Positions 1-64,000 of a DNA stretch of 64,000 nucleotides are shown in pieces. A program made the translations under genes and the position numbers. Position 1 is the stretch's first letter, and the number at the start of each line of letters is the position of its first letter. The DNA is from Vicinamibacteria bacterium (GTDB lineage: Bacteria; Acidobacteriota; Vicinamibacteria; Marinacidobacterales; Marinacidobacteraceae). The stretch covers positions 3,680,001 through 3,744,000 of the forward strand of contig CAXXLQ010000004.1 of NCBI GenBank assembly GCA_963668695.2, read 5' to 3'. A model generated the notes under the pieces. That model was given only the letters and a program-made list of their open reading frames with translations. It was not told where the DNA came from and searched no databases.

Positions 1-88
1 GATCGTCCGCCAACTCGCGGCGGAGCGCCGCCGATTCGGGCTCCGGGACCACCAGCTTGACGATCGCCGAAGCGTCCAGATAGACCAT
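1..88 (-). CDS. vapC: PIN-domain (VapC-like) toxin, 5' part only (runs off window)
   Basis: The reverse strand reads MVYLDASAIVKLVVPEPESAALRRELADD, a typical PIN N-terminus (YLDxSA). It lies directly downstream of a Phd-type antitoxin. Confidence 0.85.
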   Translation of the reverse strand, partial: MVYLDASAIVKLVVPEPESAALRRELADD

Positions 89-110
89 GGGTTGTGCTCG
101 CTGGCGCGGC

Positions 111-404
111 TCAGAGCCGGTCGGCGCGATCTCCGAGCAGGGCTTCACTGAGCGCGGTGGTCGGCTTGCCGACTGGCGCCGGAAGGTCAAGCGGGTTGCT
201 CTGCGGAGGGCGCGCGCGGCCTTCGGCAACCAGCCGCTCCAGCGGCGAAAGGGAGCCGGGCAGCGGCAACAGCAGGGCCACCGGAGTCCCGCGGTCCGTC
301 ACTTCGAAACGCTCCCCCCGGTCGATGCGACGCAAATAGACGCTCAGGTTCTGGCGAAGTTCGCGGACGCCGACCCTGGTCGTCGCCGCCGGGGGATCCG
401 GCAT
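111..404 (-). CDS. Phd/YefM-family antitoxin
   Basis: Phd motif VGVRELRQNLSVYLRRIDRGERFEVTDRGTPVA. ATG at 404 is preceded by a -10-like TACGTT, so it is possibly leaderless. Confidence 0.85.
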   Translation of the reverse strand: MPDPPAATTRVGVRELRQNLSVYLRRIDRGERFEVTDRGTPVALLLPLPGSLSPLERLVAEGRARPPQSNPLDLPAPVGKPTTALSEALLGDRADRL

Positions 405-563
405 TGACGCACAACGTAGCACACTTCTTGTCCAGCACGTTGCCCGGACTTCGGCGCGATGTCCGTGACGCGGGGTTTGGACGCTGCCGACTACGATTCC
501 CGACGTAACAGGGCGGCACGCGACCCGGACGGCAATCGGGACAGTCCACCGCCAGGAGCACTC

Positions 564-1376
564 ATGGGTTTTTGGGGCACGCTAATCGGAGGCACGCTCG
601 GGTGGACCTTCGGCGGGCCGCTCGGGGCGATGCTGGGCGCCGCGATCGGGTCGAACCTGTCGGGCGGGGCACGCACCGAGGCCTGGTCCGGCGGCCGGCC
701 GGGCATGCCTCCGCCGGCGCCTCCGCACGCGGGCAGCGCCGAACAGCGCCGGGTGGCGTTCTTTGTCGCCACCTTCGGGGTGATGGGCCACATCGCCAAC
801 GCGGACGGCCATGTGAGCGAGGAAGAAGCTCAACTCGCCCGCGACGTCATGACCGGACTCGGGCTCGATGCCCAGGACCGGAACCTCGCGGGCCGGCTCT
901 TCAACGAAGGGAAGTCACCGCGCTTCGCGCTCGACGACGCCCTCGCGCAGCTCGTCCAGGTGGCCGGCCGGCGCCGGAACCTGCTCCGCGCCTTCGTGGA
1001 GATCCAGTTCAAGGCCGCTTGGGCCGACGGCAGCGTCCACCCTGAAGAACGCCGGATCCTGGACCACATCGGGGCGCTCCTCGGTTTCTCCCGCGCCGAG
1101 ATGGCGCAGATGGAACGGGTCGCGACGGCCGGCATGGCGCCCCGGCGAGCCAGCCCGGAGGAGAAGCTCAAGGAGGCTTACGGGGTGCTGGGCGCGGAGC
1201 GTTCCGCCGGCGACAACGAAATCCGCTCCACCTATCGCCGGCTCATGCGGCAGCATCATCCCGACCGCCTCGCGGCGCAGGGGCTCCCCGAGGAAATGAA
1301 GGGAGAAGCCACCCGGCGCACGCAGCAAATCCAGAAGGCCTACCAGACGATCCAGGAAGCGCGGCGCGCCGCCTGA
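564..1376 (+). CDS. djlA: DnaJ-like co-chaperone DjlA (TerB + J domain)
   Basis: N-terminal Gly-rich TM ([18 protein letters not shown]), TerB motif ADGHVSEEE, and a C-terminal J domain with HHPDRL. The start is placed at MGFWG after a GGAG RBS. Confidence 0.9.
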
Positions 1377-1442
1377 GGGGGGTGGGAGCCGGCGTCCCGC
1401 CGTCCCCGACTGGGTCGGGGCAATAGGCGTGGATGAGGGCGT

Positions 1443-1510
1443 GAGTTTCGCGGCCTCCGGCCGCGATGCTGGCCAGTTCTCCCGGTGGGGGCCTGAAGAC
1501 CGGCGCTCCT
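1443..1510. repeat. REP-like element (~68 bp), near-identical to 9092-9159, carrying the 19-bp insertion motif
   Basis: GAGTTTCGCGGCCT(C/G)CGGCCGCGATGCTGG-CCAGTTCTCCCGGTGGGGG-CCTGAAGACCGGCGCTCCT is present at both sites. Confidence 0.85.
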
Positions 1511-1566
1511 GTTCCCCGGTGTACTTCAGGAAAAGACGGCGTACTACCGAGCGCGAAAAAAGAACT

Positions 1567-1640
1567 GGCAGCGAACCTCCGGTTCGCTGCCCGCCTGACC
1601 GGGGGGAAAGTGTGAAAGGGGGGCTCGCCCCCCTTTCACA
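1567..1640. repeat. Two perfect hairpins between convergent djlA and hppA (REP-like, possible terminator)
   Basis: GGCAGCGAACC-TCC-GGTTCGCTGCC and TGTGAAAGGGGGG-CTCG-CCCCCCTTTCACA. Confidence 0.6.
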
Positions 1641-1802
1641 AAAAGGCAACCTTGAATCGGAACTCGCCGAAACGCGCGCCAGTGCGCGAGGGAGTTTCGA
1701 TTCCGGCGCGAAGCGCCGGGCGGTTCGGGAGCGGGGCGCCTCCTCTACCGAAGAACAGCGCCGCTCTGGTCGCGACGTCGGGGCGCCCCGCTCCCGGACC
1801 GC

Positions 1803-3845
<2,043 letters not shown>

Positions 3846-4369
3846 GGGCAGGATCTCCAGTTGGTGAAAGGGCCGGTTCCCAGCTTCTTGCCGGGTACCC
3901 GGGGCCCAGCCTGAGGCGGGCGCCGCGCGCGGGCGCTGCTCCAGAGCGTTACGGCCGGAGCGGTTGGCTTGCAGGACCGCCGGAAACAAGGCGGAAGGAC
4001 AGGCGAGAACTCCTCGCGACAAATCCTCGCGACGACTCCTCGCAACGGGGCCGGAAAGCCCCCTCCGAACCCGCTTTCCCACAGTGCCGGAAGGCCGCAA
4101 TTCTACCAAAGGGCACGACCCCAGGCCGCGCAGAACCGCCCAGCAAAATCTCGCGGCGCGAAGCGCCGCCGGGGAGGGGCGTGGGGAGGGGTGTCCCCTC
4201 TCCACAGAAAGCGATTGCGCATCGCGCAGCGATGCGCAATCGTCCCGCGGAGAAAGCGCCCCGTTAAAAACCGCAGCGGCTCCGCGGTCTCTATCGCCGG
4301 GACACACGAGGCCCTTTCTCCGCGGAGACTGGTAGACTCGCGCGCCGGCGCGCGGCCAGAACTCTCTCT

Positions 4370-5206
4370 TTGCAATTCCCTTGCGGTGTCCGGATCCCGA
4401 TCCGCAACCTCGCCGGTCCGCTGGCTATCAGCCTCCTGCTGGGCGTCTCCGCTTCCGCCGAAGAACTCCGCTATCCGGTTGACGTGGCGGTCGGGCCCGG
4501 AGGCGAGATTTACGTCGCCGATATCGAGGCCGCAGCCCTTCTCCGCTGGAGCGGCGCCGGGTTCGAGGTGGTTGCGCAAGGCGAAGGGCTGCCCAGGACT
4601 CCCCTCTTCGGAATCCGGCACATCGTTCCGGAGGGCGACGGAGCGGTCCTGGCCAGCGATCCCGCCACCATGGCGCTCTACCGGATCACCGTCGCCGGCG
4701 AGATCACGGCCATCGCCGACGACGCGGGATTCGTGACGCCCTGGGGGATCGCGGTCGATCCCTCCGGCGGCATCCTCGCGGTGGACCGCGTAACCCAGCG
4801 CCTCCGCCGGGTGGGAAGCGACTCCATCGAGGATCTCGCCACGATCCGGGCGCCACGGGCCATCCTCGCCGGAAGCGACGGCTCCCTGCACGTGCTCACC
4901 GATCGCAACGTGCTGCGCATGGAGGACGGCGACGCGCACCCGCTCGTGCAGTCGCCGCCGTTCGAATTCCCCCACGACTTCGTGCGGGCCCCCGACGGGG
5001 GATTCTTCGTGACCGACGGCTACGCCCGCTGCATCTGGAAGGTCAGTCCGGACGGGCGGGTCTCGGTACACGCCAAGGGCGAACCGCTCATAAGTCCCCA
5101 GGGCATCGCGCTGGACAAAAACGGCGATCTGCTGGTTGCCGATGCCCACGCGCGGACCATTTTTCGAATCTCCGGAGACGGGCAGATCCTCCCGCTGGGC
5201 GAGTAA
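4370..5206 (+). CDS. Secreted NHL-repeat / beta-propeller protein
   Basis: Signal peptide (..LLLGVSASA|EE) and repeats [48 protein letters not shown]. Confidence 0.8.
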
Positions 5207-5228
5207 CAACGAAGCAACTAACAGCGAA

Positions 5229-5418
5229 GCAACCTGTGAACAAAGTCACGCGGCGTTCGACCGGCGATGCATCCCGGCTGAATCGCGACGCTCTCAGTTC
5301 CGATTCGATCGGAATACACCGGGTATTCCTCCCGAATCGCGCCTTGTCAGCCGGGCGCCTCACCGCCAGTTCTCCCGGTGGGGGCCTCGGCGCTCACGTC
5401 ACTTTGTCCACCGGCTGC
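5229..5418. mobile_element. MITE-like TIR element, copy 1
   Basis: Imperfect TIRs GCAACCTGTGAACAAAGT/ACTTTGTCCACCGGCTGC and the shared core CGATGCATCCCGGCTGAA..ATACACCGGGTATTCCTCCC..CGCGCCTTGTCAGCCGGG. Confidence 0.85.
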
Positions 5419-5440
5419 TACCGCCGGAAAGGAATGCAAC

Positions 5441-6796
5441 ATGTCTGACGAGCGCGGAAGCTGGGGTTCTCGCCCCGGTTTCATCCTGGCCGCCACCGGT
5501 TCCGCGGTGGGGCTGGGCAACATCTGGGGCTTTCCGACCCAGGTGGGTCAGGGCGGCGGCGCTGCCTTCGTTCTGATCTACCTGATTGCGGTCGTCTTCA
5601 TCTGCGCGCCGATTCTGCTCGGGGAGATCCTGATCGGCCGCTACGCTCAGTTAGGTCCGGCCGGGGCCGTTCGACGGATCTCGCCGAGCGGTCCCTGGTG
5701 GGTCATCGGGCTGCTGGCGGTCGCCGCCGGGACCTTCATCCTGTCGTTCTACGCGGTCATCGCCGGCTGGACCCTGCAGTACCTCTTGCTGGCGGTAAGG
5801 GATGGCCTCGCCTCCGACGCCAAAGGATCCGCGGCCCTCTTCACGGCGCTCGCCGCTGACTCGACCCGGAACGTCCTCTTCACCGGGCTGTTCCTCGCCC
5901 TCACCGCCTGGTGCGTGAACCGCGGCGTCCGCCGCGGCATCGAGGCGGCGTCGCGCTTGATGATGCCCCTGCTCTTCGTTCTGCTGGTGGTCCTCGCCAT
6001 CCGCGCGGTGACCCTGCCGGGGGCCGCCGAAGGACTCGCCTACTACCTGCGCCCCGACCTCTCCCAGGCGCTGAATCCCGAAATCATCGGAGCCGCGGTG
6101 GGCCAGGCGTTCTTCTCGCTGAGCCTCGGGATGGGAGCCCTCATCACCTACGGCAGCTACCTGCACCGCTCGCACCAGGTGCGGTCGGCTTCGATGGCCA
6201 TCGTCGCCATCGATACCTGCATCGCCCTGCTGGCCGGATTCATCATCTTCCCCGCCGGCTTTTCCATCGCCGGCTTCGACCCCACCGCCGGCGGGCCCGG
6301 ACTCATCTTCGCGGTCCTGCCCCAGCTCTTCGCGACCCTGCCGGGAGGGCTGCTGTTCGGGGCCGCGTTCTTCCTGCTCCTCTCGGTGGCCGCCTTCACC
6401 TCAACGATCTCGTTGCTCGAGGTACCGGTCGCACACGCTATCGACCAGTGGCGCTGGCCACGCCGCAAGGCCGTGCTGGCAGTCAGCGCCTTCACCTTCG
6501 CCTTTTCCATCCCCTCGGTGCTCTCTTTCAGCGGTTCGGGGTTCTTTTCGGATCTTCCCGCTGTCGGCGGCACCTTCTTCAACCTGATGGTGAGCGTGTG
6601 GAACGAAGGGGCGCTTCCGATCGGCGGGATGCTGATCAGCCTCTTCATCGGCTGGAAGTGGGGCTCCCGGTTCGCCGGTGACGAACTCCGGCGCGACGGT
6701 CCCGGATTCCCGAGCCCGGCGCTGTGGGGCTTTTTGATCCGCTTCGTCTCGCCGGCGGCCATCTTCCTGCTGATCGTCTTCCGCTTCGTCGGCTGA
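5441..6796 (+). CDS. Sodium-dependent transporter, NSS/SNF family
   Basis: Motifs WGSRPGFILAATGSAVGLGNIWGFP and QAFFSLSLGMGALITYGSY; ~11-12 TMs. Confidence 0.93.
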   Translation: MSDERGSWGSRPGFILAATGSAVGLGNIWGFPTQVGQGGGAAFVLIYLIAVVFICAPILLGEILIGRYAQLGPAGAVRRISPSGPWWVIGLLAVAAGTFILSFYAVIAGWTLQYLLLAVRDGLASDAKGSAALFTALAADSTRNVLFTGLFLALTAWCVNRGVRRGIEAASRLMMPLLFVLLVVLAIRAVTLPGAAEGLAYYLRPDLSQALNPEIIGAAVGQAFFSLSLGMGALITYGSYLHRSHQVRSASMAIVAIDTCIALLAGFIIFPAGFSIAGFDPTAGGPGLIFAVLPQLFATLPGGLLFGAAFFLLLSVAAFTSTISLLEVPVAHAIDQWRWPRRKAVLAVSAFTFAFSIPSVLSFSGSGFFSDLPAVGGTFFNLMVSVWNEGALPIGGMLISLFIGWKWGSRFAGDELRRDGPGFPSPALWGFLIRFVSPAAIFLLIVFRFVG

Positions 6797-6818
6797 CGTC
6801 TCTTACCAAGGAAACACC

Positions 6819-8207
6819 ATGAGCGAATTCATTGCCTGGGCGTCGAACGCCATCTACCAGTGGTACGCCCTGCCCCTCCTGTTGGTCGCCTGCGGGCTCT
6901 ACCTGACCATCCGGACCGGCTTCGTCCAGATCCGCGGATTCGGCGACGGACTCCGGCGGGTGGTCTCCGGGATGTCCCACGACCAGAAGGGCGCCGAAGG
7001 GGAGATCACCCCCTTCCAGGCGCTTTCGACCGCCCTGGCGTCCACGGTGGGGAACGGCAACATCGGCGGCGTCGCGACGGCCATCCTGATAGGGGGTCCG
7101 GGCGCCATCTTCTGGATGTGGATCACCGCGGTCTTCGGCATGGCCACCAAGTACGCCGAGGCCGTGCTCGGCGTCACCTACCGGGTGAGGAAGGAGTCCG
7201 GCGCCTTCGCGAGCGGCCCGATGTACTACATCGTGGCCGGCATCCGCCACGCCGGGATCGCCAAGGTGCTCGCGATCATGTTTTGCGTCTTCGGGGCGGC
7301 TACGGCACTCCTGGGCACGGGGAACATGGCCCAGTCGAACACCATCGTCCGGACGTTCGTGGAAGCGGCCTCCGGCTTCGGGTGGGAGGTCTCGCCCTGG
7401 GTTCCGGGGCTCATCATCACCGGAGCGGTGGGCGCCGTCCTGCTCGGGGGAATCCACCGGATCGCCTCGGTGGCCGAGAAGCTGGTTCCCGCAATGCTGG
7501 TCATCTACCTCGGCATGTCCCTCACCTACATGGCCATGAACATCACGGCATTGCCCGGGGTCTTCGCGTTGATCTTTGAACACGCCTTCTCACCGCACGC
7601 GGCGGCCGGCGGGTTCCTGGGCGTTACCGTCCGACAGGCAATCGCGGCCGGGATCAGCCGGGGCGTGCTCTCGAACGAGGCCGGACTCGGCAGCGCCCCG
7701 ATCGCCCACGGGATCGCGCAGGTGAAGCACCCCTCGGACCAGGGTCTCGTCGGAGTCTTCGAAGTCTTCATCGACACCATCGTGGTGTGCAGCATGACCG
7801 CGTTCGCGGTGCTTTCTTCGGGCATGTGGATGGACGCGGGGTACCAGAGCGCAAGTGGCGACCTCACGGCCGCCGCCTTCTCCGTGTCGATCCCGTTCGC
7901 CCCGGTGGTGATCGCGATCTCGTCGTTCCTGTTCGGCTTCTCGACGATCATCGGCTGGTACTACTACGGGGAGACCTGCTGGGAGTACATGTTCGGCCAG
8001 AAGGGCATCGTCCCCTACCGGGTGATCTACGTCGCGCTCCTCCTCGTCGGCGGCCTCGTCACGGTCGAGACGGTCTGGAACATCGGGACCCTGCTCAACG
8101 GGTTCATGGCCTTCCCCAACCTCATCGGGCTGCTGTTCCTCGGTGGCGTGGTCGCCAAGAAAACCAAGGAGTACTACAAAGCCGAGAAAAGCGGCAGATC
8201 GAGGTGA
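6819..8207 (+). CDS. Alanine/glycine:cation symporter (AGCS family)
   Basis: Motifs GNGNIGGVATAILIGGPGAIFWMW and GVLSNEAGLGSAPIAH. Confidence 0.93.
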   Translation: MSEFIAWASNAIYQWYALPLLLVACGLYLTIRTGFVQIRGFGDGLRRVVSGMSHDQKGAEGEITPFQALSTALASTVGNGNIGGVATAILIGGPGAIFWMWITAVFGMATKYAEAVLGVTYRVRKESGAFASGPMYYIVAGIRHAGIAKVLAIMFCVFGAATALLGTGNMAQSNTIVRTFVEAASGFGWEVSPWVPGLIITGAVGAVLLGGIHRIASVAEKLVPAMLVIYLGMSLTYMAMNITALPGVFALIFEHAFSPHAAAGGFLGVTVRQAIAAGISRGVLSNEAGLGSAPIAHGIAQVKHPSDQGLVGVFEVFIDTIVVCSMTAFAVLSSGMWMDAGYQSASGDLTAAAFSVSIPFAPVVIAISSFLFGFSTIIGWYYYGETCWEYMFGQKGIVPYRVIYVALLLVGGLVTVETVWNIGTLLNGFMAFPNLIGLLFLGGVVAKKTKEYYKAEKSGRSR

Positions 8208-8237
8208 CGCCGGCGGTCGCCCGTTCGCGCCGCGTTA

Positions 8238-8413
8238 ACAGCCGGTGGTGGAACCCGGGTGAGCGCCGAGAGCGGGGAGGCGCCCGGCTGACAAGGCGCG
8301 TGAGGGAGGAATACCGGGTGTATTTGGACCGAAACGCAACGCCGAGCGCCGCAAAGCGGCGCGGTTCAGCCGGGATGCATCGCCGCTTGAACGCCGCCTG
8401 GGTTTCACCACAG
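8238..8413. mobile_element. MITE copy 2, right TIR truncated
   Basis: Begins TA|ACAGCCGGTGGTGGAACCC and ends GGGTTTCACCACAG without the terminal GCTGT. Confidence 0.85.
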
Positions 8414-9043
8414 ATCAGCCCGTCGTTCGGGGTCGCCCTCACGCAGACGCTCCAGATGCCCGGGATCTCGGGACTTCCGAACAACTGTCTGCTCCTGGAG
8501 TTCGATAGTCAGCGGCCCGAGGAAATCGGCGAAACCGTCGAGGGAGCCCGGATCGCGGTGGACACCGGGTTCAACGCCCTCATCCTGCGTTCCACGAGGC
8601 ACCGCTTCGGCTACCGCTCGTCCATCCATCTCTGGCTGACCGAGGACAACTTCGACAACGCGCCGCTGATGTTGCTGCTCGCCTACATCATCGTGGGACA
8701 CCCGGAATGGAAGCGGGCGGAAATCCAGCTCTTCGACTGCTCCGACCTCAGTTCCACCGAGCATCAGACCCACGACCTCTCGCGACTGCTCTCGCAAGAG
8801 CGCCTGCCCATCTCGGCGCAGAACCGGACGACGATCGGCTACCAGAACGGCGAGGAGCTCGAACGCGAGGTGGCGAGGAGGTCCTCGAGAGCCGACCTGG
8901 TGATCACCGGTATCCCGCCCGCAACCCTGCGAAGCGATGCGGCGGCGGCGGCGCTACGGCGCTACGAGTCCACCAACGACGTGCTCTTCGTCAGCGGGGT
9001 CGAGCGAATCTCCCTCGCCGACAGCGGAGCGCGCGGAAAGTAG
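8414..9043 (+). pseudogene. 3' remnant resembling the cytoplasmic C-terminal domain of a cation-chloride-cotransporter-like amino acid permease
   Basis: ISPSFGVALTQTLQMPGISGLPNNCLLLEF..RFGYRSSIHLWLT..NAPLMLLLAYIIVGHPEW. It has no native start, and the upstream frame is MITE sequence. Confidence 0.6.
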
Positions 9044-9091
9044 GTCCGCCGTCCCCGGCTGGGTCCGGGAGGTGAGGGCGGGTGGGTACGG

Positions 9092-9159
9092 GAGTTTCGC
9101 GGCCTGCGGCCGCGATGCTGGCCAGTTCTCCCGGTGGGGGCCTGAAGACCGGCGCTCCT
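9092..9159. repeat. REP-like element, copy of 1443-1510
   Basis: Near-identical sequence, including the 19-bp insertion. Confidence 0.85.
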
Positions 9160-9564
9160 TTACTTCCAGACCGACAGCAGGATCGCCTGACCCAGCAGCG
9201 CCACCAGGTTGTAGCCGACGCTCAGAGCCGCGAGGCCGGTCTTCCGCTGTTCAAAGGCCACCGATTGGTGCGTCACCGGAATCACGAAGGCGATCACCGC
9301 CACGAGCGCGGCGTGCACTCCGTGGAGCGGACCGCTGAACCCGTCGAGCAGCACCGCGAGTCCGAAAGCGGAGGCGATGGCGAACAGGAACGAGACGCCG
9401 TAGGTCTTCAGCGGATTGAAGCCCGCGGCGATGGCCTCTTCGGTGGTTTCCATGAGCACCAGCCAGCGCTTCCCGAAGATCGGCCCGTACCAGAGGGCGC
9501 CCACGATCATCGGCACGATGCCCGCGACGACAATAGCCAAATAGTTGAGGTCCGGCACATGCAT
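9160..9564 (-). CDS. DUF1761-like small membrane protein
   Basis: Motif NYLAIVVAGIVPMIVGALWYGPIFGKRW; 4 TMs. Confidence 0.8.
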   Translation of the reverse strand: MHVPDLNYLAIVVAGIVPMIVGALWYGPIFGKRWLVLMETTEEAIAAGFNPLKTYGVSFLFAIASAFGLAVLLDGFSGPLHGVHAALVAVIAFVIPVTHQSVAFEQRKTGLAALSVGYNLVALLGQAILLSVWK

Positions 9565-9588
9565 GGTTCTTGATTCCCTTCGGGGCCC

Positions 9589-10962
9589 CTATCGGGATCG
9601 CCCGTTGTCCGAATCGGCGCCGGAAGCGCTGATCCCTGCCTTTTCGAGCTCCCAGAGCACCGCATCGGCGAATTCGTCGAGCGTTGGCAGCCTCCGCCCA
9701 TTGATGAAGAGCGTCGGAGTACCGGTGACTCCGAGCCGCATGGCCTCGGCGATGTCCGCCTGAAGCGCCGCTTCGGCCTGAGGCTCGGCCATGCAGGCCC
9801 GAAAGGCGGCTTCGTCGAGTCCGGCGCCCGCCGCGATCCGGACCACGTCGTCGACCTCGGGGCCGCCGGGCGGCGCCCGATAGACGGCGTCGTGATATTC
9901 CCAGAAGCCGCCCAGGAGATTCGCGCACGATCCGCCCCGCGCCACGTTGCAGGCGCCGGGGTGCATCACCTGCGGGAGATTCGCGGAACAGGTCGAATCG
10001 AGCGGGTAGCTCCGGTAGTAGAGCGCCACGTGAGGGCCGGTCGGGCCCTCGGCGTACTGATCGAAGGCCAGCGCGAAACGCCGGCAGGACGGGCAGAGGA
10101 AGTCCGAAAACGTGACGATCTTGACCGGCGCTCCGGGGTCACCCTTCACCGGGACCCCGTCGAGAGACACCTCCTGCACCCGCTGCTGACGGAACGAGGG
10201 ATTCCTCCATTGCGGCAGGAATCCGGCGCCCTGGGGGGACAGCCGGGAGGCCCGGGCGATGTCCTTCAGCTCGGCGGGCAACTCGGCGGGCAGCTCTTCC
10301 GAAGCCGCCGAACGAACGCCCAGAATCGAGAGGTCCACCGAGGTCGCGGCCCGGTCGCTGAGACCGTCGTTGATCACGAGTACTGCGGCGGCGACGAGTC
10401 CGGCGGCGAGCCAGAACGCCCGGACGGCGAATCGCTCGACCGCGAACTGCGGGTCGCGCTCGGCCGGACGCGCCGGCTCCCCCGGCGCCCGCCGCCGGGC
10501 CGGCAACAGGAACCAGAAGGCCGCGCCGTTTGCCCCGTACGTCCAGATGCAGAGAGAACAGAAGCTTCCGATCGCGAACGCCTGGACGCCGAACAGGAAG
10601 AGATCCACCACGAGCGCCAGGGTCACGAGGCCCAGCGCCAGCCGACCGGGCCGACTGGAGAGCGGAGCTTTCCCGAGCAGGGCGAGCGCCAGCAGAAATC
10701 CAAGGGACACGAAGAACGCGAGCCCCACCGCGGCCAGCGGGACAGCCCCCACCGTGGACCAGGTGCTCGCCGCTACCTCCTCGCAGCCCGAATTCGTGGG
10801 GTCGCAGGCCGCCGCCGCGAGCGCGCCCGCGTCGAGCCCGTGATGGCGAAGGAGTAGTACGCCCGAAACAATCGCCCCGAAGAGGGCGGCGGCAAACGTC
10901 AGCCCGAGGCGAACGGCGTCCGTTGCGCGGGTGCCAACCATGGAAGCCGGGAGTTTATCCAT
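9589..10962 (-). CDS. VKOR-domain / DsbA-like thioredoxin fusion
   Basis: VKOR loop cysteines (CDPTNSGCEEV) and CSLC in the TM region. The C-terminal DsbA domain has FSDFLCPSC and GVTGTPTLFING. Confidence 0.85.
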   Translation of the reverse strand: MDKLPASMVGTRATDAVRLGLTFAAALFGAIVSGVLLLRHHGLDAGALAAAACDPTNSGCEEVAASTWSTVGAVPLAAVGLAFFVSLGFLLALALLGKAPLSSRPGRLALGLVTLALVVDLFLFGVQAFAIGSFCSLCIWTYGANGAAFWFLLPARRRAPGEPARPAERDPQFAVERFAVRAFWLAAGLVAAAVLVINDGLSDRAATSVDLSILGVRSAASEELPAELPAELKDIARASRLSPQGAGFLPQWRNPSFRQQRVQEVSLDGVPVKGDPGAPVKIVTFSDFLCPSCRRFALAFDQYAEGPTGPHVALYYRSYPLDSTCSANLPQVMHPGACNVARGGSCANLLGGFWEYHDAVYRAPPGGPEVDDVVRIAAGAGLDEAAFRACMAEPQAEAALQADIAEAMRLGVTGTPTLFINGRRLPTLDEFADAVLWELEKAGISASGADSDNGRSR

Positions 10963-11623
10963 CCTTCGGCGACCGTCCGTAACCCAAGGCGTAGGGGGGC
11001 GCCTCGATCCCTTGCCTGAGATCCGGCGCCGGCTCCGGCGGACCGAAAGTCGTGTTCACGGGAACCAGCCCGGCCCAATAGGGGAGTGCGAGGTCCTCGT
11101 CGTCATCCATGGGAGGCCCGGTCCGAAGCTTGGCGGTGGCCTCCTCGATGGGTATCGAAGCGACCAGGGTCGCTTTGAGTTCGATGTCGTTTGTCGGCCG
11201 GGCATCCCCGTGACGTCCGGGGACCAGACGACTGAGCAATACGTCGAGGGCGCGCCGTTTCTCGCTTTCCCCGGCCACCTCCGCGGTCCGCCCGAGCACC
11301 ACTACCGAGCGGTAGTTCATGGAGTGGTGGAAGTAGGACCGTGCGAGGACGAGAGCGTCCAGGAGAGTCACGGTGACGGCCGCCTCGACACCCGCGGCGA
11401 GAAGACGCATCAGCCGGCTCGCCGACGATCCGTGGAGCAACACGCGATCTCCGTCCCGCGCATAGCCCATCGGAATCACGAAAGGAGAGCCCTCGTGGAC
11501 GAACCCCACGTGCGCCACGATGCCCTCGTCGAGGATGGCGTCGATGACCGCCTGATCGTGCGAACCCCGAACGGGCAGCCGCCGGACGCGGCTGCGGGGC
11601 GTCACCCGGATGTCGGAACTCAT
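10955..11623 (-). CDS. Pyridoxamine 5'-phosphate oxidase-like FMN-binding protein
   Basis: Motifs AILDEGIVAHVGF..PFVIPMGYARDG..LVLARSYFHHSMNYRSVV. The start is moved to MSSDIR. Confidence 0.88.
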   Translation of the reverse strand: MSSDIRVTPRSRVRRLPVRGSHDQAVIDAILDEGIVAHVGFVHEGSPFVIPMGYARDGDRVLLHGSSASRLMRLLAAGVEAAVTVTLLDALVLARSYFHHSMNYRSVVVLGRTAEVAGESEKRRALDVLLSRLVPGRHGDARPTNDIELKATLVASIPIEEATAKLRTGPPMDDDEDLALPYWAGLVPVNTTFGPPEPAPDLRQGIEAPPYALGYGRSPKDG

Positions 11624-11637
11624 TCTTTCTCCCTCGA

Positions 11638-12276
11638 ACGGCCCGTGAACAAAGTCAGGCGGCCCAGTCCTCCCGGAGGAGGCCCCGGCGTTCACGCGCC
11701 CGGCTGACAAGGCGCGTGAGGGAGGAATACCTGGTGTATTTCGACCGAAACGCAACGATGAGCGGCGCGAAGCGACGCGGTGAACAGCCGGTGGTGGAAC
11801 CCACGTGAGCGCCGAGGTTGGCCAGTTCTCCCGGTGGGGGCGAGGCCCAGCTCTCCCGGTGGGGCCAGTCCTCCCGGTGGGGGCCCGGCTGACAAGGCGC
11901 GTGAGGGAGGAATACCGCGTGTATTCCGACCGAAACGCAACGATCGAGCGGCGCGAAGCGACGCGGTGAACAGCCGGTGGTGGAACCCACGTGAGCGCCG
12001 AGGTTGGCCAGTTCTCCCGGTGGGGGCGAGGCCCAGTTCTCCCGGTGGGGCCAGTCCTCCCGGTGGGGGCCCGGCTGACAAGGCGCGTGAGGGAGGAATA
12101 CCGCGTGTATTCCGACCGAAACGCAACGATGAGCGGCGCGAAGCGACGCGGTTCAGCCGGGATGGATCGCCGGCCGAGCCCCCACCGGGAGAACTGGGCC
12201 GCGTGGGTTTCATCACCGGTTGTTTGGCCGGGATGGATCGCCGGCCGAACGCCGCCTGGGTTTCACCACCGGCTGC
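11638..12276. mobile_element. Composite, tandemly amplified MITE cluster (about 3 cores, ~186-bp period)
   Basis: ACAGCCGGTGGTGGAACCCACGTGAGCGCCGAGG recurs 186 bp apart. The cluster ends GGCTGC|TA at the stop of the next gene and contains 7-8 copies of the 18-mer. Confidence 0.85.
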
Positions 12277-13406
12277 TACACGTCACTGCGCAGGGAAAGC
12301 CTGCTCCGCAGCGTCTCCATGGTGACCACGCCAACGAAACGGCGGGCGTCGAGGACTGCCAGGGAACGCCGGCCCCCGGCAAAGAGATTCACCGCCCGGA
12401 TGGCCGCGTCCTCCGGGGCCAGAGTAGTGACCAGAATGTCGGTGCGCATGAGGTCGCCCGCAGTGAGCTGCTGCAATTCGTCGGACGACCGGCGATGCAG
12501 ATCCTCGACACGGACCGCACCCACGAGGTCCGCCTCGTCGAGCACCGGTATCTCGGTGTGCGGCGTTGCGAGCGCTACCAGTTCGATGCCGGAAACATGC
12601 CTCGGGACGGCGAGGATCCGGTAGTCGAGCAGGTGGGCCGCGGTTACCCCTTCAAGCGTCTTGGCGAGCCAGACCTGGCGTGTCACCTCGCGTGACGTCC
12701 GCCGCAAATGGAGCCCGATCAAGACAAACCAGCCGCCGAGCACCAGACGCACGGCGCCTCCCGCCGGCCCGCTGCCGCCAAAGAGCGCCAGCACCCCGAA
12801 TGCGACCATCAGAAGTCCGAAAGTGCCGCCGGTAGCCGCAACGGCCCGGGTAGCGGCCAGGGGCCGGTCCCAGACAATCCAAAGCGCGGCTCGCAGGATC
12901 CGGCCGCCATCCAGGGGAACGGCCGGAACCAGGTTGAAGGCCAGCAGCAGGCCGTTGATCAGCGCCAGGTTGTCCGCCACCGCGACAACCGAAGCCGGCG
13001 CCGCCGCGCCCAGTTGAGCGACCGCGAGAAACACCACCAGCAGAACCAGCGTCGCGAAAGGACCCGCAACGGCGATCCGAAGTTCGGCCCCCGCGCCGCC
13101 CGGATGCCCTTCCAGTTCGGTGGCCCCGCCGAACACCTTGAGAGTAATCCCGGACACCTTCTGCCCCGTTCGCGCCGCGACGGCGGCGTGGGCCAGCTCG
13201 TGGATCAGGACGGACCCGAGAATCAGCACGCTGGTCACCACTCCCAGTGCGGCGGCGCCCGCCGCCGAGACTCCGGGAACACCCCGGAAATAGAGAACCG
13301 CGAAGAGCGCCGATACGACGCTCGCGGTCAGCAACCAGGAAGAGTGGATCCGCACCGGAAAGGGCAGCCAGGGCCGGCGGGCTGTCCGCCGTCGCGGTCC
13401 GGTCAC
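12276..13406 (-). CDS. Site-2 protease (M50) with C-terminal CBS domains
   Basis: HELAH zinc motif, FNLVPAVPLDGGRILRA, and a CBS-like C-terminus. Confidence 0.88.
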   Translation of the reverse strand: MTGPRRRTARRPWLPFPVRIHSSWLLTASVVSALFAVLYFRGVPGVSAAGAAALGVVTSVLILGSVLIHELAHAAVAARTGQKVSGITLKVFGGATELEGHPGGAGAELRIAVAGPFATLVLLVVFLAVAQLGAAAPASVVAVADNLALINGLLLAFNLVPAVPLDGGRILRAALWIVWDRPLAATRAVAATGGTFGLLMVAFGVLALFGGSGPAGGAVRLVLGGWFVLIGLHLRRTSREVTRQVWLAKTLEGVTAAHLLDYRILAVPRHVSGIELVALATPHTEIPVLDEADLVGAVRVEDLHRRSSDELQQLTAGDLMRTDILVTTLAPEDAAIRAVNLFAGGRRSLAVLDARRFVGVVTMETLRSRLSLRSDV

Positions 13407-14908
13407 GGGTCCCTGCCCCCGGCTTCGGGCGCCGCTTCCTGGCCGCCACGCGACAGGATGAGCAACCGGTCTCCCGGACCGAGTTGATCATCGAGCCAGC
13501 CCCGATTGAGGAATTCCACCGCGCCCGGCGGGCCGTCGATTCTTCCCTCCGCGGCGAGACGGTCCAGGGCGTCGCGTACCGATCCGCTCCCGCCCACGGC
13601 CAGCGCGGTGATCCGGAACGGCCCCGGTACCGGGGTATCCCACAAGCGGTCGGCGCTCCCGAGCACCTCCAGAAAAAGAGCCTCGCAGGCGTCGAAGCGG
13701 CGGCGAGCACAATCGAGACTCACTTCGACAAGAGACGCTCTCGATCGAAACAGCGCGAGGAGGCCAGCGGGCTCTCCCCCGAGAGTCCCGGAGGCCGAAT
13801 CCGCCGGGAGGCTCGGCGCCCCCTCGCACAAACCCGCGGCAGCCGCCGGATTCTCCCCGGCCCGTTCCCTCGGCCCCTCGCTCGCCAGGGGCTGAACCCG
13901 ACTCCGGACGGCGGTGAACCCGCGGACCCGAAACGCCTCGACGAACGTCGCCTCCGCGCCGTGGCAATCCGCGGTCCTCCAGAGATGGGCCGCCAGGGCC
14001 GCGAGATGGGCCCGGTGGGCAGCCACCCCGGCGGCATCAACCCCGGCGGCATCAACCCCGGCGGCATCAACCCCTGTCGCGCTCGGCTGGGTAAGGCCCT
14101 GGGTTACCGGAATCTCCCGCACGGTCAGCCGCAGAGGTTCTCCCTTGCGGCTCGCGCGAAAAACCCCGCGCCCCACCGGCTCGAACGAGCTCTCGTCAGG
14201 CAGCGAGAGCCGGAAATCCGCCTGCGGCAGGAGCAGGCCCGACCCGTCCGCAACCCCGAACTCGGCGGGCTCCCCGAAGAGCAACCCATCGAGAAGATCG
14301 AACCAGCGGTCCCGACTCGTATCCGGGGCGGCAGCTTCGTCCGTTGGGCGTTCCGGATCGGGCTCCAGCGGCAGCACCAGCGGGAGCGGCTGCTCGACCA
14401 GGTTCCCCGCTGATGGGGACCGGAAGGCGCCGCTCGCAAAGGTTGCCGCGGCCGACCCGAACAGTTCGACGAGCGCCGGCTCGCCCGGCAAGGCGGCAAG
14501 CGCCCCCCGGGAAACGAAGACCGTCCGGTCGGCGAAGAGGAAGGCCTCCGGCTTCGCATCATCGAGGACGAGAAAGCGCCAGCCATCGTGGAGGGTCGTC
14601 TCCTCCCGGGCACCGGCGGCCAGCAGCGGGGCCTCCGCTATGGCCTCGAGACCGATCTCGGAAATGCGGGCGGCGAGCTCAGGGTCCCGAACGAGCGGCC
14701 GATGACCCTCGAATGCACCGCGGGCGCGCTCGGCGGCATGAATTGCCGCCGCGTCCGGCGGCATGGCGATGGGCGCCGACGTTGCCGCACAGCCCGCGGC
14801 AGCGAGGCTACCGAAAAACGCGAGAACCGAACGGAGGCTTAACAGCCTGTGTTGGAACCCGCGTGAGCGCCGAGGTCGGCGACGAAACGATTTGTGGGCG
14901 CGGGACAC
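13403..14908 (-). CDS. Lipoprotein resembling an M48 (BepA/YfgC-like) peptidase but lacking HExxH
   Basis: Lipobox AAGC and WRFLVLDDAKPEAFLFADRTVFVSRGALAAL, similar to the M48 pre-catalytic segment. The start is uncertain. Confidence 0.55.
   Translation of the reverse strand: MSRAHKSFRRRPRRSRGFQHRLLSLRSVLAFFGSLAAAGCAATSAPIAMPPDAAAIHAAERARGAFEGHRPLVRDPELAARISEIGLEAIAEAPLLAAGAREETTLHDGWRFLVLDDAKPEAFLFADRTVFVSRGALAALPGEPALVELFGSAAATFASGAFRSPSAGNLVEQPLPLVLPLEPDPERPTDEAAAPDTSRDRWFDLLDGLLFGEPAEFGVADGSGLLLPQADFRLSLPDESSFEPVGRGVFRASRKGEPLRLTVREIPVTQGLTQPSATGVDAAGVDAAGVDAAGVAAHRAHLAALAAHLWRTADCHGAEATFVEAFRVRGFTAVRSRVQPLASEGPRERAGENPAAAAGLCEGAPSLPADSASGTLGGEPAGLLALFRSRASLVEVSLDCARRRFDACEALFLEVLGSADRLWDTPVPGPFRITALAVGGSGSVRDALDRLAAEGRIDGPPGAVEFLNRGWLDDQLGPGDRLLILSRGGQEAAPEAGGRDP
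14842..14884. mobile_element. Truncated MITE end (one TIR)
   Basis: TA|ACAGCCTGTTGGAACCCGCGTGAGCGCCGAGGTCGG, after which homology stops. Confidence 0.7.
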
Positions 14909-14942
14909 GAATTCCGCGCCGCGGCGGTGACCGGAGGACCGG

Positions 14943-15200
14943 TCAGAGGTAGTAGTTCGTGTTGATGTCGCGGTAGTCCGCCCACTCATCCGGCAACTCT
15001 TCGTCGGGGAAGATGGCCGTCACCGGGCAGGCGGGCTCGCAAGCGCCGCAGTCGATGCACGTGTCGGGGTCGATGTAGAGCTGGGTGGCCTGCTCGAAGC
15101 CGTCCTCATCACTTGTGGGGTGGATGCAATCCACCGGACAAACATCCACGCAGGCAGTATCTTTGGTCCCGATACAGGGCTCAGCGATCCAGTAAGACAT
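14943..15200 (-). CDS. 7Fe ([3Fe-4S]/[4Fe-4S]) ferredoxin, FdxA-like
   Basis: CIGTKDTACVDVCPVDC..CIDCGACEPACP. Confidence 0.92.
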   Translation of the reverse strand: MSYWIAEPCIGTKDTACVDVCPVDCIHPTSDEDGFEQATQLYIDPDTCIDCGACEPACPVTAIFPDEELPDEWADYRDINTNYYL

Positions 15201-15262
15201 CGTAGGAAGCTGCCTCCTCAGACAGGCGCGAGAAGAATGTTTTCAGGGTGCCGGCCCCGGGA

Positions 15263-16756
15263 TCAGCCAAGTTCGAGAAGTCTCTGCGAGTACTCGGTGA
15301 CCCGATCCAAGGCACCCCAGAATAGTAGTCCAAAAAGGTTCGGCACCACCAGCACGACGAGCAGGCCGAGATCGAGCCGGCTGAAGACCAGCGGCGGTGT
15401 CGGTCCGGATTCCGGATCGATCACCATGGTCCGAAGAACCTTCACGTAGTAAAAGGCGGCCACCGCGGTGTTCAACACCCCGATGACCGCGAGCCAGCCA
15501 AGCCCGGCGTTGATCACCGCCGCGAACACGTACCACTTGGCCAGGAAGCCCGCGAAGGGAGGGATGCCCATCAGCGAGAACAGGAAGATTCCCATGGCGA
15601 CGGTCAGGAGCGGGGAGCGCTTCCAGAAGCCGGCATAGCTGCTGATCTCGAAGCTCCCGGTCACCCGGTGGGCGAGGATGACCACCAGGAAGGCTCCGAG
15701 ATTCATGAACAGGTAGATCGCGAGGTAGGCGACGATGGCCTGCACCCCTTCCACCGACAGCACGCACGCCGCCATCAACATGGTGCCCGCGTGGGCGATC
15801 GACGAATACGCGAGCAGCCGTTTCACGTTCGTCTGGAGCAGGGCCGCGACGTTGCCGAGGGTCATGGTGATGACCGCGAGGATCATCAGCAGCAACTGCC
15901 AGTCGGCGCCGCCCACCGGGGCAATCGCTCCCCCACCGGCCGGCTCGCCCATCCCGAGATAGAAGAAGCGAATGAGGATCGCGAAGCCGGCGGCCTTCGG
16001 GCCGACGGACAGGAAGGCGGTGACGGGCGTGGGGGCCCCGGTATACACGTCGGGACACCAGAAGTGGAACGGCGCGGCAGCGATCTTGAAGCCGATCCCG
16101 GCGGCGACCAGGATCACCACGAGCATGAGTCCCGGCCCGAAAGCACCTTCGGCGAGAGCGGCGCGCACCTCGTAGAGATCGAGGGTGCCGGTCATGCCGT
16201 AGAGAAGCGAGAGGCCGAACAGCATGGACCCCGTCGAGACCGCTCCGAACAGGATGTATTTGAGCGAAGCCTCGTTCGAGAGCCGATCCGAACTCAGGTA
16301 ACCCACCATGAGGTAGGAAGCCACGGAGACCGTCTCGAGCGAGAGGTAGATCATCACGAGGTTGACCGAGCCGGCCATCCACATGAGCGCCGCGGTGACG
16401 GTGATCAGCAGCGCGAGCATCTCGCCCATGCGAACTCCTTCGAGTTCACGGGACCGAACGCTCAGCAGCAGTACGACGATGGAAGCGATAACGAACACCA
16501 CCCGGAGCACCCGGAGCAGGCCATCGTCGGCGATCATCGACGCGAAGAGCGACTGGCTCTCGCCCGCCCCGAGGGCGGCCCATGACGCCACGAGGGCGGC
16601 GCCGAGACCCACCAGCGTGATGCCGGTGAGGAGATTTCGCCCCTCCTGGATCGGGCGCCGCTGGGTGACCAGGTCCGCCACGATCACGAGCGCGAGCGTC
16701 CCCATCAGGATCAGTTCGGGAACGAACCGGGAGAGGCTCTGAACCGCGTTTTCCAT
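15263..16756 (-). CDS. nuoN: NADH-quinone oxidoreductase subunit N
   Basis: Motifs EASLKYILFG, GFKIAAAPFHFWCPDVYTGAPTPVT and KRLLAYSSIAHAG. Confidence 0.93.
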   Translation of the reverse strand: MENAVQSLSRFVPELILMGTLALVIVADLVTQRRPIQEGRNLLTGITLVGLGAALVASWAALGAGESQSLFASMIADDGLLRVLRVVFVIASIVVLLLSVRSRELEGVRMGEMLALLITVTAALMWMAGSVNLVMIYLSLETVSVASYLMVGYLSSDRLSNEASLKYILFGAVSTGSMLFGLSLLYGMTGTLDLYEVRAALAEGAFGPGLMLVVILVAAGIGFKIAAAPFHFWCPDVYTGAPTPVTAFLSVGPKAAGFAILIRFFYLGMGEPAGGGAIAPVGGADWQLLLMILAVITMTLGNVAALLQTNVKRLLAYSSIAHAGTMLMAACVLSVEGVQAIVAYLAIYLFMNLGAFLVVILAHRVTGSFEISSYAGFWKRSPLLTVAMGIFLFSLMGIPPFAGFLAKWYVFAAVINAGLGWLAVIGVLNTAVAAFYYVKVLRTMVIDPESGPTPPLVFSRLDLGLLVVLVVPNLFGLLFWGALDRVTEYSQRLLELG

Positions 16757-16758
16757 CA

Positions 16759-16993
16759 GTAGCTCGTGGATGAAATGGCGTGAGCGCCGAGGTCGGTGAG
16801 GCGCCCGGCTGACAAGGCGCGCGAGGGAGGAGCCCCCACCGGGAGCACTGGCCCCGGCGTATTCCGACCGCAGCGGAACGATGAACGGAGCGAAGCGCCA
16901 GTTCTCCCGGTGGGGGGGCGGTTCAGCCGGAATGCATCGCCGGCCGAACGCCCACCGGGAGAACTGGGCCGCGTCATTTCATTCACGGGCTGC
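16759..16993. mobile_element. MITE copy between nuoK and nuoN, with 3 internal 18-mers
   Basis: TIRs CGTGGATGAAATG/CATTTCATTCACG plus the shared core. Confidence 0.85.
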
Positions 16994-16997
16994 TCCT

Positions 16998-17303
16998 CTA
17001 TCCCTTCAGCTCCGCCGCGTCGTCAAGGTTCACGTGCTTCACGACCCGGTAGAGCGACATCACGATCGCCAGCGCGACCGCCGCTTCGCAGGCGGCGATG
17101 ACGATCACCAGCAGCGCGAAGACCTGACCACCGAGCGCCCCCTCGACGAACCGCGAGAAGGCGACCAGATTGATGTTCGCGGAGTTGAAGATCAACTCGA
17201 TGGACATCAAAACGTTGACGGCGTTTCGCCGGGTGAGGACCCCGAAGACGCCGAGCGAGAAGAGCGCCGCCGAGATGTAGAGGTAGTGCTCGAGAGGGAT
17301 CAC
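16998..17303 (-). CDS. nuoK: NADH-quinone oxidoreductase subunit K
   Basis: RRNAVNVLMSIELIFNSANINLVAF..IAACEAAVALA. Confidence 0.95.
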   Translation of the reverse strand: MIPLEHYLYISAALFSLGVFGVLTRRNAVNVLMSIELIFNSANINLVAFSRFVEGALGGQVFALLVIVIAACEAAVALAIVMSLYRVVKHVNLDDAAELKG

Positions 17304-17306
17304 TTA

Positions 17307-17496
17307 GCGGTCCGTGGACGGGGTCAGGTGAGCGCCGAGACCGGTGAGGCCCAGTTCTCCCGGTGGGGGTCCGGCTGACAAGGCGCGATTTGGGAGGAAT
17401 ACCGAGCGTATTCCGACCGAATCGGAACGAAGAGCGTAGCGGTTCAGCCGGGATGCATCGCCGGTCGAACGCCGGCTGACCCCGTTCACGGGCCGC
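17307..17496. mobile_element. MITE copy between nuoJ and nuoK (supplies the nuoJ stop codon)
   Basis: TIRs CCGTGGACGGGGTCAG/CTGACCCCGTTCACGG; TA on the left flank. Confidence 0.85.
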
Positions 17497-17998
17497 TCCC
17501 CCTCCGGCGGCGGACCAGCATCGCCGCGCCCATGAGCGCGATCAGCAACAGGACCGACGCGATTTCGAAGGGGAGCAGGTAGTCGCCCACCAGCAGCCTT
17601 CCGATGGACTCGCTCGTCGGTCCCAGATCGCCCGAGTTCATGGCGCCCCAGTCCACCGAATTGATGATCCACACCAGCAGCGCGAAGACGAGCCCCGCGG
17701 ACAGCGCCCCCGGGACGACCTGAATCGTTCCGGAACTGATGTTCAGGTTGTAGATCCGGTTCGTCAGCATCACGCCGAAGAGCAGCAGGGTGAGGATGCC
17801 GCCGACGTAGATGAGCACCTGCGCGCCGGCGAGGAAGTCAGCGCCGAGATAGACGTAGAAGACGGCTATCCCGAAGAACGCCGCGACCAGCGCGAACGCG
17901 GAGTGCACGAGGTTCTTCCCGAGGACCACGTAGAGCGCGGACCCGAGCACGAGCGCAGCGACCCCGTAGAAGATCGCCGCCGCCGCCATGGATTCCAT
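17486..17998 (-). CDS. nuoJ: NADH-quinone oxidoreductase subunit J
   Basis: AQVLIYVGGILTLLLFGVML and YLLPFEIASVLLL. Confidence 0.93.
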   Translation of the reverse strand: MESMAAAAIFYGVAALVLGSALYVVLGKNLVHSAFALVAAFFGIAVFYVYLGADFLAGAQVLIYVGGILTLLLFGVMLTNRIYNLNISSGTIQVVPGALSAGLVFALLVWIINSVDWGAMNSGDLGPTSESIGRLLVGDYLLPFEIASVLLLIALMGAAMLVRRRRGSGP

Positions 17999-18013
17999 CG
18001 TCTTCCTGCTCTC

Positions 18014-18544
18014 TCAGGCGCGAGCGGCTCCTGCCGGTGGAGTAGCGGGCTCGATCGTCCTCGGCTCTTTCGCGAACCGGTAGAGCAGATCACCCTTGGT
18101 CTTGCCGCCGAACTCGTAGTTCGGCGTCATCAGGATGCAGTCCGTCGGGCACGGGAAGACGCAGAGCTGGCAGTAGCAGCACAGCGACATGTCGATGTCG
18201 AACTTCACCACCGTCTGCTTGATGGCCGTCCCGTCGGCCGCGAAGATCTTCGGTGCGTCCCGCGACCGCTTCTCGTTGTCGATGTGGATGCAGTCCACCG
18301 GGCAGGCGCGTTCGCACTGCTTGCAGCCGATGCAGTCCTCGATCTTCACGTGGAGCCGCATCCGCGACCGCTCCATCAACGACTCCTTCGGGATGTCGAG
18401 CGGAGACCGCCAGCGCTCCTCGGGAAGCTCGTCGCCGGTGTACTGCTGGGTCACCGAACGCGTGAACAGGTGCCGGAAGGTCACACTCATACCGATCAGC
18501 ACGGTGCTGACTGCTTCCCAAAGGTCCACAAAATAGCGCTTCAT
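18014..18544 (-). CDS. nuoI: NADH-quinone oxidoreductase subunit I
   Basis: [12 protein letters not shown] and [12 protein letters not shown]; position after nuoH. Confidence 0.92.
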
Positions 18545-18569
18545 ATCCTTTTCCCCTCCGGGGCCTTCC

Positions 18570-19721
18570 TCACGACAGACCCTTGATAACAGCCGTCACG
18601 ACCAGCAGAAAGAAAGAGATCGGGATCACGTACTTCCAGCAGATCCCCATCAGCTGATCCACGCGGAGGCGGGGCAAGGTCCAGCGGAGCCACATCTGAA
18701 CCACCACCAGCCCGAATCCCTTGAGGAAGAACAGCAGTGGGTTGGAGCCGAACGGGCCGATCCAACCGCCGAGAAAGAGCAGCGCCGCCAACATCGAAAC
18801 CAGCAGCATGTTTCCGTATTCGGCGAGAAAGAAGAACGCGAAACGCATCCCGCTGTACTCGGTATGGAATCCGGCCACCAGCTCCGATTCCGCTTCCGGG
18901 ATGTCGAAGGGCGTGCGGTTCGTCTCGGCGAGTCCGCAGATGAAGAACAGCACGAAGGCGATCAGATTCAGCGGGAAGAGCTGGAAGATCAGCCAGTCGC
19001 CGACGCCGAGGAAACCTCCCGCCTGGGCGGCCACGATGTCGGGGAGGTGGAGGCTACCGACCTGGGCTACGACCACCAGAACCAGGATCGCGGTCGGGAT
19101 CTCGTAGCTGACCATCTGGGCCGCGGCCCGCATGCCTCCGTAGAGCGCGTACTTGTTGTTCGAGCCCCAGCCGGCCATCAGCACCGCGAGCGCGCCCAGC
19201 GAAGTAATCGCGATGAAGTAGAGGACCCCGATGTTCAGGTTCGATACCGCGAGCACCACCCCGTCTTCGCGGACCCCCCAGGGAACGACCGTGAAGGCCG
19301 CGAACGCGCTCGCCACCGCGAGAACCGGAGCCAGCCCGAAGAGAACCCGGTCGGCGTCGCGGGGAACGAGGTCCTCCTTGAAGAGCAGCTTCAAGCCGTC
19401 GGCGAAGCTCTGGAGCAGCCCGTGCCACCCCACCCGCATGGGACCGAGCCGATCCTGGATGTGGGCCGCGACCTTCCGCTCGAGCCAGATCGAATAGATC
19501 GGGTTGAGCGCGAGGATGCCCACGAAACCCGCGGTGCCGAGAAGCACGACCACGAGGTGCTGCAGACCGGCCGGCACGAAATCCCCGACCAGTTCCGAAA
19601 CCATCGCGGCCAGCATCGGAAGCGCCGCGATCGTGCCGAGCACCACGAACACCAGCACGATCGGGATCAACGTGAGCGGCCCCATGAGCCGCATCTCGAT
19701 CTGGCGGAACCGGGTGATCAC
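18570..19721 (-). CDS. nuoH: NADH-quinone oxidoreductase subunit H
   Basis: [16 protein letters not shown] and [27 protein letters not shown]. Confidence 0.95.
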
Positions 19722-20935
19722 CGGTCGATCTCTCCGAGGACGATGTCCAGACTGCCGATGATCGCGATGATGTCGGCGATCATCTCGCCGCGGGTGATCT
19801 CGTGGAAGAGCCCCATCACGACGAAGCAGGGGGAGCGGCCCTTCACCCGGTAGGGGATGGGCTTCTTGTTTTCGGCAACGATGTAGAACGCGAGTTCGCC
19901 CCGGGGCGCCTCACTGCGGCAGTAGGCCTCCCCGGCCGCCGGCCGGATGAACCGCGGCACGTTCTCGTGGACGTCGCCCTCCGCAGGCAGCCGGTCGAGG
20001 GCCTGGCGCACGATCTTCACGCTCTCGTACATCTCCCGGACCCGCACGAAGTACCGGTCCCAGCAGGAACCGATGGGTCCGTGCTGGCCGGTTGCGGTGA
20101 TGACGTCGAAGTCGTATGCCTCATACCCCAGATAGGGGTCGTCCCGCCGGAGGTCCCAGGAGATCCCCGAGCCCCGGAGGTTCGGCCCCGAGAGGGCGTA
20201 GTCCCTCGCCATCTCGGGCGTGATGATGCCGACATCGGCGGTGCGGCGAATGAAGATCTTGTTGTGGCTGAGGAGGCTGTCCACCTCGTCGAGCACCGGG
20301 ACGAACTCATCGAGGAAGCGCCGGCTCTTGTCGATCCAGCCCTCGGGCAGATCGTGGGAAACGCCGCCAACCCAGTTGTAGTTGTAGAGCAGCCGGGCGC
20401 CGCAGAGCCATTCGAAAAGATCGAGGATCCGCTCGCGTTGCTGGAAGCAGAGCAGGAAGGGCGTGTAGGCGCCGATGTCCATCCCGTAGGTGCCCATCGC
20501 CAGCAGATGGCTCGCGATCCGCTGCAGTTCGGCGGTGATCACCCGGATCCCGGCGACCCGCTCCCCTACCCCGATGCCAATCAGCTTCTCCACGGTGAGC
20601 GCGTAGGCCAGGCTGTTCGTCATCGAGCCGACGTAGTCCATCCGGTCGGTGAAGGGGATGACGCCCTGATAGTCGATGTTCTCGGCGTGCTTTTCGAAGT
20701 TGCGGTGGAGGTAGCCGATGTGCGGCCGCGCGTCCTTGACGATCTCGCCGTCGGTCTTCAGTTCTACTCGCAGCACCCCGTGTGTCGAGGGGTGTTGCGG
20801 CCCCATGTTGAGGATCATTTCGTCCTCTTCGAGGTCCTCGGGGGAGAAGGCGTAGGAGTTGTCCGGCGGCAGTTCCTGGTCGTAGAGGGTGACGAGCGGG
20901 GCCCCGTCGAAGGGAGAACGATGCTCTGCCATCAC
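19718..20935 (-). CDS. nuoD: NADH-quinone oxidoreductase subunit D
   Basis: NMGPQHPSTHGVLR and C-terminal DIVLGEIDR; no NiFe CxxC motifs. Confidence 0.95.
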   Translation of the reverse strand: MMAEHRSPFDGAPLVTLYDQELPPDNSYAFSPEDLEEDEMILNMGPQHPSTHGVLRVELKTDGEIVKDARPHIGYLHRNFEKHAENIDYQGVIPFTDRMDYVGSMTNSLAYALTVEKLIGIGVGERVAGIRVITAELQRIASHLLAMGTYGMDIGAYTPFLLCFQQRERILDLFEWLCGARLLYNYNWVGGVSHDLPEGWIDKSRRFLDEFVPVLDEVDSLLSHNKIFIRRTADVGIITPEMARDYALSGPNLRGSGISWDLRRDDPYLGYEAYDFDVITATGQHGPIGSCWDRYFVRVREMYESVKIVRQALDRLPAEGDVHENVPRFIRPAAGEAYCRSEAPRGELAFYIVAENKKPIPYRVKGRSPCFVVMGLFHEITRGEMIADIIAIIGSLDIVLGEIDR

Positions 20936-20986
20936 GGGACCCGCTTCGGGAGTTTCACTGCCCTGTCGGGCAGCGATGCCGGCCTA

Positions 20987-21203
20987 GCAGCCTGTGGTGA
21001 AACCCAGGCGGCGTTCGAGCGGCGATGCATCCCGGCTGAACCGCCCCCCCACCGGGAGAACTGGCGCTTTGCGGCGCTCTGCGTTGCGTTTCGGTCGAAA
21101 TACACCAGGTATTCCTCCCTCACGCGCCTTGTCAGCCGGACCCCCACCGGGAGAACTGGGCCTCGCCGCTCTCGGCGCTCACCCGGGTTCCACCACAGGC
21201 TGC
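20987..21203. mobile_element. MITE copy with TA target duplication, inserted in a REP hairpin between nuoC and nuoD
   Basis: GCCGGCC-TA|GCAGCCTGTGGTGAAACCC..GGGTTCCACCACAGGCTGC|TA-AAGGCCGGC. Confidence 0.9.
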
Positions 21204-21245
21204 TAAAGGCCGGCGTTCCTACTTCGCTCATTGCGCCTGCGCCAC

Positions 21246-21797
21246 TCAGTCGAACGGGCCCACGCCCGTCATCTGACCGCCTTCGGCGCGGTCGGTCATC
21301 TGCCGCCCCGGCTTCACCGGGATCTTGTGCCAGGTCTCCGGCCACTCCCAGTCGCGGAGCAACGGGTGCCCGGGCCAGTCGGCCGGCAGCAGGATGCGCC
21401 GCAGGTCGCTGTGTCCATCGAAGCGGACACCGAAAAGGTCGTATGTCTCCCGCTCATGCCAGTTCGCGGCCTTCCACACCGTCTCCAGCGTGGGGAGACT
21501 CGCTCCCGCGCGTTCCACCCGGACCTTCAGCACGATCCAGTGCTTTTTCGTCAGCGAGGTGAGGTGATAGACCACCTCGATCGCCGGCGGATCGTCACCG
21601 GGCCAGTCCACACCCGAAACACAGTGGAGCGTGTCGAACTCGAGTTCCCCATCGCCCTTGAGAAACTCCGCGGCCCCCACCAGCTTGTCGCCGGCAAGGC
21701 GGATCCACGGATCTTTCGCTTCGGAATCGGACTCGAACGAACCCTCCGCGAGGCCAAGCTGAGCGACGAGCCGTTCGATGATCTCGGCACCGCTCAC
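21246..21797 (-). CDS. nuoC: NADH-quinone oxidoreductase subunit C
   Basis: [39 protein letters not shown]. Confidence 0.94.
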
Positions 21798-22345
21798 CCG
21801 GCCATCTCCGCGGGCTGGCGCCCGGACGCCGCCACCACTCGACCCTCGCGCGGGTCATCGAGGATCGACCTCTCCCGGATCCGGTCCTGGAGCGCCATGA
21901 TCCCGTAGAGCAGGGCCTCCGGCCGGGGCGGACAACCCGGCACGTAGACGTCCACCGGGATGATCTGGTCCACGCCCTTCACCACGTGATAGCCGTACTG
22001 CCAGTAGGGCCCGCCGTTGTTGGCGCAACTGCCCATCGAGATCACGTACTTGGGCTCCGGCATCTGGTCGTAAAGCGTCTTGATGCGGATCGCCATCTTG
22101 TGGGTGACGGTGCCGGCGACGATCATGCAATCGGACTGCCGGGGGGTCGCCCGCGGGATCAGTCCGAGGCGGTCCCAGTCGAACCGGCTCGCTCCGGTCG
22201 CCATCATCTCGATGGCGCAACAGGCGAGACCGAAGGTCATCGGCCAGATCGCCGACAGCCGCGCCCAGTTGACGACGGCGCTCACCGTGGTGAGCGCGAT
22301 GTTGTCCCTGCCCAGGCTCTTGCCGAGGGCGCCGATCAGATCCAC
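21794..22345 (-). CDS. nuoB: NADH-quinone oxidoreductase subunit B
   Basis: [11 protein letters not shown] and [14 protein letters not shown]. Confidence 0.96.
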
Positions 22346-22448
22346 ATCAACTCCCGGTGCGAGCTACTGGAAAAGCCTCGGAAGCCATCCGATCCGCGAG
22401 GTGACATCCGGTTCCCTGAGAGCGCCCCACCGATCAACGCCGCAACCT

Positions 22449-22877
22449 TCAGGCAGCCGCTTCCGAAGAGGAAGCTGTCTTCGCTACGGGACGGGCCTTG
22501 AGAGCGCGCCGATCCTCTTCCCGAACCCATTCGAGATCGCCCTTCACCCATACGTCCGCGAGCCCGAGGACGAGCATGCCGATGAAGATGAGCCCCGCGA
22601 TCAAGGCTCCGGGGCCGAGGTCAAGATAGACCAGCGCCCAGGGAAGCAGCATGACCGCTTCCACGTCGAAAATGAGAAACACCAGGGCGAAGACGTAGAA
22701 CCGGATGTTGAACTGGACGCCCCAGGGAGTCCCCACCGGATTCTCGCCGCACTCGTAGGGCTGCGACTTGCTGCTGAGCGGCAGCGAGGGGCGGACCAGC
22801 GACGAGGCGAAGAGGGTGACGGTCACGAAGAGCACGCCAACTACGATCGCAACCAGTGGTCCCAGGTATTCGCCCAT
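22449..22877 (-). CDS. nuoA: NADH-quinone oxidoreductase subunit A
   Basis: YECGENPVG..FYVFALVFLIFDVE; start at MGEYLG. Confidence 0.94.
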   Translation of the reverse strand: MGEYLGPLVAIVVGVLFVTVTLFASSLVRPSLPLSSKSQPYECGENPVGTPWGVQFNIRFYVFALVFLIFDVEAVMLLPWALVYLDLGPGALIAGLIFIGMLVLGLADVWVKGDLEWVREEDRRALKARPVAKTASSSEAAA

Positions 22878-23018
22878 CGAAATTCTAAGAACCGCCGCCT
22901 CGGCAACCCGGGCCGCGGAACGCACAGAATTCTATCGGGCGGCCCGACAATGGTAAAGAGCAAACGTCCGGGAAGACACCTCCCGAGAAGCCTGCCGTCC
23001 CCGCCCTCGCCTGCCGCC

Positions 23019-23732
23019 GTGATCTCGATCGTAATCCCGACACTCGACTCCGCAAGAACCGTGGGCGACGCCGTCCGCTCGGCTCCCCGGGGCGCGGAGG
23101 TGATCGTGGTGGACGGGGGCAGCCGCGACGACACCGCGGGAGAGGCGGAGCGCGCCGGAGCGCGGGTCATGGTTTCGTCGCGGGGCCGCGCCACCCAGAT
23201 GAATGCCGGAGCCCGCGCCGCCGGCGGGGAGGTCCTGGTGTTCCTCCACGCCGACTGCCGGCTACCCGAGGACGGGGTCGGACAGATCCGGAGCGTGCTT
23301 GCCCGCCCCGGGGTTATCGGCGGCTGGTTTCCGCAGCGGATCGAGGCCGCCGGAGCTCTGCTCCGGCTGGGAGCCCGTGGGTCGAACGGGCGGGCGCGCT
23401 GGCTTCAGCTTCCGTACGGGGACCAGGCGATTTTCACCCGGCGGGACGTCTTCCAGCAGGTCGGGGAATTTCCCGAGGACCCGATCATGGAGGACGCCGG
23501 CCTCGCGCGCCGTCTGCGGGGCGTCGGCCGCCTCGAGCCGGCGGCATCCGCCGTGACCACCGGACCCGAGCACTGGCAGCGGCTGGGGCCGGTGCTGACC
23601 GCCCTCCTCGACTACCTGACGCTGGGTGCGTGGCTGATCGGTGTTCCTCCCGAGTGGATCGCACGGGTGTATTTCCCGCTCCAACGGGGGTCTAGGGGCC
23701 GGAGTCCCCATCGAACAAAACCGGATTCCTGA
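23019..23732 (+). CDS. GT2 glycosyltransferase, TIGR04283-like (arsenosugar-associated family)
   Basis: ISIVIPTL, VIVVDGGSRDDT, GRATQMNAGA, FLHAD, PYGDQAIF and PIMED. An alternative ATG lies at 22950. Confidence 0.85.
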   Translation: MISIVIPTLDSARTVGDAVRSAPRGAEVIVVDGGSRDDTAGEAERAGARVMVSSRGRATQMNAGARAAGGEVLVFLHADCRLPEDGVGQIRSVLARPGVIGGWFPQRIEAAGALLRLGARGSNGRARWLQLPYGDQAIFTRRDVFQQVGEFPEDPIMEDAGLARRLRGVGRLEPAASAVTTGPEHWQRLGPVLTALLDYLTLGAWLIGVPPEWIARVYFPLQRGSRGRSPHRTKPDS

Positions 23733-23792
23733 ATCGCGCCTGACGCCGGCTGCCTTTCGCACCGGCGGTTTCGGCCTGTCTATACTGGTAGA

Positions 23793-24010
23793 ACAGCCTA
23801 TGGTGAAACCCAGACGGCGTTCGGCCAGCGATCCATCCCGGCTGAACCGCGTCGCTTCGCTCCGCTCATCGTTGCGTTTCGGTCGCAATACACTCGGTAT
23901 TCCTCCCTCACGCGCCTTGTCAGCCGGACCCCCACCGGGAGAACTGGGCCTCGCCCCCACCGGGAGAACTGGCCGGCCTCGGCGCTCACCCGGGTTCCAC
24001 CACAGGCTGT
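23793..24010. mobile_element. MITE copy upstream of the cus leader ORF
   Basis: ACAGCCTATGGTGAAACCC..GGGTTCCACCACAGGCTGT|TA, with two reverse 18-mers. Confidence 0.88.
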
Positions 24011-24017
24011 TAAAGCG

Positions 24018-24368
24018 ATGAGGCATATCGGGTCGATGCACCGGAAACCGCTCGCCGCCGCGGTACTCGCCGTGGTACTGGCGTTCGCGGTCGTTTGCCC
24101 GCTGATGGCGGCGCCCGGAGTTCCGGCAGACCAGGGGTGCCACAGCAGTTCGGAGCCGGCTCCGGGCGAAGAACGCGCCAGCGTGTGCTGTTCCTCGGTC
24201 ACGGTTCCCAAGCTGCTTGCGCCCGGCCCGGGACTGGTGGCGGCTCTGCCCGCCTCCTTCGAGGCCGCGCCGGACATTCCGAGGTGGAACCACCAATCGG
24301 ATGGTCCCCTTCCCTTCCGGAAGCCGAAGCCGCCTCTCTTCGTCCAGCACGCCGCACTGCTGATCTGA
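24018..24368 (+). CDS. Small exported Cys/His-containing protein upstream of cusC (possible metal-responsive leader)
   Basis: Signal/TM segment, GCH and VCC, and a Pro-rich C-terminus RKPKPPLFVQHAALLI. Confidence 0.6.
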   Translation: MRHIGSMHRKPLAAAVLAVVLAFAVVCPLMAAPGVPADQGCHSSSEPAPGEERASVCCSSVTVPKLLAPGPGLVAALPASFEAAPDIPRWNHQSDGPLPFRKPKPPLFVQHAALLI

Positions 24369-24611
24369 GTTCCCGTCGTCCGAACGTTCGGTCCCGCTGA
24401 GCCGAGCGTCGCCGGAACGGGCCCACGCATCGCGCGCGGCGCCCCGTACCGCGCGGCCCCGGCCAGTTCTCCTGACGATCGGCGGCCTCCGCGTTGAAAA
24501 AGTAAACGCGGGGCGGTTCTCCGGGCGCATCGCAAGCCCGGCGACCCGTCAGAACTCCGTGCCGAAAGGCCCGATCTGACGCGCCCTCTGCTGGCGATAC
24601 CCCCACTCACC

Positions 24612-25937
24612 GTGCCTTTATCACGATCCCTCGCCGTAGCCGCTGTGCTGGCGGCGCGCCTGGCAGCCGCCGAAGGAGTCCAGCCGGATTCCCGGCCCGA
24701 TGCGTACGCCGCGGAACCGGACCTCCGAAGCTGCCTGGACAGCGCCATCGAGCACAACCCCGCCCTGCTGGCTTCCCAAGCCAGGTACCAGGCCGCACGG
24801 CAGCGCGTTCCCCAGGTAACTGCGCTGCCGGACCCGACGCTCAACGTCAGCCAGGCGCTCCGTAGCGTGGAAACGCGCGTCGGGTCCCAGACGGGCGGGA
24901 TCACCCTGACCCAGGCGCTTCCCTGGTTCGGCACTCGCGATCTCCGCGGCCGGGTCGCGGTCTCGGAGGCGGACGCCCAGTACCGCCTCCACCAGGCCGA
25001 GGAGCGCGAGGTCATCGCCCGCGTCAAACGGACTTTCTATGACATCGCGTACCTGGACGCCGTTCTTCGGCTCTCGGACGAGGAGCAGTTGCTGCTCGAC
25101 CACTACGAAACGCTGGCGAGTGCGCGCTATTCGACCGGCCAGGGTCTCCAGCACGCGGTCATCCGGCTGCAGGCGGAGCTGACGCGGGTCAGCGACCGCC
25201 AGTGGCAACTCGAGCGGCAGCGCCGGATCCTCGCCGTGAACCTGAACACGCTGTGTGGCCGGCCCCCGGACACCCCGGTACCTCCCGTCCCTTCGCTCGA
25301 GAGGCCCCCGGCGACCCTGGACCGGGAGCAACTCCTGGATCTGGGAGAGCGGTACCGGCAGGAACTCCTCGCGGCGGCGGCCCTCATCGAAGCCAGCGAA
25401 GAAGCCGTGGAGTTGGCCGGGATGAGCTTCCGGCCCCGCTTCACCGCGAGCTTGGCGGTGATGAACGTGGCCGGGCGTGATCCCCTCGGAGGTTTCGGGC
25501 CGCTTCCTCCGGACGAGGGCAAGAACTCGGTCAGCGTTTCCCTGGGCGTGTCGCTGCCGGTCTGGAAGGACAGCTACCGCGCCGGACTCGAAGAGGCCCG
25601 GTACCAGCTCACGGCGAATCGGCGCCGTCTCGAGGATGCGCAACAGAGCATGGCGAACACCGTGCACGAGACGCTGATCCGCATCGAAACGCTCGACGAA
25701 CAGATCGAGCTGCTGGACACCGTGCTGATTCCCCAGAGCGAAGAGGCGCTTCGCGCGACGGAGACCGCCTACGAGACAGTCCAGGTCGGCGTGTTGGATC
25801 TGCTCGACAGCGAGCGGGTCCAGCTCGACGTCCTGAAGATGCGCGCGCGTTACCTCTCCGATTTCCTCATCGCGCTGGCAGATCTCGAAAGGGGCATCGG
25901 CACCCGCGTTCCTCTCCGCGACCCGAGGACATCATGA
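24612..25937 (+). CDS. cusC: TolC-family outer membrane efflux protein (CusC-like)
   Basis: OEP-type helical repeats (AIEHNPALLA, LPDPTL, LERGIG); overlaps the next gene at ATGA. Confidence 0.85.
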   Translation: MPLSRSLAVAAVLAARLAAAEGVQPDSRPDAYAAEPDLRSCLDSAIEHNPALLASQARYQAARQRVPQVTALPDPTLNVSQALRSVETRVGSQTGGITLTQALPWFGTRDLRGRVAVSEADAQYRLHQAEEREVIARVKRTFYDIAYLDAVLRLSDEEQLLLDHYETLASARYSTGQGLQHAVIRLQAELTRVSDRQWQLERQRRILAVNLNTLCGRPPDTPVPPVPSLERPPATLDREQLLDLGERYRQELLAAAALIEASEEAVELAGMSFRPRFTASLAVMNVAGRDPLGGFGPLPPDEGKNSVSVSLGVSLPVWKDSYRAGLEEARYQLTANRRRLEDAQQSMANTVHETLIRIETLDEQIELLDTVLIPQSEEALRATETAYETVQVGVLDLLDSERVQLDVLKMRARYLSDFLIALADLERGIGTRVPLRDPRTS

Positions 25938-27397
25938 ATCGGGCTCTGGCAATCGGCGCCGGCAGCTTCCTCGCCGGGGTAGGGATCGCCGCTCTTTTGG
26001 TGTTCGGGCTTGGCGGCTGGGAGTGGCCGCCCCCCTTCCTGGCGGTCCAGGACGCCGGCGAAGGTGCCGGATCGGACGACCCGCCCGCAAAGGCTGAACG
26101 GGAGATCCTCTACTGGAGGGCCCCCATGGACCCGAACTTCATTTCGGACCGGCCGGGCAAATCCTCCATGGGCATGGATCTCGTCCCGGTGTACGCGGAC
26201 GAAGCAGAGAGCCAGCCGGAGGGCACGGTGCGCATCGACCCGACCTTCGTACAACGCATCGGGGTCCGGACGGCGGCCGTCGAGCGTCGCGACATCGCGC
26301 AGACCATCCACACCGTCGGCACCATTGCCCACAACGACAAGCAGATCGCCTGGGTGAACACCAAGATCGACGGCTGGATCGAGAACATTGCGGTGAACTA
26401 TCTCGGGGAGACGGTCGAGAAGGGCCAGGTTCTCTTCGACATCTACAGCCCGCAACTGGTCACCACCCAGACCGACTACCTCAACGCGGTGCGCTATGCC
26501 AAGCGGCTCGACGCCTCGCAGTACCCCGACGTCGCCGCCAGGGCGCAGTCGCTGGTCGCATCGGCACGCGCCCGGCTCCGCCACTGGGACATCACAGACG
26601 AACAGATCGAAACGCTCGAGCGGGAGGAGACGCCGCGGCGCACGCTCTCGGTGGTCTCCCCGGTAGCCGGGGTGGTCGTCCAAAAGATGGACGCGGCGCT
26701 GGACGGCATGTACGTCCGGCCGGGAATGAATCTCTACAAGCTGGCGGACCTGACCACCATCTGGGTGGACGTCGAGATCTTCGAGCACCAGGTGGAAGCC
26801 ATGCGGATCGGCCAGCGGGCCGAGGTGGAGCTGCCCTACGTGCCGGGACGGCCCTACACGGGATTCGTCCGCTACCTCTACCCGCATTTCAACCAGGAAA
26901 CCCGCACGATGACGGTGTCCATCGAGCTCGCGAATCCGGACCTGACCTTGCGCGCGGGGATGTACGCGAACGTCACCTTCGATGTCCCGGTGGCCGGGAA
27001 CGCCCTCGCCGTGCCCGAAGAAGCGGTGATCCGGAGCGGCACCCGGAACCTCGTCGTCCTCGAGCTTTCACCGGGCCTGTTTCGCGTAGCGGAGGTCACG
27101 CTCGGAGCGGGAGCCGACGGGTTCCGGGAGGTGCGCGAGGGGATCTCCGAGGGAGACAAGGTCGTGGTCTCGGCGCAGTTCCTGATCGATTCCGAGAGCA
27201 ACCTCACCCAGGCGATCAGGGCTCTTACGCGGGAATCCGAAGCGCGGGAATCCGAAGCGCGGGAATCCGAAGCGCGGGAATCCGAAGCGCCGGAACCCGA
27301 AGCGCCGGAACCCGAAGCGCGGGAATCCGAAGCGCGGGAATCCGAAGCGCCGGAACCCGAAGCGCCAACCCACGACCTGTCGCATCAGCACCACTGA
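25934..27397 (+). CDS. cusB: RND periplasmic adaptor CusB with N-terminal heavy-metal-binding domain
   Basis: [28 protein letters not shown] and [10 protein letters not shown]; His-rich tail. Confidence 0.9.
27230..27364 (+). repeat. In-frame 15-bp tandem repeat x9 ([10 protein letters not shown]) in the cusB tail
   Basis: C(G/C)GGAA(T/C)CCGAAGCG units. Confidence 0.95.
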
Positions 27398-27403
27398 CCG
27401 CTC

Positions 27404-30400
27404 ATGGAAGAAACACCCCGCGGCGCACCGCCGACGCTGGACGGGCGAGAACCGCGCCAACCGGACGCGAAGCAACCGATGCTCGCAAGAACCATCGAAT
27501 GGTCGCTTCGGAACCGCCTGTTCGTCCTCGTGGCCACCATCTTCCTCGCGGTGGGCGGATTCCAGGCGCTCCGCGCAACGCCCCTCGACGCATTGCCCGA
27601 TCTGTCGGATGTCCAGGTGATCATCTTCACCGACTATCCGGGACAGGCGCCGCAGGTGGTGGAGGACCAGGTCACCTACCCGATCACCACCCAGATGCTC
27701 GCGGTTCCCTACGCCCAGGTGGTGCGCGGCTATTCGTTCTTCGGGTTTTCGTTCGTCTATGTGATTTTCGAGGACGGCACCGACCTCTACTGGGCGCGGA
27801 GCCGCGTTCTCGAGTACCTCAACTACGTCAGCGGGAGGCTGCCGGAGGGAGTCACTCCCACGCTCGGTCCCGACGCCAGCGGCGTTGGGTGGGCGTACAT
27901 GTACGCGCTGCGCTCCGAGGACAAGGACCTCGCCGAACTGCGGTCGCTCCAGGACTGGTTCCTCAAGTACGAACTCACCGCGGTGCCGGGAGTCTCCGAG
28001 GTAGCGAGCGTCGGCGGGTTCGTGCGGCAGTACCAGATCACCGTGGATCCGAACCGGCTACGCGCCTACAACATATCCCTCTCGCGAATTCGCGACGCCG
28101 TCCGGCGCAGTAACAGCGACGTGGGTGGAGGGGTGTTCGAGACGGCGGAGACCGAGTTCATGGTGCGGGGGGAGGGGTACATCACGGGGCTCGACGACGT
28201 CCGCAGCATCGCACTCGGGGTGGACGCATCCGGTACCCCGGTCACGGTGCAGGACGTTGCGACCGTGCAGTTCGGCCCGGAGATCCGGCGCGGCCTTGCC
28301 GAGCTGAACGGCGAGGGGGAAGTGGTCGGCGCCATCGTGGTCGTGCGGTCCGGCGAAAACGTGCACGAGGTGGTAACCCGGGTCAAGGCGCGGCTCGACG
28401 AACTGCGGCCCGGACTCCCGGCAGGAGTCGAGATCGTCCCGGTCTATGACCGGACGGTCCTGATCGAGAATTCCGTCGCCACCCTCCAGCGGAAGCTGCT
28501 CGAAGAAATGGCGATCGTCGCGCTGGTGTGCGCGGTGTTCCTGCTGCACCTGCGCTCCGCACTGGTCGCGGTCCTCACCTTGCCGCTCGCGGTGCTCATG
28601 GCCTTCATCGTGATGTACGTGCAGGGAGTCGGCGCCAACATCATGTCGCTCGGCGGCATCGCGATCGCCATCGGCGCCATGGTCGACGCGGCAATCGTGA
28701 TCGTCGAGAACGCCCACCGCCACCTCGAGCGCGACCGGGGCCGGATTCCCCACTGGCGGATCATCGCCCGCGCGTCCACCGAGGTGGGGCCGACTCTGTT
28801 CTTCGCGCTGCTGGTGATCACGATCTCCTTCGCGCCCATCTTCGCGCTGGAAGCACAGGAAGGCCGGCTCTTCCGGCCGCTCGCGTTCACCAAGACGTAC
28901 GCGATGGCCGCCGCCGCGCTGCTCTCCGTGACCGTGGTGCCGGTCCTCGCCGGGTACTGGATCCGCGGGCGCATCCGGCCGGCTCGCGACAATCCGATCA
29001 CCCGTGCCCTCATGGCGCTCTACCGGCCCCTGCTCCGGCGGGTCCTGGCGTGGCGCTGGGCCGTGCTCGCGCTGACCATCGCGGCGGCCGGCGTTACGGC
29101 GGTTCCCGCGTTGCGACTCGGCTCGGAGTTCATGCCGCCGCTCTGGGAAGGCGACCTGCTCTACATGCCGACCACCCTGCCCGGGGTTTCCATCACCAAG
29201 GCCCGCGAGATCCTCCAGGAGACGGACCAGATTCTCACGACCTTCCCCGAAGTGGAGCTGGTCTTCGGCAAGGTGGGCCGGGCCGAGACCGCGACGGATC
29301 CGGCGCCCCTGAGCATGATCGAAACGACGATCCTGCTGAAGCCGGAGGACGAGTGGCGGTCCGGGATGACCCCGGACCGGCTGATCGCGGAAATGGACGA
29401 CGCCATCCGCTTTCCGGGCCTGACGAACGCGTGGACCATGCCCATCAAGACCCGGATCGACATGTTGTCCACCGGCATCAAGACCCCGGTGGGGATCAAG
29501 CTCTCCGGCCCCGACCTCGCGGTCCTCGAAGAACTCGGCAGCCGGGTCGAAGCCGTGGTACGCGACGTACCCGGAACCCGGTCGGCCTACTCGGAGCGCG
29601 TCATGGGCGGCAACTACCTGAACTTCAAGATCCGGCGGGACGCCATCGCGCGCTACGGGCTGACGGTCGGGGACGTCCAGGACGTCATCCAGTCGGCGAT
29701 CGGCGGAATGAACATCACGACTACGGTGGAGGGGCTCGAGCGCTACCCCGTGAACCTCCGCTACCGCCGCGACCTTCGCGACAGCCCTGCCGATTTCGGA
29801 GACATCCTGGTCCAGACGCCGACGAAACAGCAGATTCCGCTTGCGTTTTTGGCGGACATGTCGTTCGTCAAGGGACCACCCGTCATCAAGAGCGAACAGT
29901 CGCGCCCGAATGCCTGGATCTATGTGGACATCGAGGACGTGGACATCGGGACCTACGTCGAGAACGCCCAGGCGGCGGTCGCCGCAGGCGTGGACATTCC
30001 CACCGGCTACAGCCTGCGGTGGAGCGGGCAATACGAGTTCATGCTGCGCGCCCGCAAACGCATGGAGATCATGATCCCGCTCACCCTGCTGCTGATCCTG
30101 CTGACCATCCAGATGAGCACCCGGTCGTTGCCCAGGACCCTGATCGTGGTTTCGGCGGTGCCGCTCTCGTTGATCGGCACCTTCTGGCTCCTCTACGCGC
30201 TCGACTACAACCTGAGCATCGCGGTCGGGGTGGGGATCATCGCGCTCGCCGGACTGAGCGCCGAGACCGGGGTCGTGATGCTGCTGTATCTGGACCGGGC
30301 CTGCGAAGAGGCCGGAACGGAGGGGCGCCTGACCAACCGCGCCGAACTGAGCGCGGCGGTTTTCGATGGAGCCGTCCGCCGGGTGCGGCCGGTCGCCATG

Positions 30401-30610
30401 CTGACCGCCACCACCGCGCTGGGCCTCCTGCCCATCATGTGGAGCACCGGCGCCGGATCCGACGTGATGAAGCGGATCGCCGCCCCCATGGTGGGCGGGG
30501 TGGTCACCGCGGCGCTGGTGGCGCTGGTGGTGTTTCCCGCGATCTACTTCATCTGGCGGGGATGGGGGTTGCCGCGGGCGGAAGATGGCGCCCTGGCGCC
30601 CGTGGAGTAA
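27404..30610 (+). CDS. cusA: Cu(I)/Ag(I) efflux RND permease CusA
   Basis: DALPDLSDVQVI and Met-triad equivalents LLYMPTT, PLSMIET, RIDMLST. The true start may be ATG 27479. Confidence 0.95.
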   Translation: MEETPRGAPPTLDGREPRQPDAKQPMLARTIEWSLRNRLFVLVATIFLAVGGFQALRATPLDALPDLSDVQVIIFTDYPGQAPQVVEDQVTYPITTQMLAVPYAQVVRGYSFFGFSFVYVIFEDGTDLYWARSRVLEYLNYVSGRLPEGVTPTLGPDASGVGWAYMYALRSEDKDLAELRSLQDWFLKYELTAVPGVSEVASVGGFVRQYQITVDPNRLRAYNISLSRIRDAVRRSNSDVGGGVFETAETEFMVRGEGYITGLDDVRSIALGVDASGTPVTVQDVATVQFGPEIRRGLAELNGEGEVVGAIVVVRSGENVHEVVTRVKARLDELRPGLPAGVEIVPVYDRTVLIENSVATLQRKLLEEMAIVALVCAVFLLHLRSALVAVLTLPLAVLMAFIVMYVQGVGANIMSLGGIAIAIGAMVDAAIVIVENAHRHLERDRGRIPHWRIIARASTEVGPTLFFALLVITISFAPIFALEAQEGRLFRPLAFTKTYAMAAAALLSVTVVPVLAGYWIRGRIRPARDNPITRALMALYRPLLRRVLAWRWAVLALTIAAAGVTAVPALRLGSEFMPPLWEGDLLYMPTTLPGVSITKAREILQETDQILTTFPEVELVFGKVGRAETATDPAPLSMIETTILLKPEDEWRSGMTPDRLIAEMDDAIRFPGLTNAWTMPIKTRIDMLSTGIKTPVGIKLSGPDLAVLEELGSRVEAVVRDVPGTRSAYSERVMGGNYLNFKIRRDAIARYGLTVGDVQDVIQSAIGGMNITTTVEGLERYPVNLRYRRDLRDSPADFGDILVQTPTKQQIPLAFLADMSFVKGPPVIKSEQSRPNAWIYVDIEDVDIGTYVENAQAAVAAGVDIPTGYSLRWSGQYEFMLRARKRMEIMIPLTLLLILLTIQMSTRSLPRTLIVVSAVPLSLIGTFWLLYALDYNLSIAVGVGIIALAGLSAETGVVMLLYLDRACEEAGTEGRLTNRAELSAAVFDGAVRRVRPVAMLTATTALGLLPIMWSTGAGSDVMKRIAAPMVGGVVTAALVALVVFPAIYFIWRGWGLPRAEDGALAPVE

Positions 30611-30626
30611 CGGCTCGGTGCCGTTA

Positions 30627-30771
30627 ACAGCCGGTGGTGAAACCCAGGCGGCGTTCGAGCGGCGATGCATCCCGGCTGAACCGCGCCGCTTTGCGGCGCT
30701 CGGCGTTGCGTTTCGGTCGAAATACACTCGGGCCAGTTCTCGTCACTCACCCGGGTTCCACCACAGGCTGT
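30627..30771. mobile_element. Internally deleted MITE copy; supplies the stop of the convergent membrane-protein gene
   Basis: TA|ACAGCCGGTGGTGAAACCC..GGGTTCCACCACAGGCTGT. Confidence 0.85.
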
Positions 30772-31628
30772 TGAGCGGAACCTCCACCCGGCGCCGCGGC
30801 AGTGGCTGAAGAAGCAGGCAGCGCGAGCAGCCCGATCCCGGCGAGCACGGCGAGATCGACAAACAGGAGCGGCGCGAATGGCGGCGCTCCGTGCACGAAG
30901 GCCTCGAAGGGCCGCCCGCCGATGGCGCTGATTCCGGCGTCGAGGTGCAGCCAGAACCCGAGGAGTCCGACTCCAACCTGGAGCAGCAGAGTCAGACCCG
31001 CCAGACGCACGAGTCCCGCCGCCGGCGTCCGCCGCAACCCGACGAGGACCAGGCTCGATACCGCGAGCGCGGCCGCGACGACCGGGATCCACTCGGTCCA
31101 GTACGAAAAGCCGTTCTGCTCGTGGTCAAGGAGCGAGAGCAGGAAGTTGCCCCCGAATCCGCCGGCCGCGAACAGCGTCACCCGCTGGCCCCAACCGAAA
31201 TCGTCGACCGCTTCCCGGAACAAGCCGGTCCGGTTCACCAGTAGCAAGAACCCGATCCCGGCGTAGGCGAGCGGCGCCACGAACGGCGCCGCGTACACCA
31301 ATCCTTCGAGCGCGAAGCGGCGAAAGAAGGCGCTCTCGGGGTGCAGGATCGTGCCCCAGATCCCCACCCCGACCGACAGCGCCCCGATAGCTCCCCCAGC
31401 CCACCGCAGAGCGGGGGCACCGGGCCCGCGCCCGGTCGCGAGCAGCCCGAAGAGAACGAGACCACCGGCCAGCGAGAACCAGAGGGGGAGCCATTCCACG
31501 GGTTCGCGGAACGAGTTCACCGAGTGGGCCAAGAAGATGTCCACCGCCAGAAACAGCAGGTTCCCAGCGAGGAAGATCTCGAGCAGCAGGCGCCGGCGGT
31601 GGCGCAGTTTCGAGAGGGACGGGCTCAC
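30747..31628 (-). CDS. Polytopic membrane protein with internal duplication and 4 His (partner of the multiheme cytochrome)
   Basis: ~8 TMs in two similar halves (LAHSVNSF..EWLP / LDHEQNGF..EWIP; ILHP / WLHL; AAPFVAPL / GAPPFAPL). Confidence 0.75.
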   Translation of the reverse strand: MSPSLSKLRHRRRLLLEIFLAGNLLFLAVDIFLAHSVNSFREPVEWLPLWFSLAGGLVLFGLLATGRGPGAPALRWAGGAIGALSVGVGIWGTILHPESAFFRRFALEGLVYAAPFVAPLAYAGIGFLLLVNRTGLFREAVDDFGWGQRVTLFAAGGFGGNFLLSLLDHEQNGFSYWTEWIPVVAAALAVSSLVLVGLRRTPAAGLVRLAGLTLLLQVGVGLLGFWLHLDAGISAIGGRPFEAFVHGAPPFAPLLFVDLAVLAGIGLLALPASSATAAAPGGGSAQQPVVEPG

Positions 31629-31680
31629 CGCGCCACCGGGACCATTTGGGGGAATCGTGGGCGGGAGGGCGCGACCCCGG

Positions 31681-32924
31681 TCACTCCCGGGAAAGTGCCG
31701 CGATCCGCTCCTCGATCTCGCTGAGCCGGTTCATCAGGTCGTAGGTCCCGTGCCACTGCACGAAGTCGGCGCCGTCCATGAACGCGCCGTGTTTCACCGT
31801 TCGACCGGCGTAGTGCCAGGCATCGAAGAAAAGGAAATCGAGCGGCTCGTCAAACGGCGCGTCGGTCAGCAGCCCGGCTTCTTCGACCTCGGCCATGCGC
31901 TCCATCAGCGCCGCCACCCGTTCGTTCGTAGCATCCACCACTCTTTCCGCCTCGGCGCAGAACTGCTTGATCTGGCTCTCCGCGTGGCACTTGAGGCAAA
32001 TGCCCTGCATCTCCGCCTGCGCCCGGTCGTAGTGCGGACGTTTCTCGGAGACCGGAGCGAAGAGCCACCACGAGAGACGCTCCGTGGTGTCGTGGGTCAC
32101 CTTGGCCCCCTCGAGGCCGCTCAGGTGGCAGGTGGCGCAGGTCGGAACCGGCATGTCGAACGCGGTAAGCAGTTTCGGTTCCGCGTCCAGATTCATGAGG
32201 TGGCGCTGCGCCTCGAAAAGGATGCCGTGCTTCGACGCGCTGTAGATCTCCTTCTGGGCGTGGTCGGGACCCATGTGGCACTGCCCGCAGGTCGCCGGCG
32301 CCCGGGCGAGCGAAATCGCGGTCGAATGACGGCTGTGGCAGGCCGTGCAGGTCCCGATGGAGCCGTCGGCGTTCGGCTGCCCAATGTCGTGACAGCCGAG
32401 GCACCCGGAAACCGCTGTCTCGGACCCCTCGGCCGGGCGAGCGCGTTCGGAGGGCGCCGCACCGCCCCGGGGTGGAGTTCCTCGGCCCGAGCGATCCGCT
32501 CGGCGGGGAAACTGGAGGGGTATCCCTCCGTTCCCCTGACCGCCGCATAGGCGGGAAGCGCGTGGCGGCTGCGTTCGAACTGGCGCACCTCGTCGGCGTG
32601 GCAGTCCTGGCAGGCGAGGGCGGTGGTAGCGGTCGTGATCTCGAAGCCATGGTGCTCGAAGGCTGTCTGACCTGGACGCACCTGGTGACAGTCGAGGCAG
32701 GTGACCCCGGCTCCCGCGTGCGCGCTCATTTCGAACTGCGCGACCACAGCGCCGGTCTCGTTCCGGTGGCAGTTCGCGCACTCGCCGCTCGCCCGGATCT
32801 GTTCCGGCGAGCGGTCGGCGATTCCGGGGCGCGCCCGGTGGAGCAGCACCGCGGCCGCCACCAGCACCCCGGCAATCCCGACAACCACCACCACATCCCG
32901 AAAGCGGATGCCGGAGAGCGCCAC
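31681..32924 (-). pseudogene. Octaheme HAO-family cytochrome c with a single-base frameshift near 32432 (pseudogene or sequencing error)
   Basis: Three CxxCH in the 5' frame and five in the 3' frame. HAO-type motifs CTACHSRH, CGQCHMGPDHAQKEIYSASKHG and PTCATCH. Confidence 0.85.
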
Positions 32925-33024
32925 GGAACCGCTATTGCGTATTCACCCGCATGCTAGCGAATCTGCCTTCACGGGCCGGGAAGGAATGGGGCATCGCCGT
33001 GGGCGATATTATTGTGGCGCCATC

Positions 33025-33291
33025 ATGATGATTCGCACCCAGATCTCGCTTGATTCCGAACGCCACGCGCAGGCGCGGGCTCGTGCTGCAGAACTTGGCG
33101 TTTCGCTCGCCGAGTACATGCGGCAGCTTGTGGATCGGGATGTGGGCCGCTCACCCCGGGTGGTGGACCGCTCCGTCGTTTTTGACCTCGGCGGCGGAAG
33201 CCCAACCGATATCGCGTCTGGCAAGGATCGGATGATTGCGGAAGCGATCGCCGCATCGTTCAAGCGCGACCGCAACCCGCTCGATCCGTGA
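33025..33291 (+). CDS. RHH (VapB/CopG-like) antitoxin
   Basis: MIRTQISLD..ARAAELGVSLAEYMRQLV; overlaps the vapC start (GTGA). Confidence 0.8.
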   Translation: MMIRTQISLDSERHAQARARAAELGVSLAEYMRQLVDRDVGRSPRVVDRSVVFDLGGGSPTDIASGKDRMIAEAIAASFKRDRNPLDP

Positions 33292-33701
33292 GCGCCTTCG
33301 TGGACACGTCCGGCTGGTTCGCGGCCGCCTGCCGGAACGACCGGAACAACCGCCGTGCGAAAGCTCTGCTGGCCACGGACGAGTCACTCGTAACCAGCGA
33401 CCACATCCTCGCGGAAACCTGGCGACTGCTCCACCACTTCGTCTCGCCAGCAGCCGCGGAACGATTCTGGGAAGGTCTGCGCAGCGGCGTCGCGATGATC
33501 GAAATGACCACCGAGGCGGATCTCCAGGCTGCTTGGGAAATCGGAGAAGCCTTTCCCGATCAGGATTTCTCGCTGGTTGACCGCACTTCTTTCGCACTCA
33601 TGCTCAGGCTCGGCATCTCGAGAGTGATTTCCTTCGACAGCGACTTCGCCGTGTTCCGCTACGGCAGAGGGCGGCGGGCCGCGTTCACGGTGCTCCGCTG
33701 A
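33288..33701 (+). CDS. vapC: PIN-domain toxin
   Basis: FVDTSGWFA, ILAET, FSLVDRTSF and SFDSDF. Confidence 0.9.
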   Translation: MSAFVDTSGWFAAACRNDRNNRRAKALLATDESLVTSDHILAETWRLLHHFVSPAAAERFWEGLRSGVAMIEMTTEADLQAAWEIGEAFPDQDFSLVDRTSFALMLRLGISRVISFDSDFAVFRYGRGRRAAFTVLR

Positions 33702-33764
33702 CGGGGACCCCGCTTTGACGACGGCCGCCGCCTGACGCGGCGGCGCGCGCGATCCGTCTCGCGG

Positions 33765-36041
<2,277 letters not shown>

Positions 36042-36267
36042 GGGGCTCTCCTCACAAGATGAGATGCGCGGGCTCGGCCGCTGGAGTGCTGGCGGAGCGG
36101 AACCGCGAATGGACTCAGGGTCCCGCCCATGCGGGACCGGAAGGCGCGAAGTGTAGCGGTCCGGGGGGTCCGCGGCTGCCAGCCGCGGGGTGTTTCGAGC
36201 GTTCTCACCCCGAAGAACGCGGGTGGGGAGCTATCGGTGGTTGCACCCAAGGAGATCAGGACAATCG

Positions 36268-36286
36268 GGTATAACTTCGGTATAAT
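36268..36286 (+). promoter_or_regulatory. -10 box TATAAT and GGTATAA direct repeat (probable autoregulatory operator) of a leaderless mazEF-like operon
   Basis: GGTATAA-CTTC-GGTATAAT ends 6 nt before ATG 36293. Confidence 0.65.
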
Positions 36287-36292
36287 GATTCC

Positions 36293-36529
36293 ATGAAGAC
36301 GGCCATCTCGGTTCCGGACCATCTCTTCCGGGAGGCCGACCAATTCGCCGAACAGCACGGCACCTCGCGCAGCAAGTTGTACAGCGACGCCGTTTCCGAA
36401 TACCTGGCGCGACGCCGCCAGAAGGAAGTCACCGCCAGGCTGAACGAAGTGCTCGCGAACGAACCCGAACGGCTGGACCCGGTGTTCGCGAGAATTCAGG
36501 CGGAAAGCATCGGCCCCGAAGATTGGTAG
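36293..36529 (+). CDS. RHH antitoxin of a MazF/PemK toxin
   Basis: MKTAISVPDHLFREAD..SRSKLYSDAV..EDW; overlaps the toxin start. Confidence 0.85.
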   Translation: MKTAISVPDHLFREADQFAEQHGTSRSKLYSDAVSEYLARRRQKEVTARLNEVLANEPERLDPVFARIQAESIGPEDW

Positions 36530-36873
36530 CCAAACGAGGAGAGGTGTGGTGGGCCGATCTGTCGGCCCCGCAGGGTTCCGAGCCCGGGTTTCGCCGTCCC
36601 ATCCTCGTCATCCAGTCGGATGCGTTCAACATGAGCCGACTCCGCACGGTTCTCGCTGTGCTCCTCACCGCCAACATGCGACTCGCGGAAAAACCCGGCA
36701 ATGTCATTCTCTCTCGGCAGGCCTCCGGCCTTCCGAAGGATTCGGTCGCCAACATGACAGAAATCGCAACGGTGGACGAGGGTTTTCTGGACCAGCAGGT
36801 CGGCGTGATTCCGCCCAGACTCATGACACAGATCGAAGCAGGCCTCCGGCTGGTGTTGGACCTCCAGATCTAG
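36523..36873 (+). CDS. mazF: MazF/PemK-family endoribonuclease toxin
   Basis: RGEVWWADL..GSEPGFRRPILVIQSDAFN..GLPKDSVAN. Confidence 0.92.
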   Translation: MVAKRGEVWWADLSAPQGSEPGFRRPILVIQSDAFNMSRLRTVLAVLLTANMRLAEKPGNVILSRQASGLPKDSVANMTEIATVDEGFLDQQVGVIPPRLMTQIEAGLRLVLDLQI

Positions 36874-36999
36874 TCGCTCCCGGACGCGCCGCCGCTCGGC
36901 GCATGGCGCCCGCCCGGGACCGCCGGTCTCCAGACCCGCATCGCCCGCCAGAGGCGGGCGAAACATGCCCCGGTCGCGGCGCCGCCCCAAGACGGCGGC

Positions 37000-39045
37000 T
37001 CAGCGGCCGCTCGGCGCCGCGTCCGTATCCGCCTCCGGGGTGTGCTGGCGGAACCAAGCCAGGATGCGCTCCGAAACGTCCATGAGGAACTTGGGCTCTC
37101 TCGGGCCGTGCGGAGTCCGCGGATAGACGACCATCTCGGTCGGCACCCCGCGCCGGTCGAGCGCCCGGTAGAACTCCTGGCCCTGGGTGAACGGCACCCG
37201 GAGATCCTCGGCGCCGTGAATCACCTGGGTGGGGGTGGTCACTTCGGCGATCCGGTAGATCGCCGAGTGGGCTTCGTACACCTCGTAGTCCTCCCAGAAG
37301 TCGCCTCCCATGTGCCCCGCCAGGTAGTCCTGGATGTCCGTGGTGGTGACCATGCTCACCAGGTTCGGGAGCCCGGCTCCCATGCTGGCGGCCACGAAGC
37401 GGTCGGTGCGGGTGACCGCGAAGGAGGTCATGTAGCCGCCGTAGCTCCATCCCATGATGTAGAGCTGGCTGGGTTCGGCCACCCCCTGCTCGATCACCAG
37501 GTCCACCCCCGCCATGAGGTCGTCCATATCGCCGAAGCCCCAATCCCTGAAGTTGGCGTAGCGGAATTCCTTTCCGTAGCCGGTGGAACCCCGGGGGTTG
37601 GCCCGCAGGATGGCGAACCCTTCCTGGGCGAAGTACTGGAGCATGTAGATGGACGGCGCGCCGGTGAAGGATTCCGAGTAGGCGCCCGCCGGCCCGCCAT
37701 GCACGTTCAGGATCAGCGGATACCGCTGCCCCTCGCGGTAACCGATCGGGAGGGTCAGCAGCCCTTCCACCGGGGTGCCGTCGGGCGAGGTCCAGGTGAG
37801 TACCGAGGTCTTCCCCATTTCGGGACGGGCCACACCCTGGTGGAGGTCGGTGAGGCGGCGCGGTTCGAAGGCGGAGGCGGCTCCGCCCCCTGCCCCGAGG
37901 CTGGCAGCGAAGACGTCCCAGGGCGTCTCCGGAGTCTCGTGCGTGAAGGCCATTACGTCCGCGGCAGCGGCGATCGCCGGAGCACCGTAGACCCCGTTCC
38001 CCGGAGTCAGTTCCACGAGGTCTCCGCCGTCGGCGGGAAGCCCGAAGAGGCGCCGCGACGTGCGGTGGGCCTCGGTCACGTACACGAGCGAGCCGTCGCG
38101 GGACCAGCCACGAATCCCCGGGCTCCGGTCCCGGGTCTCGGCGAGGCGGACCCGCTCGCCGCCCATCACCGGCATTACGTATACGTCGCCGAGCCCGATC
38201 GGCTCCGGACCGTCACCGGTCGAGCGGAACGCCACCGTCTGCCCGTCGGGAGAGACGCGCGGCGAGCTTTCAATCCCGTCACCGCCGTGGAGCAGGCTCA
38301 CCTTGCCGTCCCCCAGGTGGACGACCGACAGATCGCCGGAGCGGCGGTTCGTGTTGATGCGGGGATCGTCCTGGTGGGCGAAGACGATCCGGTCACTGCT
38401 CGACCAGTCCCACCCGGAGACATGAAAATCGCCCCAGGTGAGGCGCCGATCCTCGCCGTCCGGGTCGTAGCCACCCGTTACCAAGGTCGCGTAGAGGTGG
38501 CCGTACTTGAAGTTCCGGTCCACCAGTTCAACGTCCCGCTTCTCCTTCTTCCGGGTCTTCTCCTCTTCGGTTTCCGGATCGCTCATCACGTAGCCGACGC
38601 TCCGGCCGTCCGGCGAAAAGCGGAAAGACCGCGCGCCGCTCTCGGCGTGAGTGAGCTGGAAGGCCTCGCCCCCGCCGAGCGGCAGGGCCCAGACCTGCTG
38701 TTTTTCCGCACCCTGCCGGAGGAAACCGAGGGTGCGGCCATCCGGGGAGAAGGAGGGGGAAGTGGCGGAGTTCTCACCGGTGGTGTACGCGACCGCGTCG
38801 CCCCCGGCCGCCGGGACCACGTGGATCTGGGTCCGGTACTCGGATTTCTCGCCCTCCATGAGCGGCACGGTGACCGTGAAGGCGACGAGAGACCCGTCGG
38901 GGGAAATCGCCACCGACGAGACCCGGCTGTACTTCATGGACAGGGACGGCGTCCAGCGATCCTCTTCGGCGGTCGCGCTGGAGGCGGCGAACAGCACCCC
39001 CGAGAATGCGAGAAGAACGGCGAAAACGGTTGAGCGAGCGAGCAC
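37000..39045 (-). CDS. Secreted S9 peptidase (acylaminoacyl/dipeptidyl aminopeptidase-like)
   Basis: Signal peptide, PD40-like propeller, HGGP, GWSYGG, HGAEDLRV and PH. Confidence 0.92.
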   Translation of the reverse strand: MLARSTVFAVLLAFSGVLFAASSATAEEDRWTPSLSMKYSRVSSVAISPDGSLVAFTVTVPLMEGEKSEYRTQIHVVPAAGGDAVAYTTGENSATSPSFSPDGRTLGFLRQGAEKQQVWALPLGGGEAFQLTHAESGARSFRFSPDGRSVGYVMSDPETEEEKTRKKEKRDVELVDRNFKYGHLYATLVTGGYDPDGEDRRLTWGDFHVSGWDWSSSDRIVFAHQDDPRINTNRRSGDLSVVHLGDGKVSLLHGGDGIESSPRVSPDGQTVAFRSTGDGPEPIGLGDVYVMPVMGGERVRLAETRDRSPGIRGWSRDGSLVYVTEAHRTSRRLFGLPADGGDLVELTPGNGVYGAPAIAAAADVMAFTHETPETPWDVFAASLGAGGGAASAFEPRRLTDLHQGVARPEMGKTSVLTWTSPDGTPVEGLLTLPIGYREGQRYPLILNVHGGPAGAYSESFTGAPSIYMLQYFAQEGFAILRANPRGSTGYGKEFRYANFRDWGFGDMDDLMAGVDLVIEQGVAEPSQLYIMGWSYGGYMTSFAVTRTDRFVAASMGAGLPNLVSMVTTTDIQDYLAGHMGGDFWEDYEVYEAHSAIYRIAEVTTPTQVIHGAEDLRVPFTQGQEFYRALDRRGVPTEMVVYPRTPHGPREPKFLMDVSERILAWFRQHTPEADTDAAPSGR

Positions 39046-39179
39046 GGTGGCCTCCCCGGCAGCCGGGGGCGTCTCGGCCGCCAGAGCCGAAGTATCCCAC
39101 CGGCAACGGAACCTGCGCGAGTCTCAGCCGTGACCAGCAGCGGCAACCTAAGGTAGCCAAGGTTCGAGGGTGACAGGTC

Positions 39180-39461
39180 TCATCCGAGGCGTCGCCGCAG
39201 CCTGTCGTTAACGTCAGTACGTCGGGCAACGGTAAGGATCAGAATCACCAACTGATCCTGCTCCCACGTGTAACAGATCCGATAGTCGCCTACACGGATT
39301 CGCCAGATCGAGTTGAAGCCCACGAGTTTCCGGGAGTCGGGCGGATGCGGCTCCTCCGCCAGCGCCTTGATCGCGGCAACCAGCCGTTGCCGAATGGCTC
39401 TGTGGGAAACCCTGCGAAAGTCCCGCGCTGCCGCGCGGGAGAAGACGATCGGCGGCTTCAA
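39180..39461 (-). CDS. RelE/ParE-family toxin
   Basis: LAEEPHPPDSRKLVG..WRIRVGDYRICY. Confidence 0.9.
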   Translation of the reverse strand: MKPPIVFSRAAARDFRRVSHRAIRQRLVAAIKALAEEPHPPDSRKLVGFNSIWRIRVGDYRICYTWEQDQLVILILTVARRTDVNDRLRRRLG

Positions 39462-39479
39462 AGACTCAGATCAGCCTTA

Positions 39480-39787
39480 ACAGCCTGTGGTGAAACCCAC
39501 GCGGCGTTCGGCCGGCGATCCATCCCGGCTGAACCGCGTCGCTGCGCGCCGCTCATCGTTACGTTTCGGTCGAAATACACCCGGTATTCCTCCCTCACGC
39601 GCCTTGTCAGCCGGGCGCCTCACCGGCCTCGCGCTCCCGCGGGTTCCACCACCGGCTGAACCGCGTCGCTGCGCGCCGCTCATCGTTGCGTTTCGGTCGA
39701 AATACACCCGGTATTCCTCCCTCACGCGCCTTGTCAGCCGGGCGCCTCACCGGCCTCGGCGCTCACCCGGGTTTCACAACAGGCTGT
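39480..39787. mobile_element. MITE copy with internal duplication, inserted in the 3' end of the antitoxin gene
   Basis: TA|ACAGCCTGTGGTGAAACCC..GGGTTTCACAACAGGCTGT|TG; the core is repeated twice. Confidence 0.9.
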
Positions 39788-40025
39788 TGAGTTCTTCGAA
39801 GGGCACGCCGCCGTTCGCCCGGTAGTCGGCAAGGGCGTCGAGCGCATCGAGGAGGTCCAGGCGATCCTCCAGGGCCTCAAGGGCCTCAAGATCCGACGGC
39901 GACACCAGAGCGGCGACGGTCTTGCCGTGCTTTTGCAGCACGATCCGCTCCCCGCCGAAGCGGACCCTCCCGGTGATCTCGGCGAGTTGTTCGCGAGCTT
40001 CAGTGACGGACACGACCTCGACCAT
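39774..40025 (-). CDS. Phd/YefM-family antitoxin (C-terminus altered by the MITE)
   Basis: VSVTEAREQLAEITGRVRFGGERIVLQKHGKTVAALVS. Confidence 0.9.
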   Translation of the reverse strand: MVEVVSVTEAREQLAEITGRVRFGGERIVLQKHGKTVAALVSPSDLEALEALEDRLDLLDALDALADYRANGGVPFEELNSLL

Positions 40026-40046
40026 GGCGGTCTCCTTTCTTACGGA

Positions 40047-40071
40047 TTGTACAAATTAGCAAATCTGCACA
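40047..40071 (-). promoter_or_regulatory. Putative Phd/YefM operator (TTGTACAA palindrome plus a TGCACA core)
   Basis: AT-rich patch upstream of the antitoxin. TGTACA cores are known YefM-type operator motifs. Confidence 0.5.
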
Positions 40072-40117
40072 CTTCGTGCATGAACCCCCGCGGCCTCGTT
40101 TGCGTAGTCTTCGCCCG

Positions 40118-41281
40118 ATGACCCCGGACACGGTACGCAGCGGGCTGGACCGGCTCCCGGAAATGGGAGGGCTCCTCCGGGGGCTCCGGGTCGGACTGAT
40201 CGCGAATCCCTCCTCGGTGGATTCCTCGTTCCGGCACGCGCGGGAGGTGGTGGCCAACCTGCCGGAGGTGACGCTGGCAGCGATCTTCGCCCCGGAGCAC
40301 GGCTTCGACGCCGTCGAGCAGGACCTGATCGAGATCCCGGACGGGGAGCGACGGATCCCGGTGTACAGCCTCTACGGGTCCACCCGCCGTCCTACGGCGG
40401 CGATGCTGAACGGGCTGGACGCGCTCGTGTTCGACGTTCAGGACATCGGCTCGCGCTACTACACCTACATCTGGACGATGGCCCACGCGATGGAGGCCGC
40501 GGCCGAACACGGCAAGCGCATCTTCGTCCTCGACCGCCCAAACCCGATCGGCAGCGCCGTGGAGGGCAACCTCATCCGGGACGACCACCTCTCCTTCGTG
40601 GGGCTCTATCCCCTGCCCAACCGCCACGGCATGACCGCCGGCGAAATCGCCGGCCTCCTGAACCGCCACCACGGGATCGGGGCCGATCTCGTGATCGTCG
40701 GCTGCCGGGGCTGGGGGCGGGAGCAATGGCTCGATGAGACCGGGCTCCCGTTCATCCCGCCATCTCCCAACATGCCGACCCTGGGCACGGCGACGGTGTA
40801 CCCCGGGGCGTGCCTGATCGAGGGGACCACCCTCTCCGAGGGCCGGGGAACTACCCGGCCGTTCGAGCTCTGCGGGGCCCCCTGGGTGGATGGTTTCCGC
40901 CTGGCGGAGGCGCTGGCCGAAGAGGAACTCCCCGGAGTTCACTTCCGCCCGGTGCGGTTCCGGCCCACCTTCCACAAGTTCGCGAACGAAGAGTGCGGCG
41001 GCGTGATGCAGCACGTCACCGACCGGGATACCTACCTGCCCTGGCGCACCGGAATCGCCATCCTGAACCAGATCCGGCGTCTCTCGCCGGGCGAGTTCGC
41101 CTGGCGGCAGCCTCCCTACGAGTACGAATTGGAGCGCCTCCCGATCGACATCCTGGCCGGGAGTCCTGCCATGCGGGAAGGGATCGAGGCGGGGCGGTCG
41201 ACCCCCGAGATCGCCGACGCCGGGAACGCGGAGGGGAGGAGCTTCGCGCAGGTACGAGAGAACTTCTTGCTCTACCACTAA
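40118..41281 (+). CDS. Exo-beta-N-acetylmuramidase NamZ-like (DUF1343)
   Basis: FAPEHG, FDVQDIGSRYYTY, VLDRPNP, SPNMP and LSEGRGTTRPFE. Confidence 0.92.
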   Translation: MTPDTVRSGLDRLPEMGGLLRGLRVGLIANPSSVDSSFRHAREVVANLPEVTLAAIFAPEHGFDAVEQDLIEIPDGERRIPVYSLYGSTRRPTAAMLNGLDALVFDVQDIGSRYYTYIWTMAHAMEAAAEHGKRIFVLDRPNPIGSAVEGNLIRDDHLSFVGLYPLPNRHGMTAGEIAGLLNRHHGIGADLVIVGCRGWGREQWLDETGLPFIPPSPNMPTLGTATVYPGACLIEGTTLSEGRGTTRPFELCGAPWVDGFRLAEALAEEELPGVHFRPVRFRPTFHKFANEECGGVMQHVTDRDTYLPWRTGIAILNQIRRLSPGEFAWRQPPYEYELERLPIDILAGSPAMREGIEAGRSTPEIADAGNAEGRSFAQVRENFLLYH

Positions 41282-41290
41282 CTTCCAGTC

Positions 41291-41770
41291 GTGGTGCAGG
41301 TAACCCGCACGTTGGACCCTTCAGGACACCCATGTTGGAGGCCATACTCTTCCTTGGCTCGCCCTGTCTTACCCGCTCGGTTGAGGGTACGGACATCGGA
41401 GTGGCCGAAGGGACAAACAGATGACGAGAGCGGGGGGGCCGCAGATCTATTGCGTCTCATGGGCATTCATCCGGCTGCGGCCGTTGGTGTTATCGCTGTT
41501 GATGTGATGCTCTTTGGCGGGACCGTCGCCACCCTGGGCACCGGTTGGGCAATATCGATTCCGGTCGGGATTGTGCTCGCGATTGCAGTCGCCCTCATCC
41601 AACACGGAGCGTTGCCACGCGACAATCTCGCTCTTGCGGCCGGAAAGGGAATCCTCATCGGCCTTCTAACGGCGATACCTACACCGTTGCCGTCGGCGAT
41701 TACCCTTGCATCCGGGACAATGGGCGGGATCACACTGTTCCGGGATCGGAAGACGCGCTCCCTTACCTAG
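41291..41770 (+). CDS. Hypothetical small membrane protein in a lower-GC patch (start uncertain, possibly ATG 41459)
   Basis: Hydrophobic segments and GLLTAIPTPLP; codon usage less GC3-biased than its neighbours. Confidence 0.5.
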   Translation: MVQVTRTLDPSGHPCWRPYSSLARPVLPARLRVRTSEWPKGQTDDESGGAADLLRLMGIHPAAAVGVIAVDVMLFGGTVATLGTGWAISIPVGIVLAIAVALIQHGALPRDNLALAAGKGILIGLLTAIPTPLPSAITLASGTMGGITLFRDRKTRSLT

Positions 41771-41827
41771 AATCCGCAGCGCCAAATGCCTGATCACTGG
41801 TTGAGCGAGCAAGCTGGCCGGTAGTCC

Positions 41828-42991
41828 CTAACCCCCGAGGCCGCGATTCGTCGCCAGATAGGTGGCGAAGCTCCCGAGCCAGTGGCTGCCGATGTAGTTG
41901 CTCGGGTCCACGCCGGCGAAACCGGCCTCCGCGTTCCGGGCAGCGAGCGCGACCATCTCTCCCCTTCTGCGGTCGCTCTCCGGAAGCGCGCTCGTGATGC
42001 CTTGCAGCATCCAGGCGCGACTCAGGTGGAGGCCGTGGAGGTGCCCGAAAGCGTCTTCCTCGTCCTCGGGGACGTTCACCGGCTCCAGCGTGGTCGGGAG
42101 CGGACCGGGCAGGAAGCCTCCCAACCAGGCGCCGAACTCTTCCGCGGGAAGCACCCGCCGCATGAAGTCCGCCTCCGACAGGCAGGGAGAGAAGAAGTCC
42201 TGTCCTGACGGTTCGTAGTCCACCGGACAGTCGCGGTCGTCGCCGTACCAGACCCGCGCCCGGGCGGCCAGGAGGTCCTGCATGGGTTGGTCTCCCACGG
42301 ACACCGCCCAGTCGTGGATCAGGCCAACCGAGAACGCGGTCTGTTTGTGTTCCCCCACCCGCACGGGATGCCCCAGCTTCTCCAGGAACTCACTGAGCCG
42401 TTCCACCGCGTTGGCGATCAGCGGCGCGAGCGTCTCACGCCAGCGGGCAGCCCGGCCGCGGTCGTCCTCCGTGGCGGCCGCATCGGAACTCCATTCGTGA
42501 AGCTCGGCGTCGAGCTGGAGCAGCCAGGCAAGGCCGTAGGGACGCTCGAAACCGCGCCGGCCCTTCTTCGAAACGAAGACCAGTTCTCCGGCCACCCGCT
42601 CCTCGGTGAGGTTCTGATCGAGCGCCGCTCGGGCGCCGGAAGCGAAGTCGGCGCCGGGGAATTTGCGGGTCAGGCGAGCGAGCAGCCAGTGTCCGTGCAC
42701 CGCGGAATGCCAGTCGTAGCAGCCGTAGAAGACCGGCGTCAGGTCCCGGGGTAGGGCCAGGTCGTCGTCACTCTCGAGGCGCAGGCGCAGGCTGTACGGA
42801 TACTCCTTGAGCACACAGTCGAGGGCGAGCGCCGCGAACGCGGCCGCGCCGCTCTCGTCAAGCGCCGGGGGCGTCAAGTCCACGGGAGGTGCTTCGTCGG
42901 AAGGCGCCGGATCGCCGCTCCCGCAGCCCGCCACCAACCCGGCGACGAGCGCGAGTGCGGCGAACCGCTGCTTCGGGTTGTCTTGAACCAT
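41828..42991 (-). CDS. DUF2891-like lipoprotein
   Basis: Lipobox VAGC, FYGCYDWHSAVHGHW, FERPYGLAWLL and HWLGSFA. Confidence 0.88.
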   Translation of the reverse strand: MVQDNPKQRFAALALVAGLVAGCGSGDPAPSDEAPPVDLTPPALDESGAAAFAALALDCVLKEYPYSLRLRLESDDDLALPRDLTPVFYGCYDWHSAVHGHWLLARLTRKFPGADFASGARAALDQNLTEERVAGELVFVSKKGRRGFERPYGLAWLLQLDAELHEWSSDAAATEDDRGRAARWRETLAPLIANAVERLSEFLEKLGHPVRVGEHKQTAFSVGLIHDWAVSVGDQPMQDLLAARARVWYGDDRDCPVDYEPSGQDFFSPCLSEADFMRRVLPAEEFGAWLGGFLPGPLPTTLEPVNVPEDEEDAFGHLHGLHLSRAWMLQGITSALPESDRRRGEMVALAARNAEAGFAGVDPSNYIGSHWLGSFATYLATNRGLGG

Positions 42992-43015
42992 CGCACATTC
43001 CTCCTTCCTTCGCAG

Positions 43016-43705
43016 TCAGAGCTTCCGGGCCTGGCTCACCAGCCAATCGGCGCGGCGAACGGGCTCCGGTACGCGAAATCCTATGGCGCAGGCGAGTACG
43101 AGCGCCTCGGCAGCCTGCAGATCCACGCGGTGACCGATGCTCACGAAGACCGGTCGAACCCGGTCACGGGTCCGGAGGACCGTTCCAACCCGCTCCCCCC
43201 GATGCAGGAGCGGGGCCCTCGAGCCGCGGGCGAGACCGATCTCGGAATGCCCACCGACCAGGATGCTCTTCGCGCAGCCGATCGCGGGAATCCCGGTCAG
43301 GACGCCCAAATGGCAGGCAAGACCGAAGCGCCGCGGATGGGCCAGCCCGTGGCCATCGCACAGCAACGCGTCCACCGGAGTCTTCAGTTCCGAAAGCGCC
43401 GCGAGCACCGCCGGGGCTTCGCGGAAGGACAGCAGGCCCGGAACGTAGGGGAAGGTGAGCGGGCGGCGGACGACCCGCTCCTCGAGCACCCGGCGTTCGC
43501 CCACCGACCACGCCACGGCCGCCGCGACGCACTCCCTGCCTCCCGTCGGGAAAGCGGCATCCAATCCCGCCACGACTACGGGATCGAAGCCCGCCGGAGT
43601 CTCCCGTTCGACCCGCTCCGCGAGTTCCCGCTGAATGGCTGCTGCCGCGCGCGGGGAAACGTCCCATGAATGGGGCGCGGCGGCCGGGTTCGGGGACGCG
43701 GACAA
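43016..43705 (-). CDS. nfi: Endonuclease V
   Basis: FPYVPGLLSFRE, CDGHGLAHPRRFGLACHLG, SIGH and PEPVRRAD; start approximate. Confidence 0.92.
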   Translation of the reverse strand: MSASPNPAAAPHSWDVSPRAAAAIQRELAERVERETPAGFDPVVVAGLDAAFPTGGRECVAAAVAWSVGERRVLEERVVRRPLTFPYVPGLLSFREAPAVLAALSELKTPVDALLCDGHGLAHPRRFGLACHLGVLTGIPAIGCAKSILVGGHSEIGLARGSRAPLLHRGERVGTVLRTRDRVRPVFVSIGHRVDLQAAEALVLACAIGFRVPEPVRRADWLVSQARKL

Positions 43706-43877
43706 GGGTGCAGTTGCTGCCTTGTTGAACCATACAAGTCGCGGTGGTGGGGCCTCGCGCCGCAGTGCTATGTTTTCGGGACTTGTCCACACGGGGTGAG
43801 TTCGCGGAGAATCCCGCGCTGAATTGCCGCGCTGGAGTTGCCCGGCACCCCAACCGGCCCAAGGAGGTCCCAAACCC

Positions 43878-44243
43878 ATGATTCGAACGATTCTCGCGGG
43901 CGCACTGCTCGCCGCCGGCTTGGGGACCGTTTCTCTCTCCGAAGCGGCGTCCGGATCCATCGGGGTCGGCGCCGGCAAGCTGAGCCCACGGGCTGCCTAT
44001 GCCCAGGGCAAGGCGCTCGCCTTCAAGGAGCTGGTCTGCGACGGCTGCCCGCTCCAGAAGAACGAGCTGGACAAGGAGCGGGCGATGAGCCTCACCCGGA
44101 GCCTCGAAGCCGCCTACGACGGCGAAAAGGCCGGGACTCCCGACGACGACGCCGTCCAGGCGCTCTGCGGCGAGGGCGTCGAGGACTGCAAGCTCCGGAT
44201 GGAGACGGTGCACTACTTCCTCAGCCGCCGGTACCGGCTGTAG
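43878..44243 (+). CDS. Small secreted hypothetical protein with 4 Cys (CDGC..C..C)
   Basis: AAGGAGG RBS, signal peptide and GC3-biased codons. Confidence 0.75.
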   Translation: MIRTILAGALLAAGLGTVSLSEAASGSIGVGAGKLSPRAAYAQGKALAFKELVCDGCPLQKNELDKERAMSLTRSLEAAYDGEKAGTPDDDAVQALCGEGVEDCKLRMETVHYFLSRRYRL

Positions 44244-44252
44244 GGAGGCGCT

Positions 44253-45134
44253 GTGATGAAAGGTCAGCTTCGCTTCCTTCCGCGGGCCGCCTTCGCGGCG
44301 GTAGTCCTGCCCCTCGCGGCCTCGTCCGCCTCCGCCCAGGGCTCTCCCTGGATCGCCGAACCGCGGACCGGCTCCATCACCATCTCGTATGGACACCAGG
44401 CCGCCACCGAGTTCTACCGGGCCGACGTGAAGGGCCCGACCCCCGGCGACGGAGCCAACCTCTCGCAGACCACCGGCTGGATTGACGTCAACTACGCGAT
44501 CACCGACGCGATTGCGGTGGATCTGCGGTCCGGCCTTGGCCGAAGCCACATCCCAGGGCCGGTCGGACCCACCCCGGAGGAGAGCTTCAGCGGTCTCGTG
44601 GACACGAACGTCTCAGTGACCTGGCGGGTGATGGACGAGCTGGTGATGGACGGCGCCCCGAGCGTCGCGATCCGCGCCGGCGTGATCGCCGCGGGCGGCT
44701 ATGACACCGGCTACATCAACTCGCTGGGAGACGGCGGGAACGGGTTCGAGACTTCGGTGCTGGTCGGCAAGTTCGGAGACCGTTTCGGGGTCTCCGGAGA
44801 GATCGGCTACCGGGCCCGCTCGAACAACGTCCCCTCCGACACTTTCGTCAACCTGGCCGGCTTCTTTCCGGTGAACGACCGGATCACGGTCGCGGCGGAC
44901 TACCGGATGGTCAACGGCAGCGATTCAGGACTCGATATCGGTGGTCCCGGTTTCTCTCCGGACCGCTTCCCCGAGCTTCAGGAGGATGCGCAGCTCCTCG
45001 GCGGCCGCGTGCTGGCCGCCATCAACGACTCCGTCAGCGTGAGCGGGTTCTACGGCCAGATCATCGGGGGGCGGAACACCGCGGCATCAGGGATCCTCGG
45101 AGTCGGCATCACCTACAGCTTCCTGACCAACTAG
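44253..45134 (+). CDS. Putative outer-membrane beta-barrel protein
   Basis: Signal peptide ASA|Q, alternating beta-strand pattern and C-terminal GITYSF. Confidence 0.75.
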   Translation: MMKGQLRFLPRAAFAAVVLPLAASSASAQGSPWIAEPRTGSITISYGHQAATEFYRADVKGPTPGDGANLSQTTGWIDVNYAITDAIAVDLRSGLGRSHIPGPVGPTPEESFSGLVDTNVSVTWRVMDELVMDGAPSVAIRAGVIAAGGYDTGYINSLGDGGNGFETSVLVGKFGDRFGVSGEIGYRARSNNVPSDTFVNLAGFFPVNDRITVAADYRMVNGSDSGLDIGGPGFSPDRFPELQEDAQLLGGRVLAAINDSVSVSGFYGQIIGGRNTAASGILGVGITYSFLTN

Positions 45135-45136
45135 CT

Positions 45137-46110
45137 TCCCGAGGGGCAAGCACCCCGCATCGCGCCACCCGGCACAAAAGGACACCCGCTCCCTGCATTC
45201 TTCGGATGCGGGGCGCTACCCCTCGGGGAGGTGTGGCGAATCGCTTCGCGATTCTCCACACCCTTTTCCGTGGGGAGGGGAAACCCCTCCCCACACCCCC
45301 TCCCCCGGCGCTTCGCGCCGCCAGACCCCTGCGTTGTCCGCGCCGAAAGGGAATCTCCCCGAGGGCAAGCTCCGGCATCGCGCCCACCCGGTAAGAAAGC
45401 ACACCTGCTCCCTGCATTCCTCGGATGCGGGGCGCTACCCCCTCGGGGAGGGGTGTGGCGAATCGTCCGCGCCGAATCTCCCCGAGGGGCAAGCACCCCG
45501 CGTCGCGCCCACCCGGTAAGAAAGCACACCCGCTCCCTGCATTCCTCGGATGCGGGGCGCTAACCCCTCGGGGCGGTGTGGCGAATCGCTTCGCGATTCT
45601 CCACACCCTTTTCTGTGGGGAGGGGAAACCCCTCCCCACACCCCCTCCCCCGGCGCTTCGCGCCGCCAGACCCCTGCGTTGTCCGCGCCGAAAGGGAATC
45701 TCCCCGAGGGGCAAGCACCCCGCGTCGCGCCCACCCGGTAAGAAAGCACACCTGCTCCCTGCATTCCTCGGATGCGGGGCGCTAACCCCTCGGGGCGGTG
45801 TGGCGAATCGCTTCGCGATTCTCCACACCCTTTTCTGTGGGGAGGGGAAACCCCTCCCCACACCCCCTCCCCCGGCGCTTCGCGCCGCCAGACCCCTGCG
45901 TTGTCCGCGCCGAAAGGGAATCTCCCCGAGGGGCAAGCACCCCGCGTCGCGCCCACCCGGTAAGAAAGCACACCTGCTCCCTGCATTCCTCGGATGCGGG
46001 GCGCTACCCCCTCGGGGCGGTGTGGCGAATCGCTTCGCGATTCTCCACACCCTTTTCCGTGGGAGGGAAACCCCTTCGCACACCGCCTTCCCCGGCGCTC
46101 CGCGCCGCAG
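45137..46110. repeat. Tandem array of a ~222-bp multi-hairpin unit (about 4.5 copies, one internally deleted)
   Basis: Units start at ~45137, 45357, 45480, 45702 and 45924. Identical short ORFs recur 222 bp apart. Confidence 0.95.
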
Positions 46111-46214
46111 GTTGGCGCCGGCCGACCTTCGCCATCACCTGCTAGTGAGGCCCGTGTCGGGTCGAGCTCTGGACGAGACATCCGTTCCCGTTCGGAGCGG
46201 AGCCGACGGCAGCC

Positions 46215-47084
46215 TCAGGGGGCGTCGTTGAGGTCCCAGTCGTATTCGTAGTCGAAGCCGCCCTCGAAACTCTGTAGCTGTTCCGCCAGTTCGGGCTCCG
46301 CGTGGCGGAGCAGATGCTCGACGACGCCGGCTTCGCTCCCGGCGAAGTCTTCCTGGAACCAGGTATAGATGCTTGAGACGACTCCGAACGACTCGTCCAT
46401 GAGTTCGACCCCTCGCGGGTGGTTGACGTAGCCCCGGGCGGCCGCATCCAGCATTTCCTCGAGGCTCGCCGCGGTGAAGACCTGGGGCGCCAGGTTCGGA
46501 CAGCCGAGGCTCGCGCAGTTCACCGCGTAGTGGATGCGCGGATCCCGCCAGAGCGCGCGCAGGATGTCGTGCTCCATATTGTCGAGGCTCAGCCGCTGCC
46601 CGGCGACGGTGGCGCGCTTGTCGCCCCACGGACCCGAAAGGGGCACGATCCCGTCGTGGATCTTCTTGATGGAGTCCACCGGATACCCCTCAACCACCGT
46701 CTCGACCGTGAGCGCGTTGTAGAAGTTGATCCAGTAGGCCATCTGCTCGTCGCGGGAGTAGAGACGCGCATCCACCGCCTCCAGGTGCGCGAGGTAGCCC
46801 TGGAGACGTCCGCGGTCAGCCGCGTTCCCCTTGAGTCCGCCGTAGTCGAACAGGTGGATGCCCGAAGGATCGCCGGTGCGGAGGTAACCGTCCAAAACGG
46901 CCTGCCACTCGCCGTGATCGATCGAATCGGTGTTCGTGTCGTCGTGTTCCGCCCAGGACACGGTGGGTTCGGGCCCCTTCGCGGCGCAGCCGCTTCCGAC
47001 GAGCCAGCCCAGGGTTAGAAGGACCGTCAGGCCCAGGAATACGGGGCCTCGACGCGTGTTTCGGGTCATTTTTTCACTCTTCAT
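46215..47084 (-). CDS. DUF547-domain lipoprotein
   Basis: AYWINFYNALT, SLDNMEHDILR, DPRIHYAVNCASLGCP and YDWDLN. Confidence 0.92.
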   Translation of the reverse strand: MKSEKMTRNTRRGPVFLGLTVLLTLGWLVGSGCAAKGPEPTVSWAEHDDTNTDSIDHGEWQAVLDGYLRTGDPSGIHLFDYGGLKGNAADRGRLQGYLAHLEAVDARLYSRDEQMAYWINFYNALTVETVVEGYPVDSIKKIHDGIVPLSGPWGDKRATVAGQRLSLDNMEHDILRALWRDPRIHYAVNCASLGCPNLAPQVFTAASLEEMLDAAARGYVNHPRGVELMDESFGVVSSIYTWFQEDFAGSEAGVVEHLLRHAEPELAEQLQSFEGGFDYEYDWDLNDAP

Positions 47085-47842
47085 AAGCGATCTGCCTCCT
47101 TCCTCCGGCCCGGCCGGAGGGCACTGAGTTTCTGTCTACCGAATAGCCTAGCGATCATCGTCAGGATGCCGGCGCTCGCCCCGATAACTCCACGGATCGT
47201 GCCGCCGACCTTGGATTTTCCGTGGCGCCGGCGCCGAGTGTCCACCGGAACCTCGACCACCTGCAGCCCGCACTGGATCGCTCTGACCTGCATCTCGACA
47301 GTCCATCCGTACGCCTGGTCCTTCATCTCGATCCGCCGGAGTGCTTCGGACCGCACGGCGCGGTACGGACCGAGGTCGGTGATCCGCCGCCGCCACAACA
47401 GATAGATCAACAGCGCGGCAACCCGATTCCCCATCACCTGCGGCGCCGACAGCGCCCCGGGCTCGATGCGCCCGAGCACCCGGGACCCCACCGCCAGGTC
47501 GGCGCCTTCCGCGATCGCGGTGAGGAGGCGGAGGCACTGGCCCGCCACGAAGGATCGGTCTCCATCGGTGAAAAGCACCACGTCCACCGGAGCGAGCGCC
47601 GACAGGGCAGCGAGGCACGCGATCCCATAGCCCGGCTGCTCCTCGCGGACTACGCGGGCGCCCGCCTCCCGTGCCCGCTGCGCCGTCCCGTCGCGCGATC
47701 CGTTGTCGCAAACGACGAAGTCGTCGATCACCCTCCGGCCCGCCTCGTCGGTGAGTGCGAGCAGATCCCCCACGACCGGACCGATGTTTCGCTCCTCGTC
47801 CCGCGCGGGGACGATGACGCCGACCTTCAGCCCGCGGAACAC
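47081..47842 (-). CDS. GT2 (DPM1-like) glycosyltransferase
   Basis: VIVPARDEE, CDNGSRDGT, FTDGD, ITDLGPYRA and GWTVEMQ; GTG start at VFRGLK. Confidence 0.9.
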   Translation of the reverse strand: MFRGLKVGVIVPARDEERNIGPVVGDLLALTDEAGRRVIDDFVVCDNGSRDGTAQRAREAGARVVREEQPGYGIACLAALSALAPVDVVLFTDGDRSFVAGQCLRLLTAIAEGADLAVGSRVLGRIEPGALSAPQVMGNRVAALLIYLLWRRRITDLGPYRAVRSEALRRIEMKDQAYGWTVEMQVRAIQCGLQVVEVPVDTRRRRHGKSKVGGTIRGVIGASAGILTMIARLFGRQKLSALRPGRRKEADRL

Positions 47843-49200
47843 GCCGTCCCCTCCCTCGGGGTACCGGACTGCTCGCGGCGGGAGAGCATCCCGATCGCGA
47901 CCGCGAGCGCAATCGCCCCGTACTCCACCGGCCGCACCCACCACGGATGTCCGAAGGGGTGCAGATTCATATCCTGCAGATTGAGTCCGGTGGCGTACGA
48001 AAGCAACACTGCCAGCGACGCCGTCCACGCCCAGGGGCTCGGTCGGATCGCCGCGAAGGGCAACACCCAGAGGAGATACCAGGGATTCACCACCGGCGCC
48101 AGGAGGAGGAGCAGGCCGTAGAGCTGGTCTCCCGGCGGGACGCTCCCATCGGATTTCCGCTCCCGAAAGTAGAGCCACCCCGCGCCCGAGAGGAACGCCA
48201 GGCCGCAAACCACCCGGGCGGCCGTATTGGAAAGCAGCGGCGTCAGCAAAGCGAAGATCGCCGAGTTGAACTCCCATTCGCGGGCGAAAACGAAAAGCGT
48301 CGGTAGATCGCTGCCGCCCTGCCAGGCGAACGGCAGGTAGAGGAATCCCAGCACGCCGCCAAACGTCAACCAGTGCGCCGGACGGGACGGTCGGAGCACG
48401 AACGGAACCAGCACGAGGGCGAGCACCTTGGCGCCGGTGGCGAGCGCGAGGCAGGCCGCCGCGGCGTGGAATCGCTCCCGCTTCGTGAGAAGTACGGCGG
48501 CAAGCAGCAAGAAGACGGCAAAGCCGTCCGGGTGGGCGGTGAATGCCACCTCCTTCACTACCAGCGGGCACCACGCGTAGAGCAGGACCGCGCGGGGCGG
48601 CGCGAGGCGCAGCAGCAGACCGATGGTGAGCAGGTCGAAAACGATGAAGATCGCCTGCAGCGCCGCGACACTGCCCGGCGCAACGCCATAGCCGAGCAGG
48701 AAGGCGAACTGCGTAACCGGTCCGTAAATGGTCGGCAGTTCCGGGAAATTGATCTGGTCGAGGATCCCCCGAAAGAGCGTCGGAACGGCGGGATCGGCGA
48801 AAAACGCTTCGGGAGCGATTCCGTAGGGGGTGCCGTCCTGCGCGAAGCGGTAGCCGTCCCAGAGGTAGCGGAAAAAGTCGTCTTCGAACAACGGTCCGCC
48901 GAACAGGCCGATCGCGCGGAAGACCACCGCCCAGAAAACGAGACGCCCTACCGGAATGCGCCCCGGCTGCTTCCCCGACCAGACGTAGAGCCCGAACGTC
49001 AGCGCCGCGATCGCGGCCGAGATCAGCAGGAACGCTCCCACGCCGGGACCGCCGGGGCTCCGGGCGAGCATCGCAAGTCCGCCGTAGAGGGCGGCGCAGC
49101 CGAATCCGGCCGCGTCCACCCAGCCCGCGTCCACCCAGCCGGGCCGGAGCCCGGCTCCCGAGGATTCCGGCAGCGCGCGCCCTGCCCCGTGCCCGGGCAT
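47827..49200 (-). CDS. GT-C (GT87/DUF2029-like) membrane glycosyltransferase
   Basis: EDDFFRYLWDG, INFPELPTIYGP, YAWCPL, HPD and VNPWYLLW. Confidence 0.85.
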   Translation of the reverse strand: MPGHGAGRALPESSGAGLRPGWVDAGWVDAAGFGCAALYGGLAMLARSPGGPGVGAFLLISAAIAALTFGLYVWSGKQPGRIPVGRLVFWAVVFRAIGLFGGPLFEDDFFRYLWDGYRFAQDGTPYGIAPEAFFADPAVPTLFRGILDQINFPELPTIYGPVTQFAFLLGYGVAPGSVAALQAIFIVFDLLTIGLLLRLAPPRAVLLYAWCPLVVKEVAFTAHPDGFAVFLLLAAVLLTKRERFHAAAACLALATGAKVLALVLVPFVLRPSRPAHWLTFGGVLGFLYLPFAWQGGSDLPTLFVFAREWEFNSAIFALLTPLLSNTAARVVCGLAFLSGAGWLYFRERKSDGSVPPGDQLYGLLLLLAPVVNPWYLLWVLPFAAIRPSPWAWTASLAVLLSYATGLNLQDMNLHPFGHPWWVRPVEYGAIALAVAIGMLSRREQSGTPREGTACSAG

Positions 49201-49601
49201 CACCGCGAGGGTTCCCCCTCCGGGAAGAAGAACGCGTCCGTTTCCGACGGCTCGAAGAGAAAGCGGTCGAGAAGCACGCGGCCGGAACGGTCGAACCTCA
49301 CCCCTTCGCGTGCGAGGAGCGCCCGCTGCCGGCCGGGTTCGCAGTTGCCGCTCAGCTCGGCGGAGAGCAGCCCCTGGGCATTCACGACCCGGTGCCACGG
49401 GACGCCCTGCGGGCAGTTCCGGAGCGCCCAGCCGGCCGCCCGCGCCGACAGCGGATACCCGGCCGCGGTGACCACCCGCGCCACCCGGCCATAGGTGGTC
49501 ACCCGGCCGGCGGGGACCCTCCGGACGACCGCGTGGACCCGCCGGAACTTGCCCTCACTGCCAGAAGGGAGGAAAAGGTCCGGTGGGAGAAGCGGCATCA
49601 C
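49200..49601 (-). CDS. Alkyltransferase-like (ATL) protein
   Basis: GRVTTYG..ARAAGWAL..PWHRVVNAQG, with Trp in place of the catalytic Cys of PCHR. Confidence 0.88.
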   Translation of the reverse strand: MMPLLPPDLFLPSGSEGKFRRVHAVVRRVPAGRVTTYGRVARVVTAAGYPLSARAAGWALRNCPQGVPWHRVVNAQGLLSAELSGNCEPGRQRALLAREGVRFDRSGRVLLDRFLFEPSETDAFFFPEGEPSR

Positions 49602-49648
49602 GAGGATTAGCCCGGCTGCCTCCGTGGAGAGCCGCCTGGATGAAATGA

Positions 49649-49920
49649 ACAGCCTGTGGACAAAGTCAGACGGCCCAGTTCTCCCGGTGGGGGCTCGAGC
49701 GGCGATGCATCCCGGCTGAACCGCCCCCCCACCGGGAGAACTGGCGCTTCGCGTCGCTCATCGTTGCGCTTCGGGCGCTTCGGGCGCTTCGGGCGCTTCG
49801 GGCGCTTCGGTAGAAATACACCCGGTATTCCTCCCTCGCGCGCCTTGTCAGCCGGGCGCCTCACCGGCCAGTTCTCCCGGTGGGGGCCTCGGCGCTCCCG
49901 TCACTTTATCCACAGGTTGT
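49649..49920. mobile_element. MITE copy with three 18-mers and a 9-bp microsatellite (CGCTTCGGG x~5)
   Basis: TIRs ACAGCCTGTGGACAAAGT/ACTTTATCCACAGGTTGT. Confidence 0.88.
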
Positions 49921-50024
49921 TCAGTGTGGTACAAGCGGTAGCCGTCCCTTCCGCCGGCCAAGAGCAGCTATCCGATCGTATCCTGCGGAGGGCGCAGCAC
50001 CTCACGCCGCACGGAGACCCGACC

Positions 50025-51965
50025 ATGACCCCGCCCCAGAAGACGTACCGCCCCTTTGGAGACGGCGTCAGCCGCCGCGATTTCCTTTCCGGGATTCCCG
50101 TGGCCCTGACCGGGACCGCCCTCGCCTGCCAAGAGGTTCCGGCGTTCCAGTCCGAAATCGAGCGCGAGGGCGCGGCGGCCTATCCGCCGCTTCGCACCGG
50201 GATGCGTGGATCCCACGCGGGCTCCTTCGAAGTCGGGCACCAGATGGCCCACGAGGGCCGGAGTTGGGAAGCCCCGGACACCGGCGAGGCGTACGACCTC
50301 GTGGTGGTGGGCGCCGGGATTTCAGGACTTTCCGCCGCCCATTACTTCTCGAAGGAGGCCGGCCCGGACGCCCGCATCCTGCTTCTCGACAACCACGACG
50401 ATTTCGGCGGGCATGCCAAACGCAACGAGTTCCACCTCGACGGGCGGACCTACCTGATGAACGGCGGAACCCTCAACGTGGAAGCGCCCTCGCAGTACGG
50501 GGATATCGCCGGCGGGCTGCTCAAGGAGATCGGGATCGACCGGAAGCGTTATTACGAGAGCATCAGCGCCGTCTCGGACACCTACGGGAATCTGGGTCTC
50601 CAGCGGGCCATGTTCTTCGACCGCGAGACTTTCGGGACGGACCAGTTGGTCGCGGGCATCGGGAGGCGTCCGCTCTCCGAGTTCCTCGCCGACTCGCCGA
50701 TGCCGGAGGCCGTCCGGAACGACCTGATCCGGCTTCACGCCGACGGGCAACCGGACTACCTGCCGGACCTCTCGCCCGCCGAGAAGAAGGCGTTCCTGGC
50801 CACCATCAGCTACAAGGACTTCCTGCTCGAATACGCGAAGTGCGACCCCGGAGTGGTCTGGTTCTTCGACCACCGGCCCAAGGGCCTCTTCTGCACCGGC
50901 ATCGATGCCTACCCGGCGCGCTACGCCTGGGAGGAGGGTTTGCCGGGGTTCTCGGGAATGGAAATTCCCGAGACGCCACCGGATGCTCTCGCCGACGAGC
51001 CGGGCGGCCAGCACGGACGCGAAAACCAGGCACGGGCCGATTCGGGCGATCCCGACCTCTACTTCCCGGACGGGAACGCGACGATCACCCGGCTCCTCGT
51101 GCGGGGGCTCATTCCGAACGCCGTCCCGGGGTCGACCATGGAAGACGTGGTGATGGCGCCACTGGACTACGGGATGCTGGACCAACCGGGTAACCGCGCC
51201 CGGATCCGGCTCTCCTCGACGGTCATTCGCGTCGAACCCGGCGAAGCCGGCCCGGCCCGGATCACCTACGTGCACGGCGACCAGGGGCACACGGTGACCG
51301 CCGGGCGGGTGATCCTCGCCTGCTGGCACAACATCATTCCCTACCTCGTTCCCGAGATGCCGAAGGCCCAGCGGGATGCGCTCTCCTGGCCGGTCAAGTC
51401 GCCGCTTCAGTACACGAGCGTGCTGCTCCACAACTGGCGGGCGTTCACCGAGGCGGGCGTCTCCTCGATTTCCGCGCCCGGGGGGTACCACACCTCGGTC
51501 GGACTCGCCCCCCAACTCGCGCTGGGCGACTACCGCACCTCGACCTCACCCGACGAGCCGCTGGTGGTGCGGATGAACCGCTACCCCTGCGAGCCCGGGC
51601 TCTCCCGCCGGGAGCAGCACCAGATCGGCAGGATGGAGCTGCTCCACACCACTTTCGAGACGGTGGAGGCGAACATCCGCGACCAGCTCAACCGGATGCT
51701 TGGCCGGAGCGGCTTCGACGATCAACGCGACGTCGCGGCGATCACCGTCAATCGCTGGCCGCACGGGTACACCTACTCCTACAACCCGCTCTTCGATCCC
51801 CCGGAGTGGGCGTTCGAGAACGGCGACGGCCGCCCCAACGTTTCCGCCCGGCAACCCTTCGGACGGATCGCAATCGCGGGCACCGACTCCGCCGCCAGCC
51901 CGCACACCGACGCCGCGATTCGCGAAGCCCATCGCGCGGTGGCGGAGATCCTCGCCGCGGACTGA
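50025..51965 (+). CDS. Tat-exported FAD-dependent oxidoreductase, spermidine dehydrogenase-like
   Basis: SRRDFL Tat motif, YPPLRTGMRGSH, VVGAGISG, LDNHDDFGGHAKRNEF and ITVNRWPHGY. Confidence 0.85.
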   Translation: MTPPQKTYRPFGDGVSRRDFLSGIPVALTGTALACQEVPAFQSEIEREGAAAYPPLRTGMRGSHAGSFEVGHQMAHEGRSWEAPDTGEAYDLVVVGAGISGLSAAHYFSKEAGPDARILLLDNHDDFGGHAKRNEFHLDGRTYLMNGGTLNVEAPSQYGDIAGGLLKEIGIDRKRYYESISAVSDTYGNLGLQRAMFFDRETFGTDQLVAGIGRRPLSEFLADSPMPEAVRNDLIRLHADGQPDYLPDLSPAEKKAFLATISYKDFLLEYAKCDPGVVWFFDHRPKGLFCTGIDAYPARYAWEEGLPGFSGMEIPETPPDALADEPGGQHGRENQARADSGDPDLYFPDGNATITRLLVRGLIPNAVPGSTMEDVVMAPLDYGMLDQPGNRARIRLSSTVIRVEPGEAGPARITYVHGDQGHTVTAGRVILACWHNIIPYLVPEMPKAQRDALSWPVKSPLQYTSVLLHNWRAFTEAGVSSISAPGGYHTSVGLAPQLALGDYRTSTSPDEPLVVRMNRYPCEPGLSRREQHQIGRMELLHTTFETVEANIRDQLNRMLGRSGFDDQRDVAAITVNRWPHGYTYSYNPLFDPPEWAFENGDGRPNVSARQPFGRIAIAGTDSAASPHTDAAIREAHRAVAEILAAD

Positions 51966-52123
51966 GGACCGGCCAATCCAAGGGACCGGCTAGACCCGCT
52001 TCGAGAAACACGAGAAACGACAGACAGTCCCTTGGCATCGCGAGCTACCCAAGAGCGCTCCGGACAGCGATGATGCAGCAGCGGTACGAGAGCTATGCCC
52101 GTCGCGTTCTCTAACAGCTGGCA

Positions 52124-52498
52124 ATGACCCGAAGGAGCAGAGTGTCTCTAGATTTCTATGATCGGTCTGGCGCGGCAGTGGCCTATACGAATGATGGAGA
52201 GAACATCTACCTGTATTCAGGTGAACCCGTCGCCTATCTCTCGGATGGTTCCGTCTATTCCTTCGCGGGCCAACATCTCGGATGGTTTGAGGGCGGCTGG
52301 CTAAGGGATGCGGCTGGACACTGCGTTCTCTTCACAGCGGACGCTCGCGGTGGCCCTCTGAAACCCCTCCGTCAGTTGCGTCCACTAAAGGGATTGAGAC
52401 AACTCCGACCCACGAAGGGCGTACGGCAGATTAAACCTCTCAAGCCTTTGAAATCCCTGTCCTGGTCAGACTTGTCGGCTGAGGAGTTCTTTCGGTGA
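52124..52498 (+). CDS. 4-fold beta-flower-like small protein with basic Pro-rich tail (lower GC)
   Basis: Repeats FYDRSGAAVAY / IYLYSGEPVAY / VYSFAGQHLGW and tail PLKPLRQLRPLKGLRQLRP. Confidence 0.7.
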   Translation: MTRRSRVSLDFYDRSGAAVAYTNDGENIYLYSGEPVAYLSDGSVYSFAGQHLGWFEGGWLRDAAGHCVLFTADARGGPLKPLRQLRPLKGLRQLRPTKGVRQIKPLKPLKSLSWSDLSAEEFFR

Positions 52499-52510
52499 CG
52501 GCCGGTTGAC

Positions 52511-53200
52511 TTGGACTTGATTCCGCTCGCTCGGGTCCGCTTCGCGATTCTCGACGTCCTAGTCGAAACTGGCGTCGCCCCCTCTCCTAGCGAGGTGGCC
52601 GAAAGACTGGGGACCGCATTGGAGACGGTTCACGACGCGTGGAGCCAGTTGCGGGAGTCGCGGGCGATCGTCACCGGTGAGGACGGGGTCTCCATCCTGA
52701 TGGCAAACCCGTTCTCGGGGATTCCCACGGAGCACACCTTCGAAGCGGCGGGAATCCGCTACTACGCGAACTGCGCCTGGGACGCCCTCGGGATCCCCGC
52801 CGCGCTCGGGCGAGGCGGGACCGTCCGGTCGCGCTGTGCGAACTCCGGGGAACCCCTGCGGCTCGAACTCACCGGCGCCGGGCCGGAACCCTGCGACTGG
52901 CTCTTCCATTCGCTGGTGCCGGCGGCCCGCTGGTGGGACGACATCGTCTTCACCTGAGCGAACATGCTGTTCTTCCGGTCGGAAGACGACCTTCGCGCCT
53001 GGTGCGGCGAGCGCGGGCGCGAACCGGGGCCCGCGGTTCCGGTGTCCCGGCTCTGGAACCTCTCACGGATCTGGTACGGAAGCCGGCTTGATCCGAACGC
53101 CCCCCGGCCCACGCCCGAGGAGGCTCGCGCTATCTTCGCCCGAGTAGGCCTGACCGACCCTTTCTGGGATCCGGTTCCGCGCGAGGAGCAGACGCCATGA
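52511..53200 (+). CDS. MerB-like organometallic lyase with in-frame TGA (probable selenocysteine) at 52955-52957
   Basis: N-terminal HTH, ANCAWDALG, SRC, then FT-TGA-ANMLFFRSE in the same frame; 229 aa with read-through. Confidence 0.85.
52968..52988 (+). promoter_or_regulatory. Bacterial SECIS-like hairpin
   Basis: TCTTCC-GGTC-GGAAGA stem-loop. The loop starts 19 nt after TGA and begins with G; a U bulge lies at 52970. Confidence 0.7.
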
Positions 53201-54585
53201 TTGACGAGAAGTCCGATAGACAAAGCCAGGATTCACCCTCCGCACCCAAGATGCGCTTCGGACTGACCCGCCGACAGTTGCTGGCCGCCGGGGCCGGAGC
53301 GGCTGTCGTTCCGGCACTCGTCGCCGCCCAGGCCGCACCGGCCTCCCTGCTGGCGGCTCCCAAGATCCCGAACGTCCGTATCGGGTTCGTGGGAGTGGGC
53401 GGGATGGGAACCGTGCACGTCCAGAATCTGCTCGCGGTGGGCAAGGCGTCACCCGGAGTGGAGATCCGGGCGATCTGCGACATCCGTGCGGAACACGCCG
53501 AGCGGGCGCGCGACTTCATCCGCGAGGCGGGAGGGCCGGAACCCACTCTCTACACCCGGGGGGAACGGGACTTCGAACGGATGTGCGCCGAAGAGGACCT
53601 CGACCTCGTCTTCACCGCGACGCCCTGGCGCTTCCACGTCCCGGTGTGCCTCGCCGCCATGGAGAACGGCAAGCACGCCGCCACCGAGGTGCCGGCCGCG
53701 ACCACCATCGAGGAGTGCTGGGCGCTCGTTGAGGCCGCGGAACGCACCGGCCGGCACTGCGTGATGATGGAGAACTGCAACTACGGCCGCTGGGAAATGA
53801 TGGTCTTCCACATGGTCCGACTGGGGATCTTGGGCGAGATCCTCCATGCCGAAGGCGGCTACCTCCACGACCTCCGCGAGGTGAAGTTCGCGGACCGGGG
53901 GGAGGGGCTGTGGCGGCGCGCCCATTCGAGCACCCGGGACGCGAACCTCTACCCGACCCACGGCCTGGGTCCGGTGGCGAACTGCCTGGACATCGGCCGC
54001 GGCGACCGCTTCGACTACCTGGTCTCGATGAGCGGGCCGTCGCGGGGACTTCAGGACTACGCGCGGGAGCACTTCCCCGAGGGGGCGCCGCCGCGGGCGG
54101 AAGAGTTCGTGCTCGGGGACGTGAATCTGAGCCTGATCAAGACCGCCCGCGGCCGCACCATCACCGTGGTCCACGACACGAACCTGCCGCGCCCGTACAG
54201 CCGGATCAACCTGGTCCAGGGCACCCGGGGCATCTTCGCGGGCTACCCGAACCGGGTCTACGTCGAGGGAAGGAGCGAGTCGCACCGCTGGGACGACGCC
54301 GAGAAATGGCGCGAGGAGTACGAGCATCCGCTCTGGCGGAACGTCGCGGGCCCCGGTGAGGAGCTGGGGCACGGCCAGATGGACTACCTTGAGGACTACC
54401 GCCTCGTGCGATGCCTGCAGGAAGGGTTGCCGACCGAAATGAACGTCTACGACGCCGCCGCGCTCTCCGCCGTCATAGACCTCAGCGAACGCTCGGTGGC
54501 CGACCGCAGCCGGCCGATGGACTTCCCGGACTTCACACGGGGCGGCTGGAAAACGTTCCCGAAGCTGCCGGTCGTCACCGACTGA
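53197..54585 (+). CDS. Tat-exported Gfo/Idh/MocA oxidoreductase, GH109 (alpha-N-acetylgalactosaminidase)-like
   Basis: TRRQLL, GVGGMG, MMENCNY, YPTHGLGP, PRPYSR and GHGQMD. Confidence 0.88.
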   Translation: MIDEKSDRQSQDSPSAPKMRFGLTRRQLLAAGAGAAVVPALVAAQAAPASLLAAPKIPNVRIGFVGVGGMGTVHVQNLLAVGKASPGVEIRAICDIRAEHAERARDFIREAGGPEPTLYTRGERDFERMCAEEDLDLVFTATPWRFHVPVCLAAMENGKHAATEVPAATTIEECWALVEAAERTGRHCVMMENCNYGRWEMMVFHMVRLGILGEILHAEGGYLHDLREVKFADRGEGLWRRAHSSTRDANLYPTHGLGPVANCLDIGRGDRFDYLVSMSGPSRGLQDYAREHFPEGAPPRAEEFVLGDVNLSLIKTARGRTITVVHDTNLPRPYSRINLVQGTRGIFAGYPNRVYVEGRSESHRWDDAEKWREEYEHPLWRNVAGPGEELGHGQMDYLEDYRLVRCLQEGLPTEMNVYDAAALSAVIDLSERSVADRSRPMDFPDFTRGGWKTFPKLPVVTD

Positions 54586-54722
54586 AGCCGCTCGTCGCCG
54601 CGATTCGGCCCCCTCGGGCGCGCCAGCCAAATCCCCATCGGCCCGGTCATTCAATGCCGGGAAGCAAACCAAACGCAGTTTCCACAATCACCGGCCTACA
54701 CACGGAATTTCTGACAGTCCTG

Positions 54723-55530
54723 CAGATCCCGGAATTGACGCATGCCCGGCTCGGCAGACCCCGGAATTGACCCATGCTCAGCCCGGCAGATCCCGGAATT
54801 GACGCATGCCCGGCCCGGCAGATCCCGGAATTGACGCATGCCCGGCTCGGCAGATCCCGGAATTGACCCATGCTCGGCTCGGCAGATCCCGGAATTGACC
54901 CATGCCCAGCTCGGCAAATCCCGGAATTGACGCATGCTCGGCCCGGCAGACCCCGGAATTGACCCATGCTCGGCCCGGCAGACCCCGGAATTGACGCATG
55001 CTCGGCTCGGCAGACCCCGGATTTGACGCATGCCCGGCTCGGCAGACCCCGGAATTGACGCATGCCCGGCCCGGCAAATCCCGGAATTGACGCATGCCCG
55101 GCCCGGCACACCCCGGAATTGACGCATGCCCGGCCCGGCACACCCCGGAATTGACCCATGCCCGGCCCGGCACACCCCGGAATTGACCCATGCTTGGCCC
55201 GGCAGACCCCGGAATTGACCCATGCTCGGCCCGGCACACCCCGGAATTGACCCATGCTCCGGCCAGCCGGCCCCGGAATTGACCCATGCTCGGCCCGGCA
55301 GACCCCGGAATTGACCCATGCTCGGCCCGGCACACCCCGGAATTGACCCATGCTCGGCCCGGCAGACCCCGGAATTGACGCATGCCCGGCCCGGCACACC
55401 CCGGAATTGACGCATGCCCGGCTCGCAGATCCCGGAATTGACGCATGCCCAGCTCGACAAATCCCGGAATTGACGCATGCCCGGCCCGGCAGACCCCGGA
55501 ATTGACGCATGCTCCGGCCAGCCGGCCCCG
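54723..55530. repeat. Tandem array of 25 x 32-bp units
   Basis: Consensus CCCGGAATTGAC(G/C)CATGC(C/T)CGGC(C/T)CGGCA(G/C/A)A(C/T). GGAATTGAC (once GGATTTGAC) recurs every 32 bp from 54731 to 55498, with one 31-bp unit. Confidence 0.97.
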
Positions 55531-55575
55531 AAAGGGAAACCAGCCGGGGCTGCCAGACTGGCCGGCGCCGGGCGC

Positions 55576-56985
55576 TCAGTCCTCCTGTCCCGGGCCGGGC
55601 CGGACGCGGGTTTCGGGGGGCGTCGGCTGGACCGTCCCGTTCCGGACCACCCAGTAGCCGTCCCGGAAGACTTCCGCGACGTTGGCGAGCGCGCCCAGGT
55701 CAGTGAGCGGATCCCCTTCCACGATCAGGATGTCAGCCAGTTTCCCGACCTCGAGGGTGCCTAGCTTGTCGTCCATTCCGAGCACCTTCGCGCTGTCCCG
55801 GGTGGCGGCGACAAGCGCCTCCGCCGGGGTGAACCCACTCTCCACGTACGCCTCCAGCTCCCAGATGTAGGCGTAGGGCAGATCCCGGAAGTTCTCCACG
55901 ATCAGGTCGGTTCCCACCCCGATCAGGACGCCGGCGTCCTTGAGCTCGCGCAGCATCGCCCGGCTGATCTCTCCGTCCAGCTCGAAGCGCCTCGACGTCG
56001 AGCTGTGGTAGCTGCCGCGCTCGTTGAAGATGTAGTCGTAGGTGATGATCGTGGGCACCGACGCCGTGCCGCGCCGCGCCATCATCTGGACCACCTCGTC
56101 GGTACGCGGCAGCGGGTGCTCGATGGTGTCGGCGCCCGCCTCGACGGCCCAGCCGGTGTAGAACGTCTCCGAGTCCACGGTGACCTTGAGGCCGAGCGCG
56201 TGGGCCTCGTCCACCGCGGCGGCGATCTCTTCCTGGCTGAAGTGGCTCGCGATCTTGATGAGGTCGGCGCCCTTCTTGAACTGTTGGCGGACGGCGTCGC
56301 GGAATTCGTCGGGCCCGGAGGCTTCGACGATCCCGCCGTAGAGCGCATGGTGGATCGAATACCCCTCGGCGCCGTGACCGCCGGTCCCGGTGATGAGCGA
56401 TCCCGCGGCGAAGACCCGCGGCCCGGGCAGGCGGTTCGCGTTCACCCAGTCCTTGACGATGAAGGGCACGGTCCCCGCCGAGCCCGTGTCCCGAATCGAG
56501 GTGATCCCCGAGCCGATGAAGACGTGCAGCCGCTCCATCGCCCGGAGCGTCTGGTGGGCCGGATCAATCGCAAGCGGCTGCGGTATTCCCGGCTCGGTGT
56601 AGGTGAGATGCGTGTGGAGATCGATCAGCCCCGGCAGGACGGTGTGGCCGGAAACGTCGAGCACCATGGCGTCCTCCGGCCAGCCGGTTTCCCCTTCCGC
56701 CAGGACGGCCGCGATCCGGTTGCGCTCGATGACGAGCGTGCCCACTCGGGAATCGGCGCCCGTGCCGTCGAAGACAAAGCCGCCGGAGAGGACGGTCGTC
56801 CCTTCGGGGCCGCGCGCACCGGGCGGCGCGGGAACCCGGCGCGGGTCGTCCGAGGTCTGGATGTCGTTCAGGAATTGGCGCCGGTCCACGACCTGGCGCT
56901 GGGGCTCGGGGGGTTGGGCGAAGGCAAGTGGGGCCACGAGGGAGAAGAGGAACGCAGTGGCGACGATCACGCGAGCAGGGGACAT
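55576..56985 (-). CDS. Secreted metal-dependent amidohydrolase (prolidase-like)
   Basis: PGLIDLHTH, GADLIK, TIEH, GVGTD and GTLEVGKLAD. Confidence 0.9.
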   Translation of the reverse strand: MSPARVIVATAFLFSLVAPLAFAQPPEPQRQVVDRRQFLNDIQTSDDPRRVPAPPGARGPEGTTVLSGGFVFDGTGADSRVGTLVIERNRIAAVLAEGETGWPEDAMVLDVSGHTVLPGLIDLHTHLTYTEPGIPQPLAIDPAHQTLRAMERLHVFIGSGITSIRDTGSAGTVPFIVKDWVNANRLPGPRVFAAGSLITGTGGHGAEGYSIHHALYGGIVEASGPDEFRDAVRQQFKKGADLIKIASHFSQEEIAAAVDEAHALGLKVTVDSETFYTGWAVEAGADTIEHPLPRTDEVVQMMARRGTASVPTIITYDYIFNERGSYHSSTSRRFELDGEISRAMLRELKDAGVLIGVGTDLIVENFRDLPYAYIWELEAYVESGFTPAEALVAATRDSAKVLGMDDKLGTLEVGKLADILIVEGDPLTDLGALANVAEVFRDGYWVVRNGTVQPTPPETRVRPGPGQED

Positions 56986-57144
56986 GGGGAACTCCTTGGC
57001 GGCCGACCGGCCGGCCGGACTATTCTCGCCGGTAGGAGCGGTCGCGGCCGCGCGGCGCCCGAGTCAGGACGGCCCGCGGCTGGGAAGTCGGGCATTCGTG
57101 CTTCTGATTGACGGGAGGCGCCGGCGCCGGAACAATGCTGCTTC

Positions 57145-58167
57145 GTGTTCGGCAAACCCTGGTCCCTCGGCGTGAGGCGCGCGAAGGTGCGGACGACCGG
57201 CGGCAGGCTTCGAGTGCCGGTTCGCTTCTGGGTTTCGTCCGTCAGCCGCTTCCTCGCTCTTCTTGTGGGGGTAGTGGTCGCGGGCTGCGCCTACGGGCCG
57301 TCGGGCTCCGGGCCGGCCCAGGCCGAACCGGCAAAGGCGAAGGTGCTACTGATCGGAATTGATGGGGTGCGGCCCGACGTGATGGCCGAGGTGCCGACTC
57401 CAAATCTCGACGCTCTCGCCGGAGGGGGCCGGTTCATCACCGACGCGCAGACGACGACCCCCTCGGTGAGCGGGCCGGCCTGGTCGTCCATGCTGACCGG
57501 CGTCTGGCCCGACAAGCACGGCGTCACGGACAACGAGTTCACCGGGAAGCGATATGACGAGTTTCCCGATTTCCTGACGCGTATCGAGCAGGTGCGCCCC
57601 GAACTGGCGACGGTGGCCATCGCGGATTGGATGCCGCTGGTCCGGGCCGAAGAGGGGAGCGCCACCATCAGCGACGCCGTTGACGTGAAGCACGCGCTCG
57701 ACGGCTACCAGCTCGGATGGGCCGAGGCGGACGGCCGAGCGGCAGCGCTCGCGGTCGAGCTGCTCACCCAGTCCGACCCGGATGCGCTCTTCGTTTACCT
57801 CGGCCACGCCGACGAGGCGAGTCATGAGCACGACTCGATCGGTGAGGAATACCGCGCGGCGATCGCGCTTGCCGACCGGCATGTGGGGGAGATCGTCGCG
57901 GCGGTGCGAGCCCGCGCGTCATTCGCAAGCGAGGATTGGCTGATCCTGTGCAGCACCGACCACGGCCGCCGAGCCGACGGCGGGCATGGCGGAGACAGCC
58001 CGGAGGAAATGACGATCTTCGTGATCGCGAGCGGCGCCGGGTCGGCGACCGCCCCCATCCCGAATGGTGTCGGGATCGTGGACGTAGCGGTGACGGCGCT
58101 CACCCATCTCGGACTCGCCATCGAACCCGAGTGGGAGCTGGACGGAAAGTCGCTGCTGGATCCTTGA
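57145..58167 (+). CDS. Alkaline-phosphatase-superfamily (nucleotide pyrophosphatase-like) lipoprotein; start uncertain
   Basis: IGIDGVRPD, SGPAWSSMLTG, DEASH and STDHG; lipobox VAGC. Confidence 0.85.
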   Translation: MFGKPWSLGVRRAKVRTTGGRLRVPVRFWVSSVSRFLALLVGVVVAGCAYGPSGSGPAQAEPAKAKVLLIGIDGVRPDVMAEVPTPNLDALAGGGRFITDAQTTTPSVSGPAWSSMLTGVWPDKHGVTDNEFTGKRYDEFPDFLTRIEQVRPELATVAIADWMPLVRAEEGSATISDAVDVKHALDGYQLGWAEADGRAAALAVELLTQSDPDALFVYLGHADEASHEHDSIGEEYRAAIALADRHVGEIVAAVRARASFASEDWLILCSTDHGRRADGGHGGDSPEEMTIFVIASGAGSATAPIPNGVGIVDVAVTALTHLGLAIEPEWELDGKSLLDP

Positions 58168-58194
58168 CCGAGGGGGCGCAGCGCCATCGGGGCT

Positions 58195-58320
58195 GGTTTC
58201 GCGCTGCGCGCGGCGGTGCCGGGCTCCACTGGGAGAACTGCCCGGAGGTCGGCGTTCCCGTGCCTCCGCGCCACCCGTGCCGGCCGGAGGCCGGCCCAGT
58301 TCTCCCGGTGGGCGTTCCGC
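58195..58320. repeat. Degenerate REP pair, each carrying an 18-mer in opposite orientations
   Basis: GCCGG[..CCACTGGGAGAACTG]CCCGGAGGTCGGCGTTCC and GCCGGCCGGAGGCCGGC[CCAGTTCTCCCGGTGGGC]GTTCC. Confidence 0.65.
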
Positions 58321-58367
58321 TGTCGCCCGCGTTTCACGTGGGTCGGCGGTCCCCCGCCGCCGGCACG

Positions 58368-59420
58368 CTACAGCGCTGCCAGGACGATGTCGGTGATGTC
58401 GGTGGTGCCGGCGGAGCCGCCCAGGTCGCGCGGCAGGACCGAACCCAGCAGGCAAGCGGTAACCGCCGCCTCGATGGCCGCTGCCTCCTGTTTCAGTCCG
58501 AACGACAATTCCAGCATCATGGCGGCCGAGGAGATGGCCCCCAGCGGATTCGCGATCCCCTGCCCCGCGATGTCCGGCGCGGAGCCGTGGACCGGCTCGT
58601 AGAGGCCGCCGCCCTCACCCACGCTGGCGGAGGGCAGGAGGCCGAGCGATCCGGCCAGCACCGAAGCCTCGTCGCTGAGGATGTCCCCGAACATGTTGCC
58701 GGTCAGGATCACGTCGAACTGGCTCGGGTCCCGGATGATCTCCATCGCCGCCCGGTCCACGTACATGTGGTCGAGGCGCACCGCCGGATATTCCGATGCA
58801 AGCCCGGCGACCACCTCGCGCCAAAGCTGCGACGACTCCAGCACGTTCGCCTTGTCCACCGACAGCAGGAGACCGCGGCGCCGGCCGGCTGCCTTGAAAG
58901 CCACCCGGGCGATCCGCTCGATCTCGCGCGCCTCGTAGCGGAGGGTGTTGATGCCGACCCGCTGGCCGCCCTCCTCGCGGATTCCGCGCGGCTCGCCGTA
59001 GTAGATGCCGCCGGTGAGCTCCCGCACGATGAGCAGGTCCGTCCCCTTGATCGCTTCCGGGCGGAACGGTGAGCTGTCGAGCACGCGAATCACCTTGATC
59101 GGACGGAGGTTCGCGTAGGCGCCGAGCATCCGGCGAAGCTCCAGCAGCGCGCGCTCCGGACGGTCGGCGGCGGGCAGGACATCGTGGCGCGGATCGCCGA
59201 CCGCTCCCAGCAGGATTGCCCGGGCTCCGGCGCAGGCGATCCGGGTCTCTTCGGGGAATCCGGTCCCCGTTCGGTCCCAGGCCGCTCCCGCGAAGTCGTG
59301 GTGCTCGACGAGGAGGCGGTGGCCGAAGCGTTCGGCCACCCGTTCCAGCACGCGTTCGGCTTCAGCCACCACGTCGGGGCCGATGCCGTCCCCGGGCAGA
59401 CAGATTACGGGCAGATCCAT
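58368..59420 (-). CDS. leuB: 3-isopropylmalate dehydrogenase
   Basis: LPGDGIGPDV, PERALLELRR, RELTGGIYYG, NMFGDILSDEAS and EPVHGSAPDIAG. Confidence 0.94.
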   Translation of the reverse strand: MDLPVICLPGDGIGPDVVAEAERVLERVAERFGHRLLVEHHDFAGAAWDRTGTGFPEETRIACAGARAILLGAVGDPRHDVLPAADRPERALLELRRMLGAYANLRPIKVIRVLDSSPFRPEAIKGTDLLIVRELTGGIYYGEPRGIREEGGQRVGINTLRYEAREIERIARVAFKAAGRRRGLLLSVDKANVLESSQLWREVVAGLASEYPAVRLDHMYVDRAAMEIIRDPSQFDVILTGNMFGDILSDEASVLAGSLGLLPSASVGEGGGLYEPVHGSAPDIAGQGIANPLGAISSAAMMLELSFGLKQEAAAIEAAVTACLLGSVLPRDLGGSAGTTDITDIVLAAL

Positions 59421-59479
59421 GGTGGGCGGGGATGGTAATCGCCCACCGATTCGCGGTGCCCCGTCATAGACTCACGCGA

Positions 59480-60205
59480 ATGGCCATGGCCACGGCCCCG
59501 AAGCTGACCGTCTGGGAAAACCTCCGCCGCTATCTGCTTCGCGGTTTCCTCGTCTGGATCCCGCTGGCGGCGGTGTTTCTGGTGGGCCGGCTGATCTACT
59601 CGATCATCCAGTCCTGGTTCTTTCCCTCCCTCCCCTGGGAGCCTCGGCTCACCGCGCTGGGCGTGGTGATCGTGGTGCTCGTGTTGACCGGTTGGGGAGT
59701 CTCGAGGTTCGGGGTCGCCCGGCTCGTCCTGCGGGCAGTGGTGGAACGCCCGCTCAGCCGGATTCCGGTAGCGCGCTGGATCTATTCGGGCGTGCGCGAG
59801 TTGCTGGAGGCGCTCTTCACCTCAGGCGACGCGTTCGGGAAGGTCGTCCTCATCGAGTATCCGCGGCGCGGCGTCTACAGCATCGCGTTCCAGATGGCGA
59901 GTGAACTCGGTGAAGTGCAGCACCGGGTCCGCCAGCGGATCGCAGAGCGGACCGGTACAGGTGCCTCGACCGAACCCGGCGAAACCGATGCCGGCCCGCG
60001 TGAAGTCATGGCGGTCTTCGTCCCCACCACCCCGAATCCGACCTCGGGTTTCGTGATCACGCTCCCCAAGGAAGACGTGATCGAGCTTTCCATGAGCCGG
60101 CAGCAGGCCCTCCAGATGGTCATCTCGCTCGGAGTGGTCGTGCCCGAGTGGCAAAAGGACCAGTTGGACGGGGAGCCCCCCCCGCCTCCGGAACCGACCT
60201 CCTAA
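59480..60205 (+). CDS. DUF502-family membrane protein
   Basis: LIEYPRRG and VFVPTTPNPTSGF. Confidence 0.88.
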   Translation: MAMATAPKLTVWENLRRYLLRGFLVWIPLAAVFLVGRLIYSIIQSWFFPSLPWEPRLTALGVVIVVLVLTGWGVSRFGVARLVLRAVVERPLSRIPVARWIYSGVRELLEALFTSGDAFGKVVLIEYPRRGVYSIAFQMASELGEVQHRVRQRIAERTGTGASTEPGETDAGPREVMAVFVPTTPNPTSGFVITLPKEDVIELSMSRQQALQMVISLGVVVPEWQKDQLDGEPPPPPEPTS

Positions 60206-60404
60206 CAGCCTGTGGTGAAACCCACGTGAGCGCCGAGCCTGGCCAGTTCTCCCGGTGGGGGCGAGGCGCCCGGCTGACAAGGCGCGTGAGGGAGGAATAC
60301 CGAGTGTATTGCGACCGAAACGCAACGCAGAACGGAGCGAAGCGGAGTGGTTCAGCGGGGATGCATCGCCGGGCGAACGCCGCGTGGGTTTTGCCACAGG
60401 CTGT
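60205..60404. mobile_element. MITE copy inserted at the TAA stop of DUF502
   Basis: TA|ACAGCCTGTGGTGAAACCC..GGGTTTTGCCACAGGCTGT. Confidence 0.88.
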
Positions 60405-60481
60405 CAAGGCTCCGCCTGAGCGCGGGCGGCTCGGAAGCCTTTCTGGGAAGCCTTTCTTCGAAGCCTTTCTTGGCGCGCCGC

Positions 60482-61840
60482 TCAGACGACGCCCTGGTCC
60501 ATCATGGCGTCGGCGACCTTGAAGAACCCGGCGATGTTGGCGCCGACCACGTAGTTCCCGACCGCGTCGAATCGCTCCGACGCCTTGATGCAGGCGTCGT
60601 GGATCTCGAACATGATGTCGCTCAGCCGGTGGTCCACCACCTCGCGCTTCCACTGGATCATCCCGATGTTCTGGGCCATCTCGAGGCCCGACACGGCGAC
60701 GCCGCCGGCGTTCGCGGCCTTCCCGGGCCCGTAGAGGATCTTGGCGGCGACGAACTGGTCCACCGCGTCCGGCACCGACGGCATGTTGGCGCCCTCCGAG
60801 ACCAGGAAGCAGCCGTTCGCGAGCAGATTCGCGGCGTCCTTGCTGCTGACCTCGTTCTCCGTGGCGCACGGGAAGGCGCAGTCGGCGGGAATGGCCCAGA
60901 GCGGGTTGTGATCCGCCCCCGGATCGGACTCGTAGTAACTCACGCCCGGGAATTTCGCGGCGTATTCCCGAATCCGGCCGCGCCGGACGTTTTTGAGTTC
61001 CATCACCCAGGCCAGTTTTTCGGCGTCGATGCCGTCCGGGTCGTGGACGAAGCCGCTCGAGTCCGAAAGGGTCACCGCCTTCGCCTCGAGGTCGTTCAGT
61101 TTTTCCACCGTGTACTGGGCGACGTTCCCGCTGCCGGAGACAAGACAGGTCTTCCCGTGGAGGCCGTCGTTGCGGGTGGCGAGCATCTCCTGGGCGAAAT
61201 ACACCGCCCCGTAGCCGGTGGCCTCCGGCCGGATCAGCGATCCGCCCCAGCCCGGTCCCTTGCCGGTGAGCGTCCCGGTGAACTCGTTGGCAAGCCGCTT
61301 GTACTGGCCGAAGAGGAAGCCGATCTCGCGTCCGCCGACCCCGATGTCCCCCGCCGGAACGTCCGTGTAGGGGCCGATGTGGCGCTGCAACTCCGTCATG
61401 AAAGACTGGCAAAAGCGCATGACCTCCAGGTCGCTCTTGCCTTTCGGATCGAAATCCGAGCCGCCCTTGCCGCCGCCCAGCGGCAGCGTGGTAAGGGAGT
61501 TCTTGAACATCTGCTCGAAAGCGAGGAACTTGAGAATCGAGGCGTTGACCGAAGGATGAAAACGGAGCCCTCCCTTGTAGGGCCCGATCGCGCTGCTCAT
61601 CTCGATCCGGAAACCGCGGTTCACCTGGACATCTCCGGCGTCGTCCACCCAGGGGACCCGGAACGTCACCACCCGCTCGGGCTCCACCATCCGGTCGAGG
61701 ACGCGGGCGGCGCGGTACTCGGGATGGCGTTCGATGACGACGGCGACGGATTCGACGACTTCGCGGACCGCCTGGTTGAACTCGGGCTCGGCCGGGTTCC
61801 GCGCCGCTACCTGATTCAGTACGGATTCAATGTAGTTCAT
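60482..61840 (-). CDS. gdhA: Glutamate dehydrogenase (NADP-specific GdhA type)
   Basis: GPYKGGLRFHPSVN, GGGKGGSDFDPKG, SGSGNVA and PGKAANAGGV; start MNYIES. Confidence 0.96.
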   Translation of the reverse strand: MNYIESVLNQVAARNPAEPEFNQAVREVVESVAVVIERHPEYRAARVLDRMVEPERVVTFRVPWVDDAGDVQVNRGFRIEMSSAIGPYKGGLRFHPSVNASILKFLAFEQMFKNSLTTLPLGGGKGGSDFDPKGKSDLEVMRFCQSFMTELQRHIGPYTDVPAGDIGVGGREIGFLFGQYKRLANEFTGTLTGKGPGWGGSLIRPEATGYGAVYFAQEMLATRNDGLHGKTCLVSGSGNVAQYTVEKLNDLEAKAVTLSDSSGFVHDPDGIDAEKLAWVMELKNVRRGRIREYAAKFPGVSYYESDPGADHNPLWAIPADCAFPCATENEVSSKDAANLLANGCFLVSEGANMPSVPDAVDQFVAAKILYGPGKAANAGGVAVSGLEMAQNIGMIQWKREVVDHRLSDIMFEIHDACIKASERFDAVGNYVVGANIAGFFKVADAMMDQGVV

Positions 61841-61967
61841 GGACCCTCCGGCCAATTTGGGCGCGGATTGTAGGGTGCGGAAGGCTCTCCGGTACCGCGA
61901 TCTTCGCGAATGGCCGCCCTCGCGCTCCGGCGAGAAGGCCGCCGGAGAGTGACACACTAGGAATTCA

Positions 61968-64000
61968 ATGCCGCTCCATGGCGCCCTCTCGCCGGCGTTC
62001 GCCGATCTGGTCGGGTTCCAGATTCGCGAAGTTCTCTTCGTGCTGAGTCACTACGACTCGTTCATCCTCGCCGAGGACGGCCAGCTCGACGACCGGGTTC
62101 TTTCCGGGTTCCTCGATCTGAACCTGAGGACCCTGCCGAGCGTGACGCAGGTCGAGTCGGGGACCGAGGCCCTCGATCGCCTCGCCCGGGCGCCGGACCG
62201 TTTCCAACTGGTGATCGGCTCGCCGGATCTCGGTGACATGGACATCGGGACGTTCGCGCATCGGCTCCGCCACGCCGGCCGGGAGACGCCGGTCACGCTC
62301 TTCGGGTACGACACCCGCACGGTGCGCGAGTACCTGGCGCGCCACCATGGCCGCGACCTCGAAAAACCCTTCGTCTGGCAAGGGGACGTCGGGATCTTCC
62401 TGGCGATCGTGAAACAGATCGAGGACCGCCGGAACGCACCCCAGGACACGGGCAAACTCGGAGTTCCCGCCATCCTGCTGATCGAGGACAGCATCCGCTA
62501 CTACTCCTCGTTCCTTCCGGTGGTGTACCAGGCGGTCTTCGAGCAGACCCGGAAACTCATCCCGGAAGGGCTCAGCCTCACGGAGAAATTCGACCGGATT
62601 CGCCGCCGGCCGAAGATCCTGCTCTGCGACGATTACGAGGAGGCGTGGGATTCCTTCACGGCCTTCCCGGACCAGATCCTCGGGGTGATCTCGGACGTCG
62701 AATTCCCGCGCGAGGGCCGGCCGGACCCGCAGGCCGGAGAACGGTTCGTCGCCGCCATGCGGCGGATGCGCCCGGACATCCCGGCGATCCTGCACTCCCG
62801 GCGTCCGGAAAATGAAGCGCTCGCCCGGGAGGTAGGCGCCGACTTTCTGCTGAAGGGCTCGCGGGACCTCCTTCGCCGGATCCGGGGCCTGATGCGCGAC
62901 CGGTTCCATTTCGGCGACTTCGTGTTCCGGGGGTCCGACGGGACGGAAGTCGCGCGCGCCGCCGATCTGGATTCGTTCGAACGGGTGATCGGCTCCGTGC
63001 CGCACGAGGTACTGGTGCAGCACGCCCGAAACAACGAAATCTCCCACTGGCTGATGGCGCGGGGGGAACTGGAGCTGGCCCGCCGGCTCCGCGAAGTGCG
63101 CATCAGCGACTACGGCCCGGGCGACCACATGGGACGCGATGTGGCCCGACGGCTTCAAAAGCGCAGGCAGGAGCGGACCCGCGCGGTAGTGGCCGACTTC
63201 CCTCGCGAGGGTTTCGATCCGGGCGCCCCCTTCCTCCGCATCGGGAGCGGCTCCGTGGGCGGCAAGGCTCGCGGCCTCGCGTTCACCAACTCGGTACTCG
63301 CCCGGTCCGGAATCCAGGAACGCCATCCGGACACGATCATCGCCGTGCCCCAGGCGGTCGTGCTGGCGACCGGGATCTTCGACAGCTTCATGGAGGAGAA
63401 CGACCTCCTTTCCTTCGCGCTCGAGGTCACGAGCGAGGCCGAACTACGGGAGCGCTTCGACCAGGCGCACTTCCCCGAGGAGGCTTGGCGGGATCTCCGC
63501 CGATTCCAGGAGCAGGTGCGCTACCCGCTTGCGGTCCGGTCGTCGAGCCTGCTCGAAGACTCGCCCTACCAGCCTTTCTCGGGGGTGTACGAGACCGTCC
63601 TGGTGGCGAACCAGGAGGAAACGGCGCGAGGACGTCTGGACGCCCTGGCGAGGGCCATCAAGCAGGTGTATGCCTCGCTGTTCCTGCCGCGGGTCCGCAG
63701 CTTCCTCGACACCACTCCCTACCGCCAGGAAGAAGAAAAGATGGCGGTCATTCTCCAGCGGGTCGTGGGCCTGCCCCACGGGCGGCGCTTTTACCCGGAC
63801 ATCGCCGGAACCGCCAGATCACAGAACTTCTATCCCACCCCACCGCTCGGCGCCGGGGACGGCATTGCGACGGTCGGACTCGGACTCGGCGAGCAGATCA
63901 CGAGCGGCGGACCGGCGGTCCGTTTTTCGCCGCGCCATCCCCACCACCGCCTGGGCCACCGGAGCGCCGAAGATGCCTGGCGCAATTCGCAGAGCGAGTT
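61968..64000 (+). CDS. Receiver-like domains fused to a PEP-synthase/PPDK nucleotide-binding domain (partial, runs off window)
   Basis: Open + frame from MPLHGALSPAFADLVGF..SHYDSFILAEDGQL, with GSVGGKARGLAF, PLAVRSSSLLEDSPYQPFSGVYET and EEKMAVILQ. It is missing from the ORF track because there is no stop in the window. Confidence 0.85.
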   Translation, partial: MPLHGALSPAFADLVGFQIREVLFVLSHYDSFILAEDGQLDDRVLSGFLDLNLRTLPSVTQVESGTEALDRLARAPDRFQLVIGSPDLGDMDIGTFAHRLRHAGRETPVTLFGYDTRTVREYLARHHGRDLEKPFVWQGDVGIFLAIVKQIEDRRNAPQDTGKLGVPAILLIEDSIRYYSSFLPVVYQAVFEQTRKLIPEGLSLTEKFDRIRRRPKILLCDDYEEAWDSFTAFPDQILGVISDVEFPREGRPDPQAGERFVAAMRRMRPDIPAILHSRRPENEALAREVGADFLLKGSRDLLRRIRGLMRDRFHFGDFVFRGSDGTEVARAADLDSFERVIGSVPHEVLVQHARNNEISHWLMARGELELARRLREVRISDYGPGDHMGRDVARRLQKRRQERTRAVVADFPREGFDPGAPFLRIGSGSVGGKARGLAFTNSVLARSGIQERHPDTIIAVPQAVVLATGIFDSFMEENDLLSFALEVTSEAELRERFDQAHFPEEAWRDLRRFQEQVRYPLAVRSSSLLEDSPYQPFSGVYETVLVANQEETARGRLDALARAIKQVYASLFLPRVRSFLDTTPYRQEEEKMAVILQRVVGLPHGRRFYPDIAGTARSQNFYPTPPLGAGDGIATVGLGLGEQITSGGPAVRFSPRHPHHRLGHRSAEDAWRNSQSE

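Follow-up and report, generated by a model that had tools for sequence, protein, structure and literature searches.

A probable selenoprotein of the MerB superfamily with an in-frame UGA at the position of the catalytic Cys159

In the 64,000-nucleotide stretch of Vicinamibacteria DNA analysed here (hereafter, the window), positions 52511–53200 of the forward strand very probably encode a selenoprotein in which an in-frame UGA is read as selenocysteine (Sec). The explanation that best accommodates the observations, and that we consider quite likely as a whole, is a 229-residue member of the MerB superfamily, with Sec149 inserted through the action of SelB on an RNA hairpin located immediately downstream of the UGA, that cleaves organometal(loid) compounds in a MerB-like fashion. 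We infer Sec insertion and lyase activity from the reading frame, the fold, the correspondence of residues with MerB, the recoding signals and the Sec machinery of the genome.

The gene consists of 229 codons followed by a TGA stop codon and contains an additional, in-frame TGA at 52955–52957 (+). An ORF for 148 amino acids with a TTG start (52511–52957) and an ORF for 78 amino acids (52964–53200) share the same frame and are separated only by the TGA (52955–52957), GCG and AAC; joined by read-through, they yield 229 residues. The TTG start at 52511 agrees with the N-termini of the homologues (MDFDT...). Standard gene calling produces the 148-aa and 78-aa ORFs, so that annotation splits the gene in two, as the preliminary description had anticipated; the coordinates also bear out its account of the two same-frame ORFs and of a stop codon overlapping the next gene. 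The protein comprises a winged-helix-like N-terminal part (approximately residues 1–60) and a MerB domain (residues 68–190); the codons for C88-A-W-D91 occupy 52772–52783 (+), and an upper stem-loop of the SECIS type lies at 52969–52987 (+), inside the codons for L-F-F-R-S-E-D. The terminal TGA (53198–53200) overlaps the ATG (53197–53199) of the downstream gene in an ATGA arrangement. This gene (53197–54585, +) encodes a GH109-like oxidoreductase of the Gfo-Idh-MocA type with a twin-arginine-like leader and with GH109 C-terminal and GFO_IDH_MocA domains (PF21252, 202 bits; PF01408, 62.7 bits). Upstream, a gene for a 4-fold beta-flower protein (52124–52498, +; PF21784, 139 bits) ends 12 nt before the start of the selenoprotein gene. 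In metatranscriptome data, short contigs from two runs cover positions 52200–52787 only, at a depth of about 3, and could derive from DNA carry-over; none of them reaches the TGA, although contigs are no proof of absence.

The read-through protein matches the Pfam MerB profile (PF03243) with a score of 97.4 bits over profile positions 1–126 of 126 (cut-off 27), and the match is continuous across the UGA. Searched separately, the two halves score 55.8 and 21.8 bits, the second half thus falling below the cut-off. The AlphaFold2 (AF2) model of the read-through protein, for which an alignment of 26 sequences (A1) was used as input, has a pLDDT of 94.7 and a pTM of 0.91. In a Foldseek comparison of this model with the PDB, the top 11 matches are all MerB or MerB2 (E-values from 1.4e-10 to 1.9e-7, TM-scores of 0.49–0.67), and the best MerB matches reach an E-value of about 1e-10 with TM-scores of 0.57–0.67. 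Sequence identity in the structural alignments to MerB and MerB2 is only 24–27%. Crystallised MerB aligns over 191–196 columns of the model, the N-terminal part included. A profile search of the genome recovered a single PF03243 gene.

The catalytic residues of MerB are Cys96, Asp99 and Cys159. In the residue alignment to MerB chains from the PDB (3f2g, 3fn8), these correspond to C88, D91 and U149, respectively, and the spacing to the FF motif is identical, with U149-ANML-FF aligned to C159-CHVH-FF of MerB. The preliminary description had placed the protein in a MerB-like family, had read the CAWD motif (residues 88–91) as the counterpart of Cys96 and Asp99, and had located the TGA at the position of Cys159, five residues before FF. 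The profile match, the structural matches and the residue alignment bear out each of these assignments. C88 and U149 are invariant in A1. The 150 best representatives at 50% identity include 68 that run through the Sec column, 75 that end exactly there and 7 other fragments. Among the 75 sequences that end at the UGA column, Cys occupies the C88 column in 75/75 and Asp the D91 column in 73/75. In the full-length (Cys-form) relatives, the D91 column is often occupied by Cys (27/68), so Asp is kept specifically in the Sec clade.

By analogy with MerB, a course of expression and catalysis can be proposed. The UGA at codon 149 would be recoded during translation, with SelB in complex with Sec-tRNA(Sec) binding the GGUC-loop hairpin within the coding sequence and inserting selenocysteine. 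In the folded protein, Sec149 would take the place of MerB Cys159 and lie together with Cys88 (Cys96) and Asp91 (Asp99). The Cys88 thiolate and the Sec149 selenolate would then bind the metal(loid) centre of the substrate, an organometal(loid) compound, and Asp91 would protonate the leaving carbon, resulting in cleavage of the carbon-metal bond. On the strength of this correspondence, it seems likely that the protein is a catalytic organometal(loid) lyase.

The genomic context is distinct from that of the mer systems. The best match to MerA in the genome scores 371.9 bits, below the cut-off of 454.45, and there are no mer genes within approximately 9 kb of the gene, which agrees with the earlier placement of the gene outside any mer operon. 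Given this absence of MerA and of a mer operon from the genome, the substrate need not be mercury; furthermore, an Hg-Se bond might hinder product release, which would argue against a mercury-specific role. The neighbouring genes encode a DUF547 protein, a GT2 glycosyltransferase, an FAD oxidoreductase and the beta-flower protein, as well as the GH109-like protein, an amidohydrolase, a phosphodiesterase and an isopropylmalate-type dehydrogenase; no locus resembling the SAO locus discussed below is found among these neighbours (within approximately 9 kb). When the gene neighbourhoods of 122 loci were clustered, the large clusters consisted of the gene itself and of ORFs that overlap it in other frames. 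The GH109-like gene is the single neighbour that genuinely recurs, and it does so solely in loci of the window's genus or its closest named relatives; across phyla, the 122 loci have no recurrent neighbour. Because the GH109-like partner is thus restricted to the genus, the context gives no clue to function.

An alternative that accepts the Sec residue is that the protein is a genuine selenoprotein that is not a lyase, its Cys/Asp/Sec site serving to bind or sense a metal(loid) or an organometal(loid), so that its role would be that of a scavenger, of a chaperone, or of a regulator that senses a ligand and binds DNA through the winged-helix-like N-terminal part. We consider this unlikely, although it accommodates several observations. 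After the MerB matches, the first 60 or so residues of the model weakly match winged-helix domains of the DtxR/IdeR type (Foldseek probability 0.97–0.99 over about 60 columns), and this part of the protein also has weak Pfam matches to HTH_20 and HTH_Crp_2. Four Cys-form relatives carry a C-terminal LuxR/GerE-like HTH extension, which suggests that part of the family senses instead of catalysing, and the absence of MerA or another product acceptor and of an operon partner conserved across phyla fits a binding role as well. However, crystallised MerB also aligns over the N-terminal part, so that the winged-helix-like region is a feature of the family rather than a sign of a regulator. The equivalent of the full MerB catalytic triad is retained, with C88 and U149 invariant in A1 and Asp at D91 in nearly all sequences that end at the UGA, and this Asp is kept in the Sec clade, whereas its column frequently contains Cys in the Cys forms. 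Lyase activity is, accordingly, the reading that we carry forward, as a prediction from analogy.

The case for decoding of the UGA as Sec starts with its conservation. Among 61 related genomes sampled, 30 contain a match (in the window's genus, 14 of 15 other genomes do), and TGA occupies the identical F-T-U or D-F-U column in 30/30 translated loci, down to about 25% identity; these loci include other families of the window's order. Of 301 genomes sampled evenly across the phylum, 26 contain a match; in this set, the column is TGA in 22 genes from 21 other genomes and TGC in two genes (L083 and L086). In named public genomes, TGA is present in 80/80 best loci, which are labelled Acidobacteriota, Chloroflexota, Verrucomicrobiota, Gemmatimonadota, Planctomycetota, Eisenbacteria, Calditrichota, Ignavibacteria, Alphaproteobacteria and Actinomycetota. 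The same holds for 80/80 metagenome loci related to a database protein, P0052, that is discussed below. These collections (related genomes, phylum sample, named genomes and metagenomes) partly overlap, so the counts are not additive. Two loci, L067 (genome G209) and L075 (genome G083), come from genomes flagged as unpublished. They account for two of these 22 phylum-sample genes and, in the analyses described below, for two of the 50 RNA alignment rows and two tree rows; no conclusion rests on either of them.

The forms of the protein that lack the TGA point in the same direction. Cys is found at the Sec column in 56 of the 68 full-length representatives; the remaining 12 contain W (2), S (2), H, A, Y, P or R (one each), or a gap (3). 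A search for Cys/TGA pairs at this column thus yields both these proteins and the two TGC genes of the phylum sample. Among the 120 closest database proteins, 119 are truncations of 138–160 aa. The exception is P0052, which has Trp at the column, as does P0197. In the 80 closest metagenomic relatives of P0052 (best identity 83%), the codon is TGA in all and TGG in none; the 938-bp contig of P0052 itself is not among these loci. Since all of these relatives have TGA, the Trp in P0052 is most simply read as the product of a gene call under translation table 4.

The genome encodes the machinery for Sec insertion. The search for it recovered tRNA-Sec (69.7 bits; anticodon tca according to ARAGORN), selA (499 bits), selB (306 bits) and selD (253 bits), all above the respective cut-offs. 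In the phylum sample, selA is present in 21/21 other genomes with the TGA form, which is weak evidence given that 236 of the 301 genomes carry selA anyway and that related genomes are not independent.

A hairpin begins 11–13 nt downstream of the UGA. The stem UCUUCC (52971–52976) pairs with GGAAGA (52981–52986) around an apical GGUC loop (52977–52980), and the pair G52969–C52987 closes the structure over a bulged U52970; the TCTTCC-GGTC-GGAAGA element with its bulged U is thus present at 52969–52987 just as the preliminary description had it. The 61 nt that follow the UGA have an unremarkable folding energy (z = 0.18 compared to shuffled sequences), and the minimum free energy structure pairs differently and lacks this hairpin. 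Folding energy was therefore rejected as evidence, and since it does not by itself mark the hairpin, the case has to be comparative. An Rfam scan of positions 52850–53100, with E-values up to 10, gave no match to a bacterial SECIS family, only three sRNA matches at the level of chance.

In an alignment of 50 distinct stretches, each consisting of the TGA and the following 48 nt, the GGUC loop and the core of the stem are nearly invariant and their distance from the UGA is fixed. Paired cells amount to 91.1%, versus 53–65% when the 3' partner is slid by 1–3 columns. Two-sided changes occur in 4 of the 7 stem pairs (17 cells), and the covariation score was reached by 0 of 500 shuffles. The GGUC loop is found in 79/80 of the named loci and in 79/80 of the metagenome loci. 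In three sequences, the loop-closing pair changes from C-G to U-A, which turns Arg-Ser (CGG-UCG) into Trp-Ser (UGG-UCA); at the third pair, C-G is replaced by G-C, changing Glu to Gln; and in others, among them L110, the closing pair changes from C-G to A-U. Because such compensatory changes alter the encoded residues, pairing in the RNA is preserved to the detriment of the peptide. Both TGC forms of the phylum sample, the only two Cys forms represented as DNA, lack the hairpin. At the protein level, as a proxy, the R-S-E segment encoded by the hairpin is near-universal in the TGA forms and variable in the listed Cys forms. The window's genus has the bulged U, but many family members outside it have a stem without unpaired positions. 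Thus, the hairpin, conserved and covarying in relatives with TGA and missing from the two TGC forms, is a candidate SECIS element and, judging from these comparisons, more than a chance structure. Of the three outcomes that the preliminary description had named as refuting its reading (homologues with Trp/Arg or a true stop at the position, a genome lacking Sec machinery, a hairpin not conserved in relatives with TGA), all were looked for and none was borne out.

These observations bear directly on the possibility that the UGA is decoded without Sec, by near-cognate read-through with Trp or Cys or through a local change of the code, in which case the hairpin would be a stimulator of read-through or a by-product of the encoded FFRSE. 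The Trp residues in P0052 and P0197, as well as in 2 of the 68 full-length representatives, would fit such decoding, and the hairpin overlaps conserved codons, so that protein constraint explains part of its conservation. Nevertheless, we regard this possibility as very improbable. TGA is an ordinary stop codon in this genome, including at the end of the same gene and of its neighbours; the full-length relatives have mostly Cys, not Trp, at the column; and TGG is missing among the closest relatives of P0052. The two-sided changes in the stem that replace Arg with Trp together with a switch from TCG to TCA, or Glu with Gln, are not expected from constraint on the peptide, and the loop and its spacing resemble those of fdhF in a genome with the full Sec machinery. 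That the TGA is a real stop, leaving a pseudogene or two small genes (148 aa and 78 aa), is barely credible: standard gene calling does yield the split, the databases hold hundreds of 146-aa entries, and there is an ATG two codons past the TGA in the window, but conservation of the TGA and of the frame beyond it spans more than 60% sequence divergence and about ten phyla, unlike in a pseudogene, the Pfam MerB match is continuous across the TGA while the second half alone is below the Pfam cut-off, the read-through protein folds as one domain in the AF2 model, and in many homologues the third codon after the TGA, the would-be start, is ATC (Ile) in place of ATG, so that in these homologues the second half cannot be an ORF with its own start.

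With the UGA read as Sec, the relationships among the Sec and Cys forms were explored in a maximum-likelihood tree, built quickly from 107 rows (52 one-Sec, 6 two-Sec and 49 Cys forms), with SH-aLRT as the only support measure; near-duplicates and most of the 80 named loci were left out, 21 of the latter being used. The window protein belongs to an all-Sec clade of 28 rows (support 99) in which at least nine phyla are intermixed, and this mixing suggests horizontal spread. Elsewhere in the tree, Sec and Cys forms interleave: 10 changes between them are needed, of which well-supported branches force only one. The two-Sec groups are located on long separate branches, and their joining with each other may be an artefact.

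Recognition of the Sec codon would repair hundreds of 146-aa database entries annotated as "hypothetical protein" or "alkylmercury lyase", together with the orphan ORF of about 78 aa that follows, and would add a large family to the prokaryotic selenoproteome. A selenolate at the metal site of MerB, in organisms without MerA, raises the questions of which compound serves as substrate, how the product leaves the enzyme, and whether surveys of merB overlook a major group of genes active on organometal(loid)s. It is conceivable, albeit speculative and on balance rather doubtful, that the all-Sec clade, with its at least nine phyla from soil, sediment and marine habitats, represents a mer-independent organometal(loid) lyase, for example, a demethylase of methylmercury or of methyl-metal(loid) compounds, in which the selenolate would provide high affinity at trace levels. 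If so, these proteins would constitute a widespread, uncounted sink in metal(loid) cycling that merB surveys have missed because the databases truncate them. The near-invariant GGUC hairpin of the fdhF type, spread over about ten phyla, is also a natural data set on recognition by SelB.

The closest parallel to the hairpin is the SECIS of Escherichia coli fdhF (codon 140). Both follow the UGA directly and form part of the coding sequence; they share the identical GGUC tetraloop, and in each a U is bulged out of the 5' strand of the upper stem. Counted from the U of the UGA, the loop occupies positions 22–25 in fdhF (K-12 record) and 23–26 here; the sequences of the stems differ. Within the window's order, two groups of MerB-like proteins (L049–L052, and L053, L056 and L057) likewise have TGA at the Cys159 column, followed by the hairpin CUUC(C/U)-GGUC-(G/A)GAAG. 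Unlike the window protein, to which they are about 25–30% identical, they have a further TGA in place of Cys96 (YGQ-U-GIE or YAA-U-AED), with a separate hairpin of its own.

To our knowledge, MerB is the only well-understood enzyme that cleaves the Hg-C bond. The window protein shares with MerB and MerB2 (EC 4.99.1.2; PDB 3F0O, 3F0P, 3F2F, 3F2G, 3FN8, 1S6L and 5C17) the fold, the catalytic positions and the spacing to FF. It differs in having Sec in place of Cys159 and in lacking Cys160, so that the two sites are chemically analogous, not identical. Identity as a bona fide mer-operon MerB was rejected: the scores against the NCBIfam MerB equivalogs NF009710 and NF033555 (57.5 bits versus 193, and 52.7 bits versus 200) are below the cut-offs, and the genome has neither a MerA above its cut-off nor mer genes within approximately 9 kb of this one. 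No model in NCBIfam release 20 is passed by the window protein.

MerB-like proteins containing Sec have already been described, as the preliminary description noted. In the account of Haft & Gwadz (bioRxiv 10.1101/2022.07.06.499078), SaoL (NF040728) is a MerB-like 'selenocysteine-assisted organometallic lyase' whose Sec aligns with MerB Cys159, whose substrate is not assumed to be mercury, and which marks a nine-gene SAO locus in strict anaerobes. Of the literature reviewed, the table of a 2026 review (PMC13188914) has SaoL as its sole MerB-like entry, and a 2022 review (PMC9312934) has one "alkylmercury lyase MerB-like" entry. Neither MerB nor alkylmercury is mentioned in the main text of GOS 2008, Peng 2016, deep-Sep 2025 or BSepDB 2026 (PMC2398784, PMC5029168, PMC12013277 and PMC13326102, respectively), and a full-text literature search found no paper on a family of Sec-containing MerB proteins other than SaoL.

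SaoL and the window protein are both members of the MerB superfamily of about 210–230 residues with a single Sec at the position of MerB Cys159. However, SaoL contains a Cys-Sec (CU) dipeptide, whereas the window protein has F-T-U-A, with no adjacent Cys, and in no homologue examined does Cys precede U. Against NF040728, the window protein scores 41 bits, compared to the cut-off of 140, over residues 8–120 only. SaoL belongs to an SAO locus in anaerobes, whereas the gene described here has no SAO-like locus within approximately 9 kb and no neighbour conserved across phyla, and its hosts are, unlike those of SaoL, Acidobacteriota, Verrucomicrobiota, Chloroflexota, Gemmatimonadota, Planctomycetota, Actinomycetota and others. 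Identity as SaoL was rejected on these three grounds, namely, the missing CU dipeptide, the score and the missing SAO-like locus, and the earlier suggestion that the novelty would lie in the subfamily or its context is upheld. The MerB-like selenoprotein is thus a kind already known through SaoL; what is new is the subfamily and the context in which it occurs.

Two more groups of MerB-like genes (L049-L052, and L053, L056 and L057) were found in genomes of the same order as the window. In these groups, the reading frame contains two in-frame TGA codons, one in the column of the MerB catalytic residue Cys96 and the other in that of Cys159, and a separate conserved hairpin lies 3' of each TGA; those that follow the first TGA are GCUGGCC-GUGAG-CCAGC and CACCCUU-CGUGC-AAGGGUG. 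For the copy in genome G062 (G062:C1:1249106-1249822; L087 and L091), the match is broken into two segments that cover residues 8-118 and residues 121-220, so this copy may carry a frameshift or an insertion.

Across the phylum sample of 301 evenly sampled genomes of Acidobacteriota, selA was detected above the cut-off in 233-236, and selenocysteine is accordingly used very commonly in the phylum. The selD match (G000:C4:729848-731614; L019, L064), which is located outside the window, falls within a 1359-aa open frame, and the pyridine-nucleotide-disulfide-oxidoreductase part of the MerA model also matches this frame weakly. It may encode a fused SelD.

The gene for a 4-fold beta-flower protein (window 52124-52498; PF21784, 139 bits) ends 12 nt 5' of the selenoprotein start; this is the upstream gene in the window, and the upstream ORFs differ at other loci of the genus. 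Further downstream, in the interval that separates the GH109-like gene from a gene for an amidohydrolase, 24.9 copies of a 32-nt unit are arranged head-to-tail (window 54722-55519), with 90% matches and neither indels nor spacers. This array produces long open frames on both strands and in several phases. Both the 32-nt period and the absence of spacers are at odds with a CRISPR array.

Some of the MerB-like homologues with Cys in the U149 column (P0147, P0201, P0221 and P0261; about 311-326 aa) extend in the alignment beyond the C-terminus of the MerB-like domain. By eye, we take this extension to be a LuxR/GerE-like helix-turn-helix, which suggests that part of the MerB-like family functions as ligand-sensing regulators.
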